A stretch of 63,795 nt of DNA, counting the filler, from Folioceros fuciformis (lineage: Eukaryota): NCBI GenBank assembly GCA_049999805.1. It is 5 parts of 4 records of this genome, joined end to end, with 100 filler letters (N's around TTAATTAATTAA, not from the genome) between each part and the next. Parts side by side here need not be neighbours in the genome. Positions count along the whole stretch, not along the records: positions 1 to 14,389 come from JBNGIO010006136.1; 4 more parts are not named here. One strand, written 5' to 3'. This document shows, piece by piece, positions 1 through 63,795 of this stretch. The notes below the pieces were generated by a model, which was given only the letters and a program-made list of their open reading frames with translations, was not told the DNA's origin and searched no databases. The position numbers were made by a program, and so were the translations under genes. Position 1 is the stretch's first letter. The number at the start of each line of letters is the position of its first letter.

Positions 1-149
1 GGGGACTTGTCTCCTAACAGCTTGAAGAAGAGCCACTCCAGAAGCGTGTACCGCTCCAGACCCGCGTACAGTAAAGACTGCGGAGGCACGGACGCTCGAG
101 GATAGTTCAGCACTACCAGCTTCTGCACCACCTCCTCCATCACGTCCAT
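1..149 (-). CDS. AUG7: AUGMIN subunit 7 (5' part; runs off the window)
   Basis: Minus strand from ATG at 149 reads [50 protein letters not shown], matching the plant AUG7 N-terminus as I recall it ([35 protein letters not shown]). Not in the ORF track. Confidence 0.88.
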
Positions 150-196
150 GGCAACAAAGCCTAACCCTAACACTTAATCAGAGAACCCGAATTGCA

Positions 197-1680
197 ATGT
201 CGAAGGCACCGACAGCCGCCGCCCTTCCGCTCCCTCGGTTGCTCCTGGATCGGAGATGGCTGCTCCCACATCCGCGTACGGACGTGCACTGCGTGTCCGT
301 CGCCCGCGATGCGCAAGAATGCCGCCTAGATGAGAATGCGAGCTCCGTAGATGGCGGCCGCTTCTATCTTGTCAGAGACGACCTGCTGCATCCGACCATG
401 GGAGGAAACAAACTGCGTAAGCTGGATGCCCTGATGCCTTCGCTCATGGCGGCAGGGGTGACCGATCTGGTGAGTGCCGCGCCGATTTCCTGCTACATCC
501 CGCGCCTGAACACATCCATCATGGCATCGTCGCATGCGGCAGGTCACCTGCGGAGGTTGCCAAAGCGCCCATACTGCAGCAGTAGGTGAGTGAGAAAGTG
601 AGCGAGGTCGTGTCTTATGTTGGCCTTGCCCTGCCCACTTGGACTTGCCATTGCACTTCTACGTGGCATTTGTGATGGCATCGCTTCCCTTGCTGCTGCA
701 GCCGTGGCGGCTGCTCAATCTGCTATCCGCGCTCACCTGCTGCTGCGAGGGGAGGCCCCAGCTGTTCCCACTGGCTACAATCTCGTGTCTGCCATGTTCG
801 GCAACATCACTTACATTCCAAGGTCAGAGTATGCTGACCGAGAAGCAATGCTGTCGAAGCATGCGGCTCGCGTGGCAGGTGCTACCGGCTCACTCGTGTG
901 CTTGGACGCAGCTGGAAGCCTCATCACTCCCCGCGACTCATCGGTAGGAAGCCAGAGAGTAGCGGTGGTCAAGGAGGGGGCTTCGGGACCTCTCGCAGCG
1001 CTCGGTCCGTGAGAGACATCCTTACGCCTGCTCTGCCCTTCCGTCTTCGTACAGACAAACACTGATTTATCTGCCTTGTTCCATATACGTGAATTGCAGG
1101 ACTCATTCGCCTTGTGGAGTACCTGAGCCAGCACTCACCAGCACTCCCTGGCAGTGAGCCTCTGCATCTGGTGGTGGATTGTGGCACAGGGACAACAGCC
1201 ATCGGGCTTGCGCTAGGCGTTGCTCTCTTCGGGCTTCCATGGCACATCGTGGGAGTGATGCTGGCGGGTACACCAGAGAGTTACAATGAGCACAAGCATT
1301 CGCTGCTGTCCGATTTCAACGAAATGTATCCAGGACTGACGCACCTGCAGCTGCCTATCACCTGGATACCACGGAACCAGCCGCGCAGGTTGGTACAACT
1401 GCTGAAACCGCTTCTGGTTTGTTTTTTAATATCTTTCCGTTTCGAACGCGCTACTGTTGCATCCAGCAGGTTCGGCAATGTGCTTCCAGGAGAGATCAAA
1501 GCATGCCAGCAGGTAGCACGGCAAACTGGAGTGCTGCTGGATCCGATCTACACATTGGCTGCTTGGGATGCCGCCGTTTCCTTATGTCTAGAGGGACGTA
1601 GCAAGGTGGCGGCTTTGCACACGGGGGGCACCATGGGGCTCTTCGGATTGGCTCAGAGATATCCCTCCCAATTCATTTAG
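197..1680 (+). CDS. DCD2: D-cysteine desulfhydrase 2 / ACC-deaminase-like PLP enzyme, 5 exons (197-469, 543-585, 702-1004, 1100-1388, 1470-1680)
   Basis: PLP-lysine motif RDDLLHPTMGGNKLRKLD; VTCGGCQSAHTAAV exon; DCGTGTTAIG; LDPIYTLAAW; LHTGGTMGLFGLAQRY. All four introns are GT-AG and keep the frame. Confidence 0.9.
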
Positions 1681-1857
1681 ACTAGGTCTTTTCACACCGT
1701 CAATAATAAAGCAAATGCCCAGGTTGCGGAGAGTTCCGGCCTGCCACTCACCTCATTACCAGCAGGGGATGACAATGTAGGAGGCCACCCAAGGCCAGCC
1801 ATGGCCTCGGTAGGCCGCGCCTCGGTTGCTCCTTGCTGAACTTCCGCACAGGGCGGC

Positions 1858-4353
1858 ATGTCGTGCGCGCTGTCATCTACCATGTGCTGCGCGTCTGCGT
1901 GCAGCCCGGCGGAGGCATTGCAGCCTCAAAGAGGCGACCGTGACGCCAGGCTGCTGCACGACTTGGCCACCTCTGACTCGCCGTTGGATCTCAAGCTCCA
2001 TTTCAGCGCCGATGGCCGCATGGACATGCCTGCTCTGCACGCCGCCTTCTCTGCGTTCACATCGAATGCAGATTTGGCCACGGTTGTGCAGCTCATGAAG
2101 AAGCTGCACGATTCGGGCTTGCCTGCATCCAAATTCGCCGGGCCCTGTACCACCAGGATGCTGGCCACGCAGCTTCAGGAAATGTTGCAGCAGGAGCAGC
2201 AAAAGCTGGTAGAGCAGCAGCAGCAGATTGCTGCGTGTGTGGACATGCTCACAGCGCTGTCGACATACGGATTCCGCGCTAAGCGTCTGGTTCCTCCGCC
2301 TCTCTTCATCCCCAGCTGCGCCGCAACAGGTGATGCCGCTCTCATGTTGCGCTACGCAGCTCTCCTGCCTCACGATGTGCGGCTTTTCAATGCTGTTATT
2401 GAAGCGTTTGCAGAGAGGGGTGACCTGGAGGCTGCTCTCTCTGTGTTGGCCTTGCTGCCTGCAGCGGGCTATGTCCCGGATATGTACACCTACCGAACTT
2501 TGGTGGACGCCTGTGCTCAGTGTGGCCGACCCGGCGTTGCACGGGATCTCTACCATAGCATGCTAGAGGCAGGGATGATACCTAACGTCTTCGTGTGCAA
2601 CAGTGTGTTGAATGCTAATGCCAAGGATTTACACCTGGTGCGAAGAATTTACAAGCAGATGCAGGAGAGCGGGGTGCAACCTGATCCCCCCACCTACCAT
2701 ATAATGCTCAAGGCATTCGCCTATGCTTCTTCTCATGAGCTGGTGCCCGATCTGTACGACGAGGTGGCCGGTCGCGTCACGAATGGGAGCCTGCAAATTG
2801 ATGTCTTCACGTACTCCAGGTTCATTCAGGCTTTCGGAGATGCCAAGATGTGGGAGTCGGCCATGAGGGTGAAGGATGACATGGTGGCAGCTGGGGTCAC
2901 TCTGAACCAGGTAACGTGGAATTGTTTAATCGGTGCCTGTGCAACATCAGGGCTGGGTGGTCAAGCTCTGCGTCTCCTCCATGACATGATCACAGCTGGC
3001 TGTCAGCCCAACACCGATACCTACAACATGGTGCTTCATGCTTTTGCTGAAGGAGGTCAACAAGAAACTGCATTCCAGTTGTTCGAGGAGTGGAAAAGGG
3101 ATGGCCCCTTCTCGTCCATCCTGACTGAAGAGTTTGGCAGCGGACCATTGGTGCAGAGCCTATCCAAGTTGGAAACTGAGAGTTGCAAACCTAATCTTGT
3201 GACATACAACACCATGATGAAAGCTTGCAGGAAGGCGCCCAAGGATGCACAGGCGCTCATGGACGAGATGAGATCCCTTGGCTTCATGCCAGACCAGAAG
3301 AGTTGGACTACCCTCCTCGATTCCCACGGAGCTACGGGGGATTTGGAAGGTGCTACCAGGGTTTTTGGTGAGATGGAGCGACTTGGGATTCCCCAGGATG
3401 TTGTCAGCTTCACGTCCATGATCAAGGCTTGCGTGTTAGCCAAGAATCCAGATAGAGCCTTTTCCTTCTTTGCGATGATGAAGGCCGCTGGTATCCGGCC
3501 CAATGTGGTGACGTACAACACTCTGTTCAGAGCCCAGCGTAAGTACGGACAGCTGAGCGAAGTGCGGCGCGCACTGGCCCTATATGAGGAAATGCGAGAT
3601 GCGGGGTTTGCACCTAAGGACCGCATCTTGAAGTCGCTTTTGGAAGAATGGGCAGAAGGCGCCCTGGGGAATGCAGCTACCAACTGGAGGAGCTCGTCAT
3701 GTGTTGCCTCCTCGGAGGCAGCTGATTTGAACGAGTACACTGAGCTGCTATTGCAAAAGGTGGCTGCACACGCTAGTTCTGTCGATCAGGGCAACAGCAT
3801 GACTATCGATCTGCGTGGTCTCTCCAGGGCCGAAGCTAGGCTTGCAGTCTTAGCTGTGTTGAGAATAGTGAAGGAAAAGCACTCTGCGACGACGCCTGTT
3901 ACCATGGATCTGGAGATCATCACCGGAGCCGGTAAGCAGACCCGTTCTGTCATCCAGGAGGCCGTCTTAGGCGTGTTGCAGGACGAGCTTGGACTCGCGG
4001 TCGTGTTAGTAGACAGTAGGAAACGCACCGGCCAACAAAAGGAGCCGGCGGACGACACTGCTTCCTCCCGGACGCCTCTATTAAAAACTGCCGTGTATCC
4101 GGATGCCACCACCGCTGAACCAGGAGCCACCGCCAATGGGGAAGGAGCGGCCATGAGGTGGAGTAGGCAACAAGTCAAGGTGGTGGCCAGAAGACCTGTC
4201 AACTCAGGTAGATTAATGGTTCCCAAGGATTCTCTCAATGCGTGGTTGCAAAAGGGCAGATGGAAGTCCGAAACAAACAGAAAAGGACAGCAGGACTTTG
4301 ATTCCATTACAAACATTCGGCAACAGTCAGCAGTGGAAGAACTGGTGACGTAG
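1858..4353 (+). CDS. P-class pentatricopeptide repeat protein with C-terminal SMR domain (PPR-SMR, At5g02830-like), intronless
   Basis: 831-aa ORF with many 35-aa PPR motifs (PDMYTYRTLVDACA, PNLVTYNTMMKAC, PNVVTYNTLFRA) followed by the SMR signature IDLRGLSRAEARLAVLAVL...LEIITGAGK. Confidence 0.9.
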   Translation: MSCALSSTMCCASACSPAEALQPQRGDRDARLLHDLATSDSPLDLKLHFSADGRMDMPALHAAFSAFTSNADLATVVQLMKKLHDSGLPASKFAGPCTTRMLATQLQEMLQQEQQKLVEQQQQIAACVDMLTALSTYGFRAKRLVPPPLFIPSCAATGDAALMLRYAALLPHDVRLFNAVIEAFAERGDLEAALSVLALLPAAGYVPDMYTYRTLVDACAQCGRPGVARDLYHSMLEAGMIPNVFVCNSVLNANAKDLHLVRRIYKQMQESGVQPDPPTYHIMLKAFAYASSHELVPDLYDEVAGRVTNGSLQIDVFTYSRFIQAFGDAKMWESAMRVKDDMVAAGVTLNQVTWNCLIGACATSGLGGQALRLLHDMITAGCQPNTDTYNMVLHAFAEGGQQETAFQLFEEWKRDGPFSSILTEEFGSGPLVQSLSKLETESCKPNLVTYNTMMKACRKAPKDAQALMDEMRSLGFMPDQKSWTTLLDSHGATGDLEGATRVFGEMERLGIPQDVVSFTSMIKACVLAKNPDRAFSFFAMMKAAGIRPNVVTYNTLFRAQRKYGQLSEVRRALALYEEMRDAGFAPKDRILKSLLEEWAEGALGNAATNWRSSSCVASSEAADLNEYTELLLQKVAAHASSVDQGNSMTIDLRGLSRAEARLAVLAVLRIVKEKHSATTPVTMDLEIITGAGKQTRSVIQEAVLGVLQDELGLAVVLVDSRKRTGQQKEPADDTASSRTPLLKTAVYPDATTAEPGATANGEGAAMRWSRQQVKVVARRPVNSGRLMVPKDSLNAWLQKGRWKSETNRKGQQDFDSITNIRQQSAVEELVT

Positions 4354-5076
4354 TCGGATATGAGCATCCAAAGCTTCCTGGAAATAGCCCCAGAAAATGG
4401 ATTGGAAAGGTTGGTGGCTTCTGCACTGCGGTACTGCACTCGAAATCCTCTCACTGTCGTTGCGTGTGAGCTAGCTAATCGGGACTTACGGGGGGCGCTT
4501 CCGCAGAGATCTGTGAGCCATCTGCAGTAACTTCCGCGGTGCTTCTGTTTGGAAGAACACGATCAGTGAGCTGGTCAAAGGAAACAGGAAGCGAAGTTGA
4601 AGTGGAAGGCACGGATGCGCAGGACCACCAACAATCCTCCACCTCTGCCCATGTGGCTTGTCCTCCAGGTGCACAGCGGTGGTCACTCCACGCCCTTGGT
4701 AACTGGGCAAGGTGCATTCATGTACACACGGACAACTTGGCGTGCTACCTAAAGTCTCGCTCACTGTTTATTGGCCGAATTTCGGACACCTGTGACGACA
4801 CGAAACCCACCCATGTACATACACAGTCGGACTCGTGTGGGTCGAAAGCTAGGGTGGAAGAACCAACGACGACGGCTACAGTGTCATGGCCCAGAATATT
4901 CGCGGTCTCTCTCCACTTTCGTATCGGTCTGTCCTCCCTTGAAACTCGTGGGTTTGATGGCCCGCAGAAGTATTGTTTCCCTTCGTTGCTTCAACCCACG
5001 TCACCTGCACGTTGGGGCGGAGTTGAGATCACTTTAAGAAGCCTCCAATCCTCCCTGAACTCGGAGACTGCACAAG

Positions 5077-8000
5077 ATGGTGCTCATTTCTGAAATGCGA
5101 GTTGTCATGCCCATGACAGGTATTGCAGCACCCGCTTTGCCTGCCGCCTTGTTCTACTTGAATACCTGACTCTGAATCCTACGTGCTTTGTCCACAGTGG
5201 AGGAATTCAGGAGAGCACAGCGCTACGCTAATTGGAAGACGAATGAGTACAACACTCAAGAGGGGCAAGGAGGTCAGGTTGGTGAACGCGTCCAGCCAAT
5301 TGTCTGAATCACAATGCCTTGACGTCAAATGCAGCCAGGCACTCCACGGTTACGCAACATTTATACAGGCTACTGTGTTTAATGCAGCTGCTCTCAAGTG
5401 CACCTTACGTCCATGAAACGTGGGGTGAGGGGTTGTATACACACAGTCTTTACCGCTTGGATGATCGCCTACCGGATTGGGTATGAGGCTTAACGGCTAC
5501 CCTCGCAAACTCGTTTATAAATCCTCAATGTATTCAGCATTTGCTCTGCTTGGTGCCTTGCTTTCAGGTCACACGTCTCATCCCATTGAATGCCCTTGTC
5601 ATTGATGAGAAAACATGGATGGCTTACCCGTATTGTCGTTCATTGCTAACCATCCCCTTCTTTAACAAGGTTCGTGCACTTCAGCCTTTTGACTTCTGTA
5701 ATCGACGAGCAAGTTAAGGCAATGACGTTGGCTGGTTATGTGCAGATGCAAATCGAGATGCTCAGCATACACAAGGATGATGATGGTTCAACTGACAATG
5801 CTCTTGGGCTCAATGAAAATCAACTTCGTATTCGAAAAGTTGACTTTGTCGATATTCATGCAGACAAGGTGGTCATTTTCTCATTTGTGCGTGTGTTTAG
5901 CAGCAAACGAGGGGACAATGCCACGGGTTGTCAAATTCATGTGCCACAAACAGTTCAGCCCTCTGGACTTTCTGCTCCTTGCTTCACATCAGACGGCCCA
6001 TCCCTTGGCATTGCTGCAGGTGGCAAAGAGGGACTATCGTGCCGACCTTGATCCTGCCCTGACCAAGTCCAAGAAAACAGGGTAGGCTATGTCTCGTGTC
6101 CTTCTTGTCTTTTTTTCTATTTGTTCCATAGATGTTGCTGCTACTCGTGTGTGGCCTAAGCGTTTTCCTTCTCAGGCGCGGACCTCTTTCCAGTGGCTGG
6201 CAGACAACCCTGAGGCCCATTATGTGTGCGTACAAAGTGACCACCGTTCAGGCCAAGTAGGTAACATGGTATAACTCACCTCAGACCTGGGCTTGTCAGA
6301 CCACAAGCTGCCTCGTAAGATATTTTGCATCCAAAGGTGGTGACGGTCCTGCTGTGCTGTGAAGATCCTGGCGTGGTTGGACTTCAATAACTGTATTATC
6401 ACTGATTGGACATTTTCAAATATCCTTTCTGGTGACGTAGTTGTGTGTGTGCAGCTATTGGGGAGTGCAGAACCGTGCAGAGAAGCTTATGCTCAATGGT
6501 GTCAGGCAGGTAGTTTTGATCTTCAGCTCCTTCTACGTTATTTGCATGCCTACAAAGCTCTACACCTCAGGTACATCTATAACATCAAAAGCGTTCTCCT
6601 GGCAGATTGTGTTACTTACACACCGAAATGCCTTTTGCTACATGGATAGCTGGTATGACCTAACATATGAAGAGGTATTCACATTTGAAGGGGATACGAT
6701 GCTGCTGTTCGCAAACCCTTGCAGCATGACTTTCAGCTCACATGTTTTTTTTGCAGATTTGTGCAATAGAACTTCGAGGACGCGAAAGGCTGAAAGCTTT
6801 AGTGAAGCAACCGAGAGTTATTGATCCATCGACGGGGAAGGAGCTAGTTGTTCCTGACTCGTCAAAAGTTCTGAGTGATGATAGTGATGACAGTGACATC
6901 GAAGTGGAATTTTTCGAAGCTGAGGTGCGAACACAGAACCTTAAGGAAGTAGGGCCGAAGTCTGAACTTTCAATTAGTAACTGTCAAGCCCTGGATCTTG
7001 CATTCAGATGGATTGGGCGACACAGGAAGATGAAGATTTTGTGAAGGGCCTCATGGATGGTAAGCAAACAGATTGGTGCAAAGCTTGCAAGTTGTCCTTG
7101 ATAGTATATAACTGACACAGATATTGTACAGGTTTGGAAGTTGGAGATAGTTTGAAGGACGTCTCAAGTTCCCATGTACCCGAGAGGTATCATTTTTGCT
7201 GCTGTGATGTGCTTCATTAGTTTTCTCCAGACGTCACGAGGAGCTCAAATAAGACAAGCCTTACCTGTCCAGATGTGCAGTATGTGTATCCCGAGGAAAG
7301 AATGCTGCGGCTCCTGAGATGCTGTGCCAAACTTGTGGAGAGCACTTTTGCAGCACCTGCTTTTCTGATGTCAGAAACCCTTCCTAGTTTCACAACTCAG
7401 ATTGTTCATTCCAGTTCATTGACAGCGATTGATTGGCAGATTATTATTTCATTTTCCTAAATATGTCGACATAATTTTGCTGACCCCTCTGGGTTTCTCG
7501 TCTTGATCACAGATGCACATAACATCTCGCCTGAGGTCTCATGTGACAAAACTTCTTGCTCCACCGTCTCAGATAAGCCTAACAGTGGCTACCTCCGATT
7601 TGCATGGGGAATCAGCAAGCATCATGACAGACAATCTCGTGCATTCCATAGCTCTACCGGATAATCAAAACGAAAACTCTGATGCAATTGTTGAAACACG
7701 TGTCTACGCTCGACTGGATATTCAACAGGTATGAATTTGTAAAATCTATACTACTATCACTCTTTGGACTCTACCGGATAATCAAAACGATAACTCTGAT
7801 GCAATTGTTGAATCACGTGTCAACGCTCGACTGGATATTCAACAGGTATGAATTTGTATAGTCTATACTACTATCACTCTTTGGACTTATCATCCCAGCA
7901 TCTTGAGGTCCTTGTGCTAGCGTCATGTTGCACGATCATTCAGCTCCAATGAGATACTGTTGGCTGTGCTGCAGGCTGAGGCAGCTGCGAATCCTGAAAG

Positions 8001-9792
8001 TCCTCATAGTGAACATGGAAAACGACCTTTTCGGCAGAGGAATAGAAACAAAAGTGGACTCCGTGGTCTGAACACTTGGCCTGATAATGCAGAAACTCAT
8101 GAGGTTAGCTACTGTTTTTATCTTCAGTTCTTTCTCTTGAGACGTGCAAATCTTGTGGCTCTCTTGACTGGGAGTTGATGATGGGACAACAGGGTGGAGG
8201 AGCAGAGACCTTGTCAAGAAATTTAGATGCAGGTCAAGCATGCCAGCTGTCTGAGGACATGGTTCGCTGCATTTCCAGCTTGTACATGCGGTGCGCAGAG
8301 TCTCGATTGTCTTCTTGTGCTTCTCCTGTGAAACGGAAACTGTGGAGACGTTCTTTTGGCGAAGTATCACCTCCTCCAGACTCGCATGGTGATAGCAGAG
8401 GAGATGAAGGCAGCATCGATCCGTACGGAACAAAAAGTGAACATGCTCTTTGGAGTGTAGATGTCTATTTGGATGTTGTAGAGGTCACCTCTGCCCCTGT
8501 GGAAGACAAGCTCGATGATGCTGCTGCCCTATACAAGCAATACAGGTTTGCTTTCTACTGTATGAATTGACCTTTGTTCATTTGAGCTTGGGCTGATCAC
8601 GTTCAAACATTGGTTGCACCGTGTTCTGTGCATGGCCCCCCGTTGTGCCTCCTCATTTCTTGGGGAATTCTCAGGTTGAAGTCTTACCTATTACCGGACT
8701 GCAGGGGACTTGTTGCACAACTAGCGCATGTGAATCCCAAGGAGATGACACACGAGCAGCGCTTGGCCTTTTGGATCAACGTGTACAATTCTTTGATGAT
8801 GCATGTAAGGTTCTTCCTTGCTCAGTGACTTCTGTTTTAGTCAATTACGGGCGTGCATGTTTAGTCAATCACGGGCGTTGTGACTGCAAGGATGTAGTTT
8901 GCAAACTGAGTTGTCTGATGCATACAGAGTTATCTTGTCTATGGAATTCCACGTAGTCACTACAAGAGAATAAGCATGATGAGCAAGGTACGTACGATGC
9001 CTGTAAGTTCTCTCTCATGTGCTGCCAACGTTGTAATTGTGAATTGGTTATGGTCTTCTCTGACAGGCGGCCTACGACTTGGGGGGTTATCACTTCAGTG
9101 CATTAGCCATAGAACATGCTATACTGCGTGCAAACTCGTATCGCCCTGCCCTGGTATGTCCTGGACAGTCCAAGCAATGGCAACTGATAGATTCAGGCGC
9201 ATTTGCTTGTGGGAGCAATTGCATTGTCATAGTGGTCAAATCTGTTGTCAACGCACAGGCAACTCTACTACCAGTTCAGAGATACAAACGAAACGATGAG
9301 AGACTGCCATTTGCTCTTGATCGACCGGAGCCCTTGTTGAGCTTCGCTCTTTGTTGTGGCAGCCGTTCGTCACCTATGGTAAGCATTAGCATTTCCAACG
9401 TGATTTGTTCGATTTGGTGGATGAGTTTGCACAGGTGCCGAACTTGATATTGGTGAGTTCGATGTCAGGTACGAGCCTTCACACCCGCGACAATCGGAGA
9501 AGATTTGCGGGTGGCATGTCAAGAGTTCTTGGTTGCTGCAATCTCAGTCAACAGTAAGCTTCAGCGGATTTTTGTACCCAAGATTCTGCACTGGTACGCG
9601 AGGGACTTCTCGGACGATGCCAAGTCTTTGCTGGAATGGATCAGTCAACAGTTGCCCGAAGATAAACGGAATTTGGTGATTGAGTGCCTTCAGCAGAAAA
9701 CTGCGAAGAGAAAATCTCGACGCATGTCGGTGACCTCGTATGACTGGAGCTTCAGATATCTATTTGATCGTCGCTTGGGTCTGAAGCCCTAG
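5077..9792 (+). CDS. Multidomain protein: START-like PITP (IP_trans) + FFAT-like motif + B-box zinc finger + DUF547; 21 exons, ~822 aa
   Basis: Exons 5077-5119, 5198-5277, 5388-5480, 5568-5669, 5746-5868, 6020-6081, 6176-6256, 6455-6509, 6606-6674, 6757-6924, 7008-7059, 7132-7186, 7273-7369, 7513-7728, 7975-8103, 8193-8545, 8705-8804, 8928-8987, 9067-9153, 9259-9378, 9469-9792 sum to 2469 nt, all GT-AG and in frame. PITP motifs: GLYTHSLY, EKTWMAYPYCRS, KTGRGPL, MCAYK, YWGVQNRAE, HRNAFCYMDSWYDLT. DUF547 motifs: LSEDMVRCI, LAFWINVYNSLMMH, PEPLLSFALCCGSRSSP, PKILHWYARDF, YDWSFRYLF. Confidence 0.82.
7652..7885. repeat. Tandem duplication of 117 bp covering the 3' end of exon 14 and its splice donor
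   Basis: ctctaccggataatcaaaacg...caacaggtatgaatttgt...tcactctttgga occurs at 7652-7768 and again at 7769-7885 with a few substitutions. Confidence 0.9.
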
Positions 9793-10301
9793 AAGATAGC
9801 GAGTTGCGTGAGTATCTGATAGACAAGAGAAATTGTATTCAAGATTCACAGTTTCGTGTGAATGTATGTAAAGGCCTAGGAACACAATGCCTTGGGCCGA
9901 GCCACTTTTGCAGCTAGTTTACACCATGTGCTTAGCCTTTGCCCGCGTTTCTTGTTCCAGAAGCTGTTGGTGACGAGTGGCCGTTGCGCGCGCCAAATAT
10001 GAAGTTACGCAACGCTGAACGTGACATGGCCCTGGACCCCGGCGCCAATTGGCACCCGGGTCCGTCCTCCTTCGTCCTACCCAGTGCACCCTGCAAATGC
10101 TAGGCGAAAATCACGAATTGCTCAGCGACGCCAGTAGGGGCTGGCCGCCACGACAGCAATTGCATCCGACGCTGAGCTCCCAACACCTGCTGCAACGGCG
10201 GCAGCACCTGTGAGTGCCGCACGGTCCAAGTGAAGCACCAACGCTTGAGTACGGCACACCAAGAACAGGAACTGCGGCAGCTGCATTCTGCGACTAGGCA
10301 G

Positions 10302-12229
10302 ATGAAGCAAAGGCATCCCACCGTGGCTCGTGCTTTGCGCAAGCTGTTTATTCCTACCCGACTGTGTCAGGCCGTCAGCGCAACAGTTTTCCGATGGATT
10401 TCTCCGCTCGTCTTGATGTCGGCACTCTTCCTGTTGTGGAGCGACACAGCTGGTGTGACTGCCTCTCTCCCTACCTACTGCTTCACTTTGTCAAGACTTG
10501 TATCGTGATGCATTGCCTGACAAAATGTGACATGCGGCGGTAATTCCGCAGCTTGGTCATCTTCCTTGCTCACATTGAACTATCTCTGTCGTGCAGCAGT
10601 CGCCAACAGGCCGACTCGGCACGAAGCGCTTGCTCCACCTGGATCTACTCCTAACCCTGTCCATAGTATGTACTCGGGAGACTCCAGCTTGCATTACGCT
10701 CTGCTACGGTCAAAGGATTGGTGGAAGTCGCAATAGCACCTTGCGGCGCTAACTTGTGGTGACATTAGTTTCTAGCGACTTGACTAGCCATGCTCGCTTC
10801 TCCGTTGTTTGGGTGCAGGATGCAAGATCCCTTTGCTTCATGATCCCCGTGAGGTGAAGTTGAGGTCGTCAGCCTACTACGATGGGACTTATCCTGAAAA
10901 GCTGACCTATGTCGAGCATGATGAACCAAGTTCGGACAATGTATCGCTATTTGGTGACCATCAGACGTGGAAAGAGAGGGACGACAGCTTCAATTTGAAA
11001 AAGTCCATGAAGGTTACCGTCCTCCTCCTTTCCATTCTGCATCAACATCTTGATCGTTTGGTCTCATTTTGCTCGCTGATCCCGGTTCCGAGCTCTGTCA
11101 GAGGGATCCTAGTACTGACGTAAACCACGGCTATTGGTATCAGGTTCACTGTGGATTTGGTGGAAAGTCGGGAGTTGATATGCATGTATGGGACACCAAG
11201 TACATCCAAAACTGCCAGTACGTGGTTGCATCTGGCATATTCGATGCCTATGACCTACCACATCAACCATCGAAGATAAGCAGCCGCTCCAAGCGTCTCT
11301 TTTGCTTTGTATTGCTTGTTGACGAGCAGTCTCTGCAAAGCATCACAAACGCCAGCGGGGTGATAGAGACCTCAGACAAAGGAAAGTGGGCTGGAATTTG
11401 GAGGCTTGTCGTACTTCGCAACTTGCCCTACGACGAGCCAAGAAGAAATGGAAAAGTGCCCAAGCTGCTGGCACACAGAATTTTTCCTGATGCCCGGTAC
11501 AGCATCTGGATTGACGGGAAAATGGAGCTCCTTGTGGACCCTCTGCTTATTCTCGAAAGGTAAAGTAAGCTGCGTTGAGGTTTTCCAGGCTCCTTGCCTT
11601 TGTCAGTCACTGCAACTGTCAGTGAGCTGTGACGTCGCAGGTATCTGTGGAGGAAGAACATTACATTTGCGATAGCCCATCACAAGCATAGCAGGAGCAT
11701 TTTCGAGGAAGCGGAAGCTGTGAAACGCCGAAAGAGATACGCTCGTCCTCTCATTGACAGGCACATGGCCATATATCGGGAGGAAGGCATGAAAGAGTGG
11801 ACCACTGACAAATTGCCGCTTATAAGTGGTGAGCAAATGATCAAGTTGGCTGGTTGTGTCAATGGTTGTGAGGCATGCTGACCGATGCCTGAGTGGGTCG
11901 CAGACGTGCCTGAGGGAGCGATAATCATTCGACAGCACACCCCGCTGAATAATCTGTTCTGTTGCCTGTGGTTCAACGAAGTGGACCGGTTTACTCCTCG
12001 GGACCAGCTGAGCTTTGGCTACGTGGTATTCAGGCTCAATGGGTCTTTCCCGTTCTTCATGTTTCCCAACTGTGAGTATAACTCTCTTACACGCTTGCAC
12101 AAGCACACTCGAGAACACTCCTCCAAGGTTGAATGGGTTAAAAGCTTGGACCAGCTTGGTAACAGCAGCGGCGTGCTGGAGACTAGAGCAGGGCTAGGCC
12201 TTTTCACTCGAAACATCTCGGAGGGTTGA
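10302..12229 (+). CDS. DUF616 family protein (MUCI70/TOD1-like putative glycosyltransferase/ceramidase), 6 exons (10302-10452, 10597-10665, 10819-11012, 11144-11559, 11641-11828, 11904-12229)
   Basis: N-terminal hydrophobic anchor; VHCGF, VVASGIFDAYD, LPYDEPRRNGKVPKLLAHRIFPDARYSIWIDGK, DVPEGAIIIRQHTPLNNLFCCLWFNEVDRFTPRDQLSF. Confidence 0.88.
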
Positions 12230-12860
12230 GCCCACCCCTGACTAGACCTTGAAATTTAGACTGAGTACGCGGGAATTCAGTTGAGAATCAGAGACGGAAG
12301 GCAACTTTCATTTTCCAACTCAAAGCTTCACAACGCATGTGAAGCTCATCGCGAGCTCTGTCTGCGGTGACACGTCGACCAGGACATCAACTGTGGCTCC
12401 ACGGATGCCGCCGTGGTGATGGGCAACTTGTTCTCCTCGATCCTACCCACATGGTCAGTACGCAAGCACGCACCTGCTGCCTGCAGCAGCCAGGTTTGGC
12501 CAGGAAGGAGCAAAGAGAAAGCCACTGAGACTTGCATACTTGTGACGGGATGGATACACCAAGAGAAATTACGTAGAAGACTGTCCTTGCTTCCACCCGA
12601 GTAGGGCAGAAAGTTGAACTGTAAGTCCAGCTTCACCTGTCACCATGTTGGTGAACTTGTCGGCCTCCAGTTACAAGGATCGAGAAATTTGTCTCACTTA
12701 CCCAACTGTCAATGAGCAGAACGTCGGAGTAAATGGTGAACTTCAAACACATCCCGCCATGCAAGAGGGGGAGGAGTTGTGTGTGACGCATCGACAATCG
12801 GTTCCCGACCCGCACGAGAAAAAGGTTGTCTGCTAACAAAGGTGTCTGTTACAAGAAGCT

Positions 12861-14389
12861 TCAGAAGTCTTCGCAAGACAAGTCCATGGCAAATTCTGAA
12901 TCCACATAATGAACGTGCTGAGGCATATCGTTTCTCGGTTCACATTTGGATGCATAGGCAACAACCTGCCACGGGTTCAGCCCGCTGTGCACCAATCCTT
13001 CCTCCACTATCTCTGTGTGGAAGTTGGGCTTCTTGGCAAGTTCTTTAACTCCTTGCCGCGTCAGGTAGCAAGCTTGTATCCAGACGAGCCTCAATCGCTC
13101 ATGCTTGGCCAGCGCAACCATACCTGGCCAGCCAAGCAACACATGGTAACGGCATGGGAGTGAGCCAGAAATGGTATTTTACTGTGTGTCATATCATTGT
13201 GTGAGGAAGGAGAGCTGGACACGGTACCTTCGTCTCCAAAAGGGCAATCCCGCATCTCAAGAGTGTGCATTTTGTCCAAGCCCGCACTTGCCGCAATAAG
13301 TCCTTTGTCACTGCCCCCGCAGTTGGTGAGCGTGACATGTTGCAAGTTCTTACCATACTTTCCCAGATAATACATGCCTTGGTCAGTGATGATTTTGTTG
13401 CGAAAGCCGTATCTGCTGAGGCAGATGGCCAGCCTGGTGGCCATGTTGCACCTTTTCAACAAAGCTTTGAGCCCCTTGTTCAGTGTCTTGTTGCGGTGCA
13501 GTTCGATAGGCTAAGCCACACACACAGGGCAAGCAATGCCGTCAATCGGACAGACTGTGTCACGACTCAAGCAAAATGACGCGTGAGGCCTCATCCATGC
13601 AGACACACTTACGCGACCGTCCGGGGACTCCTTTTGCACAAGGCAGATGCGGATGTCTCGTAGGCTTGGGCAATTTTGCGCTAACACCATGAGAGCCTCG
13701 TCTGTCATATCTGACGCATAGTACATGATTTTTTGCAGCAAGGAGCAGCCGTGTGCGATGTACAGCAGTCCGATGTGAGACAGAAATCCAGGGCCATCCT
13801 CTTGCTGAATAGATAGTGTCCGTAAATCTTTGCACGTGGTCCCCACGACTCGCATTCCAGCGTCTCCGATAATGTCACGCACCTGTGAAACACAGCACCT
13901 CCAGGAGGTGAGAAAGAGGAGGACTTCGAAGCATAATTTTGCGAGGCCTGCCTGCTACGTTACATGCAAAGCCTGCTGAGCAATCTGAGAAAGGGTAGGT
14001 AGGGCGGGCCGGGCCGGGCCCGGGCCGGGCGGTCCGAGGATGTCACCTTAAGCTCTTGCAGCTTAATACATCCAGCGAGCATCTGACACAGTCCCTCTCC
14101 TTCAATGTCAGCAAGAGTCAAGTCGAGTCTCCTGAGCTGCGGACAGATGGGAAGGACGCCCGGAATCAGCCACTCTTCCCAGTAGCCCGAAAGCTCCGAC
14201 AGCCTGGTACATCGTACAAGAGCCTGGCGCAGCTGGGTAGTGAGGGGGTGAGCGTAGGGTGGGAAATTGAACAAGTCCAACACCCCCAGGCCCAGGTGGG
14301 TTACAATGGGGCAGGAGGTCACCACGGCAGCAATGACCGTGGACGGCTCCAAAGCATCCGACAGCCGGAGCACTCGACAGCGAGCAGCC
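12861..14389 (-). CDS. TIR1/AFB/COI1-family F-box LRR protein, 3' part (5' end lost in gap); exons <14389-14047, 13882-13613, 13510-13228, 13123-12861
   Basis: LRR motifs typical of this family: RDIIGDAGMRVVGTTCKDLRTL, NCPSLRDIRIC, ITDQGMYYLGKYGKNL, LEMRDCPFGDEG, PWQVVAYAS..EPRNDMP. Confidence 0.85.
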
Positions 14390-14489
14390 NNNNNNNNNNN
14401 NNNNNNNNNNNNNNNNNNNNNNNNNNNNNNNNNTTAATTAATTAANNNNNNNNNNNNNNNNNNNNNNNNNNNNNNNNNNNNNNNNNNNN
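14390..14489. other. Artificial contig-join linker (Ns + TTAATTAATTAA + Ns)
   Basis: 12-mer with stops in all six frames at 14434-14445, padded with Ns to about 100 bp; the same structure recurs three more times. Confidence 0.95.
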
Positions 14490-15541
14490 ATCGCAGTCCG
14501 GGCCCCTCACAGACAGCGAGCTCCAGTCCACGGGCCCCTCTGGCGCGCACTGGTGCAGGCACAGCCGCAGGCGCGTCCAGCCGACAAGGCAGGCGACGGA
14601 GAGGCTCCCATGGCGGGCGAAGCACGAGCAGTCCGAGGTCTGAGAGCGGCAACAGGCAGGCAAGCAATCAAGCGCGTCTCCTGTTAGCTGGACAAAGTAC
14701 ACTCCTCTTGACGCTGTTACCGACTGGAGATGCAGGAGTCGCACTGAAGAGCCCACAGCTACAGCGGCACAGGGGGCAGAACTCAACCTCGAACTGGGAC
14801 GAGGGCGGGGCGGAGGCTCGGGACGGTTGACTCACGGTCAATCGTGTTGGGCCCCCAATGCCTCCACTTCCTCGCCCGCCCCACCTACTTTACTCGCATT
14901 ACGTGCCGGCCACTCGCAATCTCGCACTCCCTTGCTCCAACTAGCTAAACAGTCTATCTACTTCAGCGATATTTAGGTTTCTCCCACGCCCCCAACACGA
15001 TCGATCGTTACCTTGTTTCTTCACCTTCCTCGTACCAATGATGCCGCATATGCGTGCATCCAACCCATTCTTTCCATGTTTCAAAACGGACCGTTCCTAA
15101 TGATATATATATATACATATTTTATTCACCAACTACCTACTTCAAAAGGTCTCGTCACCTCCTTCCTATACATACCTGTCTGGCTGGCAAGTCTGTCTAT
15201 TGTTCATAGTCCCAGCACCCAGGTTTGCAACTCTGCAGACCTGGGGGGCCATAACATGAGGAAGACGTACACCTGCTCAAGCTTATCATCAAGGATCAGA
15301 GGTGAAGGAAAAACGAGAAAGGAACCCGAGGCGGGGAGGGTACGAGAAAAAGAACGGTACGAGAGCCATCCGATATAAGTAGGTACAGTCCCCAAGCTCC
15401 GATATCTTTACCAATCAAGCAAATCTTCGAATGTGCAAGATGCACGAGACTCGAGACGAAAGATTTCGACAGGTGAGATTCCCGGGTACGCGGAAGACAT
15501 GACGAGAGGTGGGGGGGAAAGCTTGCGCTTACGCTTTATGC

Positions 15542-16870
15542 TTACGTTCTCGCCGCGGCTTGACACTCCACGTTAGCGACCAAGTCTTGGTGCTCCTTGC
15601 AGCCAACGAGCTGGAGCTGCATGTGGTGGAAGGCCCGCTCCAGCGGGTTGCTCTCCACTGGCGCAGGCCGGGAGAACATCTTGGCTGCAGCTGCAATTCT
15701 TGCCCGGGCTTCCACTATCCTCTCGTACGGCAGCCTTCTCTCGCGCACGGCTGTCACCAGAGCTGCGATGGCGGATAGTTGGAGCTCCTTCTTCTTGCTC
15801 ACCAACACCATGTCCACTCCTGCGGCCACAGCTTCCACGGCCGCTTGACCGACCTGGTAGTTTTTGGCTATGGCGCCCATCTCCAGACAGTCAGAGAGGA
15901 TGAGGCCCTCGAACTGGAGTTGTCGGCGCAAGTAGGACACCGCGATGCTGCTCATGCAGGCGGGAAGGTGCCGTGCGGCGCCTGTCAAGGCCGGGACGTG
16001 GATGTGGCCGACCATAACGGCCGCCACATCCGCTTCGACAGCCTTGGCGAACGGGGGAAGCTCCACCTGCTGCAGCCTCTGCAGGTCGTGCTTCAGGAGT
16101 GGCAGATCCTCGTGGCTGTCGGTGACGGTGTCGCCGTGGCCTGGGAAATGTTTTGCGCAAGCTCCCACTCCCTCCCGTTGCAGTGCCCTGATGAAGGCGT
16201 ATCCCATTTCCGAAACCAGGGCTGAGGAACTGCTGAAGGACCGTGTGGCTATCACTCGGTTCCTGGGGTTGGTGTCCACGTCCACCACGGGGGCCAGGTT
16301 CATGTCTATGCCAACAGCCCGGAGCTCCTTCCCCAGAACGCATCCTATAGCTGCTGCTGCTTGAGAGTCCCCGGTCCTGCCAACGATTCTGGCAGAGGGA
16401 ATCCGAGTGAACGGAGGCCCGAACCTCGTCACCACCCCTCCTTCTTGATCCACCATGGTCAGCAGGTCTCCAGGACCTGCTTCCCGCTTCAGCTCACCGC
16501 ACAGGTCCTTAATCTACCCCAGGCAGGGACGGTTACCCAGACACACACCCAGGTTACTTTCACCAGCCAAGAAGCCATGCAAGGAGGCTAGTAGCACTAT
16601 CGGCACACACCTGATCAAGATCCTTCATATTCCTGTGAAATAGAACCACCCCTCCAGCGCCTGGAAGTACGCACAGCAGACATGAACATGCATGGCTCGA
16701 CACGCCAAGCAAATTACTCAAAGCGACCAAGTCAATGTGCTCTACCAACTACCTCTAGCAATAAGCGCCCGCGCATGCGAATCGACAGATGTGCCCTTGA
16801 ACCCGAACACCACCAGCTTAGCCACAAGCTTTGCAAGCTCTTCATCGTCAACAGGAGCAGGGGCCGCCAT
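15542..16870 (-). CDS. nagZ: GH3 beta-N-acetylhexosaminidase, single-domain NagZ type, 3 exons (16870-16753, 16660-16611, 16513-15542), ~380 aa
   Basis: GGVVLFHRN, VDQEGGVVTR, NLAPVVDV, RSFS, the NagZ consensus KHFPGHGDTVTDSH, and nucleophile region ILSDCLEMGAI. Two GT-AG introns restore one frame from MAAPAPVDDEEL. Confidence 0.88.
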
Positions 16871-17017
16871 GTTTACCACCGCATAAGAAAGCCTTGTCCA
16901 ACGGAGCTTCTCCTCTTGAACCACTAACCCTAAAGCCGGGAGCTAGACAAGGCCTGCGCAATCTGGGATGACGCCGTCAGACTTTCCCGCCCGCGCAGCA
17001 GCACACAAGATATGGCC

Positions 17018-17434
17018 TCAACCGGGTCCAACTTTGGGGATGTCGTAGTGCTCGCTGAGGTTGGCCAGATACTGGTTGAACTCCTCCACCTTCTGGCGGT
17101 GAGACTTGCTGGCTGTCTTGGCAAGCCTACGCGCCTCCAGCTTCGCCTTCTGCTCGTCGTACCGCTTCTCCGCGGGTGTGCGGTGGTCTTCCAACATGGC
17201 AAGCTGCTGCCGCTCGCCCTGCTCCTTGCCCTCCCCTGGGTTCTCTGCTTCGCCGCCATCCGCAGCTACCACCAGCTCCAAACCCTCCTGCGAGTGCGTC
17301 AGCTGCTGTTGCTGTGACACGAAGCTGTCGTCTGTGCTCAATTTCCTCTTCTTCTTCCTAGCGCCACCCGACTTCACATCCAGGGCCTTCCCCTTCAGCT
17401 TCAGCCTCCCCGGGACTACGTTTGCATACGACAT
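17018..17434 (-). CDS. FAM32A: FAM32A-like protein (spliceosome-associated), intronless
   Basis: MSYANVVPGRLKLKG...RTPAEKRY...ASKSHRQKVEEFNQYLANLSEHYDIPKVGPG is the FAM32A signature. Confidence 0.92.
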   Translation of the reverse strand: MSYANVVPGRLKLKGKALDVKSGGARKKKRKLSTDDSFVSQQQQLTHSQEGLELVVAADGGEAENPGEGKEQGERQQLAMLEDHRTPAEKRYDEQKAKLEARRLAKTASKSHRQKVEEFNQYLANLSEHYDIPKVGPG

Positions 17435-17851
17435 GGCGGCTCCACACACAACGGCTCTGAGAAGAATGCCTGTCTACTACCACGCAGATGCACCAGTCCG
17501 GTCACGCGGTTTAAAATATGGGCGCGGGCATCGTACTAAAATGTCGACTCTCATGCCATAAGCCTAATGCCATAAAAACATTCACAATAAAAATAAAAAG
17601 TTCATACCAACGGTGGGAGACACTAAAGTAGCTACCGAATATGAGAAGAAGAATGAAGATAAAAACGTGGTTGAAAGAAAGAGCTGGAAACATCGAATCT
17701 ATCAATCAACACGAAGAGAACAACCCACCCTTGGGATATGAACCTGCGTATGTAGGCCTTCATTGCCGTCCTCTAGGCTGGTCCGTGCTGTCGAAAGAAC
17801 GAGGCCACCTCAAAAAAAAAAGGGAGACTCGCCCAGCTTTGGCCATATCTT

Positions 17852-20800
17852 TCATGATCTGCACATTCCCGAGCCGAGAGCAGAAGACTCCTGCTTTCCT
17901 TCTCGGTAGTTGTTCTCTGCTTTAATCACACCCTGCATCAACAACAGCACGTGAGCATCCCCCGATGTTTCCCCTTCCCTGTGCAAAGCAGATTTACGAA
18001 CTCCAGGGTTTTGTATCTTACTTCCAAGATCATAATGGCTGCCTTCTTATTGATCACCTCGTTGTACTCGCTGCAGTCTAGGACCTGTACGCAGTTCGGA
18101 CAACCATGGTCGCTACTGCATTCGCAGGATGCTAGCAATTCAACAGCCGCCTGGAGTAACTCTGCGAACATTGGCCTTGCCTGCATCAATGTGCAACAAA
18201 AACTGAGACCTTGTCGTCTGACTTTGATGCTCAGCAAGGCCACGGGAGTCGTGACATGATTGGCGTGTACCTGAGCAGCAATACCAATTCCGCCAGGATG
18301 TCTGTCATACACCAGCAGTCTTTCTGGATAGTAGCGGGTGTCATGGGGATTAGCGCATTCCGTCCCCAGATCTGACGGGTTGCACATTATGTATCTGCAA
18401 CCCCACAGCCACGGCTCACCATTTATTTGTCCGGTTTGCGTTAACCAGCAGCTGTCAGGATCGAGATGGCATGGGAAGGGTCATACAATGGCAGCACGTT
18501 CAAGAGTGCATGGGAGGCTCCATGTAGACCCTCCCGGAAGGACAGTTTTGCAGCGTCAACATCCCATCTGACCTTGTGAGGTACTCGGATCCAAGCAGCC
18601 TGCGTCAGGACAAAGGGGGATTTGCTCTTCAAAGCACAAGGGCGGCGTTCACACATCTATCTTGAACCCATTAATGCATAGCGCTTACACATTACGAACC
18701 TGACCTGAGATTCATAGCAGACATCGGGCAAAAAGAGTTGCACGGAGTCGAATGTTTGAGAACTCCCTTGCCAAATGCGTCGGAAACCAATCCAGCGAGT
18801 AGTCACCTTGCACAAGCTGGCTTGAGCTGTTGTTGAGGGATAATTTGAGTCCTTCACCTTTGTGGGGTATGCCTGAAATGGAGTGGTCGTATAATATGAA
18901 CCCATGCTTGCTACTATTACACAACATATATGACATACCCTCAAAAGCTTCAAGACTTACCAGCTCACCACCCATGACATGCACGTCAGTAAAGTCCCGA
19001 GTCTTTGTGTAGTACTTCACATCAGCTTCTCTGCAAATGGCTACCTTGGCTGAAAGGTCTAAGATTTTCACCAGAAAGGTTTTGCCCTGGTGCATGTATA
19101 CTGCTCCTTCATACACCTGCAAACTCCACATGGACCACAGAGTTTTTGACAGAATTGACAGAGAAGAGATTCTGGAGAACGTCAACAGAAAAACAGTCAA
19201 AAGCACCTCGAAGAAAGCCTTGTTAGCCTCCACCTCTTCGATAACCAAGTTTGTAGCCTCATTTATCACTGAATACTTTTCTGGGTCGATGGCCCTAATG
19301 CTCACTGCCTGCGATGGCGACTTCTGTGGCATTCAGGCGATGCTATTTCAGGAGTTCTACCGTGCGCAGGCTTTGCTTTGAAGGACAGAGAGCAGCATCT
19401 GACAGGAAAGTCATGCAGTTCAGAATAGAAAATTTCACAATGCACCAGCCAAATGTTCTCACCACCTCCCCGATGTATCGCCATGATTCATCTGTTGGCC
19501 CATTCTGTGGATGTCGACCAATCAGTCCTTGCTTCATGAGCTTCAATACGATGGCTTGCAGTCCAGAGCCGAAGTATTCCTCATCATAAGCTACATGCAG
19601 GGGAAACTCTGCAGCTGCACATGAGACCTGCTGCTCCAAGACCTGCAAGTAACAATTTCAGTTCCATTCCCAACGGTTGTACATAGTGTCAGGACCTGAG
19701 TTCCAACAACTGTCATAACTTTGCCACAAACCTGGAGATTCTGCGCATCGACTTGTGCATTTTCCAGTGGTCGGGAGAATAGCTTGATTGGATTCTTCAT
19801 AAAGTGTTGATCTAAGGGGCCTCCAAAAGCAACGTAAATTGAAAGTGAAGGCTTTTCCCTTCTTCCAGCTCGGCCGGATTGCTGCCACAAACTGTTCACA
19901 GACATGAGAGTGTAGATAAATAATGCTGGCAGGAGCACGGCAGGGGATCATGCACCCGACAAAATTGAGCAAGTAGATGCACCTGGCTACGGTTCCTGGA
20001 AATCCAAGGTGCAAAGTTGCATCAAGGCTGCCTACATCCACACCAAGCTCAAGGGCATTTGTTGCTGCCACTGCTCGCAGTTTTCCACCGAATAAGTCGC
20101 TTTCAATAGCCCGACGATCCTAAACCAATCAGAAGTTGTCACTTTTCTAACTAAATCTACATCATCTCCAGGAAAGAGTTGACTAGGTCGAAAATGGCTG
20201 GCACCTCTGCAGTGTATCCTGATCGGTATGCTCGAATAGTGCTAATTAAGTCAGGGGCTGTTTCTTTCAAGATTTCCCTTCTGCAAAGAAGAAAATGTTA
20301 TATCACTGATTAGGATTAGATATATGTGCTTTAAGTGTACCACCACGCAAAAGCAATAATTCTTACAAGCAAGGTCTTACGTATAGTTGTGCACCAGCTC
20401 ACACAATTTACGTGTTTTGCAGAATGCAATGCAGCGTAAACCATGTTGTACCATCTCTGCCAAAAGCGTTGCTACCTCCACAATGGGGCTGCAATGCAAA
20501 AGCATACAGTCACGTAGATGCATTTAGTACTCAAAGCGGCTGTCCTGCTTGTAAAATTTGCTGCCAGAATGAAAACTGGAAAATTAAAAGGGAAGCACTG
20601 TAGATCTATTTCAGGATGTGAAGTGGGAACACCTTGCGCGTCTCATTTGGGGAGTAGCCTCTCCACGGCCCCTGTTTTGATTATTTCTACGAGCAATGCT
20701 TCGTGTAGGCTGCAGTGTCAACATCAGAAATTGGCACCCAATTCCCACAAGGTTTGGACGCATTGATAAGATTTTGAAAAGCCCCAAACACTGTCAACAA

Positions 20801-23800
20801 GAGTGAACTACTTTTTCTCGATGGAGCATGCGAAAGCAACTACGATGAGAACATACTGTTGTGAAAACGATTGGAGGATTCCAAAAGGCGAATAGCTTTT
20901 CACCACAAGGGCTTCCATCGTTCTCTACCACATGGATGTCCCTAAGGCCAACAAGTTCCTGCAAGTCGATAAAATGCATGAAGCTCACATCGCTTGTTGA
21001 CCAACAAAATATGCATAAAACGCATGGAATCATTACAAACAAATTTCAAAAAGCGTCCATTGGTAAACAGCAGACCATTGCATGTTCCTTAGGATTGGCC
21101 ACTGTGGCACTGCATATGATGAATGTCAGCTCGGCTCCATATGCTGCAAAACAGAAGTACACGAGTCACAACCTCGCCCTGTTTCAACATGGCAGCTAGA
21201 TCTGCGTGCTTCCCTAGAGATCATTCAGAAAAGCAGAAACAAATCTCACAGTGATGACAAAGGCGCCGCAGTCGCCTAAGAATTATTGCTGTGTGGCATC
21301 CAAATGCTCCTCGGTATGCATGTGCTTCATCGATTACCACATATCTGCACACACGCACAAGTTGTGAAACACAATACTGAGTCACTACATGGCCCATCTC
21401 CACACTTCGAGTTCATAAGAATCCATGCTATGAAATGTTTACGTACCTCAGGTTTGATAGAAACCGACGGAACTGTTCATGCGAAGGTAAAAGTCCGACA
21501 TGCAACATGTCTGGATTTGTGATCAGCTGTCAAGCATCACCCGCTGACATGAGGGACAGCATCAGCCACAAGCGCTATATTACATGGCATGTCTATGCAT
21601 TGATCTGTTGGGTGCGTAAGGGTATGCAAGCGAACAGAGAAGAGTCTTGCAATATCAACTTGGAAAGAGTAGGAGTACTCGGGGCGGGGTTATCATATTA
21701 CATACAAGCCTTGCACAGTCTCGGAGCTTCAGTCGTTGATCTTGATGAGTATCACCATCATATACCCCCATGTGAATAACAGGCACCATTCCCTCTGTCA
21801 TCTCTTGCAAAGCTCGAAATTGATCTTGTGCTAATGCCTGTGGGTCAATAGGTGTCCTTAGCAGTCGCAGTTGATACTGGTGGTGTGACAGACAACAGGG
21901 GAAGAAGAAACGTAGCAAGGCTTCTCTAGTCTACATTACCCCTCCACCAAAACACATCATAAACAAATAAAATTTATGCACCGCAGGTGATACCTCAAAA
22001 AGAGTGAGTTTTGCGCTGTACCTTAGTGGGAAACAAGTACAAGGCACACGAACGTGGGTTGGCAACAAGCTCCTCAAGAGTAGGCACATTGTAACATAAG
22101 GACTTGCCACTTGCTGTTGATGTTGCAATGATGACACTCTGCCTACAAGTGGCAATATTGATTGCTTGTGCCTGCACAACATAATCCCCTGGTGCGTCAA
22201 ACAAAGAGTTGCGGTAACCAAGTATTCGCCCACCACATTTCAAGTCATAAGACCTCCATAAGTACCTAAATGCTAAAAGAAACCGCAATACCTGATGGCT
22301 GTAAAATCTAGTGATACCATAGCGCTTAACTGCAGCAGCAACTGCACCTGACAAATTTATTTTCAAGCACCCATAGGACGCTACACGAGGGCTCAAGTGC
22401 TGGCAATGCACAATCTGCACAACCGTAATAAGAATGAGAGACAGGTCAAAATCTATCCAGATTTGCCATACTGCAGAAGATAAAGTACAACCTGGCCCAG
22501 CGCCCCAGCACCTTGCTTCAGATGTTCTAACATCTCAACGGCCGAAAGCTGCTTGACATCCTGTAGAATGACATGAAGGAAACCTACATTCAGACTGGAT
22601 ACATCCAATAGATTTATGGGAAAGAATGGAATAAGCTATCTAAGCGGACTCGAATCCGTCTGACAGGCACTGACCATGCAACGAATGAGCTGCTTGTGAA
22701 GACGAGGTGGTCTTGGAAGAGCCGATTGCTTCGCACACTCTGTATCTATGTTTGCAGATACTTTTCCCGCGGCATCTAAAAGCCCATCTAAAGTAACCCT
22801 TTGCAGTGTGAAGTTTTCGTCTGTCTGAGCTTGGTGATATCAACATTAGGACGATTCAAAGGGATGCTGCAAGTACATCACAAAAAATAATGAAACATGA
22901 GGACATTTCGGCAAATGTTGAGGACCTGCAGAATGTTGAGAATTTGAACGATTGCTGCCTGGAATGCTTTCTGACGTCTTTTGATGACAGCATTTGTGAC
23001 TCTCTCCGAAATCTGCTTGCCAGCTGCAAATAGTGTTGGATATAACTTTCAATCAAGCTGTAGCACAACGAGTCGTTTCACTACCCCAGCAGGACTTGGG
23101 GTCAAGTTTCACCACTGACCTCCTGCGCTGGGCATGAGATCTTCTGGACCTATCTGCTCAAAGTCAGTAGCCATAATTGCTCTGGTATGGTGCAGCTCTT
23201 CATGCTGCTTGAGCTTGTTGGGGTCTACTAAATCGACGTTGAAAGAAACGGTATCTCCCTCCCCTGAAAGATTGCTGATTATGACAAGCTGTGACGTTAC
23301 AACAGGTTGAACACCTGTGTCAATCTGGGATTACTACAAGCAAACAACTCCGACATCTGTACTGCAAACTGGGAGAAACAGCATCTTACCCTGGGACAGA
23401 GACTAGCTAGGTTATACACATCACTTGGAACAACTGCCTCATCTTTCAAAATGCTTAGGGGCTGAATAGCTTCCTTAACATTCGTCCATGTGGGTTGCAT
23501 GTGCTGTTTTTGCAGAAAAGCGCAGACAGTATTGAGAGCAGTGAAAACAGAGTTTAGATGTTCCAACAAGTCTGGCATTGGGGCATCAAATATTGCTCTG
23601 GAGTAGGCCTTTCTCTGTTTTCTCTGTCTCTGCGCTGGTGCCTCAGTCCTTCGACTTGCCAGTTCCTCATCATAGGGCCTGGTATCCCCTGTCTCCGATG
23701 CCAATGGCACTCCCACATGAGGCAAGTTTCCACACAATATCTTCCTCCTTTTACGGATCGGTTCGTCTGGAGCACTCGGGTGCTGTTCTCTGTGACTGTT

Positions 23801-24782
23801 GCTAGCTGGAAGAAGGTTCTCCTCTCTGATTTCACCGCGCAAGTCAAGTTTGGCAGGAGATGAAGCTGAACTGCTTGCTGATTTCCCATTCCTCGGCTCC
23901 GGCATACTCTGGTGATCATGCAGGCTTCCGAAGTCTGCAACAATGGCATCCCATACCGTCTCAGCGGCTGAGACAATTGATGGTTCAGGTAACAGAGCTG
24001 CAGTACCTGAGGACGCCCTGGCCTCCTCAAGGGACTGAATCCTAGAACCAGGGCACAGCTCCATGCCACCTGTGACCTTTGCCACATTGTTGCCCTCTTG
24101 AGTATCTATGCTATTAACGGCCCTGTTATGTTCCACCACACTACCTGCATCCTTTACGCCATGAAAACCATCCTTGTCACTCGGTTCCCCTGGTTGATGA
24201 TCATCTCCTAGCTCTGGTCCGGACCCCCTGACACTGGAATGTGGAGAATCCTCATGTTTGGACTTGTCTGCAACCTCAGTAGCATCATGGTTTGCGGGTG
24301 TAGCTGCAGGCACCCTCGAGTACTCGCTACGAGTAGTCTGATTGAAGAATAACCTTGTCTTCCCCGGGCTTTTCTTCGCGTACGGTATCATAACCAGAAA
24401 TTCGCCATCCCGCAGTTCAAGTGATTTCACAGTAGCTGCAACGTTTAATTTGGATCCCTGATACGAGCCAACAATGAGGAACAGAAACAAGCACTATCTG
24501 CATCATTCCTTCCACTCAAAACAGTGCCAGAAAGCTCTTCCAGTCCTGCGGGAAGGAGTCAATAGGTAAGGAATGAGGGCAAGGCTGGCTCACCCGGAGA
24601 AAGAGATGCAACAGAGGGGAAGAAGTAGGCCATTTGAACTTGCTAGCAACGAGCTCCTTGACATGAGCCACTGTCTGGGAAGGCGGGAGGGACACGCAAG
24701 TGCATTGCCCATCCACAGTTCGCACTGAGACAAGCACACGGTTGTCCTTCTCCCCAGCTGTTGGATTACCCGAGTCGCCCAT
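17852..24782 (-). CDS. HRQ1: HRQ1 RecQ4-like DEAH helicase with N-terminal ubiquitin-like domain and C-terminal DUF1998; multi-exon
   Basis: UBL-like start ([25 protein letters not shown]); Walker [50 protein letters not shown] and the [12 protein letters not shown] zinc motif. Last exon GVIKAENN...MCRS* ends at 17852. Internal exon boundaries not all resolved. Confidence 0.9.
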
Positions 24783-25063
24783 GTCACATTCAACAGGAGA
24801 TCATCTCACACACTCACATGAGCCGGAGACCGCCTGAAACTGGCGGTTGTGATTAGACCGCGTAGAGACCGCTAAGTGGATTTGGTCACAACTGGCGACC
24901 AGTGGAAACATATAAATCCCAAAGGGTCTAACACTTATCGGAGACGGAAGGGCCGAGTCCCGTGACTGGGCAGCATAACTGGCGCTCTTTTGTCTGCCGG
25001 ATTCGTTGTAGCCAAACTCGCCTGTGGTTTGCTGCAAAGGAGCTTGGGCCTTTGGTTCCCAAG

Positions 25064-28000
25064 ATGGTAAGAATACTGCGTCCTCGGACATGTATGTCCT
25101 GTATCTCCTCGGGATGCAAGACTCGTCGAATGTCGTCCTAGAAGATTAGCAGACCTTCTCTTCATCACAGCTGATCCGTGGTTCCTCTTTGATACTATGT
25201 CTGATTCTGGAATTCATCTTGCAGGCATACGTTCACAACAACCTCTTCAAGTCCCATTCAGGTGAGAGGGTTATCGTGCTGTTGTGGCATTGTCCTTGTC
25301 TGGGTCGCCCCGAAGCTTGTTTGAAATCTTGGCGCATTGGATTAGCCCTCTTAGCGTACTGCTCAGGGATGACAGATATGCTTGGGGCTGCTACCAGGGT
25401 TTGAGCACCGGCTTGACCGACAGAGAGCAATGGATGATCGGCGGAATGTGACTATCAGGTAGTTTGATCTCCTCCATGTCGCTGTCCTGGCTGTGTTCTT
25501 GACCTGCTATGGATGGTATCTTGCGAGCGGGGGGCTTGACAAGGTTTTGAAACAGGTATCTCATGGAGGACAATCGTGCACAATTGGCGAACACTTTCCT
25601 CGACAGATCCGACGCGTATAGACGGAGGCGAGAGGTACTTTGCTTGTCGCAACCATGTCCCGTATTTGGGTTGAGTTTTCTGGGACCATCATACCGTGAC
25701 TGTGCGAGTATAGGCAGATGAGCAGGCGAAAGAGGCATCGTTATTGGAGGATGTTCAAAGGAGGGAGAAGATCCGGGAGGCTTTCAAGCTGGTTACTCGC
25801 CACCTTGTCTTGCTGGGGTTGAAATATTTACAAACTCGGGTGCACCCAAGAGTTACTGACAGCATCAGTGCATCAACAGACAAGAGAAGAAGATGAATTC
25901 ATAGCCAAGCAACTGTCAGACCAGGACAAAGAGTATCAGCGAGAACAACGGGTGCTAGAGAAGTTGAGGCTGGAATCGCCTGAGCTACGGGCCTTGCAGA
26001 CCAAACTTCAGATTGCTGAGATGAACAAGTTGCGGCATCAACAAGTAGTGCTTGTCGACTGGATCTTGGAAATTTTATTATTGTTGTCGCTCCTGCCCAA
26101 CAGTGATAGATCTGCCGGGGGTGGGTCAGCTTGAGGAGAAACGGCTAATGGAGCTGGAGGAAGCTGCTCGTAACGCGGGTTTCCACAAGCTAATGGAGCT
26201 GCAAATGATCAAAGTGGACGCTCTTGAGCAGGAGCGCTTGCGGAAACGGTTTGGCAACATGGCAAGCCCTTGCAACTTTTGCCGTTGAATCCAGATGACA
26301 ATGAGTGGTGTTCTGAGAGCGTTTGGTTTTCCACTAACAGAGCATGACTATTGACTCGTAGGTAACACGGAAAGGTCAGCACAAAAATCAGATTCACGGC
26401 AGCTACTAAGGGTTCTCGGGCTTGCTCTGTTTTCATGCTGCAGATGGATGCCAAGCAAAGGATTCAGGAGCAACTGAAAGAGAGGGAGATCATAAAAGAA
26501 CAGGAGCTTCAAGAACGTCTGAAAGAAACTGAAGAATTGACCGAGGTCAACATCTCTAGCATTTCTTGCCCCCTGTTCTTCTTTATGCACAGATTAGACA
26601 GACAGGGGGGCAATGGTCAGCAANNNNNNNNNNNNNNNNNNNNNNNNNNNNNNNNNNNNNNNNNNNNNNNNNNNNNNNNNNNNNNNNNNNNNNNNNNNNN
26701 NNNNNNNNNNNNNNNNNNNNNNNAATGGTCAGCAATCGTAATGTTCTTGAGGGGGAGGAAATGTCCTGCTGAATTTCTGCAAGAAGTTGCATCCCCATGC
26801 CTCTCGTGACCTCAATTTGCGATTGTTCTTGACTGGCTTGAAACTCAGGAGCTTGCAAAACTCAGAGAGGAACAGATTGCTGAAGCTTACCGCAAACTGT
26901 AATATGATTTGTGAACGATGCTTGCGGTTGTTGTGGCATCTCACCTACTGGTGTTTCCATCTGAAAGATTGTTGGGTGTGTTTGGCAGACGAAAGACGGC
27001 GCAAGTACGGCAAACCATGGTGGAAGGCCAGAAAGTTCGTGAAGAGATGAAGAGGAAGAAGGTGAAGTGTGCTAGCTCTGAAAACCCTCTACACTTGTTG
27101 TGTCATGTCTGCATAAGGAGTGCAAGCTAGCTATTTTCGGAAAAATGAAATGTATATCCCAGAGGACTTCCTCTCCTAACCAATGTGCAATGTGAAACAG
27201 GAACTGCAAGAGAAAGAAGAGGAAGATGCCATCATGGCTTACCGAGCCAAAATTGAGGAACGCCTCAGGATGCAAGATTTCGGCAAGAAGGAAAAGCGCG
27301 ACGAAGAGCAAAGGTTATGGCCTGACATTATCCTGCTCTGGCTGGACACGCAAATTGGATCCCAGTCTTTCAAGTCATGTCAGAATTAGAGTGATGAGAA
27401 GGCCTCATTTGCATTACAGCTGTTGTATAGGATTCATAACGAGCTATCTGCCAAAAAGTTGGCGGAGACGCGAGCTAAGGAAGACATGGAGAACGCAATC
27501 AATGACTATTACTTTGAGGAATCGGAGGCCTTGTACCATAAGAAGATGGAAGAGCTCAAAATACAGGCATCCGTCTTCTCCATGAACCTGCTGCCGTAGT
27601 CCTCCTTACCTATAACGACGGAAGCAGGAATCTGAATTCCAGTCCGTTTCTGATTTTGCAGAAGGAGCGCATTCAAGCGAATCTGAGGGCGGCGTGCCAG
27701 ATGCATGAGCAATTTAAAGAGGAGAGGCGTCAGCAAGAGAGGCTTGACAAGAAGGAGTTTGCGAGGAAGATGCTGGAGTCTATGGAGAAGGTAACTTCTG
27801 TCAATTCTCTGATCCTAAGGAACCTCCTCAGTACGAGGATCGTGCTCAGTTGCTCATCCGTAACTCCGCTCACTTGCTGCCGTTACTGGTACTCAGGAGT
27901 TCAAGCTCGAGCAGCTGAGTGCTCAAAGACGGCGTATGAAAATCGAGGAATACAAGCGAGAAATTGATCAAGCGTGGCTGGAGAAGGAGGCTGCGTTCCA

Positions 28001-28323
28001 GTCTCAGGTAGCGTCTTTAAAGCACTGTCACTGTAAACGCCGTTCGTCAACTTCATGCCAAATCGTACCTGAGAACTGCGTGCACGCTTGGGCTTCTTCA
28101 GCTCGAGGAGGCCAACGAGCTCAGAAGGAAAGAGGAGGAAGAGGCGAAATGGAGAGAGGCCTTGGTGGAACGGGAGCGCAAGAAGCTCCTTGCAGAGCAT
28201 GCCGTCAAGCTTGCCGATTATCTTCCCAAGGGCACTTTGTCCAAGCCTGAAGACTTGACCATCGTCGGCATAAAACCATGCCCTGAAGATACTTCCGTGG
28301 GCAAGCCTTACCGACCGTTTTGA
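25064..28323 (+). CDS. MNS1: MNS1 (meiosis-specific nuclear structural protein 1; TPH coiled-coil axonemal protein), multi-exon, contains a 100-N gap
   Basis: LRLESPELRALQTKLQIAEMNKLR; QLSAQRRRMKIEEYKREI; C-terminal LLAEHAVKLADYLPKGTLSKPEDL. The start at 25064 (ATG|gtaag) is inferred from phase-compatible exons and is less certain than the family call. Confidence 0.8.
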
Positions 28324-28580
28324 TTCGTTTGGATAGTGATTTGTTTCGGGCGCAAATCCGCCCGGTCGCGTGTTGTCAAGGTAGATGCTCTCAGACGCTG
28401 GTCTGTTTCTGCATCATGTTTTGTCAGGGTTAGGGTGATACGTCTTAGTTCCAGGTAGTACATATTGTCAAAACAACGTCCAGCAGACTGTCCCAACTGG
28501 TCCTGGTGAATCTGAGAAGCCAACGACTTTGCAACTCTTGCTGTACGCCTGGCCAGTGGTTATCTCCGTGTGTCCCCTGC

Positions 28581-31088
28581 CTATTCCTTCAAGCTTTGTG
28601 GTTCTGCAGCATCTACAAAACATGTCAACTCCTCTTGGACACAGCCATTGATGGAGTCTAAGAGCTTTTGTGAAGGTTTCCTTTCTCTATTTGATCTAAG
28701 TAAGATAGGCAATATCTCTGGAATGCTGTGATCTTCGTCGTTTTCAATTGCGACGATACTTGGAGCTTCATCAACTTCTCCAACTGCAAGGACATTGGGA
28801 GTTTTTCTCTCTCCCCCCTCTATGTCACAAAGTTGAGAAGGTATCTCATGTATGGGAGCGGGTGGCATAGGGTTGTTACTAGGCATTGAACCCCAACATG
28901 GTAAGGACCATATGACGAGGCAATCTTTGGACCTCCCAGTCCTTTGGTAGGTTCGACAACCTCATGAAATACAACATCCTCCCACTCCTTTGGTAGGTTC
29001 GATAACCTCATGAAATACAATAGCCCAACTTAAAAAGATCTTCTTCGTGGTAAGATTATATAACCGATACCCTTTAACCTCATTTGAGTAACCAAACATA
29101 ATGCATTTTATGCCTGTCGGATCCCACTTGGTCTCATTGGCCTTCGGAACATGAGCATAAACCGTAGAACCAAATATCCTTAAATGACTAATATCAGGTT
29201 TGATCCCAAACCACACTTCTTCTAGCATCATGTCGAGTACAGCCTTTGTTGGAACTCTGTTTAACACATATGTGCCTATCATAACAGCTTCTCTCCAAAA
29301 ACGTATAGGCAAGGCACTATGATAGAGCATACACTTAGTAGCTTCAACAAGGCTTCGTATTTTGCGCTCAGCCACTCCATTTTGTTGAGGAGTGTGCGAA
29401 ATCGTGAGTTGCCGGATAACGCCGTTCGCCTTACAAGAATGCTGGAAAAGAGAAGATATATATTCGCCTCCATTGTCACGACAAAGTATCTTAAGTTGGT
29501 CGCTACATTCATTCTCGGCCAAAGCCTTCCACTCCTTAAATGTCGTAAAAAATTGAGATTTCTCCTTCAAGAGGTAAGTCCACATCTTCCGTGTGAAGTT
29601 ATTGACGAAGATGAGAATATAGCTGGCACCTCCTAGGGAAGGGTTCTTCATGGGCCCGCACACATCAGTGTGCACCAACTCCAGCACCTTTTGCACTCGG
29701 TGCGCTGCAAGCTTAGGGAACTTCGTTTGATGTAGTTTTCCTATGACACAGCCATGGCATAACTATGTCTTAGTGATCTACGTCAAATCCAGTCCAATCA
29801 CCGTATGGCTCTTCTACATCAACTTGAGTTTGTCCACTCCAATGTGTCCCAAACATTAATGCCATAAATCAACGAAACCAACGCAATCGTGTGAACTCGT
29901 TAGAAACATACAATGGGGCTTGCACACAGAAGCACATAATTTGTACAGATTCCCCACATGAACACAACGTGTAACAACAGAGGTGTGTGATGGCTCAGGC
30001 TGTACAGCTTGGATGCCGGCAGAATTAAACACGACCTCATGACTTGCATTTGCAATTTTTGCAATAGAAAGAAGATTCCGTACAAAATTAGGTATATAAT
30101 GCACATCATGAATACGTGAGGAGATTCTGCCCTGCAATTGGACTTGTAAATCACATTTTCCCTTAATGTCTTGTGACATATTGTCACCAAGTGCCATAGT
30201 CTGGCCTGTTGGGAGTTGTGCATAGCTTGTGAACCAAGGAAGCTTATAGTTGAATTGTTGGGATGCACAGGAGTCAAGATACAGGCTCTCATCCTTACGT
30301 GATGAATAGACTTGATCCCTATGATTGAAGCACACAAATGCTTGTTCCTGTGGGTTCTTGTCCCCTACTTGATTGGCTTGAGATGGTTTCTTCTTCTTCA
30401 AGTCTGCCAACTTGGTTTTACATTCCTTTGCATGATGACTTGGCTTCCTACAATAATAGCAAGATCCTTTCACCTTTTGTTTTGTGCTTGTATACTATGT
30501 CCCTTCCATGGATTTGGATTGTGAAGCCTTCTGTTGAGTTTTGCCTTTCTTCGAGAAGAGAACTATGCCATCAGTCTCTTTCTTAGAGGATGTCAACAAC
30601 TCCTCTTGCAAGAGCAAAGCAACTACTTCATCCAATGTAGGCAGTTGAGTGCTCAAGCGTGAAGATATCATTGTTCGATAAATCGTCACAAAGTGCTCAT
30701 ACGCAAGTGTTAAACTATTCAAAAGTACCAAAACAATCCTTCCTTTAGTTGGTTGCGTATCCGCTGCCTTCATCTGAGCCACTAGGGTTTTCAACTTGTT
30801 GACATGTTGTTGAATAGTGTAACCCTCGACCATCTTGAAGTTGCATAGCTGTTGCTCCAACAACAGCTCGCTCACCATGGTCTTCTTGTCATATATATTG
30901 CAAAGAGTCGTCCAAGTTTCCCTTGGAGTTGTATCCTCATCTACTTGCGAAAGTATGTTATCAGACACACTAAGTAGGATTGTTGACTATACTTTTGCAT
31001 CATTCCACTTGTCTTCCGTGGTGGGAGTTGTATCCTCATCCACTTGCGAAAGTATGTTATCAGACACACTAAGTAGGATTGTTGACTA
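28581..31088 (-). mobile_element. Degenerate Ty1/copia fragment (gag, zinc knuckle, protease, integrase), truncated before RT
   Basis: Gag UBN2-like ORF 30495-30968, CYYCRKPSHHAKEC, YLDSCASQ protease, integrase LELVHTDVCGP...PQQNGVAERK; ends at EPQSLKE*. Stops and frameshifts present; small internal duplications near 28940-29019 and 30925-31088. Confidence 0.9.
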
Positions 31089-31187
31089 NNNNNNNNNNNN
31101 NNNNNNNNNNNNNNNNNNNNNNNNNNNNNNNNTTAATTAATTAANNNNNNNNNNNNNNNNNNNNNNNNNNNNNNNNNNNNNNNNNNN
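31089..31187. other. Artificial contig-join linker
   Basis: TTAATTAATTAA at 31133-31144 within Ns. Confidence 0.95.
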
Positions 31188-34100
31188 NGGGGTCCACTCT
31201 CTCTCTCCCTCTCTCTCTAACTTATTCCACAACTTACTTTTCTGGCTTATGCCTCTTGATAGTCGTGATCTGTCACAGACCTCCCTCTTACTGGCGATTA
31301 CCCTTCTCTCACTACATGCACCCTTCCATCTACTCACGTCTACTCACTACGCCTCTCAGGGATGGGGCCGCTCAGTTCATACACACACATACTCATACCT
31401 ACGCGGCTCTTAATCAGCCAGCACGCTTTCACCCACTGCCCCGTTCTGCTCACAACCTCAAGCCAGACTTCCCACACCCCTTCGCGCACGTCCCTGCGCT
31501 TCGGGTATACTTACACCTACACACCCCTCTTCTCTTCCAGACATTCCATCACGGCACATAGTCACATCTAGTTCTCGTCACCCCCGCACTCCTTGCATTC
31601 TCTCGTCAGCCGCGACCATACCCCCACAGCATCTACACTCACCGTTCTGATTATGCGGTTCCTCCGCTCAACTTTTGTCCCACCGTGCACACCGTCGCCA
31701 CAGTCGTTTAGTCACACTCTTTCCTTTTGCGATCGTCACACCCGCGACTCGCGTCCACTCACAGCTCACACCACGTTAGTCACCCAGCACCACATTCCAA
31801 CGCACGCCCTTCGGCGCTCTTACTCACACACTCTCTCGTCCCAAACCACACCCAACTCTCCAACTTGCCCACCCAGGGCCTCACTTCACTCTGAAATTTA
31901 AGGGATGGTAGGTTGCCAGAGGCTAAGGGAAGGGGTATCCGCTTCCACTCCGAACTCGCGGATTTGACCACTGGCACCTTCACCACTGCGCGCAACCCTC
32001 AAGGGAATAGTTGGGGAGCTCGTCTCCCACTCGGCGAGGTCTCTCCTCCCGGTTCGTTCCCGGCTCTTGGTTACGGAGCATCCACCACCTTCACCCGCAC
32101 CCTCAGAACACTACGTGCGCTCGCTTGCCTGGACCTTCTATCCAGCAACGGCCATCGCTAGGCTTTCGCAAGGTCGGAATGTCGGGCTGATTTCTTGCTG
32201 ATTTTTTCGAGGCCCCAAACTGGCCTCTTGTACACGATAGTGGCGGTCTTCCCGCCATAAAGTCCGACAGGGGTCAGTCAACGCTCTTCAATGCTGAGCG
32301 GCTTAGGTCCAAGCAACAACAATCTAAAAAAAACTAGTCTAGACTGTAATTACTATTGCGTCTCTCTTGGCTGCTGGCGCATCCCTCCTGGTCGTCGCGC
32401 CCTTCCCCCTATTGGTCCTCCTCTAGCCCTCCTACCCCGCTATTGGTCAGGCAGGTCCTCCCATAGGACCTCCACTTCACTGCTCCTGGCCCTTGCTAGA
32501 GGCGGCGCAGGTGGGCCCNNNNNNNNNNNNNNNNNNNNNNNNNNNNNNNNNNNNNNNNNNNNNNNNNNNNNNNNNNNNNNNNNNNNNNNNNNNNNNNNNN
32601 NNNNNNNNNNNNNNNNNNCTGAGGATGAGGACAGGCTCCCGCTCAACCCACTACTGCGCCTCCTCCTCCGTCAGTTCCTCTAGGATTGCCTCGGAATAGC
32701 AATGAGGTAGCCCCCATACTTGCCAGCGGTAGTAGTAGATACCCCTACGGATCTTCACTTGCAGGCCATAGCCCCGCGTCCCTTCTGTGCCCATACGTAC
32801 ATACAAAAACAGCTTCAAAACTCGGGCTCCTTCCACATAGAGGCCCGACACATAAAAGGCCTTCTCCTCATAGTGCACCATAATCGGACCCTCTGTCATA
32901 AAGGAGGTGCTTACCCCTTCTTCCCTTGGGCTACCTCGGGTTGCCTGTCCCCTGCTCTCCTGGGGTACCTGCGAGTCCTCCATCTCTCCAGCTGCTGCTT
33001 CCCCCAGCTCAGTTCGCTTGGTGCGAGTCGCCCTTCTGGATCGCCTAGGCACAATCGCCTCCGCCCTCACTTCTTCGGCTACCGGGGTCGTGGTTTCAGC
33101 TACCGGCATCGTTCCTCCTCCACTGGTAGCCCCTTCGGCTACTTCGGGTGCCGCAAGACTACCGGTAGCCCTGTAGGCGACCGACACTATTGCTTGGCTA
33201 CCGGTAGCCTTGTCGGCTACCGATTCGGGGGCTCGACTACCAGTAGCCCCTTCGGCTACCGGCGTTGCCGTCCAGCTGTTGCACCCAACCTTGCCTTTCC
33301 CTTTTATTCGCTCCCTGGCCTCGTCCTGCTCCCGTTTGTACGTGTCCGCCAGCTTCTGCACTTGTTCCATCGCGGCTATCTCCTGCTCACAAGCCTTAGC
33401 CACCTCTTGCTGTATCTCCAAATTAGTCTCATGGGCTACCCTCACCTGAGCTAGGAGCGACTCCTATTGCTCCACCAGCGCCTGGATCTTTGCCTTGGCC
33501 GAGCGCGCCTCTTCTTCTACTTGTGCTTTGCTCTTGCTCAGGACCCGCTGCTCTTCTTCTAGGAGCCGTCGTGCCAGCTCAGACTCCGCCAGCTGTCTCT
33601 AGGCTCCTTTCCACTTGCCTCTGTCTCCCTACTTTGGGCCTCGGCCTCCTTCTCCGCCTGCCTGCTCAGCCAGGTGAATGCCCTGGCCACCTGGTCTAAT
33701 ACATCCGCTTGTGCCTGCAGCACGGCTAAGGTTAGTTCTGGCAGATTCACCTCCTGCAACCCTACCGAAGCCATTCCCCTCTGGGTTATCCGCCTCCCCG
33801 ACAGTGCTTGTAACTTCTCCAGCTCCTCTTTCTGCAGCCTATCCTCCTGAGGAATTTTTCTAAAAACATCTTCTCATTCTGGGAAGACTTCCTGCTCCAG
33901 AACGTGCCCTAATTCACTCCTCTCCTCAGGAGGGGCCACTTCCCTCGCTGGCATCTGCTCCTGGGGTGCTTCTAGTTCCTCTTCGTTCGGTTCCTGCTCT
34001 GCCAGCTCTTGGTCTACTGGTTCTTGAACAGCTCCCTGCTCCCCCTCAACCAGTTCCAAGACTATCCCCTGTGACGCCTGTTAGATTAGGTCATGAGCAG

Positions 34101-34458
34101 CCTTATCCAAGTTATTTAATTAGGGCTTGTTCGTTTAACACTCTAGATAGTATCTCACTAGTCACGTCTTTAGGAAATGCTTGTTCAGGTCACAACGATT
34201 CGGACGGGCACCGTGCCCCCTAGTTCTCACCACGGGAGCCTTTCTTAATTATCTTTGTTTTCATCTCTATCGAACTTCCTATGTTCACAGCGTGTTCACT
34301 GAATACGCCGAACCGCTCCCTTTTTCGACAATCTGACCACTGACCTGTCTCCTCTTGGCGGGAGCCTTTTTCCCTGACCCGGCCTTCCTCTTCTACCTGG
34401 CGGGGGTCCCCTCCTCTGAACTATCCGCACCCCCCAACTCCTAGCTGCTGGAGTCGGC

Positions 34459-34633
34459 TGATAGGATATTAATTATCGTTTAGTTAGGGCAAGTCTAGGT
34501 TAGCTAACCCTAGCGGTTGTAACGACCGGCATGTCACTTTCCCGTGACACCAGCTTGTAAGCTAATCCTATCTAAGCATGCACGGAGTACGCTTGCGCTT
34601 GTGCCTATCTATCTTAGTGCTGTGATTGTATCA
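34459..34633 (+). repeat. 5' LTR of copia
   Basis: TGATAGG...TGTATCA followed directly by an iMet-type PBS. Confidence 0.95.
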
Positions 34634-36013
34634 TGGTATCAAAGCATGGTTCTGATCCACTCGTGTGCTACCTTAGCATTTTGCGAATCGTGGATCACCT
34701 GCAGCTTTTTCCAGCTTTCTGGATTTGCTGCAGCAAGACTAACCTGCATTTTCTTTTTCTGCTTTATGCAGCAATGCTAGCTTTCTGTTTCTTATTAATT
34801 CCTGGACGAGTGTAGTAACGTGCAGCAACTCTCTTGTGCACAAGTGCCTCCAGGTTCCTTGCCTGCGAGAATGCACACAAGGAAGGCTGTTAGCACCAAC
34901 TATGCTTGGACGCAAGAAACATGAAAGACTAGCTCGAAGGAATCAATGCCAGCAAGATTTACAAGACTGGCTCGCTGCCAGGGACGAGGCCTACACACGT
35001 ACGCTTGGTCCAAATCGTTGGCAGCAAGTGTGGGTTCGCATCTGCATTTTCTTGGAGTTGATGGCGACCAACCTGCTTCAAGGGTATCCAACCCTGAACG
35101 GGTATGACTTCAGCGCCTTCAACGTTGATGACCTGCTTTGAGAGGAATAATGTTACTCCCTCCTTGGAGTTCCTTTTATGCGTATCTTCCAACACCAGCA
35201 TGCGAGCTATATGCTTTATTGCATTGTCACCTTTGTGACCTATTCTCAAGGGAGCCTGCGCACGAGCAACCGTCCTCAACATTGATAAATCAATATGCAG
35301 CACATATTCTTTATTATATACAATCTGAATTTGACTTGTTAAGCAAAGATATCGTCTATATTACCTTGCTGATCGTCGATATTGCAAGAGAGCTGTCTTG
35401 CAAGGCCACATACTGTTCAGTATTCCACTAATTCAGCAGCAACAATAGCTGGCAATGTTCCAGTAGTCCCTCAAACCTTGGCACCTACCATAGCCAAGGA
35501 AGATAAATTCGATGGTACAAATTACCATATTTGGAGGGACAGAATGGTCGAGATCTTGAAGTCTCGAAGATTGTGGGGTTACGTAGGAGGACTTGGGACC
35601 CCTCCAGTAGTAATTCCCAAACCAATAGCACCTGATGAGTTGGCCCTCTGGGAGGAGGTTGACCAGGCTGCACGCACCTTGCTGCAGCTGAGCATCAAAA
35701 GTTCTCATATAGGAGTGTTCCAAGGTGCCCGAACTGCTGAAGAATACTGGAATCAAACAAAAGATGTGTATGACTCCAAAGACCTCATGCTGCAAACATA
35801 CGTGTTGAAACAATTTACAAGCCTTAAGATGAAGGATTCTGACTTGGTAGATAATCATGTCCTAGAGTTTAGAAATTGGAGAGCGAAGATGATCTCTGCT
35901 GGATTTGATTTGGAGGAAGATCTAGTGGCTGTCATCTTGTTGACCACATTGCCCGACACCTGGACAAGTGTGGTGTTGAGTTATCGAGCTCTATATGAGC
36001 TAAACTCATGTGG

Positions 36014-36266
36014 TGTTAGTTATCCCAGTTGGGTTCATACTAGACTAGTTCTAGTTATTAGTGAACTTAGGATAGTGTAGATTATCCCATATTGAACCTG
36101 GAAGTTGTGTAGCCCTAAATGTACTACTTAAATGGAGACCTCGGACCTCCATAGTAAGACAGTGGTGATGTGTATTGTTTTCATGGTTGTGATCACCAAT
36201 ACCACCCTCTCTTCTCTCCTCTCCTCTCCTACACTTGCACGTAGACTGGAGTCGATCCTATTGACA
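36014..36266. mobile_element. Solo LTR (253 bp) inserted in the copia gag
   Basis: TGTTAG...TTGACA termini flanked by the direct repeat TGTGG (36009-36013 and 36267-36271); gag-like sequence resumes after it. Confidence 0.8.
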
Positions 36267-39200
36267 TGTGGTACAGCACCTGCAAGAAGTACGTAACCTG
36301 ACAGTGAATAGGGTGATTGCTGCCATGTTAACAGAAGAATCCCGCAAGAAAATTGCTAACACAAGCTTGAGCATGGATAATGTGCTCTATATGAATAAAC
36401 CTTTTAGAGGTCGTGGCAGAGGCCGTCCTTGGATGAGAGGAGGCCGTGGAGGTCGTGGTGGACGTGGAGGTTTCAGACCCCAATCATTTGGCAGTGGCAA
36501 AGGTAGGCCACCCTGCAGCCATTGTGGCATGACCAATCACTCTTGGGATACATGCCGAAAACGCCTTGCTACAGAAAAAGGGAATCCATCAGGCCAACTG
36601 GCCGTGACAATGCAGAAGTACAGTCGTGCTTTTATCTCTAGCACAGTTTCAGGAGGCAGCAGCAGCAGCACATTTGCAGGTGGCAGCACACCTGTCTAGC
36701 CATTTCCAGCAGATTCCTATTGCAATGTAGTGACGTGCTATGCAAACCAGAAGGACAATGCCTGGTATATCGACAGCGGAGCCTCCCAACATATGACTCC
36801 AGATGCTTGCTACTTCACAGACATGAGAGATAGTTCAGCAGCTGAATTCGTATGCCTAGGTGATGATACAAGGCACAAAATACAAGGCTAGGGCACAATA
36901 CATCTCGACCTTGAGCCTTCCCAACATCTGGCCATCCCATATGTTTTATACGTACCTAGGCTGACGAAGAATCTCGTTTCAGTTCGGAAGATCGACGAGT
37001 CCGGATGCTTTGTGTGCTTTGGAGGCTGAAAATGTGTGGTGGAGTCCAAGGAAGGCACATTGCTTGCAACAGGTCACTTAGAAGATGATGACCTGTACCA
37101 TTTAGACATTTAGTCAGCCAAGGCTCATGCAGCCAGCACCTCTCAACATTATGCACGTCCTACCCAAACTTACCTTTGGTATCTCCGCCTTGGACATGTC
37201 AACTTTAAAAAGCTTGCAGCTATGCATAAGGAGCAGTTAGTGGATGGTCTTACCTTGGACCACCTGCAGATTTCGGAGCATGTGAGGCTTGCATCCTCGG
37301 CAAGCACAAGAAGTCTTCCTTCCCTCCGGAGACTCCCACGAGAGCGATTGACATCCTAGGATTGGTGCATTCAGACATATTTGGACCACTACCAAGGTCC
37401 ATTGGAGGCAAAGAATACTGCCTTACATTTATAGATGATGCCTCACGTTTTTGTGTGGTATATTTCCTGCTGTACAAATCAGAAACTTTTAGATGTTTTG
37501 TGGAGTACATGAGAAGGGCTGAGCTGCAGACTAGTCGATGTTTGAAGGCACTCCGATCTGACAATGGAGGCGAATACACGTCTGCTGAATTTGTGAACTT
37601 CTGCAAGTCACATGGCATTGTGAGATAGCTAACGAACCCACATACTCCGCAGCAAAATGGCATAGCAGAAAACAAGAATTGGACCTTGAGACCTCAGCCT
37701 CTACCATGCTCCAATATGCTAACTTACCTAAAAGTTTTTGGGCTGAGGCCGTGGCTTATGCCAACTACATTCAAAACAGAATCCCACACTCTGCTATTCC
37801 AGGCACCACGCCCTATGAGTTATGGACGGGAAGGAGATCAAGTGTAGCTCATATGCGTGTGTTTGGATCTCTTGCGTATGCACAAATTCACAAGGACATC
37901 CGTCATAGGTTTGAACCAAAATCCAAACCATGTATTTTTGTAGGGTTCACAGATGGTATCAAAGGATACAAGCTTGTACATAAGTAGACTAGGAAGGTGA
38001 TACACTCACGAGATGTGGTATTCGTGGAAGGTGTCGAGTTTGCTCAGCAAGTGGGACCAGCCACTTTGAGGACTCGGAGGATGAATCCTCCGACAGTGAA
38101 AACAATGAGCTGATTCTAGGTGATGTAAGAGTGCCGCTTCCTGCTGTTGTGCAACCAGTCCCACAGCATATTCATGCACAGCAGATTCCAGTGCATCAGA
38201 TTCCTGTACAGCATATTCCAGTAGCAGCACCCAAAAATGTGGCACAGTCACCAAGGGTTTACACCCCTTTACGAACTCCTGGACGTGTGGTGAGCAGCAG
38301 GAGCATGCAGGACTCACCTGTCACACCTCATGTGGCATTTAATCTTGGCGATGGGCATGAAGATGCCTCCTCTGGGCATGACGCTGCTCCACCTAAATTG
38401 CAGCAGCGAAGGAAGGACAAACACTCACATCTGGCACCTCGCCAATCAGCTCGTACGCACAGGCATCCTGAATTTTATGAGTTTGAAGATTTCAGGCACC
38501 CAAAAACTCACCTGACCTACTGCTTGAATGCCGGTGCACAGCTGTACGAGCCACAGTCCTATCAAGAGGCTATGAATTGTCCTGATGCTGAGTTATGGCT
38601 GAAGGCCATTGAATCTGAACTTGCATCGTTGTACGAGAATGAAACTTGGACCATAGCAACCTTACCTGAAGGTAGAAAAGCTGTAGGCTGCAGATGGGTC
38701 TTTAAAATTAAGTTGAAGGCTGACGGAAGCATTGAGAGGTACAAGGCTAGGCTTGTGGCAAAAGGATACTCCCAGATTCTTGGGATTGACTATGATGACA
38801 CATTCAGCCCGGTGGTCAAGCTCACGACCCTAAGGCTGTTTGTTGCACTAGCAGCTATCGAGGACCTGGAGTTGGAGCAGTTATATGTCAAAACCGTGTT
38901 CCTCTATGGCAAGCTAGACGAGGAGATCTTTATGGATGTACCTGAAGGGGTTCCAGTCACGTCCAACCTTCCTCGACCTGTGTGCAAATTGAAGAAAACC
39001 ATATACGGACTTAAACAAAGTCCAAGAGCTTGGTATGCACGCATAGACGCCTTCCTAAATGCACTCTCCTATGTCAGTATCCATGCTGACAGCAACATGT
39101 ATGTCAAGCAAGAAGGAAAGAATTTGCTTGCACTTGCCATTTACGTGGATGACATTATTGTCATGAGCAATTCTTGGAAGATGATCAGAATTGTAAAACA

Positions 39201-40411
39201 GCAGCTGGGTTCAGAATTTAAGATGACTGATTCTGGACCTCTTCACTTCTGCTTGGGCATGCATTTGGTGAGAGATCGCAAAGCTGGGACTATATTCTTA
39301 CATAAGGCAAAATACACCAGAGAAATTCTGGCAAGATATGGAATGGAGAACTGCAAGTTAGTGGCAACCCTAGTAGAGCAGAATGTCAAGTATTCTGCAT
39401 AGGTTGGGGACATACCTTAAGAAGAGATCCCTGCAGTCGAGGATTATGCATCCAGAAATGGTAGTGTCATGCATCTGATGATCAGTTCCAGGCCTGACAT
39501 CAGCTTCTCTTCTAGGCTGACGTCTAGGTTTGTATCAAACCCCAATGCCAAGCACAGTGACCTGATGACCAGGCAGTACCGATACCTGGCAGGAACAACA
39601 GATTTGGGGTTACTATACAATGCAAAAGCAGACACGCCGCTTACCTTGGTTGCATACAGTGATGCAAATTGGGCATGAGACCCTAATGACAAACGCAATG
39701 TGTTGAGCTATGTCACCCTCCTAGTTGGAGCTGCAGTTGGATGGAGCAGCAAGAAACAGCCAACAATAGCATTGTCAAGCACAGAGGCTGAATTTAAAAT
39801 CCTTACCGAGGCGAGCAAGGAGATCGTGTGGATAGTTGGAGCCCTTCGAGAGCTGGGCTTCGAACAGTAGCTGCCAATCCGACTGTATTGCAACAATCAA
39901 AGCGCAATCGCGCTCACTATGAACTCGAGGTATCACGCCAGAACTAAGCACATTGGAATCCAGCACCAATATGTCCGAGAGCTAGCTAGAGCTGGGATCA
40001 TTCAGGTGGTGTATTGCCCAACAGAGGCCATGACGGCCGATATTCTGACCAAGGCCTAGGGCGAGTAAAACACTATGAGCATTCAGCTGGCTTGGGCTTG
40101 CGTGCATCAGGGCGCAGCCTCAGGTGGAGCAGGTTAGCTGATTCAGGGTCCAGTATCGGGCATGGTGGCGGAGAGCGTGAAGACTGAAGTGCAGTGCTTG
40201 AAGGCTGAACGAGAGCGTGAGAGAGAGAGACGAAGTTTCTCTCAAGAGTTGAAGTTTCTTTAGTCTAGGTCAAAGTTTCGTAGGCTAATTAGAAGTTTCT
40301 TAAACAGTTAGATAGGTTTATAGATAAAACAAACTATCTAGTAGAATATAAATATAAATATATATATAGAATAGATCTAACAGGCCGCTAACCATTCAAC
40401 TTGAGTGGGAG

Positions 40412-40586
40412 TGATAGGATATTAATTATCCTTTAGTTAGGTCAAGTCTAGGTTAGCTAACCCTAGCGGTTGTAACGGCCGGCATGTCACTTTCCCGTGA
40501 CACCAGCTTGTAAGCTAATCCTATCTAAGCATGCACGGAGTACGCTTGCGCTTGTGCCTATCTATCTTAGTGCTGTGATTGTATCA
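40412..40586 (+). repeat. 3' LTR of copia
   Basis: Near-identical to 34459-34633, preceded by a polypurine tract. Confidence 0.95.
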
Positions 40587-43500
40587 TCGGCTCCTATTGG
40601 TTTGACGGGCTTCCACTTCACGTCCCTTAACGGCCTCCACATATGCAGCGAGGGTAGCACTTCCAACTTGGACACGAGATTAGCATAGCCGTAGATATGA
40701 ATGAGAAAAGGGGAAATCATCGAAGGGCGGGGGGAGGATAGAGTTAAATTCTACCTCTCCTCGTCCATCCTGGCGTACAGGATTTTCCCCCAATCCACCT
40801 TGCTCCCCTTGACCACCTCGTGCACAAATAGGAGCATCTGATCGAACAGATAATCCTGCTCGCGAACCTGCAGGAAACATAGGAACCACCTGGCGAGACC
40901 CATCAGCTGGGAGTTGGCCATATCGCAGACCAGCCATCCATTGGCTTCCTTCTTGGTGCCCGGCTTGAGCAGCATCTCGACGTCCGCTGTACCGCTTTGT
41001 TTCTTCAGGGACTCCAGCACCAGTCCTCCCTCCTCCTGCTGGTCATGGCCATACACCTACCTTACCAGCTCCAGGTTCCACTCTTGGGGTCTGCCCCAAA
41101 TTCCTTCTTCCCGGACAGGCTCTCTCATCTTCAGGATGCACTCCCTGACCAGCTGTGGCACCACATGGTTCCACCTCTGGGTCATGAACCCGAGGCCCAG
41201 TTCTCCGACCAGTCCCCCGGCTTTGACCCTCCAATGCTCCATGTTGGGCCACAGGAGCACATCAATCTTCGGTAAGGGGGCTTCTCCCTCCTGCTCAGGT
41301 ACCATTACTCTCGGTAGCAACTCTGGTTGCGACCTCATTCTGCCTGATTTTTCCCCCGTGCTTCGAACCCTGCTACCCTCTTGCACTTGTGGTTACCGGC
41401 GCTCCCTGCCCCCGCGGACGCCCCTGCCTCAATTACTGCCCCGATAATCCCTGACTTTCTCTAGGGTTTTGTACTACTGTTATCGTTCTACTACCGCCGG
41501 TTCCCCCCTCCACGACGGTTGCCTAACCAGCTACCGTCGCCCAGTCATCACACTCCGGTTTTCCGCCTAAGTCCACCACTACCTAAGCCCCTACCCCATT
41601 TCCTATTTTTTATTTCCTTAGGGGGGGGCATATATAGACACCTGAGTACCCCTGATCCACCAAGGGCCAATAACACTCTTGAACACGCTTCTCCTCGGTC
41701 CTGTCACTCAATCCTGTTGAAACACCAAGGGCCAAGGAGCCTCTTGAGTATGAATACCTTGTTTTATTCCCATACTAAGCCGGTCCATTCGTATCTTCAC
41801 AAAAAAAAACACAACCTGTGCATTCTGCTTTTCAAAATGGGAGTCCCGAAAGTTTTTTTCCTCTACATACTCCCCTTCTCATTTGTTGGCGTCCTTGCCA
41901 ACCTACACATAATATTTCTTCACTCGCCAACCATTAACTTTGGTTGGCAGTGACTGTCTGTCCATCTGTTGCAGCTGAATGGAGCCATTGTCGAAAACTT
42001 CCGTTACCGTGTAGGGCCCCATCCACCTCAAATGCAACTTCCCTGGGAAGTGCATATACCTGTTGTCGTACAACAGGGCCAGATCTCCAAGTACCACCCA
42101 CTCCTGCTTCCTCAGCTTGCGGTCATGCCATTCCTTTCTCTTGGCTTGCACTTCCTACATCGCCTCCAGTGCCTGCTCCCTATCTTCTGTGTGCCTTACG
42201 AAACTAACCAGACGCTCCAGCTGGCTCTAGTCTACGGACATTCGGTTTCCTCTCTGGATGCGCAGAGTCAGGACTTCGAACTCCACAGGCATCATCAGGT
42301 GATGCCCATAAGTGAGGAAGTAGGGCGTCTTCTGAGTGGTAATCCTTTTTGCAGTCCTGTACGCCCATAGTGCTGAGTGGAGGTTAAGGTCCAAGTCATA
42401 AGAATACTCCACTATGAGTTTGTTCAGTATCCGGCATAGGAGTCCGTTCGCTTTCTCTGTCAGCCCGTTTGCCTTTGGGTTGTAAGGGGTAGTTCGTCGA
42501 TGTTGTACGTTGAAGTGCTCCGCCAGGTGAGTGATGACTTCGTTGACAAAATGCATTCCCCTGTCACTCACTAACTCTAGTGGATAGCCATAGTGGGCGA
42601 TCACCTACTCAAACAAGAACTTAGCTACCACATGAGCAGTATCCACCTAGAGCGGCTGCGACTCCACCATTCACGTGCAGTAGTCCGTCACGACCAGAAT
42701 GTACTGATTTTGTCAGACTCAAGTTTTTCGTTGGATTGGCCCCACGAAGTCAATTCCCCATTTCTCGAATGGAGCCAAGGTCACGATCGATACTAGGGGC
42801 CACTGTGTTGTCGAGGTTGGCTTCCCAACTCGCTGACACGCGTCACATCTTTTGACAAACTCAGCCGTGTCTCTATAGACAGTCGGCCACCAGTAACCTG
42901 CTTCCAGCATTTTCCTACAAGTGATATGTGCAGCAAAATGGCCTCCTGCCTCTCCATCTTGCAACCCCTTCAAGACTCTCTCGACCTTCTCTCCTGTCAC
43001 CCAAAGTTGCTGCCTCCAATCTGGTCCCATTCGATACAACTCGCCCTCATTGCGAGTGAATGGCCTAGCATAGTGCACAAAGGCTTGTACCTGTTGTCTT
43101 GATAGGTCGTCGGGAATGACTCCCGTATCCAGGAATCTTGTTACCTCCTGGTAAGTGGGTCTGACGAACTTAACCCTCCCCTTCTCATCTCCTGCTGCGC
43201 CCTCACTCCCATGTCGTCTACGGTTAGGCACAGCCGCTTCGCCCTCCATCTCTACTGTGAACAAAGTTTCATCGGGAAACTCATCCTCCTGATCATGGGC
43301 CACCACCTCCGTCTGAAGTCGCGAGAGGTAGTCAGTGTTGACGTGTTTGCGTCCTTCCCTGGTCTCCACCGTGAAGGTAAAGTCTTGCAACAACAAGATC
43401 CACCTAGCTATTCTTCCTGACAAATCTACCTTGTTCATTAGATGCTTCAGCGCGAAGTGATCCACATGGAAAACGAATTCGTAAGATAGCAAGTAGTTGC

Positions 43501-44367
43501 GGAACTTCTTGACCAAGTACACCATTCCTAGTGCTTCCCTCTTCGTGGTGGTGTACTTCCGCTCTGCCTCAGTGAGTTGTCGTCCAGCGTAGTAAATTGG
43601 GTAGTCCCTTCTCTTCTCATCTCGCTGGCTGACTACTACTCCAATCGCAAAGGCAGAAACGTCGACATACACATGGAACTTTTTACTCCAGTCAGGCCCT
43701 TTAAGCATCGGAGCTATGATAAGTGTCGTCCGCAGATCTGGAAAGCGTCCTCCCTTCGTGACGTCCACTTCCACTCCTCGTCCTTCCTCAGCAGGTTGGT
43801 CAGGGGTGCTGCTCTCTTGGCAAAGTTTTTAATAAACCTTCTGTAGTAGCCCACCATGCCCAGGAATCCTCTCAACTCCTTCAATGTCGTCTGCGGTTGG
43901 AGGGCTGCAATAATCTTCACTTTGTCTGGGTCAACCTCGATCCCTCTAGCTGAGACCCTATGCCCCATCAAAACGCCTTCCGCCATCCCAAAGTAACACT
44001 TCTCCGGATGCAAACATAGCTTGGCCTCCCTACACCTCTCCAGACATTTCCTCAGATGTTGCAGATGATCCTCCTCTGTCCCACATACACAGAAGTCATC
44101 CAAGAAAACTTCCATGAAGTTGCGGAGAAAGTCTTTGAAGATTTTCACGATCGCCCTCATGAATGACCCTGGCGCTCCAGTCAAACCAAAAGCACTGCGC
44201 TTGTAGGCCTACGTTCCCCAATCGGTGGTGAATGCGGTCAGTGGCAAGTCCCTCTCTCGAAGATGCAGCTGGTTGTATCCCGAGTATTCGTCCAAGAAGG
44301 AGTACATCATACGCTTTGCGAGTAAGTCCAAAATGTTGTCAATAAACGGCAATGGGAGATGGTCCTT

Positions 44368-44510
44368 TGTTTGATGGACGTCCCATTTGCCTCACGGTCA
44401 CGTTCATGACCACTGGACTAGCTAGAAAGTGAGTGCTTAGAATTTGTCTTCTTTACACAATCCTGCTGATTGTTAGTCAGCTGATCAGGTTGACGCTGTT
44501 TAGCACGGCA
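44368..44510. repeat. 143-bp TG...CA dispersed repeat (putative short LTR), copy 1, truncating the gypsy RT
   Basis: tgtttgatggacgtcccatttgcc...ttagcacggca, highly similar to 46023-46165. Confidence 0.75.
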
Positions 44511-44961
44511 ACTGTCAAGCCATATTGATTAATTAGGGTATCTAATTAATCAAATAGATATAATTAGGCTAATTGTATGTAATTAGTCTAATTATATGAT
44601 TAGGTAGATCAGGGATAGCTAGGTAGGGAACGTGTGACCCGTTTAGGGTTCAGAACCATCATTGTGCGAAATGGTGGAGAGGTTTCGAGCGTGGGTGGCA
44701 TGGCGACGATGGAGAAGAGGAGGACTGGGGGTAACGGCCAGGAGCAGCATGACAAATAAGTGCTAAACTTCTAGGCTCAGTCCCGCAGTTGTTAGAAGTT
44801 CTCTCGTTGAGCCTAAGCCTGCGGTCAAGGTAGTTGGCCAAGGAACTGCTTAAGAATCCACTACTCAAAAATCAGAGTGAAAGCGTTGATGGGTTGCATT
44901 GCGGTGTGAGCATGTGTGACTAGCAATCTGAGCGTGCCACGCCGGGGCTAGGTGGAGAACT

Positions 44962-45061
44962 NNNNNNNNNNNNNNNNNNNNNNNNNNNNNNNNNNNNNNN
45001 NNNNNTTAATTAATTAANNNNNNNNNNNNNNNNNNNNNNNNNNNNNNNNNNNNNNNNNNNN
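44962..45061. other. Artificial contig-join linker
   Basis: TTAATTAATTAA at 45006-45017 within Ns. Confidence 0.95.
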
Positions 45062-45243
45062 GCTGGACGGTGAGCTGAGGCACTCAGCTCAAGTGCCAGG
45101 GGAATTCCAGCAAGCTATGGTGTCCCGTCCCGGGCATCAGGGTAGCGCCAGTGCTGGATAGTGAGCTGAGGCACTCAACTCAAGCTCTAGAGGAATTCCA
45201 GCAAGCTCGGTGTCCTGTCGCGGGCACCAGGGCAGCGTCAGTG
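45062..45243. repeat. Tandem repeat, ~91-bp unit, 2 copies visible
   Basis: gctgga..gtgagctgaggcactca.ctcaag...gaattccagcaagct..ggtgtcc..gggca.caggg.agcg.cagtgc occurs twice. Confidence 0.75.
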
Positions 45244-46022
45244 CATGGAGGTGCTGAGCAGCCGACTGGTGGACAACGATGGATGGACGTGTGCGTGAGT
45301 GCCAGAAGCCAGGAGGGAGAGACTCAGTGAGCGCAAGCTGAGGCTATCTATGAACTCGAATCGAACCGATTGTGTGGAAGGCCCGCTCACGGAGCTGAGG
45401 AGGTGACCATACAGTTTATGATCTGTAGAAGGAGGACACCTAGGCAAATCCGAACCTATCCAGTCGTAAGCTGGAGCCGGCCGGGGCAAATTGCGTGTGT
45501 GGGAGACGACGTCTGTGCACACGCAAAGCCACCGTCGTTGCATTTAGGACTAAGGAGCCGGGGATCGTGACGCAGTGCCAGGATCACGACATCGTGCTTG
45601 GATTTCAACGGGGTGCTTGGATTGTGACACTGTGTCTGGCCTGTGGCGTGGTGCTTGGATCGCGAAGCTGTGCCTGGACCTCAACGCTGCGACTGGATCG
45701 TGCAGTTGAGCCTGGATTGTAGCGTTGGCATGGCGTGGGCAGGCTATGAGCAGGGGAGGGGACTTGAGCCACGGACAAAGCTGTGAGGGCGGTGACGAGC
45801 ACCGCCAACGCTGTTTGTGGAGGACACCACCGGGATCAAAATCAACACTTGCTAGGCTTTTGTGAGGACACCTACATATACAGTAATGTCTGTTGGACGA
45901 TTGAGGGTTTGTCAGTTGATACAGACAACTGCTTTGGCTGGATGTCACTAGAACATGTCGCGAGGCTGTGTGATGACATTTTTGTATGAGATGTCGATCA
46001 GGACTTGCAAGGGCTACTATTT

Positions 46023-46165
46023 TGTTTGATGGACGTCCCATTTGCCTCACGGTCACGTTCATGACCATTGGACTAGCTAGAAAGTGAGTGCTTAGAATTT
46101 GTCTTCTTTATACAATCCTGCTGATTGTTAGTCAACTGATCAGGTTGATGCTATTTAGCACGACA
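46023..46165. repeat. 143-bp TG...CA dispersed repeat (putative short LTR), copy 2
   Basis: Matches 44368-44510. Confidence 0.75.
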
Positions 46166-49100
46166 TCACGGCTCATCGTCAGCCGCCAACACTCGTTCAC
46201 AAGCTAACCCCCGACATCTCTTTCCACCGCGCGCTCCCCACGAATCTCTCTTAAAACACCTCTCCCCACACCCTTATTACCCCTTGACTTTAGCACACCC
46301 CACACCAGTTCCCCAGCCACTTACCGTCCGCGTTCCGCTCAGTTCACTCCGGATCACTCACAGCAACTTCCAGCCTCACTAGTGTCACACCGATCTCACA
46401 CATCACCCTTCTTTAAGGTCACCATGGCTTCCACACATGCTTCAGACACAAATACAAACCTTGGCCGGGCCTTCCCACGGCTCACTCTCACCCCGCCACA
46501 CAGCGTATCAGTCACACATACAAACAATCAGGCGCCGTCCAACGGCACGCTGCCACGACGGCTCCTCAGACAACTACCTCACGATGTCGACAATTTCTCC
46601 CTGGAGCTCAGGTGCTTCAGCACTCTCGCCACTCTCCCGTCGTCTACTATGGGGGAAAATATTGCACCCGGGGGTGCTGCGAGGTCCACACAAACCCTCT
46701 TTGTTGTTATAGCTTAGGGGTTTGATCCCAAAGGAATGATTTATGCTAAATAACACAGGTTTTCTTACAAAGTCAGTTACTACCCAAGGTCAGACTTTAT
46801 CTACCTCCCACTTCTCTACCTACTGTCAACCACCACTACCTCCGTCGCGACTCCACTACCACGACTCTAAACTACCTTACAGGTCCGCTCGGCTGCCGGA
46901 GGGGTCTCTTCAACTACCGACCTTCCCACTACCTCAGGGGTACTTCCACTACCTTAGCTCTCGACTACCTCGGTCATTACTCCACGATAGTCGTGGGCCC
47001 CACCACCTCAATGGGCCCCACTCTTGGTCTCTCTCTCTTCCTAGGTTCCCTCAGAACTTAATCGATGTTACTACCCCCAGGACTTACGGCCCAACAACCA
47101 CATACACTGAGCGTCACTCTCCACGCTCATCACAGCCCGATTACATTAGAGGCTTCACCCGCCGTCACCGTACTCACCCACGGCTACGATAAGCCTTTAC
47201 TGTCCTCGCACATGTCGCCACTCTTACCACCAGGAGCTTGCACTCAACCACACAACGATCTCCCGGTTGAACATTCACCAACATCCGCCACTTTGCCACC
47301 GCTCTCGGGTCACTCACCTGTCACACTCACTCACTTCCTCTCGCATCCCGTTGCTCTCAACTCATCGATGGCACAGTTCTCACACACAATTTCTTTCCCT
47401 TCCCCCTGTTGTGAAACAACTAGGTTGTCCACACAAACCCCTTAGTGCCCGTTCTCACCAGATTTGCACTCCCTTCAGTCCAGGCTTCTCAATCCACTCT
47501 TACCCGCACACCCTACTTAGAGACTCTCAGACCACAATACTTCGCCCACAGTGCACTTGCTTCTGACTCCACCATACATCGGACACACATATAGTCAATC
47601 ACGCCTCCGACTCTCGAACTCACTCCCACAGCCCATAGTCACGCCGACTTCTCCTTCACATGCTCAGTTTCCAAACATCAGCTACTCAGTCACACATTCA
47701 TGGTTCACACATAATCATTCTTCCTCCTCCTCCTCCTCTGCTCACACACCTCTCTCTGGATTTCTTCTCACTCTCACACTCGGTTTCCAATCCACTCGGT
47801 TTCTCAACTCCCTTTCTCCAACTCGCCCGTCCTAGGGCCTCTCCTCCTTCTCAGTATTCAAGTGAGGGGTAAGGACACTAGGTGTTAAGGGAGCGACTAC
47901 CACTCAACTCCGCGCTGGCGGATTTGGCCTCTCTTGCTTCCACCAACCCACGCGACCGTGACGGGGATAGTTGGGAAGCACGGCTTCCACTCAGTGAGGC
48001 TCCTCCTCCCGATTCGTCCTCGAAACCTTTGTCATGGAACAACCACCACCTGCACGCCACACCTTCAGAACACTACGTTTGCTCGCGTGCTTGGACCTCC
48101 CTGTCCAGCAACAACCATCACTAGGCTTCCGCAAGGTTCGAATGTCGGGCTGGTTTTTGCTGATTTCTTGAGGCACCAAACCGGCCTGTTGTACACGCTA
48201 GTGGCCGTCCCTTCCGCCATAAAGTCTGTCAGGGGATTAGTCAGCACTCTTAATTTCTGAGTGGCTTAGGTCCAAGCAAAAGCAACCTAAAAAAACTATC
48301 CTAGGATGCAATTACTGTCGCCTCTCTCCTCGCCATTGTCGCCTCTCTCCTCGCCATTGTCACCTCCCTCCTAGCCGTCGCGTTCCTCCCCTCACTGGCC
48401 TGCCTCTAGCCCTCCTACCCCGCCGTTGGTCCGGTAGATCCTCCTAGAGGATCTCTACCTCTGCTAGAGCTAGACCTCGTTGGCGACGGCATAGGTGGGT
48501 CCCGTCCCAGGGGCTCCTTCCCTCTCTCCGTCGCCGATTGCTGAGATGAGGATAGGTTCCCACTCAACCCACTGCTATGTCGCCGATTGCTGAGATGAGG
48601 ATAGGTTCCCACTCAACCCACTGCTATGTCTCCTCATCTATCAGCTCCTCTAGGACTGCCTTGGAATAGCAGTGAAGTAGTCCCCACACCCACCAACAGT
48701 AGTAGTAGGACCCCTTGCAGGTCCTCAAATGCAGGCCGTAGCCCTGCTTCCCTCCTGTGCCCACACGTACATATAAAAACAATTTCAGAACTCAACAACA
48801 CAACGCTACACAACGCTACCCTCGATTGCAAAGGAGATGCTTACCCCTTCTTCCCTTCGGCTACCTTGGGTTGCCTGCCGTCGTCTCTCCTAGAGACGAT
48901 CTCCATTCCTCCAGCTGCTCCCCTGCTCAGTCCTCTTGGCTCGAGTCGCTCTTCCAGAATGTCGAGTCCTCCATTCCTCCAGAGTCCTCCATTCCTCGAG
49001 AGTCCTCCATTCCTCCAACTGCTGAACGTCGGGTCCTCCATTCCTTCCTCCATTCCTCCAACTGCTGCTCCCTTGCTCAGTCCTCTTGGCTCGAGTCGCT

Positions 49101-49520
49101 CTTCCAGAACGTCGGGTCCTCCATTCCTCCAGCTGGTGCTTCCCGCTCAATCCTCTTGGCTCAAGTCGCTCTTCGAGAACGTCGGGTCCTCGAGAACGTC
49201 GGGTCCTCCATTCCTCCAGCTGCTGCTCCCCTGCTCAGTCCTCTTGGCTCGAGTCGCTCTTCGAGAACGTCGAGTCCTCCATTCCTCCAGCTGCTGCTCC
49301 CCTGCTCAGTCCTCCTGGCTCGAGTCGCTCTTCCAGAACGTCTGTTCATAGGCGTCCTCCTGGCTCGAGTCGCTCTTCCAGAACGTTTGTTCATAGGCGT
49401 CCTCCTGGCTCGAGTCGCTCTTCCAGAACGTCTGTTCATGGCGTCCTCCTGGCTCGAGTCGCTCTTCCAGAACGTCGGTTCATAGGCGCCTCCAATACCA
49501 CTACCACTTCTTCAGCTACC
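46166..49520 (-). mobile_element. Second, diverged copy of the 3' region of the gypsy family seen at 31188-33200
   Basis: 47880-48870 aligns by eye with 31915-32950 (ggcttccgcaaggttcgaatgtcgggctg vs ggctttcgcaaggtcggaatgtcgggctg; gataggttcccactcaacccactgct vs gacaggctcccgctcaacccactact), with the same C-rich/G-poor flank. Confidence 0.75.
48900..49485. repeat. Compound minisatellite (~69-bp and 45-bp units sharing the core ggctcgagtcgctcttccagaacgt)
   Basis: The core recurs about 7 times, together with shorter gtcctccattcctcca units. Confidence 0.85.
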
Positions 49521-50169
49521 GGGTCGGAGCTTCCTTACCCATGCCCTGCTGGGAGTGCCCGGAAATCATGGTAGCCCACGCCACCACGTCCTTCTCAACG
49601 AGTTTGACGTCTCCCAGGCTGCCACACTTCCCACACACATCCACCAAGTAATTACAAACAAACAAATCGCGCTCAAACTCACTGGCCCACATCTCAGCAT
49701 GCAGCTCCTGGACAGCCATCAAATCTTCTCCCTTTGCACCAGCCTGGAGGGCAGCCACGAAAACATGGCTATCGGGCTCCACACCCAACCCGCGCATCCG
49801 ACGATACAGCTCTACATCATGCCTGTGCAGTCCCCGTTTCACATGCGCAGTATTTGTGGAAGATCAGATGAAGGTATCTGGACTGGCAACAACGGTGAAC
49901 ACATCGTGAGCAGCATACAGTCGAAGAAGATGGTTGCCCAGGAAAGTGTCCGACTGGTCCCCCTTCTGAACCGTAAAAGCATGCACACGTCGCCCTAGAA
50001 AAAGATCCCTCTGTGTCACACACCCCCTGATCACCGTATACAGGAGAGACTTGGAAACGTGCCACCCTAATTGCACCAGAATTCCCAAGGCCTCAACAGC
50101 CACCTTGAGGCGGCCCTCCTGACACAGCTTACTCACCATTTCAGGCATCACAGACGTGCGGGGCACCAT
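49516..50169 (-). pseudogene. PLS-class PPR gene fragment
   Basis: LCQEGRLKVAVEAL, GRRVHA, DTFLGNHLLRLY, GVEPDSHVFVAALQA, DLFVCNYLVDVCGKCGSL, KDVVAWATMISG. In-frame stop at 49864, apparent internal deletions, and a 3' end that runs into retroelement sequence. Confidence 0.82.
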
Positions 50170-50614
50170 TAGTGGTGTCTGACTTGTTATATGTGCGAAC
50201 TCTCTGTTTCCTGTTAACTTTAGACCTTTGTGAAGCATCACTCTTACATTTCACGGATACCGGGCCCGTATAAGTCTTTAGGAAGAGCTTCACATCAAAC
50301 CTTCATTTCACGGATACCCGTATAGCGATTTAGGAAGAGCTTCACATCGAAGCTTGGCACCTGGAGGGGCGTTGGGTTGAGGAGAGATGGAACATTGAGG
50401 CTCAAAAAGGAGAGATGAGCATTGGGGACGAGATTGGCGACGAAAATATTGAATGCCCTTTCTTGTATGAAAGGGCTAATGCTTTGGAGTTGAATAGGTT
50501 GGGCAAAGTCTGTCTTCAGACCATAGCTTCCAAGTATGGAGTTGGTGATGCACAGTTGTGGAATATAGCCGCAGGCAGGGGGACAGGTGAGTCCAGTACC
50601 ACGGCCTTCCCGGC

Positions 50615-50732
50615 AGGACAGAGCCAGTGAAGCTGTGGGAGTTAGGACAGAGCCAGGGAGAGAAGCTGTGGGAGTTNNNNNNNNNNGCTGTGGGAGTTAG
50701 GACAGAGCCAGGGAGAGAAGCTGTGGGAGTTA
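50615..50732. repeat. Tandem repeat, ~33-bp unit ggacagagccagggagagaagctgtgggagtta
   Basis: At least 3 copies around a short N gap. Confidence 0.8.
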
Positions 50733-53700
50733 GAACCGATCAGGACAAGGGTGATGGCGGGAACTCGAGGAAAGAGCAGGTTGAAAGGGCGGTCGCCAGG
50801 CTCAAGCTCAAGCGAATGACGAAGAGACCATGACGTTCAGGGTTCCTTTCGGATTCAGTACTACCTAGGTACGCAGTCAGCATCAGTTCTGCTTCCTTAC
50901 GCTGCTTACTCCATCTTGCATTTGCGTGTGCGGTACAGGTGCAGTTTGTTGGAGGAGCTGAATTTTCGGTGCAACTTGCGTGGAAGGATGGATGAATATT
51001 TTAGGGTTTTGTTCGTCAATGCTGGTCCTGACGGGGGCTGTGTCATGAATGTAGGGCAAGTACTGTATGAGACAGACCGCAATCAGTCTGCTGTCAAACT
51101 CACGACAAGGCGGACACCGAGGCAGTGTATGAACTGGGGAGGAGTGAAGTAACAACCTCCCATCTCAGAACTTAGATTGGTGTGGTTTTGTTTTACAATT
51201 TCAGGGCTCTTACACCCTGTCATTTTGATGCGCTGGTTCGTTTTGTTCACATAAACATGTTATACTGTTGTTGTTGTTGTTTCAGGTGGTTTCAAGTGCC
51301 CTCGGCCTGCTGATACAAATCATGTCGGCTGCAAATTTATGTTGAGTACAAGTCGGGAAATGCACAGACAGCACAGGTTTGGATCATTTTCCAAGTTTGT
51401 TTTGGTTATGAGGACTGAGAATGTCCAAGTGTTCTCTTATGTCGTTGGCCCTTTGATTTTCAGAGCTATGCCTTGGGTGGGTGTTGGAGCAGAGAAATGA
51501 AGACTTCCAGGAAATAGTTTTTTAAAGTTAGGTACAGTTATTTACGTTTATAGCTCCAACTCTGGGGTCAGCTGACCTGCAGTCGGATCTGGGTTCCAAA
51601 TTTTTGCTGGCAGTTTCCGTATCTACTTTTTCCATGCATGGTTTGCCACGCTGGAATGACGCTGGCAAAATCCTCAAGCACCAGATTTGGCAACTCCAAT
51701 TTCAATAGTTCACATCTGTGTCTCTTCGTTTTTATCCACTTCAGGTCTGTGCAGATGCTTCGGGATAGCCGTAGGAGCCCATGAATCCTCCGTGTTCAGC
51801 TTGCATCGCGTATTTGAATGTCTGAACGAACCGGGTACAGTGAGTCAGCATAGTGAGTCGAGCCCCCTACACATCCATCGAGATCCCTGAATTCCAACGC
51901 GGGTGGACATGTTACCTTGTTTTCTGAACTAACAGATAACATTCTGGGTTTCAAAGGGGATATGCGTTGTATGTGCTGCCGTTGTCGCTCTCTGAAGCGC
52001 AGAGCTTGGAACCATTTTCGGGTTGAGCAGACTTCGTGTTTGCAGGTGCGCCGAGGGGGAATCTCTGGCTCCCAGATGGTCTTGCTCAGCCACCCACCCC
52101 AATACATCTGATGCCCACATGGTATTCAGCGGCAAATGGCAAGATGATGACTAAGGTTTGGAACTCCTTCATGCTCTGTTGTCGGAGCATCCTTGAAATC
52201 GGCAATGACAATAACTTACTGTAGCCTTTTTACATATCCTGTTCCCACTGTTGCTGCTGTGTTGGCCTCCCGCCTCTCACCTAGGTGCCCACTCAGCGCG
52301 CAGCCAGCCTCGGAGGAGGTGTCAGTTAGGCCCTAGTGATGATAAGATCTGACAACGTGACATGGAGAGCTTCCGTCTGGCCTTTCTTCCTTGTTCTGCG
52401 TGGACCAGGCCTAGCACGAAGGCCAAGGAAGGGGATGCAAGTCAGGCGAACAGACCGTAGTTCATTGCAAAGGAGTGGACGGCAACAACCCCCTTGTGAT
52501 CCGCATGGTGCCTTGTCTGACCATCCCTGGGGAACTGGTGTGGCGGCTACAACCCAGCGGCACCGGGGCGAGAGAGGTAATCTCAAGCTGGCATTATTCA
52601 TACATACAGATGTAGAGTATATGAGTATGTATGTGACTGAGTATGTGTATGTGGGTCTGTGCCCACAGTGAGTGGGTGTGCGTTGAAGCTGCTCCCCAGC
52701 TGCGGAGGCTGCTGTGTACAAAGCAGTTTGAATGTGTGATCCTTGGAAACAGCATCACATGTGCGTCCAGGGCATGATTGCCTTGGTGGGGCAAAGGCCT
52801 AACCCTACAGCCACGCTCGTTAATGCACCATTTGTACACACTGGTGCTGATCTAATGGGGAAGGTGGGTGTTGTTGACTTTGCAGCGAGACAGAGTGTTG
52901 TGGTACGACGAGCAAGACTTTTGTGGCGGGAGGTTGCTTGCCGGGTCCTGCAGTGTCTACAGATTCTACGTGTATGCAACCTAGGGTTGCCGTGACGGTC
53001 TTGTGCTTGTTTCAATCGAAGCCCGGTTATACTAACATGTACCCACATAGACTTACACCCCTTGCAATGGACACATGAATTTTACTGGCACCTTCCCTGG
53101 TTGTGGACTGATGACTTGATCAGTGGTGTGAGGACGGTGTTTGCAGCAGGCATCATGACCCGGTATGAGCGGTGAAACGAGGGTGTCCTGTTGGCGACAG
53201 AGATCAAGGTCTGCTGTACAGTTTGTTAAAGAATCCATTTAGGTCGGAAGGAAGCGATGGTGGGGCATGTACTATACTGGAGGCAGGCCAGGCAAGTGGG
53301 CCCCGAGCCCTCATGATGCAACATGAGTCTACGATCTGTGGGGGAGCTCGGTGCCGGAGGACGATGTCAGAAGGACCGCAACTTCCAAGGTGAGAGTGTG
53401 TTGGTACAACACTCCCCACCCACGTAGGCGAAGATTTGTACCCTGAGTATCTGTAGAAGGAGTCCATGCATAATGGCCGCGGCAGCAGCATCGGCAGGAG
53501 GAGTATGAGAGGAGTGACGCAGATGGAGACGGGGTGCGGGAACTCCGCACAAGTCCATACTACTAAGCAGTAAGCTGGCAGTTGTGGGTATGCCCTTCAA
53601 CACATGGACCAAGGGGAAGTGGAAGCTCCAAGATCTTGTGCCCAGGCGCCATGTTGCCAACTAACCTGGAGCGGAGTGAACGAGTGACCCGGAACAGGCT

Positions 53701-56700
53701 GCAGGCTCTGCAAGTCTTGGCCGCCCTCGAATCCTGCGACTCGCCACGGAGGTACAACGCTGGGCACCCCCACTCATGTCCCCACTCAACTCCACTCATG
53801 ACCGGGCAAAGCTCAGATTCCGTAGGAATAACAACCCGTTGTGGAATAAACAATGGGCATGTCAGGCCAGTGGCCGGGAACACGACAAGCATGCGGGCAA
53901 GGCGAGGGTAGGAAGAAAATCTCAACTAAGATCCCACCTAAGATCAGGTTATTACTCATTCACGCAGCGGGAAAGGGCACAGGCCGATTGCCCATGGGAC
54001 CATGGCTGACATGGAAGGAGCTCGGGCAAGGACTTGTTATTGTTATTGCAGGCAGCCATGTTCGTGTTTGACGTCATGCGTGGATCTGTGGGAGGCAGTT
54101 GCGGGCAGAGGAATCCCGGAAGATCACTTATTGGCTGCACACGGCACTGGGCTCCAGTGCTGTGCTGCTGCACACTTTGTATCTGACGTGGAACTCTCTT
54201 CTCTCTGGTCCAAAGAAGGGAGAGCCAAGGTGGGTGAGTAAAAGGTTACAGGTTTGGTGTGGTTTGTTTTGGTTTTGGGTCCCATAATAATGATGCTCCT
54301 CGCTCGCTCGCTCCCTCGCGTTTATGGCAGGCCTGCCAGGGGAATCATGGCCTCCCGCCGAATGATGGCTCCGTCTCTTCCAATCTTCATGCGCCATTCG
54401 CCACTGCCAGCCCATCCAGCAGGGCCGGGGCGCCGGGGGTACCGGGGCTCGCCGTTCCAGGTATGTGGCATGTCCATGCACAGTTCTTGTACTGTAACCA
54501 AGACTCTGGATCTATCCACCCATGTCTGGAGTATGGAGCAGCGGAACGGCTTCCTCTTCCCTTTCCTCTCCATAGATACATGGAGGCAGTATCTATGGCA
54601 TCCCTCCAGTGCCCACCAGTCAGTCAGTCAGTCAGTCTACCCTTGTTCCAACTTCCTCGGCTGGTGGCCAGGGCTACGGGGCTCGGGCTAAAGGGAACTT
54701 GGACGGCAGTGGGAGCCGTGGCACTGGACAAGGCTCAACATTCCTGTTGCAGCCAGCAGGGGTCCGGGAGGAGGAGGAGGAGGAGGAGGGAGGAAGTAGG
54801 GGTGGGCTGCTGCCCATTGGCTGGCAACTGACTTGTTGGAATTCACCTCTGCAAGTTGCAATTTGCTGCAAGCTGTGCGATGTGCTGGGGTCGCTGGCAC
54901 CGCCTGCTTGCTTGCCAAGGCCGCCGTCCCCTCTTGCACGGCTGGTTACGTGAAGCCTAGGCCAGCAACGTTCCGGCCCCGGCTGCCCACTTTGTTATAA
55001 GGGGGCGGGGGCCAGGCGACAGGGCCCAGGACAAGGACCGATGTGCCCGTCTGGGACATCCAACACCAGACCGATTTCTGCCCAGGCAGAACATATTGTC
55101 GCCTTTTCGGCGTTGATATATTATAAGGCCTTGGCACTGGCTGGCAAGAACGCCATGGAAGTGGATGGTTGCCAGTGCAGGCATAGGGATTGGAATGGGA
55201 AATGGAATTGGAAGTGGAACGGGGAATTGAATCGGAAATGGAACGGGAATTGTTGATGCTAATCGTACTCTTGAGACTCACGGTGAGCCAGAGGTGAAAC
55301 CGGGCTGCTACGATATGCTGGGATCTCCCGAGGTACGGATCACGGCGTAAACTTGTTTCTTTATGCTGATTATATCGACTGCAAGTACAAGGGCGGCCAC
55401 GCCATGTGTAAGCTAGCCTGAGAAACTTTGACCCCCGGGAATCTCCACTGCCGCTGTGTGCTCGGTGCACACTGCTCTTCTGCTTCTCTGTGCACTGTTC
55501 CATACATCCTCTCGCACATGGTTGCTTCCTCAGCTGTCATAAAAAGAGGAGGAAGCCTGGAACGGGGGACGACAGGACAGGAGAGATGCAGGGGGCCCAG
55601 CTTTCCCAGGGGAAGAAAAAACCCAGCTCTGCACAGTCTAGCTTGGCAGGCCCTGGTCTCGGCGGTGAAGCCGTGTAAGTAAATGGAATGATGGGGCCTG
55701 GAGGTGCTCGGATCTGATCTCCTGTGATGTGGCATGAGAGAGAGAAGGAGCAAATGGGGAGGAAGCAGGGTGGTAAGAGCTCTCCCCGGCAGCGAGTGCG
55801 ACTCGATGCCGGGGAACAAAGCACCGCACTGCGATGCTCATCTATGCCCGCATATTGAATTCCCGGGGTCATCACCGGGGCATGTGGGCAATGTGGCCCC
55901 CCAGGTCCCCCCAACATTCATGCGTTTGGAATTTGTGCTTTTGCGGCCATGTAGGCGCCTGGGGCCTGCGGCAAGCCGGATACCCGCCCTCTCTGCCCGG
56001 GCTCCCTCCTTATGACACGCATACACTCCAGTACATGCACGCACTTCTTTACACGGTATCTGCTTCTGCCTTTGCAGGGCCGACTGGCAGAGCATAATTC
56101 GAACTTTCGGATTATGCGGCACCTAATCCCAACAGACCATAGGCACACGCGGAGATATGTTTTCGGGCTTGTCACTTGAGGATGTGCCTTGGTTGCTGCT
56201 TTCCGGTGCTCGCATGTGAAACTGTCTTTTTCTCCCTTCTACACCCTTTGCTGCATCATTTTTCTGAGGCAGCTGCAAGCTTTGCAGGGAATGTATCTGG
56301 TGCAGGTGGTTGTGCGTCACTCATGGGTGCATCATCATTCGCCGGCAACTGAATACAGACGTTGCGTCTTTCTTCCTTGCTTCCGTGCTTCCCTCCATCC
56401 CTACTTCCCTCCTTTCTTCCTTCTCGGCTGCAACTGTTGCGTCTCTCCCTGCTGCTGCTGTTGTGCCGGTGCCTTGCAGCATTTATGGGTTTGCTTTCAT
56501 TGACTCGGGTCCAACGATACCCCACCTCCCAACTCCACAGCCGTGTCATGTGCCAGCAGACCGATGCCCCGTCCCCCGAAAAGGCCGTCCCGTTCAGTTG
56601 CGACAGCACCCGGGGATGGGATCCCCTACCGACAAAGGAGGGAGGAGGGTACGGGGGCCCGCCCAATCAGCCAGGAGGCGACGACGGGGTCTTGGCCGCC

Positions 56701-57988
56701 ACTCTCATCACTCTTCTTCGCTTTCCTTTCCCTATTGCTTCCTAATTGTTGACGGATGCAGTAATGCTGTACCCGGCAACACTTAGGTGGAGTGTGGGTT
56801 AAGTGGCTGGAGACGGCCTGACACCCTGCCTGGACAGCCTCCGCCTGCATGGAAGCCAATGTGCGATGAGAGAAGATTGTACATGCCAGCCATAGCCCAT
56901 GAACATGCTGTACTTTCCACCCGCACCCAGCGCCGCCCCTGCCACCTCGCCTTGTTTCTTGTTTTTCCAAGACGTCCGTCCCTGATCTGTCATCAGCTCC
57001 CAGATCCGCTCTATCCTTTCTCCACTGTTCCAAGCTCCGGCCCTCACCGCCCCATCGGATCTATTTTATCGTCATCCATCCTTGAAAAGCATTTTATCAC
57101 GTCGTCCCAATCACCTCCGTGGTACACCACACCCTTGCATACTACCTCCCTCTGCCAGGCTTGGGGCCTTCGTGCCTGGCCCGTGCCAGCTGCTGCATCC
57201 TTCTTCCTACCTTTCTTCACACATTCTCTCGGTTTCCAAAGAACATTGTCAGGTGCTATTTTCGAGATGCAGGGAAGTCTTCTTTGCCACCGAATGTAAG
57301 ACAAAGCTTCTTCTACAGCGACAGCACCCAATGCACGAAACCTTCCTCTCCAAAGGATAGACCTTCCATGTACCCCGCCACGTTTGACAAGGTATGCGGG
57401 ATGTAAAGCTTCCAACGAACGTGGCGGGCTGGATTTTCTGGATCACACGAATAAAAAGAGCTGGTAACGACTCGTGTACACTCCATATTCTCAAGTTTCA
57501 CCAGCAATTTAAAAGTACGTTATTCGTTCACATACCCTGTTGTTTTTTTAAGAAGCTTCCGGCCTTCTTTCACTCACTATATTCTTCCATACATGGGATG
57601 GGCCTCTTTATTTACAAACATGAAAATCCAAAAGGGTAGAAGAATTCTATTATAAGTACGTGCAGGAACGTGGTTGCAACATGGTTCTTATTGGTTCAAA
57701 ATTCATTGGCAAAATAGAATTCACATGTTTTAATAATATGATAGGGACTACTCAATGTAACCAGCCATCTTCCTCTTTTGCAAGCAAATGTTAGTTTGGT
57801 CTTGCTGAAACTAGCAAATCACCTCTCTCACCATATTTATGGAGGTTGCCCGAGAGACCATTTAGCTGTTGCTGCGACAAGGAAGATCAAGGTCTCTTTC
57901 TTTGGAATTTGAAGATAGCTTAGGTTTACTCTTCCTTAATGTATAGGTAGGAATTGGAAGGGAGGAAAGCCTTTGCAAACAAACCCTT

Positions 57989-58240
57989 TTGTCTCAAAGT
58001 ACCGTGGTCTACCCCCAACAGTGCCCCAAAACTACGCTATGGTCCACCTCCAACATTACCCCGAATCTACAAGCTACAATTTGGATGTTTGTCAAGCTTG
58101 TTTACAGAATGCTAATCTATGACATGAGTCTTGATTCTAGTACCTCCCACATGTGTCAACACTCATTTTCCCATTGTCAGAATGCAAGAAATATGTGGAG
58201 CATGGTAAAAAAGTGGTTCAAGGTCTATTCCTTGCTATGA
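57989..58240 (+). mobile_element. Probable decayed LINE 3' remnant (zf-RVT-like)
   Basis: LWSTSNITPNLQATIWM...HSFSHCQNARNMWSMV resembles the plant LINE pattern IW..k.PpKv..FlW...HLf..C..A..vW. Motif resemblance only. Confidence 0.4.
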
Positions 58241-61200
58241 TAGTCACCATTTATGAGCAAAAGGCCCCATATTTTGAATGTATACATTGTCATTGACAAG
58301 ATCAAGTAAACCTTTGCTTGACCATCAATGGTGAGGTTATGTTTAGAGTCTATCTCCTTATGGGCAAAATGGACAATAGTAGTTGATTTTGTAGGAAATG
58401 AGCCCTAGGCATTGAAAAGGCATTTGTGTGAAATGTGGGAGCAGATATTGGTTGCCACCATAGGTTTTCATGAAAGTTTTCCTAGTAGCTTCATGGGTGA
58501 CAATTGCCTCTGTGAAAGTAGAAAAAAGACTCTAAATCACTCTTTTACATGGATTAGATAAATAATCTCTTGTCCCATGTCATCTGAAAAAATGAGGAGG
58601 AACAAACTGAAGACGAACATAGGCCAAAAGGAAGATTAGGACTACTAGCTAGTGCAAGGATATCGTAATTTGAGATAACAAAAGGCCTACCTCCCACCGG
58701 TGTCAAAGAAGGTGCCAAACTTGCACTTGTTGTCATATATCAACCGCATTGGCAAGCACACATTGTAAAGTGATAAGCAAGCACTCTTTGAAAAGGGATA
58801 AGGAGATTTAGACACATGGTCCAAAGCAAGGAGATGCATTGTTGAAAGAAGGCTAATAACAAAGGAAGGATGAGATCTCATTCATGTGGTTGTGATTTGC
58901 TTTTGTGCACTCACTCCTTGATAAGCCTCAAAAAGTCTTACCCATGGCCCTATGGGCTTCAAGAGCAATGAGGATGAAAATATGGTTGTCCTGCTGCAAA
59001 TGAGAGTACTTGTGAACCTTACATGTTGTGCATGGCTCCATTGCCCAATAGGATTGATAATTATATGTTCAAAGATTCATTTACTATTAGGATCTGGGAC
59101 AACTATATTAGTATCACAATCTTACTTTCCCATGGCGAGCAACACCATTTCTGGTGATGCATTGTTCTCTACTGAGATAGTGTGCTTAATACAACTTGGA
59201 GTCGTAAATGGCAATCCCATAACTACATATAGGGAGAGAAAAAGGCAAAGAATGCATCAACCCCAAGCGGAATCTCATTTGTGCTCGCAAAAGATGTTGA
59301 TTTTGTTTAGAACATTGAAATGCAAGGTTGATGTTGTTTAGAACATTGAAATGCAAGGCTAACTAGACGACCTTTCGCCCTTTCTGAAATAAGAGAGGAT
59401 ACGAGCCCGAGAGAACTTGAGGATGGATGAGTCCAAGAGGAGGCATGTATGTGCGTGAGCATATTTCTCTTGTTGAAAAGAGGCATTAAGACCCCTCATA
59501 CCTCTCATGGAGAAAGAAGGGAATGGAGGCATGAACTCCTAAGCCTCCAAAGGTAAAGGAGTCCGTAGCTTCATGAAAGACACTTGCAAGAGAATAACCT
59601 CCTCCTTACAATACAAGATGAAGGCCTCATGAAGGGGAGAATCATGGATTGGAAATTTAAAGACCAAAGTTAGTGTTTAGTTGTGGGTCTAGTTGACAAG
59701 GAAGACTGCTAAGGCCAAGGCCTTTATGTGCAAACAAGTGCTCTTAAAGGTGATTGGCAAGGTTGCCTACTTTTGAGCTACATGACTAGTAGCACATTTA
59801 AAGGTGTTGAGACCTATGATGTTTCAAGCCCTTACATAACTTGGTTGTCAAAACTCATCATACTTGAAAGAAAAGCCAGAGATGGAGCAATAGTTCTAGT
59901 TAAGTAACTTAGCCAAGGCACAAAGTAAGAAGAAGAATGCCAAACACGATTTGAGGATCTATGGTCTAGGTGGAGAGGTTCTCAATGTCAACTAAGTCTT
60001 TTTCCAAGGTTACATCCAAAAACCCAAAGCAATAGTCCTAGTTAAGGAACCCAAAGCAATAGTCCTAGTTAAGGAACCCAAAGTAAGCTTCTCCAAAGTT
60101 AGTAGCTTTCTAGCCACAAGACATAAGAAATCCAATAGGAACCTCGCCCTTAGGCTACATTTACTGCTAATGTAAAACACTCTAAAAATGCACTTAAAGG
60201 TGTCTTTAGAGAAAACAAATTACGGTGAGGCTCCTAAACCTCTGAAGAAAAGTTGCAAGGTACTAGAGATAGCCTGACCAAAGTCCAACCTCTTGAAATA
60301 AAAAAAATGCTCCTTCACCATAAGCTTAAGAAGGTTATCATGAGGTGTTGGGTGGAAAGCTCAAAGTACAAGAAGACAAGCATCAAGGGCTTTTAGCATT
60401 TTCATCCTCTCAAACTATTAGTCAGAAAATTGTTTCTTTATAAATGTTTCATGCTTGGTCAAATTATAGCCATTCTTATTTAATTTTTAATATATGAAAA
60501 TACATCGTACAAAATCAACCCTAACCCTAAAAGCACATATTACGACCATAAAAATTGAAATCAAAGCTTCCAAATGGCTTAAGGTAAATGCACATGCATT
60601 TAAAAGAACATAATTGTTAACTTTGTCATGCTTCTATCAATATGCAAATATTGTGCCTTTAGGTGACTCACTTTATTGAGATAATAATTTTGGCACATGT
60701 AGGAGCTAGCTCCTTTATTCTTAGCCCTCCTTGGTTCATGGTACATCAATCTTTCTATCTCTTCCTCTTAATAAAATCTTTATCTCATCATAATAATTGA
60801 TATATATATATATATATAGTTTGGTAAATTATTATTTTTTGTTTTTTTTCCCCTTAATCCAATGTGTAAGGATCTTGGAAAAGGTTTAGATATAATTTAT
60901 GAATTTTTTTTTCATTTGGAAAATATTATAGTTAACATAAGTGGTTTCAAGCAAACTAGTTATAATACTGTAATTTCTTTTTTACTTTAATCTTAAAAGT
61001 TCCTTCTTTATTTTTCCCTACCTATTTGACATGTAATCTTAAAGTAATAAATAAAGTTCATACCCACGATATTACTCCAATTCAATTGATTAATAAGATA
61101 TTTACAAATATTTTGATATTAAAAAATTAGATATATTATTATTTATTTTTTTAAACACACATTTTATTTTGTTTATTTGTGTGGACGAATATCTTGGTCA

Positions 61201-62321
61201 TGGATTGATTGATGAAGGATTTACAAGAAAAGTAAACAATTCTTAAATTATGGCCAATAAAATTTGGCCATCATGATAGAACTTGTTTTTGAATAACTCT
61301 TAACAATAAAGCCCAGACTATGAGTAGCAAGGGCATAATTGCCTCTAGGTTGGCCATTTAAGAACCTATCTAAGGGTAAGATGTCTACAACACCAAGGAC
61401 TTAGACAATTCAAGAATGGTGTTATCCTACTATGTTAAAAGATGAAAAAATTCCATTGACAAGAATAGGGTTGTGTAAATCACATTGCATTTGCTGAAGT
61501 TCAATTTGTTCATGTCTTTGAAGCGTTCATGTAACCAACTTATCATCTATTCCTAGGGCATCTACTCTTTCAAGGTGTTGGTCTACTATATCAATACAAT
61601 TTAATCAACTTGATAGAGTGGTTAAGGAATCATATCAACTTAAGTATCTTATTTGAAAAGCCTAGTGAAACTTATGTTGTATCAAATTTCGTATCATCAA
61701 AATGACGGTAAGAAATGAGAACCTATCAAGAACCTTGGGGACAAGCACAACATAGAGGTGTATTCAAGTTGCAAGCTATCATTGGAAATGAATTAGAGGA
61801 ATTAGATTCTCTAAAGTATGTTGATGAGAAGCATAGAATAGCATATTATCTTGTAGAATGCACAACACATAGCCTTGTTGAACTGAACTCACATCATTCA
61901 CAATAAACATAACACTCAAGATATCAACTATACCTAAATCAACTAGGCACACGTGTTAGTATGATAGGATGCGTGGAACATCTATTTCAAAATGAGATTA
62001 TCTTGCCCAAATCAACTACAGCAAGGCAAACAAAAAAACCTTTGATGGGTGGAACCATGATGATGAAGTAACTAATAAACGGCAATGCATGATGTGAAGT
62101 AGATGTTCGTCAGCAAAAATTTTGAAATAGAACAATTGTGGTTAGCTAAGCTTGTTACGTTGTGGGCACATATTAGGCTCATGGGGTTCGAGTATGAGGA
62201 GTGTAGGGTGTGGATGTGTGAGTTGCATGTAGAGGTGGGTTTGATGGGTTCCGAGTGTGAGAGGTGATGGTTTGCGGGATATGGATTTGTGAGTTGCATG
62301 TATAGGTGGGTTTGATGGGTT

Positions 62322-62421
62322 NNNNNNNNNNNNNNNNNNNNNNNNNNNNNNNNNNNNNNNNNNNNTTAATTAATTAANNNNNNNNNNNNNNNNNNNNNNN
62401 NNNNNNNNNNNNNNNNNNNNN
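62322..62421. other. Artificial contig-join linker
   Basis: TTAATTAATTAA at 62366-62377 within Ns. Confidence 0.95.
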
Positions 62422-62499
62422 TCATGCTCAACAAGCAGCTACGTTTTAGGTCGAAGCAAGCAGCTACGTTTTAGGTCGAAGCTCAGGGATTGACAATCT

Positions 62500-63795
62500 A
62501 TGGCCAATGTGGGGCAAATGGTCGTCTACGATGTAGCCCTTGCTACACTAAGTGTAGTTCGAGACTTGTTTTATTTACTAAATTACTTTGAGGGGAGTAA
62601 TGATGTTGCCATCACCGATTGCAGGCTATCTTTAAGATATGTGAGCATGGATGACCAAAGACTTCTAGATGATGCTCTTGATAACACTGTTCTTTCATGT
62701 CAACAATTGGAGGCTGCTCTTGCAATTGCGGCCCGCACACGACAATTTCCAAGGGGATTTCTAACGGGCATTCAATTATCAACGTACTATGTGAAACCCC
62801 GAGTACAGGACATGTGGACTTCATACCTTCAAGTGGCACAAGAGGATCCAAAAAGGTTTGCCCGTTTCTATGGATTCCCATGGGCAACCTCTACGTACAT
62901 CTGCAATCTAGTTCATGACGCTCTTGACCCGACTCCAGTTCCTGGATTTGTGAACATCCCCGGGGGGATTATCTCTGTGCATAAACAAGTTGCCATTGCC
63001 TTAAGGAGACTGGCCACAGGTGATAGCTTTGTCTCTTTAGGTGACAGCTTCGGAGTGGGACAGTCAATTGCCTGCACAATTACTCGCCGCTTTGTCAAAG
63101 CAATCATATAGAAGGCTAGGCATCACCTTGCCTGGCCATCAACAGGTCAAATTGGAGGAAGTGAAGGCAGGATTCTTTGAACGACATGGCTTCATGGATT
63201 GTTGTGGTGCCATCGATGTGACCCATTTTCGGTTGGAACTGCCTGTAGGAGAAAACCAATGGGAGTATCGAGGAAGATACAAGGATCTCACAGTCGCAAT
63301 GCAAGGTATCGTAGGCCCCAATAAGAAGTTCTTAGACGTAGTAACAGGCTGGCCAGGAGCTGCAAATGATACGAGAATTCTATACAACTCAGAGGTATAT
63401 CACCAAGCCAATGCAGGTGCACGGCTGAATGGACCATCCATGCTCGTGGATAACGAGGAAGTGCGAGAGTATATCATCGGAGATGTTGGCTACCCTTTGC
63501 TTCCATGGTTGATCATCCCCTTTCCTGGTCAAGGTTTGATGGCAGACAAAGAGTCTTTTAACTTCAAGCTATCCTCTTCTCGTATGGTCGTTGAGGACGC
63601 TTTCGGAGCACTGAAAAAGGTTTGGCAGATACTAGGTAGGAGGGTGTGGCGAGACAACATCGACTACTTCAATGCGTTGACTTATGCATGTGTGCTACTG
63701 CACAACATTCGGATAGATCGTGGTGATGAGATAGATCCAAGAATATTGGCAGGCGAGGAGGACGACGAAGAAGATGGCATGCATCAAAACTTCAT
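62500..63795 (+). mobile_element. PIF/Harbinger DDE transposase (HARBI1/ALP1-like), disrupted; runs off the window
   Basis: VAIALRRLATGDSF helix-turn-helix region; CCGAIDVTH, GWPGAANDTRIL, IIGDVGYPLLPWLIIPF, FNFKLSSSRMVVEDAFGALK, CVLLHN. TAG at 63109-63111 and a frameshift near 63145. Confidence 0.88.

Follow-up and report, generated by a model that had tools for sequence, protein, structure and literature searches.

In flowering plants, lipid-transfer biology centres on Sec14-type PITPs. The window analysed here, a stretch of 63,795 nucleotides joined from five parts of the Folioceros fuciformis genome assembly, contains at positions 5077..9792 of the plus strand a coding region for which an earlier note, made from the sequence alone, had proposed an undescribed fusion of a START-like PITP, an FFAT motif, a B-box and a DUF547 domain. 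The locus raises the questions of whether the two halves form one gene and one transcript, whether the architecture is new, and whether the product could act as the animal RdgB/Nir2 proteins do.

Gene model and transcript evidence

The model of the gene was rebuilt directly from the window sequence. It comprises 21 exons on the plus strand: exons 1-5 (5077-5119, 5198-5277, 5388-5480, 5568-5669, and 5746-5868), exons 6-10 (6020-6081, 6176-6256, 6455-6509, 6606-6674, and 6757-6924), exons 11-15 (7008-7059, 7132-7186, 7273-7369, 7513-7728, and 7975-8103), exons 16-18 (8193-8545, 8705-8804, and 8928-8987), and exons 19-21 (9067-9153, 9259-9378, and 9469-9792). All 20 introns are bounded by GT..AG and range in size from 72 to 246 nt. 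The joined exons give 2469 nt with 822 codons and a sole stop codon at the very end, and the rebuilt model thus confirmed the single open frame proposed earlier. An in-frame TGA lies 5' of the ATG, at 5056-5058. A 3' UTR of at least 120 nt follows on the same strand (9793..9912), where record 3 of the public run X1 spans 9468-9912.

In the contigs of run X1, 19 of the 20 introns are removed. Record 1 fits exons 1-5, and the removal of introns 1-4 agrees with bin-by-bin depth arithmetic within 0.03. Intron 5 is retained in record 2 (depth 20.2) and, at depth 22.5, also found spliced out. Record 3 (2348 nt) extends from exon 6 through exon 21 into the 3' UTR and skips introns 6 and 8-20, all at GT..AG boundaries. 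The skips in the run include the joints 7186/7273, 7369/7513, and 7728/7975, as well as 12 further introns; all three junctions singled out in the earlier note are therefore present in spliced form in the RNA-derived contigs. Because exon 6 and the 3' UTR lie in one and the same contig, the PITP and DUF547 halves belong to a single transcript of one gene, as had been claimed. The acceptor at 7230, feared to produce a transcript of the PITP part only, is not the one used in the contig. A 117 nt tandem duplication (7652..7887, plus strand; 2.0 copies, 95% match) overlaps the end of exon 14: copy 1 corresponds to the final 77 nt of this exon with its donor, and copy 2 lies entirely inside intron 14 and forms a decoy donor. 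Splicing of exon 14 in the contig takes the first donor of the duplication, giving the joint 7728/7975.

Intron 7 (198 nt; 6257..6454, plus strand) is kept in the sole run X1 contig that covers it. The piece 6175-6504 is contiguous in record 3, no contig of the run shows the 6256/6455 joint, and the depth over the intron (52 vs. 17 expected if spliced) fits retention, which brings a TAG into frame behind codon 195, at 6258-6260. The gene might therefore be expressed here mainly as an intron-7-retaining transcript, encoding a 195-aa truncated protein or serving as an NMD target, with the full-length protein minor or conditional. The unspliced contig and its depth favor this reading, as does the coexistence of retained and spliced forms of intron 5. 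However, contigs lose variants, so the absence of a spliced form cannot be read from them, and the splice sites of intron 7 look normal (donor CAA/GTAGGT, acceptor GTGCAG/C). Orthologue alignments include a conserved A-N-Y-W-G-V-Q stretch that requires the 6256/6455 splice. Moreover, the frame stays open through all 14 exons downstream, and the eight zinc ligands and the invariant residues of DUF547 are preserved in them, implying that the complete protein is under selection. Predominant expression of the retained form, with a truncated protein or decay as its outcome, is accordingly regarded as quite unlikely. The gene is a genuine and transcribed land-plant gene, and its product is a soluble multidomain protein of 822 aa. 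Taken by themselves, the exon structure and the order of the domains merit high confidence.

Domain order and distribution of the family

The PITP domain (IP_trans, PF02121) occupies exons 1-10 (5077..6798, plus strand; approximately aa 1-250). Single-exon matches to IP_trans were obtained for exon 3 (E 0.0067, 16.5 bits), exon 4 (E 7.3e-6, 26.2 bits), and exon 5 (E 2.5e-6, 27.7 bits) against a cut-off of 21.3 bits, and they are collinear over profile positions 42-147. Orthologue P0001 matched the same profile with 265.7 bits (E 5.6e-79), and a fused-family orthologue matched the PITP-alpha structure 1t27 with E 5.3e-48. The best PITP-domain identity, 71%, was found with a liverwort protein.

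An acidic/Ser tract (aa 275-286) and a FFAT-like core begin about 40 residues past the PITP domain. The tract and the first six core residues, E-F-F-E-A-E (aa 287-292), are encoded at 6871..6924 on the plus strand; the seventh, M293, falls at the start of exon 11 (codon 7008-7010), giving the core E-F-F-E-A-E-M (aa 287-293). The FFAT core consensus is close to E-F-F-D-A-x-E. The window core agrees with it at positions 1, 2, 3, and 5, carries E for D at position 4, and has M at position 7 where the consensus has E. In the upstream flank, 9 of 12 residues are D, E, S, or T, and across the 14 motif-matching fused proteins 7-10 of 12 are acidic, Ser, or Thr. The core columns E, F, E, and A are invariant across 12 fused proteins (E-[FY]-F-E-A). 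Of 16 fused proteins, 14 have a single copy of the motif, always at this position, and the remaining two have V-F-Y-E-A and R-F-Y-E-A there; it was found in 9/9 RdgB-like proteins and, when searched for in PITP-only paralogues, in 0/11. The equivalent region of Marchantia (P0008, residues 220-325) has pLDDT <50 in a full-length AlphaFold model that is poor overall (mean 51.1).

The B-box-type zinc finger is encoded in two parts on the plus strand, with six Cys ligands in exon 13 (7274..7369, aa 329-360) and two His ligands at the start of exon 14 (7513..7542, aa 361-370). Its ligand pattern, C-x2-C-x13-C-x2-C-x4-C-x2-C-x4-H-x7-H (aa 329-370), has B-box spacing, and none of the eight ligands varies among 12 fused proteins. 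Exon 13 alone matched the ANCHR-like_BBOX profile (PF22586) with E 3.9e-4 and 20.9 bits, under the cut-off of 27 bits; the fused orthologues scored 20.5-26.7 bits, and 10 of the 13 fused matches carry PF22586 in their precomputed Pfam annotation. The splitting of the finger by intron 13 is borne out by the RNA-derived contig, which holds the exact 7369/7513 joint with no ambiguity ('both' = 0). The DUF547 module (8244..9789, plus strand; aa ~493-822, exons 16-21) completes the protein. Exon 17 (34.6 bits, profile positions 1-23) and exon 20 (27.1 bits, positions 73-103) each matched PF04784 above its cut-off of 27 bits, and fused orthologues reached 94-129 bits. The proposed order of PITP, FFAT-like motif, B-box, and DUF547 is supported.

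Residues 1-816/818 of 822 aligned end to end with ten full-length moss and liverwort proteins of 761-875 aa (45-51% identity, E = 0), so that the long frame is no product of chance. PF02121 and PF04784 occurred together in 13 of 69 matches, from Sphagnum, Ceratodon, Physcomitrium, Marchantia, Calypogeia, Riccia, and Spirogloea, plus row P0013, the cluster of which includes Physcomitrium proteins; further fused clusters were found in Closterium and Chlorokybus. Examples are Marchantia polymorpha MPTK2_7g02200 (P0008), Physcomitrium patens LOC112279243 (P0222), Ceratodon KC19_1G296900 (P0003), and Chlorokybus Chrsp77S07688 (P0072), the last having 36% identity to the window protein. Averaged over nine orthologues, identity was 55-88% in exons 1-10 and 47-69% in exons 17-21, with weak conservation (mean 17-20%) of the linker exons 12, 14, and 15. 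The fused bryophyte and algal proteins resemble the window gene in domain order, length, FFAT-like core, zinc spacing, and pocket replacements (K61/N90, see below), and most of those annotated additionally carry PF22586. The window gene is an orthologue of these PF02121 + PF22586 + PF04784 proteins, and conservation of the family reaches from Chlorokybus across the Zygnematophyceae to mosses and liverworts. Among the database matches there was no named vascular-plant member.

It follows that two separate genes, one PITP-only and one DUF547, wrongly joined through open frames, can hardly account for the locus. The one point for such an error, the poor conservation of the three linker exons, carries little weight, whereas the exact joints 7186/7273, 7369/7513, and 7728/7975 lie inside one contig spanning exons 6-21, the zinc finger is divided by intron 13, and the same fusion appears in independent gene models of at least nine named genera. 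The latter genera, of mosses, liverworts, and streptophyte algae, also show that the architecture is not undescribed in databases: PF02121 with PF04784 is already annotated in them, in proteins termed hypothetical. Such existing annotation was an outcome that the earlier note had itself named as counting against its proposal. Literature searches on fused PITP-DUF547 proteins found no paper. As the architecture is already in databases, the value of the locus lies in the hypothesis it supports and not in the discovery of the fusion.

The head-group pocket and comparison with RdgB/Nir2

According to a review, residues T59/K61/E86/N90 are the hallmark set that predicts PI binding, and mutating any one of them abolishes it. 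The window protein has T, S, E, and M at these positions. K61 is replaced by S, T, or A in 13/13 fused rows and N90 by M, I, A, or V in 13/14, with T59 and E86 retained in the family. Non-fused PITPs keep K61 in 29/29 and N90 in 28/29, and the PITP-only paralogues of bryophytes have all four residues in 11/11. The moss and liverwort PITP-only proteins (e.g., P0014, P0016, and P0017; ~470-560 aa) occur in organisms that also have the fused proteins but lack DUF547 and the FFAT-like motif and keep the complete hallmark set. A quick tree of the PITP domain (46 rows) separated the fused proteins (10 rows, SH-aLRT 96), the RdgB proteins (8 rows, SH-aLRT 100), and the PITP-only clade (SH-aLRT 99). 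Because K61 and N90 are replaced, the fused domain is a member of the fold family that stands, by the hallmark, outside the functional class of PI-binding PITPs. The change of K61 to S and N90 to M makes canonically bound phosphatidylinositol an unlikely cargo, and the fused PITP domain is probably not a canonical PI carrier. The PITP-only paralogues, keeping all four residues, are the better candidates for PI transfer.

RdgB-alpha/Nir2 (PITPNM1, animal class IIA) likewise has an N-terminal PITP domain, an acidic tract, and then an FFAT core, and the literature regards its large C-terminal non-transfer module as targeting a second membrane, which parallels the window protein. The modules themselves differ: B-box and DUF547 in the window protein, and DDHD, a beta-sandwich, and LNS2 in RdgB-alpha/Nir2. 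None of PF02862, PF24694, and PF24695 was found in the fused proteins, and all three are present in the animal PITPNM matches. The protein might be a true equivalent of RdgB/Nir2, exchanging PI and PA at ER-PM contacts with B-box and DUF547 in place of DDHD/LNS2. The identical order of PITP, acidic tract, and FFAT-like core (9/9 RdgB-like and 14/16 fused proteins), the retained T59 and E86, and the Y-W tip of the membrane-insertion loop, as in RdgB rows, would agree with this. Against it, K61 and N90 are replaced family-wide, the tree places the fused clade apart from RdgB, and the bryophyte paralogues with all four residues are better suited to PI transfer; full equivalence is therefore judged improbable. 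The analogy drawn earlier is supported only in part: the layout agrees with it, and the pocket and the separate PITP clade weaken it. Since the fused clade is separate from RdgB, the shared layout of PITP followed by FFAT may be convergent.

The DUF547 module and a proposed role

The module opens with a helix (Q-L-S-E-D-M-V-R-C) on its N-terminal side; after a disordered loop come a D-P-Y-G motif and the Pfam core, and an extension closes the C-terminal side. It includes columns invariant across 45 DUF547 proteins. The equivalent 339 aa of Marchantia P0008 were predicted as one folded unit (pLDDT 85.1, pTM 0.86; N-terminal helix, pLDDT 93-96). A Foldseek search found no solved structural relative (best match E 0.21, TM 0.15), and the best match of a VIA search (Z 6.4) was a de novo design within the tool's stated noise range. 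The nearest DUF547 relatives are Lzipper-MIP1 + DUF547 proteins, in line with the pairing noted earlier for plants. The C-terminal ~330 aa of these proteins, exemplified by Arabidopsis AT2G23700 ('UCHIGAWA'), are homologous to the window module, with 31-40% identity to the Marchantia module; common features are the helix P-N-x-L-S-E-E-x-V-R, the motif D-P-Y, the DUF547 core, and, at the C-terminal end, Y-D-x-x-F-R-Y. Their N-terminal half is a coiled-coil zipper, whereas the window protein has the PITP domain, the FFAT-like motif, and the B-box.

The PITP fold could instead serve as a lipid sensor regulating a signalling or transcription-cofactor function of B-box and DUF547 in the cytosol or nucleus, with no carrier role at contact sites. 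In favor of this are the divergence of the head-group pocket, the mainly transcriptional roles of plant B-box proteins, and the 'ternary complex factor MIP1' leucine zipper of the nearest DUF547 relatives. DUF547 is also described together with GRX and DEP signalling domains. On the other hand, the strictly conserved acidic tract and FFAT-like core would have no obvious role in such a model, and the one DUF547 protein localised so far sits at the plasma membrane. A cytosolic or nuclear sensor is thus a minority possibility, though the strongest of the alternatives.

Most likely the protein docks on VAP and carries or senses lipid at membrane contacts, a reading drawn from sequence features. 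The FFAT-like motif would dock it on ER-resident VAP27; this interaction is suggested by the motif, and reviews place VAP27 homologues in plants and describe Nir2/RdgB-alpha as acting via VAP at ER-PM contacts. The departures of the core from the consensus, E at position 4 and M at position 7, count against such docking. The DUF547 module, possibly with the B-box, would bind a second membrane or partner, most plausibly the plasma membrane, and the PITP-fold domain would carry or sense a phospholipid between both membranes, in a layout parallel to that of RdgB/Nir2. A preprint reports polar plasma-membrane localisation of AT2G23700, described there as having neither a transmembrane helix nor a lipidation motif; the localisation refers to the whole protein, with the membrane-binding part not mapped in the preprint. 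As the module has no solved structural relative, a targeting role for DUF547 rests on this one preprint on a paralogous family. A figure legend draws Entamoeba PTEN homologues with a DUF547 domain, and a 2026 review still calls the function of DUF547 unknown. The whole explanation, a genuine fused gene encoding a VAP-docked carrier or sensor with non-canonical cargo, is given about an even chance.

Non-vascular streptophytes thus keep a START-like PITP joined to a FFAT-like, putatively ER-docking motif as in RdgB/Nir2, with another partner module, and the fusion offers a lead on DUF547 that experiments can follow. With two inositol contacts lost across the whole family, a different cargo is predicted, and Marchantia or Physcomitrium would allow a direct test. 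More speculatively, the family may represent an ancient streptophyte contact-site lipid-transfer system in which DUF547 recognises the plasma membrane or its lipid, the S61/M90 pocket holds a non-PI cargo, and the FFAT-like motif forms the tie to VAP27. If true, this tentative picture would give DUF547 its first function and would explain its recurrence beside PTEN, DEP, and PITP domains.

Transcript support for a single PITP-DUF547 gene

The gene model rebuilt from the window comprises 21 exons on the plus strand (5077-9792) with a total length of 2469 nt and encodes 822 residues, the sole stop codon being terminal. All 20 introns (72-246 nt) start with GT and end with AG, and the reading frame is closed by an in-frame TGA (5056-5058), 21 nt before the ATG. 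Ten exons were scanned singly against Pfam profiles. Exons 3, 4, and 5 separately matched IP_trans (PF02121) at the consecutive profile positions 42-71, 73-104, and 108-147, exon 13 alone matched the ANCHR-like B-box profile, and exons 17 and 20 matched DUF547 (PF04784) at positions 1-23 and 73-103, respectively; exons 10, 14, 16, and 21 of this set gave no significant Pfam match.

The PITP half and the DUF547 half are one gene according to three independent lines of evidence: homology, the zinc finger, and transcripts. Ten proteins from mosses and liverworts (761-875 aa) align with residues 1-816/818 of the spliced product, with identities of 45-51%. When exon 21 alone was used as a query against longer proteins only, two matches were obtained, from Sphagnum compactum (830 aa) and Spirogloea (645 aa), both carrying PF02121 and PF04784. 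The zinc finger C-x2-C-x13-C-x2-C-x4-C-x2-C-x4-H-x7-H (aa 329-370) is split by an intron, with six Cys in exon 13 and both His in exon 14, and none of the eight zinc ligands varies among 12 aligned fused proteins, i.e., those with PF02121 and PF04784 on one chain.

None of the runs matching the gene is recorded as RNA, and the public sequencing run X1, marked as RNA by guess, was taken as RNA-derived solely on the ground that 19 of the 20 introns are missing from its contigs. It contains 0.49 of the sampled words from 5077-9792, the exon share of the same stretch being 0.52, and its six contigs over 4700-10300 all reach at least 99% identity without a single listed mismatch. For introns 5, 6, and 8-20, GT..AG skips are listed in the contigs (15 in all), and four more have no listed position. 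The depths of bins 5074-5821 lie within 0.03 of the expectation for a depth-14.9 contig carrying exons 1-5 without introns 1-4, so the four unlisted joints are most simply introns 1-4; the 19 removed introns are the sum of the listed skips and this depth fit. Record 3, a contig of 2348 nt at depth 52, spans exon 6 to position 9912, and its joints include 7186/7273, 7369/7513, and 7728/7975, the three junctions that the earlier note had proposed for an RNA check. That note had also feared a transcript ending after the PITP part through an acceptor at 7230; this acceptor was rejected, since the contig uses 7273. The proposed 21-exon frame is thus correct, with transcript support except at intron 7, and represents one expressed gene.

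Through a tandem duplication of a 117-nt unit (two copies, 95% match, 7652-7887, plus strand), intron 14 carries a second copy of the exon 14 end (77 nt) and of the adjoining splice donor, the latter a decoy. This second donor, at 7845, was rejected, as the X1 contig joins from 7728.

Intron 7 (6257-6454) is retained in record 3, which is contiguous over 6175-6504, and the depth of 52 in bin 6196-6382 fits retention, 17 being expected if spliced. Retention brings in an in-frame TAG at 6258-6260, after codon 195. The spliced 6256/6455 form was not seen in the X1 contigs, which are unable to prove the absence of a splice variant. Because the 6256/6455 splice yields the conserved stretch A-N-Y-W-G-V-Q-N-R, present in all orthologues, and all 14 exons downstream keep the frame and conserved residues, intron 7 is taken as a real intron whose removal is inefficient or conditional. 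Intron 5 (5869-6019) occurs in X1 both as an unspliced piece (contig record 2, 5843-6047, depth 20.2) and as a spliced joint (depth 22.5); therefore, retention in this gene is not limited to intron 7.

Upstream lies an intronless gene of 837 codons (1840-4353, plus strand), whose PPR protein resembles At5g02830 and ends in a Smr domain; liverworts provide the best named matches (41-46%), and those from angiosperms reach 38-40%. These identities point to a land plant with no close relative among the named entries, perhaps a hornwort. An X1 contig continues from this gene over a 720-nt spacer into PITP exons 1-5; this contig, record 1, extends ~2.9 kb 5' of 4700 through the PPR-SMR frame, which is no proof of a single transcript. 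Further open frames were observed at 26-1680 (plus strand, apparently several exons), with motifs that we take to be those of a pyridoxal-phosphate-dependent D-cysteine desulfhydrase or ACC-deaminase-type enzyme; at ~10790-12230 (plus strand, apparently a multi-exon gene), presumably of the DUF616/hexosyltransferase-like type; and at ~13090-14430 (minus strand), presumably encoding a leucine-rich-repeat F-box-type protein. Near 14390-14440 there is a stretch of N, and the G+C content drops to 0.31 at 60001-62000 vs. 0.45-0.58 in the rest of the window.

Distribution of the fused family

A search with the Sphagnum protein retrieved 69 proteins, 13 of which contain both PF02121 and PF04784: two from Sphagnum, two from Ceratodon, three from Physcomitrium, one each from Marchantia, Calypogeia, and Spirogloea, two from Riccia, and the Logan-derived row P0013, whose cluster includes Physcomitrium proteins. 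The B-box profile PF22586 was precomputed in 10 of the 13. At E <= 0.001, an exhaustive search of representatives clustered at 50% identity yielded 3967 matches; Pfam scanning of ten top matches, mostly multi-stretch, revealed both domains in five, namely Closterium (three clusters), Chlorokybus atmophyticus, and one metagenome contig. No vascular plant occurs among the named fused proteins, most representatives carrying no names, and the absence of vascular-plant members is therefore an impression. The Folioceros protein itself is absent from both collections, the closest entry being a 370-aa fragment with 66% identity.

The earlier note knew of no description of this architecture, and none was found in the literature searched: the term DUF547 occurs there in 28 papers but was not found in any title or abstract, nor were DUF547 and 'phosphatidylinositol transfer protein' found together, nor any of four orthologue locus names. 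However, the PITP-DUF547 architecture is already annotated and widespread in non-vascular streptophytes, yet unstudied. The four-part order of PITP, FFAT-like motif, B-box, and DUF547 is conserved.

Head-group pocket, FFAT-like site, and DUF547 module

An orthologue matched the solved PITP-alpha structure 1t27 at E 5.3e-48; since residues 1-103 align free of gaps, the rat residue numbering applies to the fused PITP domains. According to a review, the inositol ring is bound by T59, K61, E86, and N90; it describes the loss of any one of them as abolishing PI binding while sparing PC binding, and terms the set a hallmark predictive of PI binding. Aligned in a set of 43 PITP domains, the Folioceros domain has T-S-E-M at positions 59/61/86/90 and thus lacks the canonical hallmark. 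K61 is replaced in all 13 fused rows covering the site (S in 11, T in one, and A in one) and N90 in 13 of 14 (M in 10, otherwise I, A, or V). The 29 non-fused PITPs keep K61 in every case and N90 in 28; they comprise 11 PITP-only proteins of about 470-560 aa (nine named moss or liverwort proteins and two without a name), nine named animal proteins (seven of the RdgB/PITPNM type, one cytoplasmic PITP, and one C. elegans protein), and nine short PITPs. These substitutions indicate a remodelled head-group pocket in the fused PITP domains. In a quick maximum-likelihood tree (46 PITP domains), the fused ones formed one group (SH-aLRT 96), distinct from the groups of RdgB (SH-aLRT 100) and of bryophyte PITP-only proteins (SH-aLRT 99), and the Folioceros domain adjoined the liverworts (SH-aLRT 90, not starred). 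Besides the fused proteins, mosses and liverworts possess another PITP family (about 470-560 aa, P0014-P0029), in which all four inositol-binding residues are retained and an FFAT-like motif is absent.

The FFAT-like site (aa 275-293) consists of a 12-residue flank with nine acidic, Ser, or Thr residues, followed by the core E-F-F-E-A-E-M. A loose pattern for the core has a single match per protein, at the aligned position, in 14 of the 16 fused proteins; V-F-Y-E-A and R-F-Y-E-A stand there in the remaining two. The pattern was found in none of 11 PITP-only paralogues and in all nine RdgB-like proteins, with the core E-[FY]-F-D-[AC]. The site is conserved in the fused family. Reviews describe docking of RdgB-alpha/Nir2 through FFAT-VAP contacts and the existence of VAP27 in plants. 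The full-length AlphaFold model of the Marchantia orthologue P0008 (MPTK2_7g02200; 14 rows) had a mean pLDDT of 51.1 and a pTM of 0.42, too poor for assessing domain packing or disorder of the FFAT-like site.

The C-terminal ~330 residues share homology with the C-terminal region of plant proteins that combine Lzipper-MIP1 and DUF547. Invariant polar residues of DUF547 lie in the F-W-I-N-x-Y-N and I-E-H blocks. In Marchantia, this module was predicted as one confident unit (pLDDT 85.1, pTM 0.86) that takes in an N-terminal helix far outside the 125-residue Pfam core. Foldseek of the model against the PDB gave no match at E <= 0.001, the best VIA-align hit among 48,161 chains was a de novo design with Z 6.4, in the uninformative range, and the protein atlas yielded no usable match after DUF547 clusters were removed. 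A Pfam scan of eight long DUF547 proteins for other fusions detected DUF547 only in five and Lzipper-MIP1 in three. A 2026 review still lists DUF547 as of 'unknown function'. A 2026 preprint places Arabidopsis AT2G23700 (MIP1 zipper and DUF547) in a polar plasma-membrane domain and describes it as having no transmembrane helix or lipidation motif, and a figure legend depicts Entamoeba PTEN homologues with a DUF547 domain.

Comparison with RdgB/Nir2 and a possible role

The FFAT-like site would dock the protein on VAP27 of the ER, the DUF547 module and/or the B-box would engage a partner or another membrane, for which the plasma membrane is plausible, and the PITP fold would carry or sense a phospholipid. 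The earlier note had suggested a functional analogue of the animal multidomain PITPs RdgB/Nir2. The layout does parallel theirs, but the fused protein falls outside that family in its C-terminal domains and phylogeny, and it lacks the PI-binding hallmark; working 'like Nir2' would accordingly mean the same logic with, probably, a different cargo. Rather than a new kind of system, the PITP-DUF547 protein is a useful source of hypotheses on DUF547 and on plant contact-site biology.
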